Of a stretch of 64,000 bases of DNA, positions 1 through 64,000 are shown piece by piece. A program made the position numbers and the translations under genes. This DNA comes from Octopus sinensis (taxonomy: Eukaryota): the NCBI RefSeq assembly GCF_006345805.1, contig NC_043026.1:4340001-4404000 (forward strand). Direction: 5' to 3'. Each line of letters starts with the position of its first letter. Position 1 is the stretch's first letter. Below the pieces are notes generated by a model. That model saw nothing but the letters and a program-made list of their open reading frames with translations, did no database searches and was not told where the DNA came from.

Positions 1-27
1 AAAGGAGAGAGAAACAAATACGGAGGA

Positions 28-336
28 TCATCATCATCATCATCGTTAAACGTCTGTTTTCCGTGCTAGCACGGGTTGGGCAGTGCGACCGGGGTCTCGG
101 AAGCCAGGAGACTGCACCAGGCTCCAGTCTGATCTGGCAGTGTTTCTACAGGTGGATGACCTTCCTAACGCCATTCACTCTGTGAGTATAGTGGGTGCTT
201 TTTTCGTGCCGTCGGCACTGGTGCCAGGGGGCTCGCAGTGGCAACGATCAGTTGGTGCTTTTTACGTGCCACCGGCACAGAAGCAAGTCAAGGCGGTGCT
301 GCAATCGGCCACGTTCGGATGGGGCATTTTACGTGC
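28..336 (-). mobile_element. Dispersed copy of RTE LINE 3' UTR (5'-truncated LINE or RTE-tailed SINE) ending in a (GAT)n tail
   Basis: (CAT)n-cgttaaacgtc...ggatgaccttcctaacgcc...ggtgcttttt(a)cgtgcc matches the sequence directly downstream of the RTE ORF at 61,900-62,330. Confidence 0.75.
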
Positions 337-404
337 TGAAAGGAAGCAACAGAAAGTAACAACCACACTCTTACCCGCGCGTAGAGCGGGTCACCTTCAG
401 CTAG

Positions 405-439
<35 letters not shown>

Positions 440-534
440 ATATATATACATATATACATACACACACACACACACAAGCACACATGCACTAGAACAGATT
501 AAACACCTTCATAATTGCACTCAAATATTTATCA

Positions 535-565
<31 letters not shown>

Positions 566-1717
566 CATATATACACAAACACACACTCATATATTCAGGA
601 TGGACTTCTTTCTGTTTCTGTCTACCAAAGCCACTCACAAAGCTTTGGTTATAGTAGATGACACTTGCTCAAGGTGCCACACGGTGGGACTGAACCTGGA
701 ACCATGTAGTTGGGAAGCAAGCCTCTTATCACAAAGACACTCCTGTTGTTATTTGGATTTGATTTTCACTTCCTCCCTCTTAAGGTCTAAAAATCCATTT
801 TGAAATAATTCCAGTTGTTTCCAACTGATAAAGCATTCATTTACATTTACTCAACAACTCAAGGGTTTTGTTTACACATTGGTCCCCAAAATGCAAGTAT
901 TCACATCCCCACCACCACCGCCACCACAAAAAAAACCCCACTCTCATCATCATCATCATCTTATTCATTAGTTTCAGCTGTTATTTATTAAAAATATAAT
1001 GCTTTGTGTATTGTTTTTGTTTTCCTGTACACCACCTCATTCTTTCCTCTCTCGCTCTCTCTTTCTCTCTCTTACTCTCTCTCTTTCTCACTTTCACTCT
1101 CTCTCCCTCTCTCTCTCTTCAAATAATCACTCTGAAATCCTTTGATCCTTGTTGTTCTTTTGATTTCGTTTCCCCTCCCTCCCTCTCAACATCTAACAAT
1201 CTGCTTTTGTGTCACAATGGCTAAGCTGCCTTTAGACAAAAATAAATATAATTGAAACCTCTTTGCAAACTGATAACACATTCATTGACAGATTCGGGGT
1301 CATCTCAAGGGTTTTGCTTTTAAAACCCTTAGAAACTGGGGTTTTTCTAATGAATATGCATTGTTCAGTATAAATTTCACTTTCTTCAGTCTGGATGCAA
1401 ATACTTACACCAACACCACCAACAACAACAACAACAGCATTATCACCTTCATCATCATCATCATCACCATCACAATCATTGTGTTATTTTGAATTTATTA
1501 AAAATAAATTTATTTATTCTCTTTTTATTTCCGTTCACTGATTAAAAAGGTGAAGCAGCACCTTTGGGTGTTTTCCTTTTTCCTATCAGAATACAATCTT
1601 GGATGTTTTCATATATTCATAAGTTCAATTAGAGGTGAGTTTCGCCTTAGTTAAGGGATGGCACCATTCAAGGAGTTGCTGGTTAAATACCTAACATGTT
1701 TAGGGAAAATGATAGGA

Positions 1718-1963
1718 AAATGGGATCTACCAATACTATATTTGCATACACATGCATAAACTAAGAATATGCAAATGAAACTAATAAATTATAGTAACTA
1801 AGGAGTTTATATACAATTATAAATATTTAGGGGTGAAAAAAGTATTCTTAGTTTATGCAAGTGAATGCAAATATAGTATTGGTATATCCCATTTATGTTC
1901 ATTAGAAATCAAATAAATGAGGAATTATGACACATCACGAATATTTATTTGCCCACCACTGTA
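1718..1963. mobile_element. Non-autonomous DNA-transposon remnant with a ~52-bp internal inverted repeat and a Tc1-like terminus
   Basis: 1718-1769 is the reverse complement of 1843-1894 (3 mismatches); ends in tttgcccaccactgTA, like a Tc1/mariner TIR plus TA. Confidence 0.5.
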
Positions 1964-2573
1964 TGTATATATTTGTTTGTCTGTGGTTGTCCACACCATT
2001 GCTTGACAACCGATGTTGGTGTGTTTACATCCCTGTAACTTTGTGGTTCAGCAACAGTGGACTGACAGAATGAGTACAAGGCTTACAATGAATAAGTCCT
2101 GGGGTTGATATGCTGACTGAAGGTGTGCTCCAACATGGCCACTGTCATGTAACTAAAAGAATATCTATACACAGACACACACACACACATATATATACAT
2201 ATGTAGTATTGACCTCTGGTGTAACGGTCACGGCCATGCAGGGGCACCACAGTATCATCATATTCTCTATCTATCTTTCTTTCTATCTATTTATCTAACC
2301 ATCCATCTTTATAGATATATAAACACTCTTTTATTCTTTTACTTGTTTCAGCAATGGGACTGTGGTCATGCTGGAGCAATGCCTTAAAGGGCTTTAGCCA
2401 AACAAATCGACTTCAGGGCTTACTCTTTGAAAGCTTAGTACATATTCTGGCAGTCTTTTTTGCCGAATGAAATTACAGGGATGTAAACACACCACCATCG
2501 GTTGTCAAGTTATGATGAGGGTGGGAGGGAGGCTGACACACAGCCAGGCACACCTACATGCACATGAATCTAT

Positions 2574-2624
2574 ATATATATATATTTATCTATCTATCTA
2601 TCTATCTCTCTATCTATCTATCTA

Positions 2625-2705
<81 letters not shown>

Positions 2706-2730
2706 ATGTATATATATATACATATATTTA
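2574..2730. repeat. Compound microsatellite (TA)n/(TATC)n/(TC)n/(TG)n
   Basis: Directly visible. Confidence 0.95.
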
Positions 2731-3087
2731 TGTCTGATGGGCTCACTTCAGTTTCCATCTGACAAGGTCCACTTACAAGGCCCGAGGTCAAAATAGAAGA
2801 GAATTGCCCTAGGTGCCATGCAGTAGGACTGAACACAGAACCCTGTGGTTGGAAAGCAAACTTCTTACCACACAGGAACACCTGTGCCTATACATTTGTG
2901 GAGCACACAAACATGTGTATATATATATATAGCCCGTCATATTCCCGTGTCAGGCCGAAGAACGAAATGTTCCCAAGATAAGAGAGTCTTTCTAATCTAA
3001 TGTTGTGGTTGAGCTGTTTATTATTTATTATTATTACTATTATTATTAGTATTAGTATTGTCCCTTTGATCCTCGGTCGAAAATTTG

Positions 3088-3113
3088 CTTATTATTATTA
3101 TTATTATTATTAC

Positions 3114-3151
<38 letters not shown>

Positions 3152-3154
3152 TAC

Positions 3155-3202
<48 letters not shown>

Positions 3203-3203
3203 T
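3088..3203. repeat. (TTA)n microsatellite
   Basis: Directly visible; source of the spurious poly-Y/I/L ORFs. Confidence 0.95.
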
Positions 3204-3679
3204 TTCAGCTTCGCCTTGTATTGCATATTATTTCTCCATACAGGGGTTTTTTCAATGGCGGCCCATTTTCGCGGGGTTCCACTATTTCCCTTCTCTCTCT
3301 TCCTCTTTTACGTTGTCTGCATCCCCCTCTTCCTTTGCTAAGAGCATTTTTAAGCCAGCCATCATATTCCCGGTGCACCCGCCCTTGCCCACCCCCACCA
3401 CCACCAAACCGGATATCTCTAATCTCTATATTTTTGCTCCATCTATACCGGATGTCGCTTCTCCCACCACCATTATAGGTGTCTACTCTTCGAACCCCCC
3501 TCTTCAATACGCTATTTCACCATGCTTACCCCTCTCTTGATATCCTACGTTCTACTTGCCTAGAAACCTGTCATCATTTCTCTGAACCACCCCTCCCCAC
3601 TGGTGCTCCCCTATATTTCTCCCCCCCCCCCCACATAAAAAGCCCATCCGAACGTGGCCGATGCCAGACCCCTCTGGCA

Positions 3680-3879
3680 CTGTGCAGGTGGCACGTAAAA
3701 ACACCCACTACACTCGCGGAGTGGTTGGCGTTAGGAAGGCATCCAGCTGTAGAACACTGCCAGACTAGACTGGAGCCTGGGGCAGTCCCGAGCTCCCCAG
3801 ACCCCGGTCGAAACCGTCCAACCCGTGCAAGCGCGGAAAACGGACGTTAAACGATGATGATGATGATGATGATGATGAT
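3680..3879 (+). mobile_element. RTE 3' UTR-derived repeat copy with (GAT)n tail
   Basis: ggcacgtaaaa...gtggttggcgttaggaaggcatccagctgtag...ggacgttaaacgatgatgat. Confidence 0.75.
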
Positions 3880-3881
3880 TA

Positions 3882-3925
<44 letters not shown>

Positions 3926-4074
3926 ATGTATTTATTATGGTAGTTTGACTTTAATAATCCCTCGTAGTGTGAAGCATTTATGTATGGTAATGCCCTGATA
4001 TATAAACATATATATGTGTAAATGTTTGTTGTATAGCTAGAATGATGGATGTATATATATATATATATATATCC

Positions 4075-4908
4075 ATTCATATGCTCCCAGTCATCTTCCC
4101 AAATACATTCGTAAACTATGACAAGATATACTCTGACATGCGGGTTCCATTCCTTCTCTGCCGATTATATTCGTAGTCTCGTTATGTTGATTTGGGGGCA
4201 TCAGTCTCACAGATTTTATTTTAGAAATCCACCCCATACGTATTCAGTTAGTCTCTTGTACTGAAGCACAAACCAAATCTAGACATATATTTTGGGAAGG
4301 GACCCTTTGTGAGAAAATATGCAATGCATTCATATAACTGTTGTTTCTAGCAAACTTTGTATTTAAGTTTGTGTCTGTAACTAGTTTTTTGTTGTTGTAT
4401 TAATTTCATTTTAATAATTAAATGCAATTAATGCCTAATTAAAAAATATAATTAAAAGCATGACTATAAAATGCAACTGAATGCAAGAGCTGCTAGTAAT
4501 AGCAGCCAAATTTACAGAGAAAACAGCCCCATATTGTCTCACGTAACTCCATACATATTTTATATAGCTAGAGTTGCTTGAAATAGCAGCCAAATGCCCC
4601 TCCAATCCACTGTACTTCTGAAATTAGCTACAGTTTAAAATTTAAATTCACGCCTGTTGTCATGCAAAAAACAAATCCATACAACAGGTCCATTAAACTG
4701 TGTCATTTCATATGCTAGAAACAACAGCAAGTGTTTAGCAAAAATATATACAAAGACGGACAGAGAAAAAACTGGGAGGAAAGCAAAAACCAAAAAAGAT
4801 CGAAATATATAATGTATCAATGTTAAATGTACTTGCTAGAAATAGCAGCCAAAACTCACTGAATCACAGCTGTCTGTCTATCTATTTGTCTGTCTGTCTG
4901 TTTGTCTC

Positions 4909-4947
<39 letters not shown>

Positions 4948-7900
4948 TCTTTTATTCTTGTACATTTATTTATTCTTTTATTTGTTTCAGTTATTTCACT
5001 GTGGCCCTGCTGGAGCACCACCTTCCTGGGTTTCTGTCAAACAAATCTTTGTAAGTTTAGTACTTATTCTATCAGTCTCTTTTGTCAAATCAAAGTCACA
5101 GGGACATAAACAGACCAACATCGGTTGTCATACGATGGGGATGTGTGGTGTAGGGTAGACACATACAAATGAATATGTTATATATATATATATATACACT
5201 CATATAGATATACACACATACATATATGATGGGCTTCTTTCAGTTTCCATCTAGCAGATCCACTCACAAGGCTTTGGTTGGCTTAAGGGTCATTTAAAAG
5301 ACACTTGCCTAAGGTGCCACACAGTAGGATTGAACCTGGAAACATGTGGTTGGGAAGCAAACTTCTTATGACAGAGCCTGGCCGATGCCAGTTTGCATTA
5401 CTGGTACCTGTGTCGACTCGTTTCTTTCGTCCTTCTCTTCCCATTGTCTTCCCACACACATTCTAAACGACACCAAGGTATACTCACAACATGTTGGTTC
5501 CATTCCTTCCTCTGCCGATTTTACTCGTTGTCTTGTTGTTTCTGTCAATTCTGGGGCACCAGTCTCAAGGATTTTATTTCAGAAAATCGACCCCAAACAT
5601 ATTCCCTCCGTCCCTTCTACTCAAACAACAAACTAAACCTAGGCACAAGCTTTGGAAAGGAGACTTTATAAAAAAATATGTGATACATCCTTTAACTGTT
5701 GTTTCTAGCTTCAACTTGTATTTAATTGTGCATTTGTAACTATTTTATAGACTTGCTGCTAGAAATAGCAGTCAAAACTCACTGAATCACAGCTGTCTAT
5801 CTATCTATTTGTCTTATATGGTTTCCAGTTTTGTATAATTTATTTGGAATAATTAAATGGAAAATGAAGTCTAATTTAGAAAAAGAAAACGAAAATTCTT
5901 GATGTATAAGAATAAATGAAAGCAAGGTCTGCTAGAAATAGCAGCCAAATCTACGTCGAAACAGCATCATACTGCCGCCTCACGTAACTCCATCCATATT
6001 TATATATGAGCCGATAAAAATTGAAGCCAATGAAAATGATAGCTAGATTTGTTTGAAATAGCAGCCAATGTCCCTCCAATCTGCTGTAGTTCTGAAATTA
6101 ACTCAGTCTATAAATTCTACACCTATTTGTCACGCAAAACAAGACAAATACAAAGGGTCCATTAAACTGAGACGTTTCCTATGCTAGAAACAACAGCAAA
6201 CTCGAGCAAAATATATGCGAAGAAGGAAACAGAAAATCTGAGAGGGAGGCAGAAAGAAAGACATTAAAATATAGAATGTTTCAATGCTTAATGGATGCGA
6301 GTTACTGCTAGAAATAGCAGCCAAATCTCACATCTGTCTGTTTATCTATCGAAGGGGTTCCCACCTTTTTTATTGCCCTGCACCCTTAAAACCTTTAATA
6401 TGTTCTCACACCCCTTAAGTAATAGTTTATATAAGAATAAAGGTGCCCGGAGCAATTACCGACTTGAACCCATATAAATCCCGCCCTGCTCGCACCCCCA
6501 AGCGGTGTGTGCACCCCTGGGTGGACACCCTGCATCTAAATATATTACATTCTTTGTTTCTTTACTTGTTTCAGTTATTTGACTGCGGCCATGCTGGAGC
6601 ACTGCCTTAAAGGGTTTTAGTCAACAAAATCGACCCCCCCAGGATTTATTCTTCGTAAGCCTAGGACTTATTCTATCGTCTCTTTTGCCAAACTAACTTA
6701 AAGGGTTGTAAACAGACCAACATAGGTTGTCAAGTGATGGTTATGTGGGGTGGGGTTCAATATACACACATGAAATATATATTTATATAATACACACAGA
6801 TATATACACTCACACATATATATATAGGGGCAATGGCTGTGTGGTTAGGGAGCTTGCTTCCTAGCTACATGGTTCGGGTTCAGTCCCACTGCGTGGCACA
6901 TTGGGTAGGTGTCTTTCACTATAGCCCCGAGGCCGACCGGAGCTTTGGATTGAATTCGGTAGGTGGAAGTTACTACTACTGCCGTGTGTGTATGTGTGCG
7001 TGTAGCTGCTCAGTGCCTCTCCCAAAGAGAGAGAGGGGATATCTGTTGTACTATAGGCACGAGGCCTGAAAGTTTGGCGGGTGGGGGGGGGGAGTTGATA
7101 ACAACATCGAATCCAACGTTTCACTGTACTGTCATTTATTGACCCTGAAAGGTTGAAAGGCAAAGTTAACCCTGACGAAATTTGAACTCAAAATATAGTG
7201 ACAGGTGAACCAACCGCTACGTACTATTTTGTCCGGTGCACTAACAATTCTGCCAGCTCACCTCTGTGTGTGTGTGTGTGTGGTGTGTGTGTAATTATAT
7301 ATATATATATAATATTTATACATATACATATACATATACATATACAAATTTATAAACTGCAATTAATTTCAGAAGAACAGTAGATTGGAGGGGCATTTAG
7401 CTGCTATTGTCAAACAACTCTAGCTATCATGTACACTTCATCTTTCATCATTCATATAATATATAAATATGTATGGAGTTAGAAGAGATGGTATGATGTT
7501 GTTTCCAACGTAGTTTGGCTGCTACATCTAGCAGCTCTGGCATTCGTTTGATTTTACACACGATTAATACATATACTATATATATATATTACATACATAT
7601 ATATATATATACATATATATATATTATATAATATATATATATAGTGAAGGACGTGGCTCAGTGGTTAGAGCATCGAGCTTACGATCGTGAGGTTGTGAGC
7701 TCGAATCCCGGACCGGGCGGGTGTGTTGTGTTCTTGAGCAAGGCACTTTATTCCACGTTGCTCCAGTTCACTCAGCTGTAGAAATGAGTTGCGACGTCAC
7801 AGGTGCCAAGCTGTATCAGCCCTTGCCTTTCCCTTGGATAACATCGGTGATGTGGAGAGGGGAGGCCGGTATGCATGGGCGACTGCTGGTCTTCCATAAA

Positions 7901-8004
7901 ACAACCTTGCCCAGACTTGTGCCTCAGAGGCTAACTCTCTAGGTGCAAACCCATGGTCAGTGTCTGACCAAAGGGGTCACACAATATATATAGATATATA
8001 TATA

Positions 8005-8049
<45 letters not shown>

Positions 8050-9160
8050 GTATGTTGTGTATAATATATGATGGCTTCTTTTAGTTTCCGCCAACCAAAT
8101 TCTACCACCCACAGGCTTTGGTTGGCCAGATGCTGTAGTAAGAAGACACTTGCCCAAGTTGTCATACAGGTGGGACTGAACCCCCGAGTGTGTGGTTGGG
8201 AAACAAGCTTCTTACACACAGCCACACCTGTATGTGATGCATGTTGTATAGTTAGATGGAGGGAGATATATAATATATAAGTACAAATGTATATACATAG
8301 ATATCAATCCATTCGTTGTGTTCCCAGTCGTCTTCCCTCACACACTCCTAAACGACGCAAAGATATTCTCCTAAATGTGGGTTCCATTCCTTCCTCTGCC
8401 GAATACATCCATACCCTTGTTGCTTATGCTGATTTAGGGGCACCAGTCTCAGATTTTATTTCAGAAACCCGACCCCCATCCCCTATACATATTCACTCAG
8501 TCTCTTGTACTGAAGCACAACTTTACGTAGACACACGTTTTTGGAAAGGAAACTGTGTAAAAGAAACATGAATACTTCTATATAGCTGCTGTTTCTAGCA
8601 TATGTAAGTGTGTGTTTGTAACTAGTTTTGGTTGTTGTATTAATTAATTTCACTGTAATACTTAAATGCAAATTAAAAGTTTAATTTAATGAGAAAATTA
8701 AATTAATCATGTTGTAAAATGCAAACGAATGCCACAGAGCTGCTAGATTAGCAGCCAAATCTACGTTGAAACAACATCATACCGTCTCTTCTAACTCCAT
8801 ACATATTTATATATTAGCTGATGAAAGCTGAAGTGTACATGATAGCTAGAGTTGTTTTTGAAATAGCAGCTAAATGCCCCTCCAATCTACTGTTCTTCTG
8901 AAATTAATTGCAGTTTATAAATTGTACACCTATTTGTCACACGACACAAATCCAATACAACAGGTCCATGAAACTGCAACTGCACAACATTTCATATGCT
9001 AGAAAACAGCAAGAGCTTAGCAAAATTATATGCAAAGACGGACACAGAAAACGAGAGAAGGATGCAGAAAACCCTATCTAAATATATAACGTATCAATGC
9101 TTAATGTACAGTAGACCTGCTGCAAGAAATAACAGCCAAATCTCACAGCCATCCATTTGT
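4075..9160. repeat. Region with three diverged copies of a ~0.8-0.9 kb module (approx. 4075-4880, 5420-6340, 8305-9160)
   Basis: Shared blocks such as ggttccattccttc(c)tctgccga, ggggcaccagtctca, caggtccat(t/g)aaactg, atatgctagaaa(c)aacagcaa, plus repeated gaaatagcagccaaa. Confidence 0.75.
7649..7981 (+). mobile_element. tRNA-derived SINE
   Basis: A box tggctcagtgg and B box gctcgaatcc, followed by a SINE body (ttgagcaaggcacttta...cactcagctgtagaaatgag). Confidence 0.75.
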
Positions 9161-11499
9161 CTGTTACTCTCTTTTCTTCTCAGAATTTGGGAGCAGAGAT
9201 TTTCCTTGTAATCTTCACCCACATCGACATTCAGTCCCAGGGCACCCATGGAGACTTCCGCTTTCTACCATACGCATATGTGATCATTCTTTGTCTAAAG
9301 AAAACAAGGCCTGGAATTCTAGTAGAGGCAACTAATTGACACCAACGACCCTGCGTGTGAACGATTCTGTCACCTCATCGGCTTATACACACACACACAC
9401 ACACATACCATAACAGATCTATCTACCCCTCTCTCTCTAATTTACTTTTTACTATTAGCACAAGGCCTGCAATTACTGTGGGCAACTAATCAATGACTTC
9501 ATCCTTAGTATTTGACTGGTACTTAATTTATTGACCCTGGAACGATGAAATGGATAAATCGACCGAGGCAGAACTTGAACTCACAACATGAAGCTGTACA
9601 AAATGTGATTAAGCATTTCCTCTAGCATGGCAACGATTCTACCAATTTCCCCACTGATACACACACACACACACACCATAGCAACAATAATATATATCAA
9701 TATAGTTGTACTAATACATCTCCTTCTAGAAATAGCAGTCAAATCTCCTGAAATCACACATCATACTGTGTAATATTTGAGGGGATTATCTGCAATGAAA
9801 GTAGGCTCGTTGGAATTACCAATTAATTACAGCGTACTCTCTTATGTGTGTCTGATGAGGCCATGCAGGACCCCTATCTGGTGACTAGACCACTTTCGGT
9901 AAATGTCGATTTAACCTGTCCCCTTAAAATTTCTGGTGTGGATGAGGAACTATAATTCTTTTTGAGGTCTGGGAGTCACTTCTTGTATATGTGTGAATAT
10001 AGTTGTATCGATATTTTCTCTTGCAGAAATAGCAGTCAAATCCCTTTAAATCACACATTATACTGTGTAATGCCTGAAGGAAATATTTGCATTGTGACTC
10101 AGTTTGTTAGAAATAGAGAGAGAGAGAGAGAGGGATGAGCGAGAGTGAAAAAGAAGGTGCTATATGGAGGGATCGATGGAATAAATACAAGCTTAAACAC
10201 AAAGATGTACTGGGTTCAATTCTTCGACTAGAAATTCTTCAAGGTGTTGCTCCAGCATGGCCACAGTCTAATGTCTGAAACACGTTAAAGATAAAAGATA
10301 CACACAGACACAGGCATACTTTTATGCATTTGTTTTGCCGGATTCTTCATGTGAAGTTGCGTGTTGAAAGAGACATTGTTGTATTTCATGATGGTCATGT
10401 CTTTTCTTTCATTACATAATAAATAGAGAGAGAGAGAGAGCCGTTATAGTGTGCGTGTGTGTGTGTGTGTGTGTAGTTTGTAAAATCTCAGGAAGTAAAG
10501 TGAGTCAGCACATCAAAGTGGCTGCTGAAAGTTACTACTAGTTTAACCCCAGGCAGATTCTCCACCAGCGGGTTATCGCTGCTACACTGCACCCTATATA
10601 TACAATATCTTGTTAGCAGTGGTGGGGAGGGGGTGTCGTACCTCGGTAAACTTTCAGATTAACACCCGCACGATTTTCACCAAGAAAAGTCTTGAAAAAA
10701 TTACAAAAATCGATTCCAGGGGAGAATGCGATTGCAAAGCCATGGGAACGTGCATTTGTACGCACAAGTACATCAGATGTTGCAATCGATACTACGCATA
10801 CGCGAGAAAATTGCACGTGCAGTTTGCGCAAAAAAGCCGGCTGGCTTGAAATAATGCCACAAAATGCAGAATATTTAAGAGACCAAAAAAGTAAGATGCA
10901 AAAGAGATATTTTCTCCAAACTTGGCATGAAGGAAGGAAAAACTATTTGTTTCTGAAGAAGTCTTTTCTTTTTTTTCCTTAATTTCGTTTAACAAAACCA
11001 AAACCTTTTATTGAAATAAAGGCATGCTTAATTATTTTTTAATGAAAAGAAAACACAGATTGTTTTTTATTCAAGGAAGAAAATATAATTTTCTTGTAAT
11101 AAATGATTTTCCATGTTTGTGTTCTCCCAGTCTACAGACTTATCATTTCTGGTACTTTAAACTCTTCAGTTGCATATTTGGGTGAATAAAATCGTTTTTC
11201 TTTTGAATAGAAAAAAGTCTATCTTTATTTCTTCTTTTGCTGGTGTCTCAAATTTAGGTTAAATCAGTGCTTCTCAAAGGGGTGGCCTATGGGACTGTCG
11301 GACAAGTTGTTTTGAGGAAATTGGGTTTAAAATGTTTGACAACTCAGCACCGTCCATTGGACGGGGAGAGGAGGGGAGGGCGTTTTGTTCGTATATGTGT
11401 GTGTGTTGTGTTTGTATACATATATATATGTGTGTATGTATATATACATATATATGTATATATATATATATATATATGCATACATATATATTCCTGCAT

Positions 11500-12830
11500 A
11501 TATCATTGAACCTATCATTGATGCTTCTAGAAGTCTCACCTATGTATGACTCTGGGTTAGTGCGCAAGCTCCCTCCTGGCACTTAATCTGGTATACAGTG
11601 CCCTTGTTTTACAATTACATGTGGATTTGTCGAACACACTGCACAATTACTTGACAGGTGATTCTATCAAATGGATATGATCTGCATAATGCCGATTTGA
11701 TAGTCCTACCTGTCTTTTCTACAACTTTAACTTTTAGGCCCGTAGTGCGCAGGACTTTCTTGAATGCCTTACTTAGCTCGTTCTTAGGTGTGGCGTTAAC
11801 GAACATCCTCCGTGAAATCTCCTGTTATCGTACCAAGTAACGTTTTCTCATCTTTTTGTTGGTGTCCCTCTCTAACCTATTCCAGAATTGTTGCGGTACA
11901 GGGGGCATATACCGTTTTCGTCGTTCCTTAGAATGCGTTCGAATCTAGCTTTCGCTCCTTTGTACACCCTGACTCTATCGTCTTGTGTGTATCCGGAGCG
12001 TTGCATTCGGAATATGTAGTGCTGGATGTGTTGTTTTCGTTCTTGTGGTTGGCATAGTGGTGATACATTCCTCATTACTCTAACTAAGTCTGCCACTAGG
12101 ATGTTGAGTTTGGCAGTATCCGACATAGCTGAGTCACTACGGATTACTAGTGGATTAGCCATCGGTTTCTGATAGTGTGAGTGGAGTATACAGGGTTTAA
12201 TGGTACCATTAGCCATAGCATCTTCCATCCATAGCTCAGTATCTAGGACGGGTAATCGTTTACTGGGGTGTTTAGAGGGGTAGTCTATGGTAAGTTTTAT
12301 ACTGCTGTGGATAGAGTCAGCTATGTGTTGTATAGATGTCATCACCTGTTCTTCACTTGGTAGAGGGCCCATAACTGTGTCTGTATCATATTTCACAACA
12401 AGGTTAATGTCGTCGACGTAACGAGAGTACATAGCCAAGTGGATGTTACGGTTTGCTAGGCACTGTTTAAAACGCTTGTCCCACCATACCATGAAGAGGT
12501 TAGCAACGTCACCGGCGATCCCCGCTCCAATAGCACCGCCTTTCGTTTGCTTATACAGTTTGTTGTCAAGTTTAAAAATATGTGTTTTTAGCGTAAATCT
12601 CAGGCTGACACCGATAGCATGTGCGATGGTGGTTCTAATATCGTGTGCACTTGAAGGTGGGTAGTCCGGCTTTGTCCATCCCTGCCAGCGCTCACAGTGA
12701 GTCTTCCTGTAACTGAGGTAATGGTAGGTGGTCTACCGCGTTTGTTACGGGTGGGACAAGCATATAGAAGGTTATTGCGCGACAGGTATTCATTGGTACA
12801 GGTTGCAATGCGTATGTGCAGTTATATACA
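11500..12830 (-). mobile_element. Penelope-like retroelement: RT + Cys-rich linker + GIY-YIG endonuclease, frameshifted; Naiad-type features
   Basis: Manual translation gives HIFKLDNKLYKQTKGGAIG...MVWWD...RYVDD...LPVLD...YQKPM. Linker MFVNATP...VVEKTG...PF..C..C..C...C. Endonuclease GTVYQIKC...YIGETSRSINDRF. Confidence 0.88.
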
Positions 12831-14617
12831 ACGGTATGAGCGGGACGACGTTTGATACGTACAGTTGCACTTAGGCGTTGTGTCCATTCACGGTTAGACG
12901 ATGATGAGAGGAACAAAAAAACACACACCCACCCACACATATATTATATAATGTGGGGTGTGCGTCTATACAAACATATATGTGAATATGTATACAACCT
13001 TCAGCAAAGTAACAGTCATGTACACACTTGGACGGACACATGCCGGTACACGGACATACGTTCATATACACATACACATGTACACACACTCTCACAGACA
13101 CGTCTGCCCATTCTCCTAGACACTCACTCACATACATACGTAGCACGTGAATACAAACATACATACATACCTACGTATGGGCATACACACGTACATGTAA
13201 CGCACACACATACATGGGCACAGGCAATACAAGCGCGTATACCATACATACGCAATACCATACATACATACATACCTACATACATCTACATACATACATC
13301 ATACATACGACATACATACATACATACGCACAATAAAAACAATAGCTCTGTGATATAGAGATAAAATCTGATAATGGATTTTAGGGATAGTTTTGGGAGT
13401 AAGCATCGTAAATCACTTTCTAGCTCGGCCCCGGAGGAAGTTGAATTTGATAGCTTTGTGATGAGTGGTCATTCTACATCCATCCATCGCTACAGGTTTA
13501 TAGCTTTATGTTTTATAGAGTGTATGTGCGTGCATATACACACACATACATATATACATACATACATACATACATGCATACACAGCGTATGTACATACAT
13601 GCATACGTACATACATACACACATTATGCATACATACACACATACATACGTACATATATATGACGAACTACTTTTACTTTCTTAATGCAGCACGGAACTT
13701 TGTCATTGTGAAGAGGTCGCGATTTTAGCGACGAAATATTTTGACGAATTAAACTTAAATGTTGAAGTGAATCGAACGGCTTTTGTGTGTTTCTTAAATG
13801 GCTATAAACACCTTCCACGCTGCAATTGTTATTAGATATATATATTATATAATATATTATATTATATATATATAATATATTATTATGTATGTATAAATAT
13901 GTATATAATACATATGTGTGCCAGGTGACTTTCGAGTGCTACTGGTAACATGTAACCCAGTACAACCTGTTTGCATGGTCGGGCCGTCAGGGACTAAACC
14001 GGCACCCCACAAAGTTTGCTTTGTGTGAGGGTGTTTTAAATTGACAACAAAGTTTGTACGATGTATTGTTTTTTTTTCTTTTTGACGAATAATAAACCTT
14101 TACAAATATAACTTATTTTACCATCTCAACGTAAGCAATCCTACTGAGAAACCTTGAGCACATTATTGAGAAAAATGAGCTCCAATTAAGTTTGTGTAAG
14201 AAATTTTTATTTCGATGAAGCAACAAAAAATTAAGCAGATTTTATGTTCTTTTTTAATTTTGTTTTTTCCTTTTAGAAAATTTTGTCCAATCTGTTTCTT
14301 TTCTTTCGGTGTGTGTCTACTTTCGGAATTGTAGGCTCGGATGAAGCTGAAACACTAATCTTGCTCCACATTTTTTTTCTTACAACATATTTATTAAACA
14401 AAATACAGCGGAATAAGGCCGTAAAAGGAATTATCATTCAAAACGACTTTAAATGTATTCTTCTTCAAAATTTCCTTAATAATTATGTATTTTCTGAAAA
14501 TATGAGGAAAAAATTCAGTGGGGCACTAAACAGTAGACCTACCATCTCTCCCTCTATCTCTATCTCTCTCATCCTAATCTCTGTCTAATTATCTTTATCT
14601 AGGCAATCTTACGGTTA

Positions 14618-14830
14618 TTTGGCTGCTATTTCTAGCTATGGCGGCAACCTTCTACACGCTGCATCGTTTTTGTTTGTTGTTTGTTTTATGGGAAAATATT
14701 CTTAAAATAAACTCCAACCCCAGAATGTTGAGAAACCAATGCTTATTATAATTTTATCGAATGGTTTGTTTCTTGACTATAGAGAAATGGATATAATTTG
14801 TAAGCGGGGGTACAAAATGAGTAATTTCCC
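14618..14830 (+). promoter_or_regulatory. Putative promoter / non-coding first exon of ZNF gene A
   Basis: Paralogous to 23,820-24,035 upstream of ZNF B; starts tttggctgctatttctagctATGGCGGC (YY1-like core) and ends at a gtaagc donor-like site. Confidence 0.4.
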
Positions 14831-15024
14831 ATTTTATTTTCTCCTTTATGTTCATTATTTTGTGAGTGTTGCTGGATTGTATTTAGGACTGAAAAATTAA
14901 TCATCATAGTTGTTTTGAAATTGTAGTCCGGGGTACAACTAGCGAACAGTGGTCCCGGTGCGCGCATCCGCGCTAGCTAGTCGAAGTAATTCGATCCTAC
15001 AACACTTTTTTTGACCCTAATTTA

Positions 15025-15230
15025 GTTTTACTCTTTTACTTGTTTCAGTCATTTTGACTGCGGCCATCTGGATCACCGCCTTTTAGTCATCAAATCGACC
15101 CCGGAACTTATTCTTTGTAATCCCAGTACTTAATTCTATCGGTCTCTTTTGCCGAACCGCTAAGTTACGGGGACGTAGACACAAACCAGCATCGGTTGTC
15201 CAAGCAATGCTAGGGGACAAACACAACAAT

Positions 15231-15263
<33 letters not shown>

Positions 15264-15367
15264 CATATATACGACTATCTTCTTTCCTTTCCGTCTACCA
15301 AATCCACTCACAAGGCATTGGTCGGCCCCGGGCTATAGCAGAAGACACTTGCCCAAGATGCCCGCAG
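15025..15367 (-). mobile_element. tRNA-derived composite SINE, 5'-truncated
   Basis: Same family as 21,155-21,564 and 26,062-26,455. Confidence 0.8.
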
Positions 15368-16349
15368 TTTGTTGGTTATAAAAAATACATTATTTATTTA
15401 CTTAGTTAAAAATTATTTACTTTGTTCGAAAAATATCTAATTTGTCTAAAAAATTCCACCAGGGTCGACTTTGCCTTTCGGGGTCGATTAAATAAGTACC
15501 AGTTACGCACTGAGGTCGATGTAATCGACTTAATCCATTTATCTGACCTCTCTGTGTTTAACCCCTTGTGGCTAGTAAAGAAATAGGTATTTCGTCTGCT
15601 GCTACGTTCTGAGTTCAAATTTCGCCGAGTCGACTTTGCCTTTCATCCTTTCGGGGTCGATTAAATAAGTACTATTTACGCACTGGGGTCGATATACTCG
15701 ACTTAATCCGTTTGTCTGTCCTTGTTTGTCCCCTCTGTGTTTAGCCCCTTGTGGTAGTAAAGAAATAAGAAACTGGAAGAAGCCCAATATATGTGTGTGT
15801 GTGTGAATGTGTAGCTGGAGTTTAGAAATCTGTTAGCTTCACAAAAGATTTTCTGATGTAAATTTTAATAAATTAGAAAGTTCTGTTGTTCATTTAAATG
15901 TTTATTTCTTGTGTTTATCTCTTTAGTAATGTTGAATCTGTATTTTTTAAGTAGCCTCTCTATCTTACACGTTTGTTTCTTTATTATTTCAGAATATCAG
16001 ATGACATCGGCATAACTGAAGATACATTCTCATTATTTATCATCTTTTAAAGACCAAAATGGAAATATTGTAGAGAACAGATATATAAGAATGTTTCTCT
16101 AAATCTACAGTGGAATTCCTCTGATATATTTACTCTGAAAGGTGTTATTAGCAAACCTTCTGGACATCACTGGCTGGAGTGTCCACGAGATGAGTCTTTG
16201 TGCAAATTAAACTTGGATAAATTTACTAAAGAATTTTGGGACAAAGGTGATCTGGACAGAAATAGAGCAGTCGAAATATTTGGAAACAAAAGACTATAGA
16301 ATCAAAAAGGTGTAAAAAGATTATATACTGTGTTTTTTGAAGAAAAATA

Positions 16350-17921
<1,572 letters not shown>

Positions 17922-19444
17922 AAGTCGTATCACTGTAACATCTGTTGTGAAACATTTTCTGTAAGTAGTGATAAATGACTGCTCAGTACTTCTGGTGTTA
18001 ACTAAATGTATAACTATTGGTATAGATGTATGACTACCAATGTGACCATTTTAAGAACCATAAGCATTTTCAGCTCCTCCTAAATTGGTGGTACTGTTGT
18101 GGGCTTTCTCCATGGCAATAACCAAGCTATTCATCAGGGAATTGCTGTAATTGTAAGAGTTCCTTCTATGCCAAAGAAGAAAAAATAAAAGGGACAATCT
18201 TTCTAACTGTAAATGTATTCACACCAGAGAGGAGGTAGAACAGTGTGTGGCAACCATCTCCCAACTCTGTAGTTTATGTCACAACACGTAAGAAGACTGT
18301 GGGTTCCTTTTTTTAATAGAAGTAGCTTTTTCCAGATTTTGAATCTTGTTATGAAACGTAAAAGTTCAGTCCCACTGTGTGGCACCGAGGTCAACTGAGA
18401 AGAAGACCTATCAAGCCAAGCGAAATTGTTGTTGTGGCAGAGACTGGTGTTGGTGGTCTAAGGCATCCATTACACTCTCAGAGTGGTTGGTGTTAGGAAG
18501 AGTATTCATCCGTAGCAATCATGCCAACTTAGATTAGTGTCCGGTCCAGCCTTCCTGCTTGCCAACCCTGGTCAAACTATGCAACCCACGCCAAAATGGA
18601 CAACGGACATTGGATGATGTGTGTATTTCAGTATTGTCAACATTGATCATGCGATTAGGGTTGGACTAAATCTGTTCCAAATGTCAAAGGGCCTTATCCA
18701 CCCAACCGGTGTTTGAGCAACAGTTTTTATCCCAGTACAGAAAAATTCTCTTCCTGTCCACAAGTCATTACATAAGGAATGGTCCCTCACGCCTTTAGCG
18801 GAGAGAAGAAAGGAGAGATGAGATCGGAATAACCGATGCTGCACAACAAACAGAACCAAGCCATGAAAATGCTACAGAATTTCAACTGTGATACAACTCC
18901 CACTGTTCCAGATAGAGTTCGTTAAAGCTTGCAAAACCTGTTACTTCACAATTTGTAAGACATTTGCCATGTATTTTTATAAAGGGTTGTAATAAAAAAC
19001 AGTTGCATTGAATTTACCTGGTTCTTCTTGTCATTTGTTTATATAAAGGTAACCCCAGGCAGACAGACTAGACCAGTTAATGCAGAACCACCACACACAC
19101 AGCTACATCAAGATGAACCAGCCACAGCTAACTTAAATAAACTCATAACCAACACTCATTATATATATATATATATATATATACGTATCTATATACATCT
19201 TTGTGTTTGTCTTTCAGTATTGCTTGACAACTGGTGGTGGTCTGTGTGCGTTCTCGTGACATAGCAGTTCAGCAAAAGGGACTGATAGAATATGCACCAG
19301 GCTTAACAAAAAGACAAGTACTAGGGTGGATTTATTTGAATAAAATCTCTTCGAGGCGGTGCCCCAGCATGGCCACAGCCAAATGACTGAAAGAATTAAA
19401 AGATGAAAGAAACACACAGCAACACAAACAAAGATGATGCAAAA

Positions 19445-19672
19445 TTAACTCCTTCGTTACTGTATTTATTTTGAGATGCTCTGAGTTTCTTTCAATTATT
19501 TTGAATATAACAAAGAATTTAGTAAAATAACTTCGTTATCATTAAGCTAGTGTTAGGAATATAAATTGTGACTAAGGTTTGGTGGAAGATTTTAATTCAG
19601 AACTTACGAAAACAAGACATTTTACCACAGAGCCAGAGCCGGGGCTGGCCGAGTTAGTGACAAAAGGGTTAA
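19445..19672. mobile_element. piggyBac-type MITE
   Basis: TTAA at both ends with imperfect TIRs (ttaactccttcgttac ... gtgacaaaagggttaa). Confidence 0.55.
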
Positions 19673-19989
19673 GAGCAACTGGATGAGGTCAATATATGCT
19701 GAGCTGAATCTGTATTGAAGTGGACAAGAAGAAGAAGAAGAAGAATATGGGGTACGGGTGGGAGGGTTCATGAGGGGTGCAGTTCTTTGGGTAAATGAAA
19801 ATGGGTTGGGGTATTGAAACAATGGGAATGATATGAAAAAGGGAAGCAGTTTAATATTGGACCCGTTGAAGTGGGAGGGTAGAATACGGTTGAGAAGATT
19901 ACAGCCCATGGCAGTGGTGTGTGGTGATGAAGTTACTCCTACGTGCAAAGTCCTTATAGACAACACCCTTGTGCTTGTATGTGTGTATG

Positions 19990-20312
19990 TCTGTAAAAAT
20001 CAAAATCTCTGGTGGAAGCGTCATCCAACCAAAGTGCAAATATATGGGAAACTACCACCTGTGTCATCTCTTGTGAAAGGTAGAAGAGTCCAGTTGGCTG
20101 GACATTGTTGTAGAGCTGAAAACGAGGGAATTTCTACTCTTCTCCTCTGGAAGCCATCTGCTTGCGATACCAGAGGGCGCACACTCTCCTACCCTGATGT
20201 AATCTCCAGGGATACAGGCATCCAGCAACAGGACCTCCATAATGCTATGATGGACCGTGAAGTCTGGCGTAACATAGTAAATTCCATTGTCTCGAACAAT
20301 GGTGATGATGAT
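19990..20312 (+). mobile_element. RTE-clade LINE 3' fragment
   Basis: WKRHPTKVQIYGKLPPVS...RRVQLAGHC...LLLWKP...RGR...MMDREVWR, ending in (GAT)n. Confidence 0.75.
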
Positions 20313-20548
20313 GTCTATAAATATATACCTATATAATATATATATATATATACAAATAAAGGTTAGAAACCTCATTAAGGGATAGCAAAATCCTATGAAA
20401 GCACTGGTTAGTTACCGATACAAGGAATGTTGATCATTACATTTAATACTCAACTGCAAGGCAACTATATAAACCGTGGTTTATATATATTTATTCATTG
20501 TAAGAAGATAGAGAGGTAATTAATAAGTTATTATTTTTGAATTGAAAA

Positions 20549-20772
20549 ATTGACAAACATCCCTTACAGCTGTTTCGATTCCAAACCTTCAGAAAATTAA
20601 TCAATAAAATTAAAGATTATTTGAAAGTCGAATCTCGTTATAGAAAATAGTCATTCAATTACTGATTTATTGAGTAAATGACTGCAGAGGAAATTCGACT
20701 TCCCAATGATTTTTAATTTTATTAATTTTCTGAACATCCGTAATTGAAACAGCTGTAAGGATGTTTGTCAAT
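20549..20772. repeat. ~225-bp fold-back inverted repeat with hammerhead-like arms
   Basis: attgacaaacatcccttacagctgtttc ... gaaacagctgtaaggatgtttgtcaat; internal arms also pair. Confidence 0.8.
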
Positions 20773-20784
20773 AATTTTCTTATA

Positions 20785-20831
<47 letters not shown>

Positions 20832-21154
20832 CATCTTTTAACATCTGTTGTCCATGATGGATTGGGTTGGAGTGGGGCTAGTGAGATGGAAGGCAGCACC
20901 TGACTCCAGTCTGATTTGGCAGGGTTTCAACAGCTGGATGCCAACTATTCCAAGAGTGTAATGGGTGCATTTACGTGCCACCGACACAGGGGTCATTTGT
21001 GTGACCCTGCTATCTGCAATGAAAATGCTAAGCAGTATTTCGTCCATTTGAGTTCAAATTCCAGCCCACCTACAAATGTATGCCCCGCCCTCCTTTCTTT
21101 CCTCACAACTTCCACAGAAAGTGATAATTTTTAATTAAACGTTCTATACTCTCT

Positions 21155-21564
21155 CTTTTTACTCTTTTACTTGTTTCAGTCATTTGACTGCGGCCATGCC
21201 TGAGCACCGCCTTTAGTCGAGCAAATCGACCCCGGGACTTATTCTTTGTAAGCCCAGTACTTATTCTATCGGTCTCTTTTGCCGAACCGCTAAGTTACGG
21301 GGACGTAAACACACCAGCATCGGTTGTCAAGCAATGCTAAACAGACAAACACAGACACACAAACATACACACATACAGATATATATATATATACATATAT
21401 ACGACAGGCTTCTTTCAGTTTCCGTCTACCAAATCCACTCACAAGGCTTTGGTCGGCCCGGGGCTATAGCAGAAGACACTTGCCCAAGATGCCACGCAGT
21501 GGGACTGAAGCCGGAACCATGTGGCTGGTTAGCAAGCTACTTACCACACCGCCACTCCTGCGCC
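21155..21564 (-). mobile_element. Full-length tRNA-derived composite SINE
   Basis: Reverse complement: ggcgcaggagtggc(g)gtgtggtaag...ggttccggcttcagtccc head, internal (TA/TG)n, second body ending gaaacaagtaaaagagtaaaa. Confidence 0.85.
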
Positions 21565-21919
21565 TATAAATACTATTCAGATAATGTAGATTCTGATTAT
21601 CTCAGAATTTGTTTAGAAAATGTTATTTTCTGAGGGTGGCGTTATGTGTTTCGGGAAATGAACACTTGTTGCATTTCTTTCATCATAACATTCCGAAAAA
21701 TAGGTAATTCTTCAGGAAGTTTTCTAGAAATGCCCTTCAGATGGTGTAGATTACAATTATATCAGATTTTCTTATGCAAGATGAGATCTATACTTACTAA
21801 CACATACCTTACAATAAAACTAGAAATTTCGAAAAAAATTGTGATGTATGTATAAGAGCCTATAGGGTATAGGGTCTTCCTATGTATGTATAGGAGCCTA
21901 TAGGGTATAGGGTCTTCCT

Positions 21920-22300
21920 ATGATGCTGACATGCAGTGTCTGTGCAAGACCCTGCCTCAGTAAAGCTGGACTCAAGTGTCATGTTCGTAGTCATAAAGCA
22001 AGACAAATGAGTGACAACCTGGCCACTGGTGGTGGTGGTGTAACACACCATTCTAATCATATATCTGTCAGGCATGTGGAAGAGAGAGTAATTCGGCAGG
22101 AGGACTTAAACGATATGCAAAGGTACATGAAGCCCAGTTACAACTACAGCCGGCTATTGCCGGTAAAGGTTTTGGCTGCCAATTCTGTACAAGACATTGT
22201 AGATCTTTAGCTGGGCTAAAAAGTCACATCTGATCACAGCACCGGTAACAGTTAAGCTTCGTGCAATGGCCATACTCGATAACGAAGGGGCAGCCATCAT
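21920..22300 (+). mobile_element. RTE-clade LINE C-terminal C2H2 knuckles and 3' end (fragment)
   Basis: LTCSVCARPCLSKAGLKCHVRSH plus further degenerate CxxC...H motifs; 3' end atggccatactcgataacgaaggg. Confidence 0.55.
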
Positions 22301-22707
22301 GCATAGGAGCCAACCAGATTTCTTGAATTTTTGTTATTAAAGTCCAATATAATCTAATCTACACACTCTGGAAAGTAGCTATAGAATATTTTCTTATTTT
22401 CTCTGAAATTTACGAGAAACAAAACCAACTTTTGCAAATTTTCAGGAACTTCACGCACACTTTCTGCAAAAGGGTCTTTGATTAATGTTTACAATATTAC
22501 CAGGAAACGGAAAAAAAAGAAAAAATTGTGCAACAGGTGTAAAAAAATGTGTAGGAAAGGAATATGAAAACAAAAATGCGCGGAAAGCAACAGGTGAGTA
22601 GTTGGGAAAATTCACAAGATGCAAGTTTTTGCCTCATAACTTTTAGGAAAGTGGGTTTTTCTAAATGAAATTTGATATAAATATCTTCCAAATGTCATAG
22701 ATTACAA

Positions 22708-23244
22708 ACGTCTATCGAGGTGAATTCAATTTCTGCCATAAGTGTGTCAACAACATTTTCTGGCCGTGTCATACGAATTTGTCACTGTTATTTATGACAT
22801 ATTTCGTATCAGTGAAGTTCGTATGAATAAAAGATTATCGTTATTAAACTTTTATTAATAAACACATATTCTAAGTTCACAACAGAAGCAGTTTTAATTT
22901 CCCTCTCTGTTGCACAGATACACACATTACATATTATATATTCATTTAAGAAACAGATTGGGTTTATTTACATTCCTGAAGAAAAAAAGATACCCTTCCC
23001 CCCACCCCTAATCCTAACCCTAACCCTAACCCTAAAACAGATTGAAATGCAATAGATCGAAACTAGGGTCATAATTATGGGTGGACACTAAAGAGGGAAC
23101 ACTTTTGTTATCCAGCTCTGTTTACGAGTGACCCCTCAGTTTATGGCCACAGGGTATCTTTTTTCTCATAAATAACAGGGACATTTTCATATGACACCGC
23201 CAGAAAATGTTTACGGCAGAAATTGAATTCACCTCAATAGACGT
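22708..23244. mobile_element. MITE-like element with ~70-bp imperfect inverted repeats and internal (CCCTAA)n
   Basis: acgtctatcgaggtgaattcaatttctgccataa pairs with ttacggcagaaattgaattcacctcaatagacgt; second pair at ~22,753 and ~23,180; telomere-type repeat at 23,006-23,035. Confidence 0.6.
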
Positions 23245-23819
23245 CATTGATTGGTTGAAATTGCCGAAATGCAAGAAATTAAACAACAATTAGCTTACAA
23301 ACTACAGAATTTTCTCAAGAAAGCCAAGAGAAAAATGTTTGTTAAACAAACACATTCTACCAGTATACGAAGTTTAAAAGTGTTTAGTTACGTGGAAATT
23401 ATTTAAAAATCTGCCGGTCAAAGCGAAAAGATCGAAATAAAGTTTGCCTTTCACCTTTTTGCTGGGGTTCAATAAAATAAATACCAGTTAACAACTGAGG
23501 TCCGCGGCAATCGACTTACGCACCCTCCCCTCCCCTGAAATTGCTGGCCTTGTGCCAAAATGTGAATATCACACACCTATTACATACGCATGCGCACTAA
23601 GCCTATTTCCGCTTCTATTCATTACATCTTGACAAGCTTGTTTGGCGCCAGAATTTCTATTAATTCACTCGGCAATACATTTCTAAAACATTTCTCTACC
23701 ACCCACGACCCCTCATAACAACAACAACAACACCATTCTTTATAAAGACATTTCCGTAAGTATTAAACAATGGAAACATTTAATCTTTCAATACTTTGTG
23801 TATCAGATTTTGTTCCACA

Positions 23820-24035
23820 TTTGGCTGCTATTTCTAGCTATGGCGGCAACCTTCTACACGCTCCATCGTTTCCACGTTTGTTTGTTGTGTGTTTTAGTTG
23901 GAGAAATATTCTTAAAATAAACTCCAACCCCAGAAATGTTGAGAAACGAATGTTTTATTATAATTTATCGAATGTTCGTTTCTTGATACAGGGAAGGGGA
24001 CGAAATAAGTAAGCGGGGCAAAATGAGTAATTTCT
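23820..24035 (+). promoter_or_regulatory. Putative promoter / non-coding first exon of ZNF gene B (a diverged third copy ends at ~25,350)
   Basis: Paralogue of 14,618-14,830, including the gtaagcgggg..caaaatgagtaatttc donor region. Confidence 0.4.
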
Positions 24036-24761
24036 CCTTATTTTCTCACCATTATGACATTGGTTAGAAAGATTTCAACTGAAATTATTGTAGGTTTTAG
24101 CCAGAATTATTCTAAAGGACATTTCTGGAAACTTCCGTGGGATGTTATAAAATCCTGGGCTTTTTTTCCAATTTTTACTTAGTGGATCGCGTGCTTTCTG
24201 GAAGCTACTCATTCCCACATACAGTTCTTGTTGTAAAATTAAAGATACCCGACGTTGCTTTCCTCTATAATGACCAGAAGTCATAAGGGTATAAACTCGA
24301 AGAAAGAAAGCCTTGCATATTCGTTCTACACCCGTTTCATGTGTGTATGTAAGATCCGCAAATTTCCAAACAGAATCGAACTGTCATTTGCTTCCACGGA
24401 AATATCCGAAGTGAAATGTTTTGATTTTTGTCGAGTTATGTCGAAGGAATGCCGTCATAAGTCTTGTACTAGCTTCAGATTTGTCTGAACGAAACAGAGA
24501 GGTGCTTTAATTCTTGTCATCTCTGTGGGACATAGCTTTCAGACCGGAATTTAGGGCCGCCTTCCCGTTTAATCACCTGGATCTTTATTGACGAAGGGAA
24601 ATTACTCTCAAGTATTTATATGGAATTGAATTTGGAAAAATGAACGAGAACCAAATGAAAATATCTTTGGAATTGACGCTTTAATACGTCTCCAGGAAAG
24701 GTATTTGACCGCTCTTGTCATTTTATCAACAGCAAGTAGTAAAAGAAATCAGGTTTAAGTT

Positions 24762-25148
24762 ATAATAATGAAATTATTGTATACAGTGCTCAGGTGCACC
24801 ACAACTTGTCAAAAGTGTGTAATGAAGTGTATGCAGTGATGTACAAATGTCTGGGAAGCGAACAATGTATGAGTCAGATACATGCTTGCGTGTATATGGA
24901 GGGGAGAAAATCAGGTGTAGTGTTGGCGAATCTCAGGAAGCATGGAAGTTTTGAAGGATGCAGTGCTCCGACAACTAACAACTGATGCCGGCAGTTTGTT
25001 CCATGCTTCAGCAACTCTCAGCGTGAAAAAATGTTTCCTAAAGTCATGGGAGCTGTGCTGTTTTCTGATTTTGTAAATATGTCCACGGGTGTTAGACGGG
25101 TGGAGTTCGAAAAGGTGCTCAGAGTTATTGTTTGTAAGATGGTTAAAT
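24762..25148 (-). mobile_element. CR1-clade LINE 3' end
   Basis: NTRGHIYKIRKQ...FRKHFFTLRVAEAWNKLP; 3' tail ...actgtatacaataatttcattatt. Confidence 0.85.
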
Positions 25149-26061
25149 GAAGGGAACATGTCAGTCCCAACATATTAGGTCAATTTAAATATAATATCTT
25201 TGTGGGAATATCTCATTCAACCATAATAAATATGAAGACAGCCAAATAGAAACCGAAGAACATCTACACCACTTTCTGCATCGAATGTTTATCTCTTGAT
25301 ATAGAGAAAGGGAACAAAAATTAGTAAGTGGGGCAAAATGAGTAATTTCTTTCTTTCTTTTTTTTTTTGTAGTTTTTCTTTCAGTCTTTAAAGACCTTAC
25401 GTTTTCAGTATTGACCTCTTTGGTGGGAAACCTGAATGCTGAGAAGCAAGCAGATGACTTAGTGGCAACTGAGAGGAGAGAAACAGCCCTTTTTATTGTT
25501 GCAGTTGTGGTAGGCCCCTTTACCTTCCTACAATGGGATAATGACCCCTCTTTCCCTGTCAGGCTTTTCTAATTCCAATCAACACAACAGCCTACTCTTC
25601 AAATTAACATTTAAGTGGCTGAGCACCCCACAGACACGCTCACCCATAACGGAGCTCTCACATATTAAGCATGTGACCATGTGATAAGGCTGGCCCTTCA
25701 AATTACTGGTACAATTCAGTTTTGTCAGCTGAGTGAACCCGGAGCAACATGTCTTGCTCAAGAACACAGCACGCTGCTGGGAATTGGATTTATGACCTTA
25801 TTAGGGGCTGATTGCTCAGACCACTAACCCCAATACCTTCACATACACACACATGTATATATATACACATACATATATATTAACGTGTAAGCATATATAT
25901 GTTTCCAGGTTCAGTCCCACTGCGAACCTACTTAGGCAAGTATTTTATACAACAGACATTAGCCGACCAAATCCTTGTGATTGGATTTGGTAGATGGAAA
26001 CTGAAAGAAGCCCAATATATATATATATGTATATTAATGAGTATTTATGTGTATATACATA

Positions 26062-26455
26062 GGCGCAGGTGTGGCTGTGTGGTAAGTAGCTTGCTAACCA
26101 ACCACATGGTTCCGGGTTCAGTCCCACTGCGTGGCATCTTGGGCAAGTGTCTTCTGCTATAGCCCCGGGCCGACCAATGCCTTGTGAGTGGATTTGGTAG
26201 ACGGAAACTGAAAGAAGCCTGTCGTATATATGTATATATATATGTGTGTGTTTGTGTGTCTGTGTTTGCCCCTCCAATATCGCTTGACAACTGATGCTGG
26301 TGTGTTTACGTCCCCGTCCCTTAGCGGTTTGGCAAAAGAGACCGATAGAATAAGTACTTGGCTTACAAAGAATAAGTCCCAGGGTCGATTTGCTCGACTA
26401 ACGGCGGTGCTCCAGCATGGCCACAGTGAAATGACTGAAACAATTGAAAGAGAGA
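26062..26455 (+). mobile_element. Full-length tRNA-derived composite SINE
   Basis: ggcgcaggtgtggctgtgtggtaag (A box), ggttcagtccc (B box), body identical in plan to 21,155-21,564. Confidence 0.85.
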
Positions 26456-26680
26456 GTTAGAGTTATATGTGTGTGTGTCTTTGTGACTGTTTGATGCCCC
26501 ACCAACACTTGATAACCAGTGTTGGTGTGTTTATGTCCCCATAATTTAGTGGTTTCACAAAAGAGGCCAATATAAGTACTAGCCTCAAAAATGAAGTCCT
26601 AGGGTTGATTTGCTCAACTGACACCCTGTAAGGTGATGCTCCAGCATGGCCACAGCCAAAACAACTGAAACAAGGAAAAG

Positions 26681-26724
<44 letters not shown>

Positions 26725-27266
26725 AATGTGTAGCTGGAGTTTAGAAATCTGTTAGCTTCACAGAAGATTTTCTCATGTAAATTCTAATAAATTAGAAAGT
26801 TCTGTTGTTCAGTTAAATGTTTATTTCTAGAGTTTATCTCTATAGAAATGATGAATCTGTATTTTTTTAAGTAGCCTCTCTATCTTACACTGTTTCTTTA
26901 TTATTTCAGAATATCAGATGACATTGGCATAACTGAAGATACATTCTCATTATTTATCATCTTTTAAAGACCAAAATGGAAATATTGTAGAGAACAGATA
27001 TATAAGATTATTTCTATAAATCTGTGGCAGAATTCCTCTGATATATTTACTCTGAAATGTGTTATTAGCAAACCTTCTGGACATCACTGGCTGGAGTGTC
27101 TACAAGATGAGTCTTTGTGCAAATTAAACTTGGATAAATTTACTAAAGAACTTTGGGTCAAGGTGATAATGGACAGAAATAGAGCAGTCGAAATATTTGG
27201 AAACAAAAGACTATAGAATCAAAAAGGTGTAAAAAGATTATATACTGTGATTTTTGAAGTAAAATA

Positions 27267-28386
27267 ATGGAAAAGAGTGAGAAAAAAAAAGAAACTGATT
27301 TTTCCAGAAAATAGAGGAAAAGGGAGACAAAAATTGTCACATGAGTGTGATGTCTTTAAAAAGTCTTTCTCTCAAAAGAGCAGCTTGAATACGCACAAAC
27401 ATATTCATAGAGGAGAGAAGCCCTATCACTGTGACATTTGTGATAAATCATTCTCTCAGAGTTGTAACTTGACTAGACACAAACGTATTCATACAGAAGA
27501 GAAACCATTTCACTGTAATGTCTGTAGTAGGTCATTCTCTGACCACAATGCTTTAAATTCTCATATACGTGTTCATACAGGGGAGAAGCCATTTCACTGT
27601 GACACTTGTGGTAAATCATTCTCTATAAATGTCTCACTGACTCAACACAAACGTATTCATACTGGAGAGAAGCCATATCACTGTGACATCTGTTCTAAAT
27701 CATTCTCTCAAAATGGTAGTTTATCTATACACAAGCATATTCATACAGGAGAGAAGCCATTTGACTGTGATGTCTGTGGTACATCATTCTCTCAGCGGAG
27801 TTCTTTAGATTCTCACAAGCATATTCATACAGGAGAGAAGCCATTTCACTGTGATGTCTGTGGTACATCATTCTCTCAGTGGAGTTCTTTAGATTCTCAC
27901 AAGCGTTTTCATACAGGAGAGAAGCCATTTCACTGTGACATCTGTGATAAATCATTCCGGGGAAAAGACAGCTTGACCAAACACCAACGTATTCATATAG
28001 GAGAAAGCCATTGACTGTACATTTGTGGTATATCATTCCCTCAGAAAGGTAGCTTTGACTTCACACAAACGTGTTCATACTGGAGAAAAGTGGTTTCACT
28101 GTAATGTCTGCAGTACATCATTCTCTCAGCAAAATGCCTTGGAGTCTCACATACGTGTTCATACAGGAGAGAAGCCATTTCACTGTGACATCTGTGGTAA
28201 ATATTTCTCTCAAAGTAATAACTTGACTATACACCAACGTGTTCACACAGGAGAGAAGCCATTTCACTGTGATATCTGTGGTACATCATTCTCAGACCAA
28301 AGTGTTTTAAAATGTCACAAACGTATTCATGCCGGCGAGAGGCCTTATCACTGTGGTGTACTCGTATACATGTTCATATAGGATAG
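27267..28386 (+). CDS. C2H2 zinc-finger protein B, ~12 fingers, frameshifted; possible pseudogene
   Basis: ATG at 27,267 paralogous to gene A; +1 A in a homopolymer; ORFs 27,277-28,014 and 28,025-28,381 with HTGEKP linkers; GGA TAG at 28,381-28,386. Confidence 0.8.
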
Positions 28387-28548
28387 AAACCGTATCATTT
28401 GTAGTAAATCCTTCTCTCAAAGTAGTGCTTAACTTCTCACAAACATTTTCATTCAAGAGAGACACCATATTCCTGTAACATCTCTTCTCTTTCATCAGTG
28501 CTTTAACTCATGAAGGTGTCCATACAGGTGAGAAGCCATGTTACTGTG

Positions 28549-29077
28549 ACATCATCATCATCGTTTAACGTCCGTTCTCCATGCTAGCATGGGTTGGACG
28601 GTTCGACCGGGAATCTGGGAAGCCAGAAGGCTGCACCAGGCTCCAGTCTGATCTGGCAGTGTTTCTACAGCTGGATGACCTTCCTAACGCCAACCACTCC
28701 GTGAGTGTAGTGGGTGCCTTTTACGTGCCACCGGCACAGGTGCCAGGGGAGGCTGGCAACGTCCACGATCGGGTTGGTGCATTTTACGTGCTACTGGCAC
28801 GGAAGCCAGTCAGGGCAGCGCTGGCATCGGCCATGATTTGGATGGTGCTTTTTACGTGCCACCGGCACAGGTGCCAGGGGAGGCTGGCAACGTCCACGAT
28901 CGGGTTGGTGCATTTTACGTGCTACAGGCACGGAAGCCAGTCAAGGCGGCGCTGGCATCGGCCATGATTTGGATGGTGCTTTTTATGTGCCACCGGCACA
29001 GGTGCCAGGGGAGGCTGGCATCGGCCACTATTTGGATGGTGCTCTTTAAGTGCCACCTGCACGGAAGCCAGTCTAGG
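28549..29077 (-). mobile_element. RTE 3' UTR-derived insertion into a relic zinc finger, with ~130-bp internal dimer repeats
   Basis: Interrupts tgtga|catc...|catctgtaac; three repeats of the ggtgc(t)ttttacgtgccaccggcac module pair. Confidence 0.8.
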
Positions 29078-29614
29078 CATCTGTAACAAATATTTCTCTT
29101 TTAATAGTAAGCTAATTTATTGAGACACCCTATTCCTGTGATGTCTGTGGTAAATAATTCTCCCGAAATGACAAATCAGAAACAAACGCAGTGGGACTGA
29201 ACCCGGAACCATGTGGTTGGTGAGCAAGCTACTTACCACACAGCCACTCCTGCGCCCATGTAGTTCATTCTGTCCAATGTGATGTTTATTCACGTTATTT
29301 TCAATTTGTCCTGCATTAACTCACAGCTTTCAAGTGATGACGATGTGATTGAGTATTTTTAGAATAACATTGTAGGGTAGGTGTAAGAGGCCAACTCTGG
29401 TTAGTTTGAAAATAAAAGAGGTAGCATATTTGGGCCAGTTGTGGCTGGTTTAAATGCTAAACGGTTAACACTAGAACAGTGGTTCCCAAACTTTTCAGAG
29501 TCGTGACCCACTATTTATCACACCAGTTTATGACGACCCACTTAACTCTACTGAGTAAAAACATTAACGAAATTAAGAAATTTATTTCAGATTACGTCTT
29601 CAGTCCCTCGGTGT

Positions 29615-30420
29615 AGTAACTTGATTACACACAAACGTATTCATACTAGAGAGAAGTCTTACCACTGTGATGTCTGCAGCACATCATTCTCTGACCAAAG
29701 TGCCTTAAAGTCTTATATACAAAGTGTTCATACAGGGGAGAAGCCATTTCACTGTAACGGTGATAATGATGATGATTTGTGAGAAATCTTTCTCTAAAAA
29801 CATTAGCTTGACTACACACAAACATTCATACAGGAGAGAAACCTTATCATTGTGATGTCTGTTTTATGTCATTCTCTCATCAAAGTGCTTTTAATTCACA
29901 CATGCGTTTCCATACGGGGAAGAAGCCATTTCACTGTGACATCTGTAGTAAATCATTCTTTCAAAAATGTGACTTGCATAGACACAAACGTCTTCATACA
30001 GGAGAGAAGCCTTATCACTGTGATGTCTGTGGTACATCATTCTCTGACCGAAGCGCTTTAAATTCTCACATACGTGTTTATACAGGGGAAAAGCCGTTTC
30101 ACTGTGAATTCTGTGGCAAGTCATTCTCCGAAAGTGCTACATTGACTAGACATACACGTATTCATACAGGAGAGAAGCCATATCATTGTGATATCTGTGG
30201 TACATCATTCTCTCAGCAAAGTGCCTTAAATTGTCACATTTGTGGTAAATCATTCTCTCGAAGTAATATCTTGACTACACACAAACATGTCCATACAGGA
30301 TAGAAGCCATATCACTGTAATATCTGTGGTAAATCATTCTATCACAGTAGTACTTAAACTTCTCACAAACATGTTCATTCAAGAGAGACATATTCCTGTA
30401 ATATCTGTGGTAAATCATTA
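29615..30420 (+). pseudogene. C2H2 zinc-finger array C (degenerate or partial duplicate)
   Basis: ORF 29,866-30,303 with ~5 fingers plus broken fingers on both sides; no own start or leader seen. Confidence 0.7.
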
Positions 30421-30714
30421 ACTTCTCCTGCCTTAACGTTTTTCTTATTTTATTTTACAAACGAATCCTTTCTAATGGTTTTAACTTGTGACCTCAGTTC
30501 AAATTGTAATTGACCAATTGGAGAGACTACTCTACTTAGACTTGCTCCATTGTGGACCATAGGTGGCACCCTAGGCAGTAATTTCTGTGAGTAAATTTTT
30601 CTTAGGTACCCTACAGTAATTGTCTACTTTTACTTGAGTTTACTCCAATAGAATAGGTACTGCCCTTTGATAATTATGTTAGTATTTTCCTTATATATAG
30701 TTTCTTGATAACTT

Positions 30715-31055
30715 CATCATCATCATCGTTTAGCGTCCGCTTTCCATGCCAGCATGGGTTGGACGGTTCAACTGGGGTCTGGGAAGCCAGAAAGCTGCAC
30801 CAGGCCCAGTCTGATCTGGCAATGTTTCTATGGCTGGATGCCCTTCCTAACGCCAACCACTCCGTGAGTGTAGTGGGTGCTTTTTATGTGCCACCGGCAT
30901 GGGGGCCAAGCAAGGCTGGCAAACGACCACAATCGGATGGTGCTTTTTACGTACCACCGGCACAGAGGCCAGTCGGGGCAGCACTGGCAACGGCCACGTT
31001 CAGATGGTTCTCTTACGTACCACCGGCACTGGTACCAGAGCTGCAATTTCCATTT
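30715..31055 (-). mobile_element. RTE 3' UTR-derived repeat copy
   Basis: Same family as 28,549 and 61,900. Confidence 0.75.
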
Positions 31056-31071
31056 CCTTTCCATATATATA

Positions 31072-31260
31072 TAAGTTAAGTTAATTTGGCTCAAAAAGCT
31101 AGGCCATGTAGGGGGACATGGAGTTATGTACCGGGTGGTGTTCATGCAAAGAGTTCAGGCCATTTCTGTTCGAGAGAGACCTTGAACCGAGCGGTCTTCG
31201 GCATATTCACTATCTCGTCCGGCAGCTTATTCCACGGATCTGCAACCCGGACGATTGATA
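31072..31260 (-). mobile_element. CR1-like LINE extreme 3' end
   Basis: Reverse strand reads RVADPWNKLPDEIV; (CTTAA)n tail. Confidence 0.6.
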
Positions 31261-31348
31261 AAAATGGTAAGATAAAAGAAAGAAAGAGACTCGATATTAT
31301 GTAAATAGAGGAAATTATCTGTAAATGTAATATGTGACAATTATTCAG

Positions 31349-31487
31349 TGGCCAAGATAAAATCTGAGTTTCGGATGCCGAGGTGGAAATTCACATCGCC
31401 ATCTCTTCAATTATGCGGCCATAACTGAAGAGATGGCAGCGTGAATTTCCATCTCGGCATCCGAAACTCAGAGTTTTATCTTGGCTA
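31349..31487. ncRNA. Fold-back inverted repeat with a type I hammerhead-like motif in each arm (Penelope terminal-repeat type)
   Basis: + strand: ataa-CTGAAGA-gatg...catcc-GAAACTCAGAGTT-ttat; mirror copy on the - strand. Confidence 0.6.
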
Positions 31488-31789
31488 CCGATTTCCAGGG
31501 TGAAGAGAAAACATGCTTTCAACAAGTTGGCATCTTGTATATATAATAAAGTAGCAGTAATGCTCGTCATTGAGTTACTTTTACTGCTTCTGGGCAGCCA
31601 CGTTCAAAGTATTATTATATATATAATTTACTCCTCCTGTATGTGTGTATTTTTATAATAAAAAATATGTAATAATTGAATTAGAAAAAAGATAAATTTT
31701 ATGCATGAACTTCTGTTTGTTTGTTACATGACAATAATAAATGAATTTTATGAGTTATTGTATTTATCAATCCAGTAATGGCAATTATT

Positions 31790-32010
31790 GATAATAATAA
31801 TAATGAAATTATTGTATACAGTGCTCGGGTGCACCACAACTTGTCAAAAGTGTGTATAAAGCATATGCAGTAATGTACAAATGTCTGGAAAGCGAACAAT
31901 GTATGAGTCAGATACATGCTTGCTTGTGTGTATGGAGGGGAGAAAATCAGGTGTAGTGTTGGCGAATCTCTGGAAGCATGGAAGTTTTGAAGGATGCAGT
32001 GCTCCGACAA
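31790..32010 (-). mobile_element. CR1 LINE 3' end (second copy at 32,235-32,362)
   Basis: Same sequence as 24,762-24,975. Confidence 0.75.
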
Positions 32011-32699
32011 TAATAATAACAACCCTCCCTTTCCTATTTTATATCCTTCATATGTCCTTCTCTTTTACTTTCTTCTCTCTTTCCCTGTCTCCTTCTAAAT
32101 GCCAACTTTAACATTTCCCTTCTTTTATATAAACATATATTATGTATGTGTGTGTGTTATATATTGTGTACATGTATATGTATATTATGTATGTGTATAT
32201 ACTTTTATTCTTGTACTTGTTTCACTCATAAAAAAATAATGAAATTATTGTATACAGTGCTCAGGTGCACCACACCTTGTCAAAAGTGCGTATAAAGCAT
32301 ATGCAGTAATGTACAAATGTCTGGGAAGTGAACAGTGTATGAGTCAGACAGATGCTTGTGTGTCATAAGAGAAAAAACATGCAATAATTGAAGTAGGAAA
32401 AAGATGAATTTCTGTTTGTTTATTATACGATAACAATAAGTGACTTGCACGTGTTATTATCTATCAATGCAGTAATGGCAATTATATAATCTATTTATAT
32501 AAAATTCTTTGCCTGTCTGTTCCCAATGCATTCTCAGACAGCTCAACCAAATTCAATCAAATTTTACACGATAATAGTATCAGACCCTGTGAGTGTCAAC
32601 ATGTAACTTTTTTTTTTTTTGGTTCATTTGCATTAAAACAATATAACATTGGCAATGGTTTGGCATTTCATGTCAAAAGTGAAAGAATAACATCTCTAT

Positions 32700-33150
32700 T
32701 CATCATCATCATCATCATCATTTAGTGTCCGCTTTCCATGCTGGCATGGGTTGGACTGTTCAACTGGGGTCTCTGAGGCCAGAAGGCTGCACCAGGCCCA
32801 GTCTGATCTGGCAATGTTTCTACGGCTGGATGCCCTTCCTAACGCCAACCACTCCGTGAGTGTAGTGGGTGCTTTTTACGTGCCAGATGGGGCTGGCAAA
32901 CGGCCACGGACAGATGGTGCTTTTTACGTGCCACCAGCACGGAAGCCAGTCGGGGCGGCGCTGGCAATGGCCATGTTCTGATGGTGCTTTTTACGTGCCA
33001 CCGGCACGGGGGCCAGGTGAGGCTGGCATCAGCCATGAATCGGATGGTGCTTTTTATGTGCCACCGGCACTGGTATCACAGCTGCAATTTCCATTGATGT
33101 TGATCGACTTCGATTTTGGTTCTGATTTCTGATTTCCACTTGCCTCAACG
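32700..33150 (-). mobile_element. RTE 3' UTR-derived repeat copy (long)
   Basis: Extends to gatttccacttgcctcaac, matching 62,300-62,320 next to the RTE ORF. Confidence 0.8.
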
Positions 33151-33487
33151 GAATGTCATGTAATTTTGTTTCATTTTTATTCTTCTACTTTTAATTCGAA
33201 TTATATCCCAATGTGAATGGCATTATCCATTGGCAACCTTCTGTCTTTACGGCCATGACAGCAGAATGGTATGTCAGTGTATGTGTATTGACTGACATAA
33301 TGAATCGCTGGAGGTGAAACTCTTGACAATAAATAATGAGGTGGCAAGTTCAAGGTATATAAAAATACACGTTTACCATTCAATTATCAGTTGATAATTA
33401 TCGCAGCAGTTGCAAATTTACCGTTAAATTAGCAGTTCATACAAATGCTTGTATTTGGTTAATTTGCTTATATTTGGTTAATATTTG

Positions 33488-33856
33488 TGGCACTCTGTCA
33501 GTTAGGACAAGAGTTCCAGTTGATCCGATCAACGGAACAGCCTGCCCATGGAATTGACATGCAAGTGGCTAAGCACTCCACAGACATGTGTACCCTTAAC
33601 GTAGTTCTCGGGGAGATTCAGCGTGACACAGAGTGTGACAAGGCTGGCCCTTTGAAATACAGGTAGAACAGAAGCAGGAAGGAAGAAAGTGGTGGTGAAA
33701 GAATACAGCAGGGTTCGCCACCACCCCCTGCCAGAGCTTCATGGAGATTTAGGTGTTTTTGCTCAATAAATACTCACAACGCCCAGCTTGGGAATCAAAA
33801 CAGCAATCCTATAACTGCGAGTCCGCTGCCCTAACTACTGGGCCATTGCACCTCCG
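33488..33856 (-). mobile_element. tRNA-derived SINE (second family)
   Basis: Reverse complement begins ggaggtgcaatggcccagtagttagggcagcggactcgcag...gattccc (A box and degenerate B box). Confidence 0.7.
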
Positions 33857-34372
33857 TTAATAGTTGATAGTCATACATCTATATGAATAGATACTGCATA
33901 CAGAAATAAAGACATGCATCATACATACAACTGCTTACAATAATAGAGATTACTGTGTAATTTAGTCTGTGTTCATGATTTTTGGTTTACGATATTGAAA
34001 AAAATATGCCACCAAAGGAAAGATGCAATCTCTCCAGAAACTGGTATAACTGGTGTGTGAGGAATGAACACAGAGTCACCTTTACCACAACCAGTGAGAA
34101 TATTTGCCTCAATGCAGTCTCTCATTGGTTTGTGCACAATCTTTTACCATTGCATAATTTTTGTTGAGAGAAGTTAGGCAACAGCATAATAGCTTCCTTT
34201 GATCCATTTACTTTCATTTTGGAGGACAAACAAACACACAAACCAACAGAATCTCTCTTTTATATATATATATAAATAAGAAGAAAAAAAACAATAATTT
34301 TCCTTGAACCATTTACTTTCATTTTGGAGGACAAACGGACAGAATCTCTGTCATATATATATATATATATAT

Positions 34373-34850
34373 ATAATAGTTATCGCCATACTAATATGGC
34401 ATTCTTATAAAAATAAGAATAAAGCTGTCCACTTATTAGCTCCATGAGGCCATCGCCTTAAGTTAGCTATTTGATACACAAACTGTATCCATATAACCTT
34501 CGAACAAGGGAGGTCAGTCGCTCCACACTACTTGACCGGCAGCTACAGACGCGTTTCGGGGTATTGCCCCTTTTCAATGCAGCGTAGCCAGACCAGTAGG
34601 TGTCGCTTCCGACAATCTCTGTTCGAAGGTTTTATTTACCTAGCTTCGGTGGAATACATCCACTTGTTTTCAATAATAGAAATATTAAAATTACTAAGTC
34701 TCTCTAAAAGAGAACAACGGCAGCGTTTCCGGAAAATAATAGTTATCGCCATACTAATATGGCATTCTTATAAAAATAAGAATAAAACTGTCCGCTTATT
34801 AGCTCCATGAGGCCATCGCCTTAAGTTAGCTATTTGATACACAAACTGTA
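34373..34850 (-). mobile_element. Penelope-type pseudo-LTR element: ~115-bp direct repeats flanking a hairpin with a hammerhead ribozyme
   Basis: Direct repeats at ~34,373-34,487 and ~34,736-34,850; hairpin ccttcgaaca/tgttcgaagg at 34,497-34,629. Confidence 0.6.
34542..34583 (-). ncRNA. Minimal type I hammerhead ribozyme, U3:A8 core variant
   Basis: GCUGCA-UUGAAAA-GGGGcaauaCCCC-GAAA-CGCG-UC-UGUAGC: stem I, core, stem II, palindromic stem III and a GUC site. Confidence 0.7.
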
Positions 34851-35984
34851 ACTGGGAAGCTTAATGTTACCCTAAGGAACTTAATTCTGACGTTAGTTTT
34901 TCATGCAATACCTTACCATCAGAAGAAAATCGATAAAATCATGCCATTTTGGGAAATCGCGTTCAAATTCAAGATGACATATTTTTGACAATATCTTTAA
35001 CAAATTGGCAGGAATTTTTTTTAAAATTCACAGCAAGCATCATGTCTGCTCCAAGGAGCTATATGGCCATTTTGATTCCAATAGGATACGTTATTACTGG
35101 AAAAAATCGGTTAATTACATCATATGTGGCACGCATAGCAAACCGATTTTTCTGCGATATTTTTTGAAAGTTCACGTAGATTTTCCCTACACCGATGTTG
35201 GACATCAAGTTTGCATTGAATGTCAAACTAACGACCTTTTGTCAATGCAGTTAACAAGTATTGGGAGAAATCGACAAAACCGTATCACTTTGAGACCGAC
35301 CATGCAAACCCTACAAAACTGACTTTTGTTAAATAGTTGGCGGATTTCAGGCGATTTAGTCGATTTTTGGCGCTTATATCATAAAGGTTACTAGAAATGG
35401 CATATGTTTTCCTTTTGCTTCAAATCCGAGCAATGTTGGGCTGTAGATGAGTTTGCGGTTGTGTGAGCACGTGCGCGTGTGTCCTTGACACGATGATTGC
35501 AGCTCTTCCCATTGGCTCCCCAAACGGTGAACAATGCTCTCAATTAAACACCCTTTGGCCAATCACATGCACTGACACACTCAGTTGTGCGCGTATAGTT
35601 TCTGACTCCCACTTCTTCTCTCGGTTCACACCCGCTCGCTTCACACGTTGGCCTACTTCTGCTAATCGCTGCTGCAGCCGCAAGTTATTCGAATACTTTT
35701 TTGTTTAAACTTTCTTTATAACTACCACCCCAAACGTTTTACCTGAAATTTTTGACGTACCCTAAGGGTCCTCGGGCGCTACTTGCAAACTCTAAGCCGC
35801 TTTTGTCGTGTGCACCAAAAAGCCATTTCCATTTGTTGGTTCAGTTTGGTCACTTTTTCGTTGTTGTCCCTCACCTTGCTGCCCGCTTTTTTTCCGTTTT
35901 TGTACATTTTCATACATTTTGGGATACTTACCCCATATGTTCCTTTTTATTACACCTTTGCCAAACACATTGCTATCCACCAAA

Positions 35985-38900
35985 ATGCCACCCAAGAAGA
36001 GAAGGAACCTCCTCAGCCCTCGGACGGCCAAGGCATCGGCTGCTAGGGCTAGAAGGGCACGCGAGACCCACGAGGAAACCGCCTTGCGCCTCTCGCAAAA
36101 AGCTTCCCATTCTGCCGCTGCTGAGGCATCTGAAACTACTAGCGACTGTTCTACCCGACTTGCAAGGGCCACAGCGTACAGATCTTCCCTCCGCTCGAGG
36201 TTGACGAAAGAGCAACAGTCCAGCCAAAACATGCAGGCTTCTTCCTGTGCTTCCATCCGCAGAGCTCGTGAGAACCCCGAACAAAGGGCCATTCGGAATG
36301 CGGCTAACGCCGCTAGCACCGCCTGGACACGATCTGTCGAAACACCTCAACAGAGGAGAACTCGCCAAGCTGCTGACGCCGCAAACACAGCCATGGCCCG
36401 ATCTGCCGAAACACCTCAACAGAAGAGAGCTCGCCAAGATGCTGACACCGCAAACACAGCCATGGCCCGATCTGCTGAAACACCTCAACAGAGGAGAACT
36501 CGCCAAGCTGCTGACGCCGCAAACACAGCCATGGCCCGATCTGCCGAAACACCTCAACAGAGGAGAGCTCGCCAAGCTGCTGACGCCGCAAACACAGCCA
36601 TGGCCCGATCTGCCGAAACATCTCAACAGAAGAGAGCTCGCCAAGCTGCTGACACCGCAAACACAGCCATGGCCCGATCTGCCGAAACACCTCAACAGAA
36701 GAGAGCTCGCCAAGCTGCTGACGCCGCAAACACAGCCATGGCCCGATCTGCCGAAACACCTCAACAGAAGAGAGCTCGCCAAGATGCTGACACCGCAAAC
36801 ACAGCCATGGCCCGATCTGCTGAAACACCTCAACAGAGGAGAACTCGCCAAGCTGCTGACGCCGCAAACACAGCCATGGCCCGATCTGCCGAAACACCTC
36901 AACAGAGGAGAGCTCGCCAAGCTGCTGACGCCGCAAACACAGCCATGGCCCGATCTGCCGAAACATCTCAACAGAAGAGAGCTCGCCAAGCTGCTGACAC
37001 CGCAAACACAGCCATGGCCCGATCTGCCGAAACACCTCAACAGAAGAGAGCTCGCCAAGATGCTGACACCGCAAACACAGCCATGGCCCGATCTGCTGAA
37101 ACACCTCAACAGAAGAGAGCTCGCCAAGCTGCTGACACCGCAAACACAGCCATGGCCCGATCTGCCGAAACACCTCAACAGAGGAGAACTCGCCAAGCTG
37201 CTGACACCGCAAACACAGCCATGGCCCGATCTGCCGAAACACCTCAACAGAAGAGAGCTCGCCAAGATGCTGACACCGCAAACACAGCCATGGCCCGATC
37301 TGCTGAAACACCTCAACAGAGGAGAACTCGCCAAGCTGCTGACACCGCAAACACAGCCATGGCCCGATCTGCCGAAACACCTCAACAGAGGAGAACTCGC
37401 CAAGCTGCTGACACCGCAAACACAGCCATGGCCCGATCTGCCGAAACACCTCAACAGAAGAGAGCTCGCCAAGATGCTGACACCGCAAACACAGCCATGG
37501 CCCGATCTGCCGAAACACCTCAACAGAGGAGAACTCACCAAGCTGCTGACACCGCAAACACAGCCATGGCCCGATCTGCCGAAACACCTCAACAGAGGAG
37601 AACTCGCCAAGCTGCTGACACCGCAAACACAGCCATGGCCCGATCTGCCGAAACACCTCAACAGAAGAGAGCTCGCCAAGATGCTGACACCGCAAACACA
37701 GCCATGGCCCGATCTGCTGAAACACCTCAACAGAAGAGCTCGCCAAGCTGCTGACACCGCAAACACAGCCATGGCCCGATCTGCCGAAACATCTCAACAG
37801 AAGAGAGCTCGCCAAGCTGCTGACACCGCAAACACAGCCATGGCCCGATCTGCCGAAACACCTCAACAGAAGAGAGCTCGCCAAGCTGCTGACACCGCAA
37901 ACACAGCCATGGCCCAATCTGCCGAAACACCTCAACAGAAGAGAGCTCGCCAAGCTGCTGACGCCGCAAACACAGCCATGGCCCGATCTGCCGAAACATC
38001 TCAACAGAAGAGAGCTCGCCAAGCTGCTGACACCGCAAACACAGCCATGGCCCGATCTGCCGAAACACCTCAACAGAAGAGAGCTCGCCAAGATGCTGAC
38101 ACCGCAAACACAGCCATGGCCCGATCTGCCGAAACATCTCAACAGAAGAGAGCTCGCCAAGCTGCTGACACCGCAAACACAGCCATGGCCCGATCTGCCG
38201 AAACTCCAGACCAACGAACTATTCGGACATCCAGAGATGCCATTAACACTGCTTCTGGTAGGGTTTCAGAGGGTGCGGAGGCGAGAGCTGAAAGGCTTTC
38301 AAGGGATGCCACTGCTACCGCTGTCGCACGTGCATCTCAAACTGCTGAGGCACGGCGCACTCGACTTGAGAGTATCAACCAACGTTGGGATATCATTTGT
38401 GGTGTACGTACCCCTGCCCCCGCTTTCTGGTCGTCACTAGCATTCAACTACGACGCCACAATTAACTTCTCCTTGCGTGACGACATCAAGATAGGGTCAA
38501 TGACAATTGTATGCCAGTTTTGCAAAGCCAAGAAATGGCCCGGAGAGCCACCTGAACCACTGAAAGATCTTGCGGCGGATTTAACCCCCGAATCGTCACA
38601 ATTCCTTGAAATCATTCGAAAGTACAACTGCTCATTCCAAATGACCTCTTTCGGGGCCAAAATTCCTCCTAGAGAAGGCTGGATGCCTACATTCAAAGTG
38701 CAGGGACAGGTCTACCATCTTATTGGGTCACTTCTGCCAGACGAGATTCAGCAGTCTTCTTTCCTCCAAATCTACTTCATTGCCGACTACAACCAGCAGG
38801 TTGATGCACGCCTTGGAATAATACCGGGTACATGCTATGTTCCCCGCAAAGACATTCTTCTCCGTCTCCAAACCATGCTTCATGATATCAACAGCTACGT

Positions 38901-40987
38901 CTGCAGCTTCAGGTATGCCTTGGACAGTGCTCCGTCTCCAAACTTCACCATTGTCATTGATGCTGATAAACGACCCCACGAGGAGCACGAACGCCGTTTC
39001 AACGCACCTGCGTGCAACGAAATTGCCGCAGTCATACACGGAGAGCAACACAACAGCCGTGACATAATCATCTCCTCCCGTGGTAACAGCCTACGCAGGA
39101 TCAGCGAGACTCACAGATCTTATGACGCGTTTCAGTATCCATTGCTTTTCCCTTATGGGGAAGACAGCTACCAATTCGGAATTCCTTTACGGCAGCCCTC
39201 CAATCAAAATACTGCGGCATCAAAGACGGTTTCCTGCAGGGCGTTCTACTCATACCGGTTCATGGTCAGGGAGGGTGAGTTCAACTTATTGCCCCGTTGT
39301 CGTCAGCTATTCAACCAGTTCACCGTCGACATGGCCGCAAAAATGGAATCGGAAAGGCTGCTATACATTAAACTTAATCAGACCAAACTTCGCTCCGACT
39401 CCTACGTTCATCTCCGTGACGGCTTGCAACAAGAAAATGACTCTCGCAACATCGGCAAGCCATGCATTCTACCCTCACGGGAGGACCGCAATATATGTGT
39501 GAAAGGTCCCAAGACGCCTTGACCTACGTGCGCATTTACGGCCGGCCGGACCTCTTTATCACCTAACGTGCAATCCCAACTGCGACGAAATCACTCGCGA
39601 ACTCCTCCCGGGTCAGTCTCACACCCATCGACACGAGATCATTGGTAGGGTTTTCCATTTGAATTTGGGCAAAATGATGGATTTGATAGTTAAGGGTCAG
39701 ATTTTCGGGCATGTCAGGTGCCACATGCTTTCGGTCGAGTGGCAAAAGAGGGGCTTGCCACATGCTCACATCTTAATTTGGCTAACTAATAAAATCGAGA
39801 CTAATGACATTGACAAATTCATTTCCGCCGAGATTCCTGACCCCGATGAGGACACCGAACTGTACGAAATTGTCCGCACTACCATGGTACACGGGCCCTG
39901 TAGACCAAATTACGCCAACACACCATGCTGCAAAAATGGATTAGCCTGCTCAAAGGGATTCCCTAAACGGTTCACTTTGGAGACTCAAACAGGCGGTGAT
40001 GGGTATCCGCTGTACAAACGAAGGAGTCCAGCCAATGGAGGCCGCACGATTACGGTTGGGCGACATCAAGTGGACAACAGCTACATTGTCCCCTACTGTC
40101 CTCTCATGTCGAAGATATTCAAAGCTCACGTCAACGTTGAGTTCTGCAGCTCCATCAGGTCAATACAATATGTCTGCAAGTATATCAACAAGGGTAGCGA
40201 TGCTGCCATGTTCAGCATCCAGAGGACCACCAGTCGCGACGAAGTGTCCAACTACTTGGCAGGCCGGTACCTCAGCAGCAACAAAGCGTTTTGGTGCATT
40301 TACGACTTCCCGCTCCATCAGAGACACCCGGCTGTGGTGCAGCTTGCTGTACACATGGAAAATGGACAGCGAATTTACTTCACAGAGCAAAGTGCGGCGC
40401 AGGTAGCCACCAACCCTAAAGACACAACGTTGACCGGTTTCTTCAAATTATGCCAACGTGATGACTTCGCTCGAACGCTTTTGTACCCCCAGGTCCCGTC
40501 GTACTTCGTGTGGTCCAACAACACCTGGGTTCGACGGAAATCCGGCAAAAACGTCGAAGGCTTCCCAGGCGTCAAGTTTGACTCTTGCTTGGGTCGAGTT
40601 TACAACATCCCGCCAAACCAGCAAGAATGCTTCTACCTCCGTCTCCTTCTACATGAGGTCACTGGTCCAACAGGTTTCGGCAATATATGTACTGTCAATG
40701 GGGTTCTGTGCGACACCTTCAGGGAAGCATGTATGAGACTTGGCCTTCTAGAGGATGACTCCCAGTGGGACGCCACTAGTGCAGAGGGCGCTTTACTGCA
40801 AACGCCTTCGGCTCTACATCTTTTTACAATCCTTCTTCAAAAATGTCAGTTTAGTGACCCACTAAGTCTCTAGATGAAATACAGGGATGACATGTCGCAG
40901 GACTTCTTACGTACGGCTCAGCAACACTGCCCTTCCGCCGAGATCACGTTCACCAACTTCATTTACAATTTTGCGCTTATTCAACTC
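35985..40987 (+). mobile_element. Helitron Rep(-Hel) transposase coding region, frameshifted, truncated by the assembly gap
   Basis: MPPKKRR start; CQFC..KWPGE; YN.SFQMTSFG; FKVQGQVYH; RRFNAP; SYDAFQYPLLF; YGRPDLFIT; VEWQKRGLPHAHIL (HUH); YVCKYINKG; GRVY...FYLRLLL...TFREAC..LGLLEDD. Confidence 0.95.
36333..38193 (+). repeat. Coding minisatellite: 27 x 69 bp (23-aa STPR-like unit SAETPQQKRARQAADTANTAMAR)
   Basis: 1861 bp = 27x69 minus a 2-bp deletion at ~37,735; units counted from the translation. Confidence 0.95.
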
Positions 40988-41087
40988 NNNNNNNNNNNNN
41001 NNNNNNNNNNNNNNNNNNNNNNNNNNNNNNNNNNNNNNNNNNNNNNNNNNNNNNNNNNNNNNNNNNNNNNNNNNNNNNNNNNNNNNN
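40988..41087. other. Assembly gap (100 N)
   Basis: Run of N; fixed-size scaffolding gap. Confidence 1.
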
Positions 41088-43578
41088 CACTTTTCGACTT
41101 TACGAATGAGTTTTTCTTGTCCCCAACTGTCCTTGCACCAACAAGACATCAGAACATTTTGGACCTAGTGTTTAGTAACCACACTAACACTATACATAAA
41201 CGTTACAGTGGAAAAACCCTTCTTTCAGACCATGACATGGTTCTCTGTAACATGAAATTCTACCAGCCGAAAGCTAATCCTAGTGACCTTCCTCCAGCCA
41301 CCCCATTTGACAACATGGATCTCCATAATGCCAACTGGGATGCAATCAGGAACGAGCTATCACATGTTGACTGGTCCTTTACACATACACACATCTCCAC
41401 CAACCATAAAACACTTGGCAGATCTTTGTAGACACCGTCACAGACATATGTGCAAAACACTCCCCACCAAGACCTGTGAAAAAAGTGCAGAATCCCCCAA
41501 AACAGAAAACCATTATCAGAAAAATAAAAGAACAAACAAAAAAATTAACAAACTAAAGTACTGCCAACAGCAACACACACATTCGAGACGGCTATCGCAC
41601 TGCTTGAATCCAAAAAATATAACCTCCAACAATGCATGAAGAACCCACCCTCATCAATAACCCAAGATCAGCTGAGGAGAAGTGGGCCATTGAAAAAATC
41701 AAACTCAACCCCCAAGTGTTTCTTTTCATTTGCGAGGAAACGCAGGGTCACTGTCTCCACTGTTGGCCCTCTAATTGACGAAACTGGCACTCTCCAAGAT
41801 AATGCCAAATCCATGGCCGAGATACTGCAAAACAATACTGCTCTGTTTTCAGCAATCCTGATATGGCCGATCTGGCTGTATCAGTGATCAACCCCCAACA
41901 CACATATCGGACATAAGTTTAGTGCCCCTGATGTCTTAGCGGCGATAAACGAAATAAAACACAATTCAGCATAGGCCCCGATAGGTTCCCTGCTTGTGTC
42001 CTGAAGGTATGTCGACACCAACTTGCATCTCCCCTGCTAATCTGTGGAGAAACTCACTGGATGCTGGCTATATTCCAAAAAACCTTCTGTCCCAGTCTGT
42101 TGTCCCAGTTTTCAAAAGGGAAACAAGTCCCTTGCAGTGAACTACCGTCCGATCTCACTCACCTCTCATATCATCAAGGTATTTGAGAGGGTGGTGAGAT
42201 CTCGAATACCCCATTTCTGGAAAGCAACAGATGGCTGATCTCCAACCAACATGGGTTCCGTAATGGAAGGGACTGCCTAACGCAGCTCCTGCATCCTTTG
42301 ATGACATTTTGAGAGCTTTGGGAGAGGGCTCCAACACCGATGTCATCTACCTTGATTTCAGTAAGGCCTTCGACAGGGTCGATCACAAGATCCTATTGAA
42401 AAACTATCCAACATTGGTGTCTCTGAAAAGTTACTGAAATGGATCAAGTGTTTCCTGACAGACAGATCTCAACATGTTGTAGTTGAAGGGGTAAAATCAA
42501 GCCCAGCCAAAGTCAGGTAGTGGCGTTCCGCAAGGCACTGTGCTGGGCCCACTTCTTTTCATATTTACATTAATGACTTAATGACATCATCAGCACAGCA
42601 ACCAAAATTTTTGCAGATGATTCCAAGCTACAGAAGGTCATAAATGAGTGCGAGTGACCGGACATGCCTTCAGTCAGATCTACTGGATGTTATCCAATGG
42701 GCAGAAAAAACAATATGCTGCGAACGAGGATAAATTTGAGTAATCCACTTTGGAAATGAGGATGCCCTGAACTCCCATACTCCCTTCCTTCAGTGAAACT
42801 CTCGGTGGCGTCCAACAACACAGAGACTTGGGAGTAATTGTGGACAACAACATAAGCTGGGCCACTCTATAAACACCAAAGTTGACATGGCCCTCATAAT
42901 GTGTTCCTGGATTCTCAAACTTTCCAGTCGAGAGATATCCACACCATTATCCTTCTCGTCTCCACTTTTGCCCGACCCACCTTGAATACTGTTGTCCACT
43001 GTGGTCTTCCCCACACAATACAGGTATCATAAAATTGAGCACCTCAAAGGCAATCACAAAAAAGATAGATGGCATGACAGGCCTCGACTATTGGGGTCGA
43101 CTAGAAAAGCTAAAACTTTATTCTCTCCAACTCCAACGTCGTCGTGAGCGCTACAATCATCATCTGCATGATGTGGAAAATATTCCATCAGCATTGCCCA
43201 AATGATGTTGGCATCACCTTTAAGGTACATCCAAGGCTTGGGCCCCTGCCATCCGCCCAAACAAAATCGCACTCTCATCTCATAACAACAATACGGCACA
43301 ATTATTTCACCTCAATTGGCCCCGCTCTCTTTAACATTACACAAAACACATTAAAACGAAACTGACCCTATAGGGTCAAGAAGTCTTTGGACAGATTCCT
43401 TCAGAAATCCCGATAAACCCCCTACACCCGATATGCTCTGTAAACATAACTCTCTACTTGAGTGGGCCATAGTGCCCAATTCTGACTTGAAAGACTTCAC
43501 CAGGTGGTGCTATTAAGTTGGACATGGCCTGGGCCAATAATGGCCGAAACCTATCAAAGTATCAAAGTCAAAAGTATA
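41088..43578 (+). mobile_element. CR1-clade LINE ORF2 (end of APE domain + RT) and 3' end, many indels
   Basis: TRHQNILDLVFSN, LSDHDMV, NYRPISLTSHIIKVFE, QHGFR, DVIYLDFSKAFDRVDH, SGVPQGTVLGPLLF, FADDSK; tail (tatcaaag)n. Confidence 0.9.
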
Positions 43579-43704
43579 CACTAACTTCCTACATATATAC
43601 ACCCTATATGCACCATGTATATCTATATATACACACAACTATATATGTATTTATCCATCTATATGTTTATACTGGATACATACACACACACACACCTGTT
43701 TTTG

Positions 43705-44104
43705 TATTCTTTACTCTTTTACTTGTTACAATCATTTGACTGTGGCCATGCTGGAGCACCGCCTATAGTCGAGCAAATCGACACCAGACTTTTTCTTGTA
43801 AGCCAGTACTTATTCTATCGTCTCTTTTGCTGAACCGCTATGTTACATAAACACACCAGCATCAGTTGTCAAGCGATGTTGGGGACACACAAACACAAAC
43901 ATACACACACACACATATATATATACATATATACATATATACGACGAGCTTCTTTCAGTTTCTGTCTACCAAATCCACTCACAATACTTTGGTCGGCCTG
44001 AGGCTATAGTAGAAGACACTTGCCCAAGGTGCCACGCAGTGGGACTGAACCTAGAACCATGTGGCTGGTAAACAAGTTACTTACCACATGGCCCCTCCTA
44101 CACC
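43705..44104 (-). mobile_element. tRNA-derived composite SINE
   Basis: Same family as 21,155-21,564. Confidence 0.8.
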
Positions 44105-44338
44105 TATGTATAATTTTATTCTATTACTTGTTTCAATCTTCTGAATGTGGCCACGCTGGAGCACTACCATAAAGGTTCAGAGAAATCGACCCCAGGACAT
44201 ATTCTTTGTAAGCCAAGACTTGTTCTATCGGTTTCTCTTGGTGAACTGCTAAGTGTGGGGATGTAAATACACCAACATCGGTTGTCAACCGTTGTGGGGG
44301 GATGGGAGGGCAAACATGACACACACATATATAATACG

Positions 44339-44375
<37 letters not shown>

Positions 44376-45739
44376 TGTGTGTGTGTGTGTATATATATAT
44401 GTATGTATATGCATATATATATTTACTGTAACTGTGTGTGTGTATGTATTTATGTGTATATATATATATGTTTAATTATATATGTATATAAGGGTGTATA
44501 CTTGTGTATATTTATACCCCTGTACATGTGTGGTTGTGTATGTGGTCTGTGCGAGTGTGTGGATGCACATTTTTAGTGTGTTGCACTCATGATACTAAGA
44601 TTAAGGTTTCAATTCCTGGATTGGGTGATAGATTGTTTTCTTGAGCAACACTCTTCATTCCACACTTCCCCCAATTTATTCAGCTAGTAAAAACAAGGAA
44701 TCCAACGATGGCCCACCTTCCTCTTCATTGGGGGAAATATATACATGACAGAATAAGGGAAACCGTCCTTATGAGTCGATAATTTGTGCTGTGTGAGTCA
44801 ATGACTCAGGAAAGTTTTGATACGGTTTCATAATACACATACGCACAGACATATAATTCTTTTACACGTTTCTTTACACATGTAGCTGTGGTCATGCTGG
44901 AGCACCATCATGGTCTTGCAGCTTTTCTCAGTCGTTTGCCCCAGCTGTAATCTTGCGATGTCATCTTTGATTTTTTTATTGCCTCTGATAATTTTGTATC
45001 GTTAGCATAGCTGGTAACTATGGCTGTCTCAGGGGCCACTGGCATGTCTAAGAGGGCTACAAATACATACATACATACATATAGACATATATGTATCATC
45101 ATCATCGTCATCGTCTTTAACGTCTGCTTCCATGCTGGCATGAATTGGACGGTTTGACTGAGGGCTGGCAAACTAGAAGGCTGCACCAGGCCCCAATCTC
45201 ATCTGGCAAAGTTTCTGCAGTTGGATACCATTCCTAATGCCAACCACTCCGAGAATGAAGTCGGTGCTTTTTATGTGCCACTGAGGCAGTGCTGGCATCA
45301 AGCATGCTTGAATGATGCATTTTACGTGCCACCGTCACATACGTATGTAGTATACATTTATGTATGTTTTTGTATTATATATATAAATATATATATATAT
45401 ATATGTATGTATATATATATATATGTGTAATATATATATATATGTGTTATTATATATCTGTAATGTAGTATGTGACAATATTTGGTACATATTCATATAT
45501 ATATGTGTTGTACTATATATATAATCCGTGCTAGCACGGAAAACGGACGTTAAACTATGATGATGTTGATATATATATATATATAATATACATATATTAT
45601 ATATATATATATATACGTATATGTAAATACAAAAACACACACATATGTATTATATATATTTTATTTCTGTAGTTTCAGCTCAGAGCTGCGGCCATGCTGG
45701 AGCGACTGCCGTTTTGCTACACTGTTATTACTGAGTGCC

Positions 45740-46030
45740 TCCTTCAATATGTGGCACTTGGTAAAGAATGGAGTTTGATGTAGCCACCCTTATTTACACC
45801 TCTTGGCGTGAGGGAGGTTCATCTGAGACTCTCGACAGGAAGAGGTCCAGCTTTGATTTAAAATCTCCATTTACTTTGTGCAAGTTCTTCAGGTTCTTTA
45901 GGAGAATATTAAAAAGCTGTGGGCCCCTGAAACCCAGGCTGTTGCAGTAACTGGTCCCGAAGTGCGATGGCATTGCTGGAATCTTTGGCACTATGCAGTG
46001 TCGTCCTGTTCTGGCATTGGTGTAGCTTTC
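45740..46030 (-). mobile_element. CR1-like LINE 3' fragment
   Basis: [20 protein letters not shown]...FKSKLDLFLSRVSDEP. Confidence 0.7.
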
Positions 46031-46076
46031 AATGACAAAATTTATATATATGTATATATATATGTGTGTGTGTGTA

Positions 46077-46111
<35 letters not shown>

Positions 46112-46299
46112 AATACACACACACACACACGTATTATGTATATGTATACATATATATATATATATGTATTATTTATTTATATATATATATGCACACACAC
46201 ATATGTATGTATGTATATATATGTGTGTGTATATATATATTTCGATTTTGGATTTGGTTTGCAAGATTCTTTATGTGAGTTCGTGTGTTGAAGCACATT

Positions 46300-46542
46300 C
46301 TGTTGTGTCTGGGGAGAGTCATTCACTTTTAGTGCCTTATTATTTAACACACTCACCGGTAAAATTTCCACTTATTTCTTATTTTTATTTTCTAAAATTT
46401 TTCTTGCGTCTTGCAACCTTTTCAATAGTCTTGACGCAACGAAAATTTTGGAAAATAAAATAAGAAATAAGTGGAAATTTTACTGGTGAGTGTGTTAAAT
46501 AATAAGGCACTAAAAGTGAATCACTCTCCCCAGACACAACAG
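46300..46542. repeat. Near-perfect ~240-bp fold-back inverted repeat
   Basis: ctgttgtgtctggggagagt...aaaatttt pairs with aaaatttt...actctccccagacacaacag; short central loop. Confidence 0.9.
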
Positions 46543-46544
46543 TT

Positions 46545-46591
<47 letters not shown>

Positions 46592-46706
46592 TATGTATAG
46601 TATATGTATATATATGTATATATATGTATATGTATATATATGTATATGTATATATATGTATATATATGTATATATATGTATATGTATGTAAATGTATGTA
46701 TATGTA

Positions 46707-46750
<44 letters not shown>

Positions 46751-46927
46751 CACGCACATGTATTTAATGGGTAGAGTGAGTGAAAGTATAGCATGAACAT
46801 TTCATCACTGTAAAGGAATTGTTTCTGCAGACCTTTGGGCAAAAGATGGATGCTCGTATGTTGTTTTCAATTGGAGTGTCCATCACACATACATATGCAT
46901 ATATACACACACACATATATATATATG

Positions 46928-47315
46928 TAGAAGTGGCTGTTTGGTCAGTAGATTGCTTACCAACCACATGGTTCTGTGTTCAGTCCCACTGCGTGGCACC
47001 TTGGGCAAGTGTCTTCTACTATAGCCTCGGGCCGACCAAAGCTTCTTGAGTGAATTTGGTAGACGGAAACTGGAAGAAGCCCGTCGTATATATGTATATA
47101 TGTATGTGTGTATATGTTTGTGTGGTGCCCCCCACCATTGCTTGACAACCAATGCTGGTGTGTTTATGTGTCCCCGTAACTTAGCGGTTCACCAAAAGAG
47201 ACTGATAGAATAAGTACTAGGCTTACAAGAATAAGTCCTGGGTCGATTTACTCTACTTGAAGGTGGTGCTCCAGCATGGCCGCAGTCAAAAGACTGAAAC
47301 AAGTAAACGAGAGAA
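46928..47315 (+). mobile_element. tRNA-derived composite SINE
   Basis: Same family as 26,062-26,455. Confidence 0.8.
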
Positions 47316-47553
47316 AAGATATATATATACACACGTATATTAACAAATGTGTGAACATAACCATGTAAATATATTTACTTGTATGTGTATGTTGATCTTT
47401 TACTGGATCCTGCAGTCATTAAATTGCGGCCAAGCAATTTTTTATATATTTTATATTTTATATATTTTGTATATTATATTATTTTTATTTGTCTTGGTTT
47501 ATGTTTTACTCTGTTTGATTTGCCTAATAGTGCTTTTATCTCTAATTTATATA

Positions 47554-47585
<32 letters not shown>

Positions 47586-48091
47586 AAAATTATTGTATAC
47601 AGTGCTCAGGTGCATATATATACATGTATATACATTCATATATATATATATATACACGCACACAATGAAAATTAAATATTGCAATACAAATGTCTTACTT
47701 TCCAGTCAAATAAAAACACCAGTAAAGGTAGAAGTATAAATATAGAGTAGTGGTACAACAAGGCACCAATGTTTACTAGAAATAGCAGTCAATAGATTTA
47801 CGACCCTGTAGTAAAGCTTCACTGTGTATATATACTGGGAAAGACGCGTGAAGGCTGGGAAAACATAATAAAATGGACACCCAGATCGGATAATCTAGTA
47901 CCAGGTTTCAGACCCTTAATACGTTGTAAAATTGATTAGTCTTCTTCTTTAGATATACCTGGACAATACTTCAAATGTAATATATATTATATATAGAATG
48001 AGCAACGTCTAATCCGAATGATATGATATATAGTAAAAATGTATATATAATAAATATCTACAAATATACCATCTGATCTGATATTTTTCTA

Positions 48092-48149
<58 letters not shown>

Positions 48150-48542
48150 TTGTATATGTATACATATATACTATTGTTTTATTGTTTTCTTTTACTCATT
48201 TCAGTCATGCAGCTGTGGTCATGCTGGAGCGCCACCATATATATATATATAGACAGATAGACAGACAGACAGACAGAGTTTCTTACTTAAAAGCAATTTC
48301 CAAAGTCTTCTCCTTTCTTCGGTGGGGTGGAGGGTCGAGGGTGTATCAGATTTCTTTTCACGCAGTCTTCATGTCTGCCCAGGTCTTGAGGGGTGTGGCA
48401 CATCCCTACACAAACACATTAGCATGCAGGTTGTTGCACACACGCATACATATATACACACACATACACATGAATAGAAATTGCAAGAGGTCAAAATAAT
48501 AAGCAAAAAAAAAAAAGAGAAAAAAAAACCGGTTGTTGTGCA

Positions 48543-48815
48543 TTATTGAATGAAAGGATTAATACCTGCTGAACAAAAAAATCAGGTGAGTTTTATTTGA
48601 AAACATGAGATTTAGGCCAGCTACAATGTCACCTGTGTTTATGTCTAAGTAAAAACATACGTAAGAGTGAGTGTGTGTGGGCAGATGTGCTTGGGTACAC
48701 ATTTACTTATACATAAATACAGTTATATTTATGACCTTACCCGAAAACAATTGTTTGAAATAAAACTCACCTGATGTTTCTCTATTCAAAAAGATTTAGT
48801 CATTTCAGTCAATAA
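48543..48815. mobile_element. MITE-like imperfect inverted repeat
   Basis: atcaggtgagttttattt pairs with aaataaaactcacctgat; outer ttattga/tcaataa. Confidence 0.5.
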
Positions 48816-49029
48816 ACCTATTTTTTAGCTTTATGAGTTTGTTTTCGCAAGATTATCCATGTTTCTGGCCCAGTCAACTGAAAACAGGTAGACACCATAC
48901 CACCACCTCAATGGCCAAGAATACCCTTATGGACAGATGGATCAGAGGCATAAGGACCCCTGAAAAAAATGTCACCTGATAGCTGCGAGTACCAAAGTTA
49001 ATTTAAAGGGTCAAATGTTTTAAGTTCAA

Positions 49030-49865
49030 TAAAAAAATATATGGCTCCTTGTCAATGAATGCCATGTATGGAGACTATCTTTGACTAGGTATTTCTCCTA
49101 CAGCTGTCTTACCAGAAATATAGCATCAATAGTGCTTCTCCCTGGCACAAACCCAAACTGCATCTCATCTAAACTAACTCACTCCCTATTTAGTTGGGCT
49201 ATGTCCCTCTCCGTGGCTTTCATCACCTGGTCCAACAATTTCATACCTCTGTAATTAGTTTTGTCTAATGCATCACCTTTACCTTTGTAGCAATTGATTA
49301 TGGTGCTGCAACACCAGTCATTGGGTATGACCCCTTTGCACATCACCTGCTTGACTATACATGTGACTAGACTACAGCCTACACCACCAGATATTTTAAG
49401 CATCACAGCAGTGATTCCTAATGAGGCAGGAGCTTTCCCTGCTTCCATACCCTTAATTGCTTTATCTACCAAGGTACTGTCAATTTGAATAGCTGATCCC
49501 TCTGTTAGGTCAACATTTGGCACACTTTCTCCCATTCAGGAACCATTTATAGTGGTATCTCCAAGTCTCTCTCTTTGCAGCATCATTAAATGCAAGTGAC
49601 CCATCATCCATGCAGACACATTTCTCTCTTTTGACATCACAATTCTCTCTCACACACTGTCTTGCAATATGAAACACTTTGAGTCTCTGGTCCACACAAG
49701 AAAGAACATTGGCATCTTACCTGCTTCCCTTCTGGCTAAGTAAACCTGTCTCCTAGCTTCCCTTCTGGCGATCTGATACAGTTCCCTGCTTCCACCACAC
49801 TTCCAGTCCTTCCATGCCTGTTTCTTTTCCCTAATGACCTTGTCAACTACATTGTTCCACCACCA
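49030..49865 (-). mobile_element. RTE-clade LINE RT N-terminal fragment
   Basis: IPNDW..STIINCYKGKGDALDKTNYRGMKLL; QFGFVPGRSTIDAIF. Confidence 0.85.
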
Positions 49866-50044
49866 TGATCAAGTGGGCCTTTGCACCAGCCACAGATCTG
49901 GTCAGCAGCCCGCAACATGTTGTCCCATAGGAACCTTCAATTGTCCTCCAGAAGTGGTGTCACACTTCTCCTGTCTCTTTTATGCAGTTGTGTATCCCTC
50001 ATCTGTAGAAGTTGGTAGGCTGCATCTAGAGTCAAGGCTTTACC

Positions 50045-51047
50045 TCAGAAATAAGTTTGTCATCTGAAAATTTCTTCCTCTTCAAAAAGATTTCATGGTT
50101 GGAAAGAGGTGGAAGTCAGATGGTGCGAGGTCAGGAGAGTAAGGATTTCATAGCCACAGGAGTGTGCTTTCATCTGGGCAACACGTGTTTTGTGAACTGA
50201 GTTTGTTTTCTTTGAGGAAGCAGACTCCTTTGGTCAGCCCTTTGCCAGAAAATCCATCATCACTAATCTGTGCTGGTCCAAAAAGATTGAGCATCACCTT
50301 GCCTGGTCAGGGCTGGACGCAACCCTTCTTTGGAGGTGATGAGTTATCATACTTCCATTGTTTTGACTGGACTTTAGTCTCAGGACCATAGTGATGGACC
50401 CACGCTTCATCCTGTGTGATAGGTCTGCTGAAAAAATCCTCCTCATTTTCTTGACACATTGCCAAAAGGGCCTTGGAACAATTGACCCATTCCTGCTTTT
50501 GAAAAGATGTGAGCATCTGGGGAATCCATTGTGCTGATAACATGTACAAATGGTTGTAAATGAGTTTTTTTCCCACAGATCCTAAGCTTATCTTCACTTT
50601 TTGGGTTAGTTGCCATAAAGTTCTGTGGTGATCCTCCAAAATGGCAGCTTCCACTTTATGGATGGCATCATCATCAATGGCAGAATGTGGTTGTCCAACA
50701 GTTTCCACCAATGTCCAGCCCCATTTGAACAGGTGATGCCAGTGCTTGACTATGTTGTATGATGGTGCATCGTCACCATAAGTGCTTCTTTCATCTCATC
50801 AAAAGTCCCATTTGGTGTACGACCTTCCAAGTATAAGAACCTGATCCCTGATCTGCATTCAACTGCCTCCATTATAACAGCTTAGTCCACTTCAGCAGCC
50901 GCAAAAGACAAACGAATCCGAGTGGAAAGCTGCAATTTACAATGGGACATGGGGAGACATGTATGATTATACCTGTACAAGTTCCGTTTCCTGCAATAAC
51001 TGGAAGTGGGTGGGTGAGGGAACATCTTTAATGAACACCCCTCATAT
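50045..51047 (-). mobile_element. mariner-family transposon relic, internally deleted
   Basis: WIPQMLT (WVPHEL-like), ITQDEAWVHHYGPETKVQSKQW; terminus TA-tgaggggtgttcattaa. Confidence 0.85.
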
Positions 51048-51164
51048 TTTTGTTAAGCCTTGTATTTATTCCAGCGATCCTTCATTATATGTCCTCCTCC
51101 CTCTCTCACTCTTTTCTCTCTCATTCTGCTCTCTCTCTCTTCCATCTCCTATGTTTAATTTCAG

Positions 51165-53030
51165 AGGGAGATTTGGATGTTATTTCTAACAAGCCGAGTC
51201 ACAATGCTAATATTTCAGTATAATGTGTGATTTAAAGGGATTTGACTGCTATTTCTACAAGAGAAAATATCAATACAACTATACACAGATATACAAAAAG
51301 CGACTCCCTGCCCTCAGAAAGAATAGATTTTTTTTTTCCTCATTTATGGAGAATGCTAGAAATTTTAAGGGGAGGGGTTTAATCAACATTTACTAAAAGT
51401 GATCTAGCTACCAGATAGAGATCCTGTATGACCTCATATATACATGCATTAGAAATTACACTGTAATTAGAGCTTTAATTGGCTGGTAATTCCAACGAGC
51501 CTTCCTACAATGCAGTTAATTTCTTCAGACATAACACAGCATGGTGTGTGATTTTAGGAGATTTGACTGCTATTTCTAGAAGCATATATGTATTAATATA
51601 ACTATATATGATATATATTATTGTAGTTATAGTATGTGTGTGTGTGTGTGTGTGTTCATAAGGCAGCGTGTTGGCAGAATCCCTCACATGCCAGAGGAAA
51701 TGCTTCACGCCATTTCGTAGTTTCACATTGTGAGTTCAAATTCTGGTGAGGGTAGCTTTGCATCCAATCGTTCCAGGGTCATGAATTGAGCACAAATCAA
51801 GTAATAGGGTCAATGTAATCGATTAGGTGCCCACAATAATTGCAGTCCTTGTGCTAAATGTAAAATGAGAATTATTACATAATTAATAGATGAATAGAAA
51901 GATAGAGAAGGAGAGAGTGACAGAGAGAGAGAGAGATGTTACAGTATGTGTATGTGTATAAGCCGGTGAGGTGGAAGAATCGTTCACACGCAGGGTCGAT
52001 GGAGTCAATTGGCTGCCTCTACTAGAATTCCAGGCCTTGTGCCAACAGACAAAGAATAATCATATATGTGTATGGTAGAAAATGGTGCTCTCTGTGGGTG
52101 CCCTGGGACTGAATGTCTATACGGATGAGGGTTGCAAGGAAGGTATCTGATCCTAAAATGCTGTGAAGAAGAGCTGATAATAGATAGACAGACACACAGA
52201 GAGACAGGTCTGTGATTTAGGGAGACTTGGCTGCTATTTCTTGCAGCAGGTCTAGTGTCCATTAAGCATTGATACATGAGATATTTAAATATTTTTCTTT
52301 CTGCTTCTTTCTATATTTTGTCCATGTCGGAATTCTGATTGAAGCATCCCATATAATCACTCATAACAGTTTTGTGTTTTTCAGTTTCCAGGAAATTCTG
52401 TTTTAATATTTTGAAATTTAAAAAATGGACAGTCTGGACTTTGTGCTTAAATCCCATAAAAAGACCATTAAATGAATTTATTGAAAGATAATGAAAACAT
52501 CAATACGTAAGAGTGAGAAACAAACAAGGAGGGTATCAAGTGATCATGCGATATGCTAAAAATAACAGCTAAATAGCCCTTAAAAAGCACAAAAACTATC
52601 TTTTCTTTTCACTTTTGCATAACTGTATCAATTCCTGTGTTTAGAACAAATTTACAAAACTCTTCTAAAAATTCACAAAAAGAAAAAGTTATGAGGGTTT
52701 GTTTGGGGTGATTACATCAAAATTGCTCCCTCTGTCTTCATATACATGTTTGCTAAAGTCTTGCTGTTGTTTCTAGCATATGAAGTGCTGCACTTAAATG
52801 GACCTGTTGTTCATTTGTTGAAAGACAGCCATAGAATTTATAACTGCAGTTAATTTCAGTAGGTTGGAGGGGCATTTGGCTGCTATTTCTAACAGCTGTA
52901 GCCCTCATGTACAATTCAACTGTCACTGGTCACATACATAAATATGTATGAAGTTATGTTAAGACACAATGGTGTTATTGGAAGGGGATTTGGCTGCTAT
53001 TTCTAACAGCTCTAACATTCTTTAACCTTT
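51165..53030 (-). repeat. Inverted paralogue of the ~8.7-10.1 kb module
   Basis: The reverse complement of 51,950-52,280 aligns by eye to 9,090-9,400 (e.g. aaggcctggaattctagtagaggca, gaccctgcgtgtgaacgattct). Confidence 0.75.
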
Positions 53031-53572
53031 TATCATGAATTTTAATTTTCTTTCTTTGGTCTTGATGGTTGTGGTGGTGGTGGTGTGTGTGTGTGTGAGT
53101 GTGATATTGTTGGTGTTGTTGTTGCTGTCTGTCATTTCCCCAAGCTTGTTGATCAAGTCAGTGAATGCCAGCTACAAATTTATTGTACCACATGTGATTT
53201 GGGTGAGGTTTACCTACTTTCTCTAATAGTCCATGCTAGTGGTGGTGGTCATGGTGCCTGTCGAGGGGAGAAGATCGTATTAGTGTAGTTATAGTAGTTT
53301 AGCCCCAACTCAACCCTGATCCATCAAATCTAGAAGCCAAGACATTCCAGCCATGACATACTATTTGGACTAACTTTACACAGCATCTCGCCAGACAGTG
53401 AAAAACATTAAATACCAGTAATACGTTGTTACCATTCTGCTCACGTAATTATTAGGTTTTGGGGCACTGAGTAAGTTATGGGCACTGCGTTACACTCTCT
53501 CACTAATTAATTAGCTTGCATTATGTGCATAAATGTATATATACATACAAACAATCATATATAGGTAAATAC

Positions 53573-53613
<41 letters not shown>

Positions 53614-54572
53614 AAATAAGAAAATGGAGAAATACATCCAAATCAAATATCAATTTCCAGATAATACCCAATCACATACTTTATTAAACCACCACAAAGA
53701 AATAATAACATAAAACATAACATGTAATAAGGCAATAATAGATATAAAACATGAACTAAGGATTTATGTATAACAATAAGTACAATATATATAGAGAATT
53801 AATATATAAGTATAGCAGTATATTGGATATTGTTATCCTTGGAGGGTTGCACTTACAACCCCTATCTCAATTGTATATATATATATAACACATATATATA
53901 TGTACAGTATACATATAATATTTATGTAAATAATATAGAATAAACTTGTCCATTCTCGAGCTTTTAACTAACTGAACAGTTCTGTTCCTACACCTGTCTT
54001 TTGTTTTTTTGTAGTTTAATTTGAAACATATAACCATGTTTGTGTGATTGGATTGTGACGAGGACAGACGGACGGACGCAGAGACAGACATGGACGTCTC
54101 TCTACAGAAAGAGAGCGTTACTTTTCACTCCCTCCTCTCTTATTAAATAGGATCATATTCGGAATAGGCAGAGTGAATGCACAAAGAAGTAGGAGCATCT
54201 GTATAATGAAGGGGTTCAGAAGACTGGACAGGGTGTGTGTGGATAGAGAGAAGAGAGAGGGGTGATCCCTAAGAGGGTGAGAGATACAGGAGTTCTAAGG
54301 GGACAATGGTAATCTGTGGTGAGGGCAGTGAGAGTGAATGTGTGTGAGGAGGCATAGGATGGAGGGAGTGGAGGGCATGATGTAGGAGGAAAGGAAAGTG
54401 TTGAGATGGGTGGAGGAGACCAGATTGTATTGGGGAAGGCATGGGGTGGTGTAAAGGGTGTGACTGTATGTGTGTGTGTGTATGTATATATATTATATAT
54501 ATATATATACATATATATACATCATATATATATATATACACACACACACACATATATACCTAACCACAAATC

Positions 54573-54900
54573 ACATCATCAGTTTCGTCAGCATCCATTT
54601 CCATGCTAGCATGGGTTGGACGGTTCAACTGGGTCTGGGAAGCCAGAAGGCTTCACCAGGCCCAGTCTGATCTGGCAGCAGTTTCTACAGTTAGATGCCC
54701 TTCCTAATGCCAACCACTCCGTGAGTGTAGTGGGTGCTTCTTACGTGCCACCGGCACAGGAGGCTGGCAAACGGCCAGGATTGGTTGGTGCTTTTACGTG
54801 TCACCGACACAAACGCCAGTCAGGCCACGCTGGCATCTCCCACATTCGGACGGTACTTTTAACATGTCACCGGCACAGGTATCTTAACAACAATTTCCAT
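54573..54900 (-). mobile_element. RTE 3' UTR-derived repeat copy
   Basis: Same family as 61,900-62,330. Confidence 0.7.
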
Positions 54901-57900
54901 TTGGGCAAATCAATTTATTTGCACAGTAATAGAGAAACTCGAGTTCCCTTGAAATTACTCTTGTGGTTTGGGCTTTAACTGCCCTCTCTAGCACATAAGG
55001 TGTCCTGTGTATAAATATGTGCACTATTATATATATATATATATATATATATTGGCTTCAAATTTTAGCACAAGGCCAGCAGATTCGTGGAATGCTCCAG
55101 TTTTGATTGCATCAGTCCCAGTGGCCATCGTCCCTGAAAGCGAATCTCCATGGAATTAGAACTCAGAATATAAAGTCAGATGAAAACACTGCTAAGCATT
55201 TTGCCTGGTGTACTAACGATTCTGCCAGCTCAGCAGATATATATACATGCATATATATACACATATATGTTTATATATACACGTATATATATATATTTAT
55301 ATATATATATATATACATATATTTATATATATACTTACCTTTGTATATATACTTACTACATATGTCTATACATATACTTAATATGAACATACACACATAT
55401 ATACAGCTACAGATGCATGCACATACTCACCCCTGCATACATACATACATAGATATGCTTACTGACCTACATACATACAGACACACATTCATACATTTAT
55501 ATACACACATATATATACATTGATGAGAGGGATTATATATACATTGGTTTTTCTTAGGTTTTGTTTTCTGAAACAAAGAATGTCTGTTGAAATAGAATAT
55601 TTTTCAGTAGAAAACTGAGACATTTTACAGGAAAAAATCAAAATAGGAGAATTCTCGTGATTTAACAGCCATACAGAGCTCTCGGTCATTGGCTCAATAC
55701 ACACATATATACATTCCTATAACAATAGAATCTGACTAGAAGGAGATTTGGCTGTTATTTCTATCAGGGTTAGCTACTCTAAAGCATTCTCCTTCCTTGC
55801 TTCGTTCAATGTCCGACACATTAACGATGAAGTCATTCACTGCACAAATAATAGTCCTTTCTTCTAAATGCACAAGGCCTGACATTTTGTAGGGAAGCGG
55901 ACGGTCGACTACATCGGCCTCAGTACTCAAATGATACTTGTTTTATTGACCCTGGGGAGATGAAACCAAAATCGGCCTCGGTGGAATTTGAACTTGGAAC
56001 GTAGTGACAAGTGAAATACCACTAAGCATTTTGCCCTGTATGCTAACGATTCTTATTAATTATAATAATAATAACTATAATGGGCTTATTGTATACGATG
56101 TTAGGGTCACTACAACTCATTGGAAAAGGTATGCCTGTATGTGTGTATGTATATGGGTGTGTTTGTAGGTACATGTTTATATGTATATATATGTATGTGT
56201 GTGTGTGTGTGTGTAGCTATATATGTATGTATACAAATTTAAATGTTGAGGATGGGATTTTTCCATATAAAGAAAGAAGGCAAAATAAGTGAATATGATT
56301 GGTTCAGAAACATGAAACACTTGAATGGAAATGCATGGAGAGGTGGTGGTGGTGTTGGCAAAGTTGGAGAGGATGTAAAGAGAGAAAGAAAGAATATAGA
56401 ATTGGATGGGAGGTGGGGAGAGGGTGTCATTCATACAGTCTGTGCTAATCTGAGATAGGCGTGTCGATGCAATCTGGCTAACATATACTACAACACACCA
56501 ACAAATACACACACATACCTATACACTACAACAGACACATACTTTTAAACCAAGATACATACCCATGACAAGGTAACACCCACCAGGTATCTAGAAACTT
56601 CTTCCTGGTAGATTATAAATATAGCTTTAAGTACAGTATACTAGCCAAACCATTGCCACTTTTGCATGATATTTCTGAGAGAGACAGTCTTCAGGCTAGA
56701 ATAAACACCTCAACACAAGTAATCCAGGTAATTATTTTATTTAATATGCAATTTACCAATACACTTCGTTAAAGCTTCATTAGAACTATTTGAAGCATAA
56801 ACTTTTATATTGGAATTTGTTTTATTTTCAGGCAGTATTTTTTCAACTAGAAAATTTTCAAAGATTTTACACTGTTACATTACAAGTAAACATTTTCATT
56901 TCCAGAATATAAAATAAAGTATAGTTTGGTTATGACTATGTCAAAACTATTTAATGGGAATTAGAGGAATGGATATGTTCATCTAAGGATACACAATTTT
57001 AGGTAGTTTACAGTGGATTTCTAATTCTCAAGTGAAATTTAAAATTTGTAAATTAATTTTATGGCTGTTAAATTATTAGTGTTTTATAAACTTAATTTTT
57101 TAAAAGGTTAGCAAGGGAGAAGGGCCCTGCCGATGGTCCTTTATATTTCCAGGGTCTTCAAATGTGGTGAATGGAAGATAGACATTCTCAAAACAAGAGA
57201 CCTAACATGAATGCATACAACAGAGAAATCCTCTCCTAAAAAGCATCTCAAGGGCCAGGTGATGGTGTTGAAAAAGGTGATAGATTAAGTCTGCAACCCA
57301 GGGAGGCAACAAAAGGATTTGAACTCAGATCACAAAGAACCACATTAAATACTACAAGGCATCTTGTCAAATATATAAATCCATCAGACCACCACCTCAG
57401 ACTGGCATTTTAATTATCGACCCTTGCATAATAAAAAATCAAAATTAATCTCGGCAGGATTTGAACTCAGTAGACAAAGAGTTTGTATAAATACCACAAG
57501 GTAGTGTGTGTGTGTAGCTATATATGTATACAAATTTCAATATTGAGGATCGGATTTTTCCATAAAAAGAAAGAAAACAAAATAAGTAAAAAACAAATTT
57601 ATAGCCTGATTAAGTTTGTGTCTAAGTCCAACGTTCTAACGACTCTACTAACACAATGTAACACATGTTTTGTTTATTTGTATTTTTTAATGTTCATATA
57701 AGCATTTTTTGCCACTAAATTCAAAAATCACATTCATTTTTACCTAACATCGATAGTTATTTATTTATTCCTAATTTCATATTTGCTCGTTATATTTGTA
57801 ACTTTTCTCTACAGCACTTTGTTGGTTCAATCTATTCTAGTATTGTAAGGATAATTACACAACATTTAGTAATTTTTCATTTATTGAAAAGTATTTAGGA

Positions 57901-57959
57901 AGTATAATATTAGTTACAACAAAAAGAAACAATAAAACTCTGCACTGTAAATGCCTTGA

Positions 57960-58790
57960 TAACTCTTTTCTTAAGATGAGAAGTGCTTTGACGATCGAGA
58001 TTTTCTAGAGGGTATACCTTCATCTCTTCTGACTAAAGACCATATATAATCTCCCATCATAGCAGTATCCCATCGTCCTTGGTATCTTCTTTCCATAGTT
58101 GCGACGTCCTGATTAAATCTCTCACCATGATCCTCACTTCATGGCATTTCCAGTTCACAGATGTCTTGCAGTCTTCCCCCAGTAGATTCCATTCCTTCAA
58201 CCTTGATGAAAGGAGTTCAACTCCTGGCTTAGTAAGACCCAGATCCCTGATTAAATCATCTAGCTCACTCTGATTTGGAAAGTGAGGCTCTGAAGTCGTT
58301 CATGGTACGAAAGCTTCTGCCATTTCTTGGCTTCTGCTACTTGTTGACTCTTCAGATGAAATATTTTCTGGTGGTAGTGGTACTCGTAAACTGTCAGGTG
58401 CTCTAGATGATGGTATGTCTGGATACAGAAGAGCTTGTCTTCTTTTCACTTTTCTGTACTTTGTCACATCGATCATACAAAAGTAACAGTCATCGTGATG
58501 GTTCTTTGGCTCTCCCCACACCCTTGGAATGGCAAAAGGCATTGACCTTCCTGGACCTCTTAACCATCATTCTAGAGTAGACTGACAGCTTCCACATATC
58601 ACATGTGGGGGCCCGTGGTTTGTCCTGGTCACCCATGGGCATTCTGAAATAGTCTGTACGCTATCCACAATTTGGCACCTTTCACGATCTTATGTAATAC
58701 CTGCTTTTTTCCAATATAATAACCACACACATAGCAAAATGTATCTGGAGAATTTTTACATATTCTTGAAGCCATCCTGAAAGTAGCACA
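57960..58790 (-). mobile_element. DNA transposon relic, Chapaev3-like transposase, internally deleted
   Basis: FCYVCG, GDQDKP.APHVICGSC, MPFAIPRVWGEPKNHHDDCYFC and SEDHGERFNQDVATMERRYQGRWDTAMMGDY; superfamily assignment from memory of these motifs. Confidence 0.7.
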
Positions 58791-59749
58791 ACTTAGTAAT
58801 TGGTCTGAAAGGGAAAATTAGACATACATTAGTCAGCGGAACATTATAACAATACCGAATATATAATAACATTGAAAGTCGACATATTTTTTTAACTGTT
58901 GATGAGACACAAAAAATAATTTCAGTTTTGGAATCAGCAGAAAAAATAGATTGATAAACAATAAAAAAAATACAATAAACAAATTCTTTTTGAAAATTGT
59001 TACGTTGTGTAAATGATCTTTTTCTTCTTTCAATCAATGAAATATATTTTTTTAACTGATTTTGATTTTAATATTATACTTTGTATATAAATGGAATTGT
59101 TCTGGTGATTTCATTTCTATTTTATATCTTGAAGCAAACAAGAAGAATTGTTTAAATATTAAACAATTTGGTGACAACATATATTTTCTCCCTCAGCACA
59201 TCTTTATCCTACATCAACATTTTAATGTGCAATGCATTAAATATATACATAAAGTGAGAGAGAGAGAGATACACACTTGTATACATACATATATACGCAC
59301 ACTCTTCACATTTGTGCTAATTTCCTCCAACCATTTTATAAACTATAAAAAATGTGTCCAGGATTTCAAATACTTTTACAAGAAGAGAAAGTTTATATTT
59401 TTTTGAGCAATTTCAAAAATATTTGATGAATTCTAAAGAAAGAAAATGTAAATTATATTTAATGACAAAAAGTTTTAGATTTTATTTGCATGGAAAATTC
59501 AAAGTTTGTAAATCAATTTTACAGAAATATAAGCTAAGAAATCAAATAGGTACGTAATTGTGTCTTTATTTTTGTCCCACTAACATTGCTTGACAACCGA
59601 TGTTGGTGTGTTTACATCCCTGTAACTTAAAAGTTCAGCAAAAGACACCAATAGAATAAGTACTAGGCTTACAAAGAATAGGTCATGGGGTCAATTTGTT
59701 TGACTAAAGGCAGTGCTCCAGTATGGCCACAGTGAAATGACTGAAACAA

Positions 59750-59882
59750 GTGCAAGAATAAAAGAATATATATACATATATACACGTACACTATATAAAT
59801 ACACACACACACATAATATATACATGTTTATGTAAAAGGGAAATAAAATGTTGAAGTTGATATTGAAAAGGAGAGAGGGAAT

Positions 59883-59914
<32 letters not shown>

Positions 59915-59985
59915 AGAAAGTAAAAGAAGAGAAGGACATATGAAGGATATAAAATAGGAAAGGGAGGGTTGTTATCATTATTATT
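59750..59985 (-). repeat. Inverted duplicate of 32,010-32,230
   Basis: Both translate to ITTLPFLFYILHMSFS; same low-complexity module. Confidence 0.7.
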
Positions 59986-60255
59986 AATTACTATTATTAT
60001 TATTATTATTAATTACTATTACTATTATTTGGGTGGTGAGCTGGCAGAATTGTTAGCATGCTGGGCAAAATGCTAGGGAGCTATTTGTTTGCTTTTACGT
60101 TCTGAGTTCAAATTTTGCCGGCATCAACATTGATCCTTTCGGGGTCAATAAAATAAGTACCTTTTGTGTTCTGGAGTCGATTTAATCAATTTACCTGCTT
60201 TCCAGAACAAGCTGGCCTTCTGTTAAAATTTGATGCCATTATCATTATTATAATA

Positions 60256-60290
<35 letters not shown>

Positions 60291-60818
60291 GACTCATCTG
60301 CAACTACATTCTGAGTTCAAATTCCTCCAAGGTCAACTTTGCCTTTCATCCTTTTGGGGTCGATTCAATAAGTTCCAGTTATGCACTGGAGGCGATGTAA
60401 TTTACTAGTCCCCTCACCCCAAATTTCAGGCCTTGTGCCTATAGTAAGAGAAGTTATTATTATTAATTATTATTATTTTATTATTAATTATATTATTATT
60501 ATTATTACTGTGATGAGCTGGCAGAATTGTGAGGATGCAAAGCAAAATGTTGAGCGGCATTGTGTCCATCTTTACATTCTGAGTTCAAATTCCACCTTTC
60601 GGATCGATAAATTAAGTACTAGTTGAGTACTGGGGTCAGTGTAATAGACCGGACCCTTCCTTGAACTTGCTGGCCTTGTGCCAAAACTTGAAATCATTTT
60701 TATTAATTAAAAAAAAAATAAAAGAAATCATTGCTGTTGTTGTTGTTGTTTTTGCTGCTGCTGCTAATTATTATTATTTTGATGTTGTTATTGTTATAGT
60801 AGGATATTTTTATTATTA

Positions 60819-60863
<45 letters not shown>

Positions 60864-61085
60864 TGAACAAGCAGAATTGTTACAAAATGGCAGACAAAAT
60901 ACTTTGCATCATTTCTTCCAAGTTTACATTTTGAGTTCAAATTCCACCAAGGTTGATTTTGCCCCTCGTCCTTTTGGGATTGATAAAATAAGAACCAGTT
61001 AGGGGCTGAGGGGTGACGTAATCAATAACCCCCCACACCCAAAATTTCAGGCCTTATGTCTATAGTAGAAAGGATTATTATTATC
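59975..61085 (+). repeat. Tandem cluster of ~4 degenerate SINE copies separated by (TTA)n tracts
   Basis: Repeated gagctggcagaat...ttctgagttcaaatt...gtcga/aataaaataagtacc...ggccttgtgcc. Confidence 0.65.
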
Positions 61086-61377
61086 TTCAAAATATTACCA
61101 AAAAAAGTTGGGGGCATGGCTGTATGGTTAAGAAACTCACTTCACAACCTTGTGGTCTCAGGTTCAGTCCCACTTTGCAGCACCTTAAAGAATTAACTTC
61201 TTCGAATATTCCAGGTTGACTTAAGCCTTGTGAGTGGGTTTCGTACATGGAACTGATAAATCCTATGGTATATACATGTGTGTGTATATTCATGTATGCA
61301 TATCTACATTTGTACTTGTATGTGTATGCATGTAAGTGTGTGTGTGTGTGTATGTGTGTGTGTGTATGTGTGTGTGT

Positions 61378-61426
<49 letters not shown>

Positions 61427-61899
61427 TGCTCATGTCTCCTTGCTTTGATATCTGTTGCTTATTATAAACAAATGTCACATCACACAAACAGTGTCGTTTG
61501 TTTGCAGTGTTCCACCAGAAAACATATCCAACCATTGTGCTATTCATGTTGGAAGAACTTGGGGAAATATTCTCTTGCTTAAAACCAGCTGAGGATTGGT
61601 GACCCTCATCGAGTGTAGTCATAGACTTGACTGAGTGGCACTCACAAGAACCTGGCAAGAAACAAAACAAAATTATGAGAGGGAAAATACAGAAAAAAAA
61701 AATACATCACCTCCAGTTCACTGCTTCCTGTAGCAGAAACAGCTGGAAGCTAATGAGGTGTCTACGTAACTCTTGTTCTTTTGTCGTTCATTGATTCATA
61801 CTCTAAACATACATAGACACAACATTTATACACGGGTATGTGAAGGTATATCATATATTTACATATGTCCATTTATGTATATGTGTATGTATGTATATA

Positions 61900-63280
61900 T
61901 CATCATCATCATCGTTTAACATCCACTTTCCATGCTACCATGGTTGGACAATTTGACTGAGGGCTGGTGAACCAGATGGCTGCACCAGGCTCCAATGTTG
62001 ATCCGGCAGAGTTTCTACAGCTGGATGCCCTTCCTAATGCCAACCATTGAGAGTGTAGTGGGTGCTTTTACGTGTCACCGCCATGGGGCCAGTCACGCGA
62101 TACTGGTAACGACCTTGCTCAAATCTTTTACACATGCCACCAGCACAGGTGCCAGGAAGGCAATGCTGGTAACTATCAAGCTCGAATAGCGACTTTTATG
62201 TGCCACTGGCACGGAAGCCGGTTAGCCACTCTGTCAACGATCACACTCGTATGGTGCTCTTTGCTCCCCGCTAGCACAGATGCCAGTCATCGGATTTGAT
62301 TTTGATTTCACTTGCATCAACAGGTCTTCGCAAGCAGAGTTTTAGTGTCCAAAGAAGGAAAAGGGACGCATAAGTGGGCTGGTTACACCCCTGGCATAGA
62401 CCACGAGGTTATGGTTTCATGTGGCTTGCTGAGTCTTCTCACGCACGGCATATTTCCAAAAGTGTCGGTCACTAGTCATTTCCTTGGAGAGGCCTAAAGT
62501 TTGAAGGTCATGCTTCACCACTTCATCCCAGGTTTTCCTGGGTCTACCTCTTCCACGGGTTCCCTCAACCGCTAGGGTGTGGCACTTTTTCACACAGCTA
62601 TCCTCATCCATTCTTGTGACATGACCAAACCAGTGCAGTCGTCTTTTGCACACCCTATCTGCTGCTTCTTAGGTCCAATATTTCTCTCAAGGTACTTACA
62701 CTCTGTCGAGTATGAACACTGACATTACATATCCATCAGATCATACTGGTTTCATTCCTTGCGAGCTTACGCATGTCCTCAGCAGTCACAGCCCATGTTT
62801 CACTGCCATGTAGCATGGCTGTTCGTGCAAATGCATCATACAGTCTACCTTTTACTCTGAGCGAGAGGCCCTTTGTCACCAGCAAAGGTTAGAGCTCTCT
62901 GAATTTTGCCCAAGCTATTCTTATTCTAGCAGCTACACTTTCAGCGCACCTCCCTGCTACTGACTTGGTCACCTAGGTAATGGAAGCTATCAACTACTTC
63001 TAGTTTTTCTCCCCGGAATGTGGCGGAAATTGTTCTCTGAACATTTTCAGTGTTTATTGCACCCGAGCATCTGCCACATACAAAAGCTATCTTCCCAGTT
63101 AGCCTTCCTTTGATATTGCTGCATCTCTTATGTGTCCATAGCTTACACTGGGTACATCTTAGAGTTTATACCTAAACCTCTACTACAGATCGAGCAGGGC
63201 CATCTACCTGAAGGGATTTGTGGTTTGCTTGCCTCCCACTTATTAGGAATTTGGTTTTAGCTAGGTTGACTCTAAGGCCC
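61900..63280 (-). mobile_element. RTE-clade LINE 3' portion (C-terminal ORF + 3' UTR + (GAT)n tail)
   Basis: RRLHWFGHVTRM...GRGRPRKTWDEVV..D; upstream EVVDSFHYLGD and AMLHGSETW. Confidence 0.9.
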
Positions 63281-63429
63281 TTTGATAATATATATATATA
63301 TTATATATATTTGTTGAAATGGAAAGATGAATTTTCTTGTTACAGATTATTCAAAGTTTACCGATACCTGGGTAGCAAAAATCACAGCAGAAAAAAACAC
63401 GGTTGGAGATAAGACCATTTGGTGTTGCA

Positions 63430-63465
<36 letters not shown>

Positions 63466-63482
63466 TATATATATATATATAT

Positions 63483-63692
63483 ATATTGTTATATTTCGGA
63501 ATGGTCATTCTGCCAGTTTAGCCAATAAAACACACGCACTATATATTTGGTGTTATTTTGCTTCATGTTATTTATTTTTACATTAATCTTAATCTTATTT
63601 CGGGCAGAGTTCTTTCGTCACACTCCTGTGACCGCATCAGTGGTCCTTTATTGGCTAAACTGGCAAAATGACCATTTCGAAATATAACAATA
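63483..63692. repeat. Inverted repeat (~47-bp arms) enclosing a hammerhead-like motif
   Basis: atattgttatatttcggaatggtcattctgccagtttagccaataaa and its reverse complement; - strand ctgatgcg-gtcac..gtgac-gaaa. Confidence 0.7.
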
Positions 63693-63741
63693 TCTGTTTC
63701 AACACACGACTTCACATAAAAAATCTTGCACAACAAATATT

Positions 63742-63775
<34 letters not shown>

Positions 63776-64000
63776 TATTTAGCAGAAGTAACAAAGTGAC
63801 CCAAAATCCGAAAGTTTTGTTTATTAGCATTTATCAAACTGGTTCTTTGGAGGTATATTCCCAGACCTCAAAAACCAGTTTGATGAGTGTCAACTCTCAG
63901 ACCTTGAGTCCCTACTGTCACGTCCCTATCACCCCTACCTCTATCTTTCATCTCTCAATCACTCTCTCTTCTTCTTTTTACTCTATCTTACTGCTGTGAC

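What the first reader, a model, noticed from the sequence alone, without database searches (positions are those of the whole stretch)
35985..38380. Helitron transposase with a massively expanded 23-aa STPR-like DNA-binding array
Seen: 27 near-identical 69-bp units sit in exact 23-aa register with diverged units on both sides (upstream ETHEE, ETTSD, LTKEQ, ENPEQ; downstream ETPDQ, EGAEA, QTAEA), between an MPPKKRR NLS-like start and the Rep domain. Known: STPR repeats are 23-aa E-T-x-E-Q-R units that form a DNA-binding domain of about four copies in Bombyx FMBP-1 and occur in some Helitron proteins. Inference: one unit of an ancestral ~8-unit array expanded recently to ~34 units in total, giving a TALE-like modular nucleic-acid-binding arm on a rolling-circle transposase.
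Basis: partly seen in the sequence, partly recalled or inferred. Interest (0 to 1): 0.75.

Follow-up and report, generated by a model that had tools for sequence, protein, structure and literature searches.

The report
Ballooned repeat in a dead Helitron
A broken rolling-circle transposon carries 27 near-identical 69-base copies of a DNA-binding-type repeat where intact members of its family carry two, and the extra copies likely multiplied in place after the element died, an early step towards satellite DNA rather than a working giant DNA-reading arm.

Summary
The array is real in the assembly: 27 units of 69 bp (36339-38199) plus 7 diverged units, matching Pfam STPRs (E 8.5e-18), at the front of a Helitron transposase gene. 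It is not in exact register: unit 21 lacks 2 bp, so the ATG frame stops after 589 aa and never reaches Rep. The copy is also broken by a 54-bp zinc-finger deletion, two more frameshifts, a stop and a missing 5' end. Of 59 other copies fetched, the only 2 with whole ORFs carry 2 core units (9 in all); the longest other core is 9, in a Rep-less derivative. The array holds 2 private substitutions in 1,861 bp against 1.6-2.6% in its flanks, so it grew or was homogenised after insertion. Dead copies of another Helitron family in this genome carry about 185 and 317 such units. Best reading: minisatellite-type ballooning of a coding repeat in a dead transposon. STPR on Helitrons is published (HELIANO). 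This scan noted the same ballooning before on other DNA (unchecked notes). Array length could not be confirmed with long reads.

The parts
34856..35984 (+). 5' non-coding remnant of the Helitron; the family's 5' terminus (TC..., about 300 bp further up in intact copies) is absent
   Evidence: Similarity to family copies starts abruptly at 34856; the family 5'-end motif has no match in the window
35985..37754 (+). ATG reading frame, 589 aa: MPPKKRR (NLS-like, inferred), 4 diverged + 20 core STPR units, ended by the frameshift in unit 21
   Evidence: PF21107 E 8.5e-18
36063..36338 (+). Four diverged upstream STPR units (ETHEE, ETTSD, LTKEQ, ENPEQ), shared with family copies
36339..38199 (+). Expanded core: 27 units of 69 bp, 11 unit types in the order ABACDEBACDBFGBGGHIGBJDKEDHD, mean pairwise difference 3.6%, one 354-bp exact internal repeat at 345-bp spacing
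37719..37785 (+). Unit 21, 67 bp (2 bp short in an AG run): frameshift between the arm and Rep; real mutation or assembly error not resolved
   Evidence: Logan contigs do not bridge it
38200..38406 (+). Three diverged downstream STPR units (ETPDQ, EGAEA, QTAEA)
38537..38566 (+). Junction of a 54-bp in-frame deletion that removes the second cysteine pair of the zinc-finger-like motif; private to this copy
   Evidence: (1 exact match in the genome)
38407..40987 (+). Broken Helitron Rep region: 7-bp deletion near 39474, 1-bp deletion near 39565, TAG at 40871; HUH motif (39761-39769) and YxxKY (40169-40183) readable
   Evidence: (PF14214 E 8.2e-9 and 3.1e-20)
40988..41087 (.). Assembly gap (100 N); helicase and 3' end of the element are not seen beyond it in the window

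Best explanation
This is a broken, older copy of a multi-copy canonical Helitron whose STPR-coding 69-bp core units likely multiplied in place from 2-3 to 27 by slippage or unequal exchange after the copy had inserted and begun to decay, an early stage of satellite formation. Shown: the lesions, the family norm of 9 units, the near absence of private changes in the array, and far longer arrays in other dead Helitrons of this genome. Inferred: the order of events and the mechanism (shared variants shuffled among units and a 5-unit higher-order duplication point to unequal exchange). In the living family the 9-unit arm is predicted to be a chain of short helices that grips AT-rich DNA as Bombyx FMBP-1 does; that is untested.
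For: Of 39 copies picked by Rep similarity, 34 have about two core units (121-141 bp), 3 have one, 2 are unmeasurable, none has more. Of 20 loci picked for multi-unit matches, 4 have 2, 12 have 3, 3 have 4, 1 has 9; the 9-unit copy L070 lacks Rep. Only 2 of 59 copies have an open frame of 1,500 aa or more (L035, L044), both with 2 core units. The window copy sits with older copies, end branch 0.026, and has 45 private substitutions in 2,788 Rep sites, but the array has only 2 single-unit substitutions and 1 deletion in 1,861 bp against 48 expected at 0.026. Its 54-bp deletion junction is unique in the genome, so no daughter copy is seen. 7 of 8 variable sites change the amino acid, against 75% expected at random. 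On contig C29, a different Helitron family's unit forms arrays of about 185 units (MPSKKR start, array, helicase tail, no Rep match) and about 317 units, split by stops and frameshifts. Helitron internal arrays growing into satellites are reviewed in PMC12628747 (passages read).
Against: Array length and the 2-bp deletion rest on one assembly; only short-read contigs were available and none bridges the array. Only 40 of 235 and 40 of 165 candidates were scored, so close sister copies with long arrays may be missed, which would shorten the end branch and weaken the timing argument. Private Rep changes are 15 synonymous and 30 non-synonymous (pN/pS 0.59), lower than pure neutrality. 26 of 27 units keep the frame and none has a stop. 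Eight variable sites are too few to test selection. Low private divergence could also come from ongoing gene conversion in an older array. An unchecked note (e1-10334253) reports a young Helitron in this genome with 22 units.
Confidence: 0.76

Rival explanations
1. The assembly inflated a shorter array, or the length is real but the 2-bp deletion is a polishing error.
For: No long reads could be laid; contigs match the array only in pieces of 31-68 bases among the rows listed; an assembly gap lies 2.8 kb downstream; the deletion sits in an AG run; 57 of 59 copies have broken frames, some perhaps through sequencing error.
Against: 11 distinct unit types in non-periodic order and a longest exact repeat of 354 bp are not what a simple duplication gives; other copies show 3, 4 and 9 units and C29 shows hundreds. 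Even if the 2-bp deletion is an error, the 54-bp, 7-bp and 1-bp deletions, the TAG and the missing 5' end remain.
Confidence: 0.1
2. The array expanded in an active element and made a working long-armed transposase, which later died.
For: Arms of 7-11 units sit in single frames with Rep in other animals' Helitron proteins (P0001 11, P0103 9, P0111 9, P0003 8), so arm length is tolerated; units keep frame; unchecked note e1-10334253 reports 22 units on a young element in this genome.
Against: No other copy of this family with a long arm and Rep among 59; array much more uniform than its decayed flanks; maximum 11 units among 139 relatives with a detectable zinc-finger motif, of 157 fetched (many are fragments).
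Confidence: 0.07
3. The 589-aa frame (NLS-like start plus 24 STPR units) is expressed as a free poly-STPR protein, co-opted by the host or acting against active Helitrons.
For: The frame is open from the ATG through 24 units; L070 has a similar open 497-aa Rep-less frame; host STPR proteins (FMBP-1, ZNF821) exist (PMC4856987); predicted helix-linker chain matches 5d23.
Against: No sign of purifying selection in the array (7 of 8 sites non-synonymous); 5' end of the element is lost; key BmSTPR contact residues absent from core units.
Confidence: 0.07

Closest known systems
Canonical Helitrons (HLE1) with an STPR domain, HELIANO survey (PMC11417382; passages read)
   Same: STPRs (PF21107) ahead of Helitron_like_N and PIF1; TC/CTAG ends with 3' hairpin in the family. 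The paper lists STPRs among domains almost exclusive to HLE1.
   Different: The passages read give no unit counts and place STPRs among domains in separate ORFs; here intact copies have STPR and RepHel in one frame. This copy is broken and has 34 units instead of 9. Supplementary Table S11 was not read and may hold counts.
Helraiser transposase (PDB 7lcc; PMC4778049, passages read)
   Same: Intact family protein L044 matches over residues 213-1600, E 8e-257; NLS, zinc-finger-like motif, HUH Rep, SF1 helicase; A|T target and AT-rich 3' flank.
   Different: Helraiser's match starts at its residue 75 against residue 213 here, so its N-terminal arm is shorter; the window copy is not functional as assembled.
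Bombyx FMBP-1 STPR domain (PDB 5d23; PMC4856987, parts 1-4 of 5 of the text read)
   Same: 23-aa units with Glu1, Thr/Ser2, Arg9 (31 of 33 whole units each); predicted 20-residue helices with 3-residue linkers; 5d23 is the top structural match, Z 5.7, rmsd 2.1 over 64 residues and the only sequence match, E 0.087.
   Different: FMBP-1 has 4 units (3-7 in its homologues); Leu10, Tyr16 and Arg20 are found in only 4, 1 and 1 of 33 units here; it is a host transcription factor.
Satellite DNA from Helitron/Helentron internal arrays (review PMC12628747, passages read)
   Same: Tandem array inside a Helitron, variable in length between copies, ballooning in dead copies.
   Different: The monomer here is a protein-coding DNA-binding repeat of the transposase, not a non-coding central repeat; at 27 units it is minisatellite-sized.

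Membership tests
Canonical Helitron (HLE1) family | Rep domain with HUH and two-tyrosine motifs | tested here: met
   PF14214 above cut-off in two frames; PHAHIL and YVCKY readable
Canonical Helitron (HLE1) family | PIF1 helicase downstream of Rep | tested here: inconclusive
   Present in family copies L035, L044 (PF05970 E about 1e-62); the window copy ends at an N gap before it
Canonical Helitron (HLE1) family | 3' hairpin plus CTAG end, insertion between A and T | tested here: met
   Seen in family copies: 50 of 51 ends followed by T; the window copy's own 3' end is not in the window
Canonical Helitron (HLE1) family | 5' TC terminus on this copy | tested here: not met
   Present in family copies, absent from the window copy, which starts matching at 34856
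Autonomous (working) Helitron | One open frame from the N-terminal arm through Rep and helicase | tested here: not met
   2-bp, 7-bp, 1-bp frameshifts, TAG, 54-bp deletion
STPR domain (PF21107) | Profile match above the curated cut-off | tested here: met
   65 bits against 27, E 8.5e-18
STPR domain (PF21107) | 23-aa units with Glu1, Thr/Ser2, Arg9 | tested here: met
   31 of 33 whole units at each position (unit 21 left out)
STPR domain (PF21107) | Tandem helices with short linkers | tested here: met
   Single-sequence model of 7 units, mean pLDDT 88, pTM 0.37, seven 20-residue helices; 5d23 ranks first, Z 5.7, a modest score
STPR domain (PF21107) | BmSTPR DNA-contact residues Leu10, Tyr16, Arg20 | tested here: not met
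   4, 1 and 1 of 33 units; Arg/Lys6 and Arg9 are kept and an Arg sits at 21
STPR domain (PF21107) | Binds AT-rich DNA in the major groove | not testable with these tools
   Needs EMSA, ITC or SELEX
TALE-type programmable repeats | 33-35-aa repeats, each reading one base through a variable residue pair (recalled, from no call) | tested here: not met
   Units are 23 aa; the family's solved member reads mainly shape, 4 bp per unit (PMC4856987)
Helitron-derived tandem repeat / satellite | Homogenised tandem array with shared variants inside a Helitron, length varying between copies | tested here: met
   6 of 8 variable sites shared among units, 5-unit duplication; 1-9 core units in other copies
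Helitron-derived tandem repeat / satellite | No coding constraint on the monomer | tested here: inconclusive
   7 of 8 variable sites non-synonymous against 75% expected; too few sites
Helitron-derived tandem repeat / satellite | Array length confirmed independently of the assembly | not testable with these tools
   Only short-read contigs were served

The most novel reading that the evidence does not exclude
The STPR arm is a length-variable grip that steers these Helitrons to (TA)n tracts, and this copy's open 589-aa frame (NLS plus 24 units) is made as a free poly-STPR protein able to coat about 100 bp of AT microsatellite, a new DNA-binding protein born by repeat ballooning in a dead transposon.
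Probability: 0.07. Interest if true: 0.7.

Novelty: new variant of a known kind. Interest (0 to 1): 0.3.

Why it matters
As read here it is a small, datable example of a protein-coding transposase repeat turning into tandem DNA: one genome shows 2, 3, 4, 9, 27, about 185 and about 317 units in Helitron copies, which makes the path from coding repeat to satellite testable. It also warns that long in-frame STPR arrays in genome scans need not be proteins. It is not evidence for a TALE-like programmable arm. If the poly-STPR frame were expressed, it would show how host STPR transcription factors can arise from Helitrons.

Tried and rejected
Reads: no RNA holder listed; all runs were short-read contigs, none bridged the array or the 2-bp deletion, so length and expression are open. 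RNA-guessed run X17 covered the start and Rep parts at mostly 95-99% with family-type letters, so it does not identify this locus. Foldseek against PDB gave no match. A search of longer proteins with the window's own array found 1 hit, a 7-unit Helitron protein; long proteins can crowd out relatives, so this is weak. BLAST flagged L056 and L059 as sharing the 54-bp deletion; alignment showed both have the sequence. The unit-counting profile was seeded with L044 and five of the proteins counted, so their counts are partly circular; P0001 does not match PF21107 at E 0.01. In one search the zero counts are scan artefacts for at least L050, so one search is used for those 39 copies. An exhaustive count of family copies with three or more units was not obtained. 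Papers: 'STPR'+'Helitron' gave 2 papers, both HELIANO; 'octopus'+'Helitron'+'satellite' gave 7, listings only, none on this by title; one search gave no STPR paper among 15 listed of 1,657; PMC11417379 has no mention of STPR or Helitron in its main text. I found no paper on STPR units ballooning into satellites in these searches of an open-access library; no supplements were read. The host is probably an octopus (2.72-Gb genome, C2H2 clusters, unchecked scan notes; recalled, not established).

Full report
Observation. The window holds a 69-bp tandem array at 36330-38204 (27.2 copies, 95% matches). Anchoring on the unit start gives 27 units from 36339 to 38199; 26 are 69 bp and unit 21 (37719-37785) is 67 bp. 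The frame from the ATG at 35985 reads MPPKKRR, four diverged units and twenty core units, and stops at 37752-37754 (589 aa); units 22-27, three diverged units and the start of Rep are in another frame. The N-terminal frame matches Pfam STPRs (PF21107, E 8.5e-18, 65 bits, cut-off 27) and the downstream frames match Helitron_like_N (E 8.2e-9 and 3.1e-20). So the array, the 34-unit total and the STPR/Helitron identity are confirmed, and the 'exact register' is not.

The copy is broken. Against intact copy L044 the window has a 54-bp deletion after 38554 that removes half of the zinc-finger-like motif, a 7-bp deletion near 39474, a 1-bp deletion near 39565, a 3-bp deletion and a TAG at 40871, and 4.0% substitutions, while L044 and L035 differ by 0.9%. 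The 7-bp and 1-bp deletions are in 0 of 43 alignments that cover them, and the codon at 40871 is a stop in 0 of 43 copies. The 54-bp junction occurs once in the genome; two apparent sharers were alignment artefacts. Similarity to the family starts abruptly at 34856 and the family's 5' end is missing. The element runs into a 100-N gap at 40988; no helicase or 3' end follows in the window.

The family. A genome search with the Rep flank gave 235 candidates, 40 scored, 39 other than the window at 91-93%. All 39 were fetched: 34 have about two core units, 3 have one, 2 cannot be measured, none has more. A search with eight array units (165 candidates, 40 scored) was followed for its 20 best non-self loci: 4 have 2 units, 12 have 3, 3 have 4, 1 has 9. 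The 9-unit copy, L070, is a short derivative without Rep. Only 2 of 59 copies keep a frame of 1,500 aa or more: L035 (1,645 aa) and L044 (1,618 aa), with STPRs, Rep and PIF1 in one frame and 9 units in all. L044 matches Helraiser (7lcc) at E 8e-257. Family ends are canonical: 3' hairpin and CTAG, followed by T in 50 of 51 sites. In a tree of 43 rows with both flanks (16 of 59 loci lacked one and were left out), the window groups with older, star-like copies (end branch 0.026; bootstrap not fully settled), apart from the young 2-unit burst.

How the array grew. The 27 units have 8 variable sites, 6 shared among several units, giving 11 types in the order ABACDEBACDBFGBGGHIGBJDKEDHD, with one 354-bp exact repeat at five-unit spacing. 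Several shared variants already distinguish the family's core units, so the array is a mosaic of them. Only 2 substitutions and the 2-bp deletion are private to one unit in 1,861 bp. At the copy's end-branch length 48 substitutions would be expected; at the 45 private changes in 2,788 Rep sites about 30. The array therefore grew, or was homogenised, long after the copy began to diverge (inference; unsampled sister copies would weaken it). Seven of 8 variable sites are non-synonymous against 75% at random: no sign of protein constraint, on few sites. Against a purely neutral history, private Rep changes give pN/pS 0.59 (15 synonymous, 30 non-synonymous), which may include changes from before insertion.

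The same process elsewhere in this genome. A PF21107 search (1,463 candidates, 150 scored, 63 matches) led to 11 fetched regions. Six are copies of another Helitron with Rep matches and at most 4 units counted, one showed neither Rep nor units, and three lie in 69-bp arrays on C29; one further region (L114) showed Rep only and is among the six. One C29 element reads MPSKKR start, about 185 units (129.4 + 55.7), then a helicase tail with no Rep match; another has about 317 units (140.6 + 144.4 + 32.5) from an assembly gap to a helicase tail; both are split by stops and frameshifts, and the monomer of the longer array differs from the window's at 33 of 69 bases or more. Earlier scan notes describe such satellites in other genomes (unchecked), and gave me the lead to look. 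Helitron internal arrays growing into satellites are reviewed in PMC12628747 (passages).

What the arm would do. A single-sequence model of seven units gives seven 20-residue helices with 3-residue linkers (pLDDT 88, pTM 0.37); 5d23, the BmSTPR-DNA complex, ranks first among 48,161 chains (Z 5.7, rmsd 2.1, 64 residues; modest) and is the only PDB sequence match (E 0.087); Foldseek found nothing. Glu1, Thr/Ser2 and Arg9 are kept in 31 of 33 whole units, but Leu10, Tyr16 and Arg20 in 4, 1 and 1. BmSTPR covers 4 bp per unit, prefers AT-rich repeats such as (atac)n and (atat)n and reads mainly shape (PMC4856987), which is not a TALE-type code (TALE features recalled). Among 157 related proteins, 139 had a detectable zinc-finger motif and carried 0-11 units ahead of it (many are fragments), so short variable arms are common on Helitron transposases. 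HELIANO lists STPRs as an HLE1 domain (PMC11417382). The family's 3' flanks start with (TA)5 in 23 of 51 sites against 7.1% of 65,886 background AT sites (tandem insertions, non-CTAG ends, another family's ends and one duplicate were dropped). This fits an AT-gripping arm, but Helraiser also prefers AT-rich 3' flanks (PMC4778049), so the arm's role is not shown.

What could not be shown. Only short-read contigs were served; none bridges the array or the 2-bp deletion, and no RNA holder was listed. An unchecked note reports a young 22-unit Helitron in this genome (e1-10334253), which I did not test and which would show that long arms can be carried by live elements.

Verdict. A real STPR array in a dead Helitron copy, likely ballooned in place (0.76); assembly inflation 0.10; once-working long-armed transposase 0.07; expressed free poly-STPR protein 0.07. 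New variant of a known kind; interest 0.3.

Noticed in passing
L021-L089, 3' flanks of family copies: Insertions favour TA microsatellites: 23 of 51 3' flanks begin with (TA)5 against 7.1% of background AT sites; many 5' flanks are TA runs too. BmSTPR prefers such repeats, but Helraiser shows an AT-rich 3' preference as well.
   Followed up: partly
L116, L117, L123 (G000:C29 about 2,625,300-2,647,500) and L118, L125 (C29 about 3,036,100-3,048,800): 69-bp satellites of about 317 and 185 STPR-like units of another Helitron family, each ending in a helicase tail, split by stops and frameshifts.
   Followed up: partly
L070 (G000:C9523), oriented 4017-5507: Rep-less Helitron derivative with an open 497-aa frame: NLS-like start and 9 core STPR units with their flanking units.
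   Followed up: no
L028 and L033 (G000:C3 about 34.86 Mb): Head-to-tail tandem of two full-length family copies; the 3' CTAG of one is followed directly by the 5' end of the next. Many of the young copies lie on C3.
   Followed up: no
L022, L024, L025, L028, L029, L031, L043, L051, L052 and others, oriented about 6140-6153: Many young copies have their frame broken at the same place in Rep, which suggests a defective master copy spread in trans.
   Followed up: no
window 16477-17865, 27367-28359, 29808-30419: 84-bp C2H2 zinc-finger arrays (zf-H2C2_2 E 7e-62 for 27268-28011); the Helitron lies in a zinc-finger gene cluster.
   Followed up: no
window 41088-43500: Decayed LINE-like sequence after the gap; weak endonuclease match (PF14529 E 0.0037, below cut-off).
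   Followed up: no
P0001, P0007: A butterfly Helitron protein has 11 units with a three-unit higher-order pattern; a lancelet HLE2-type protein (DUF6570, endonuclease) has 7 near-identical STPR units, although HELIANO finds STPRs almost only in HLE1.
   Followed up: no
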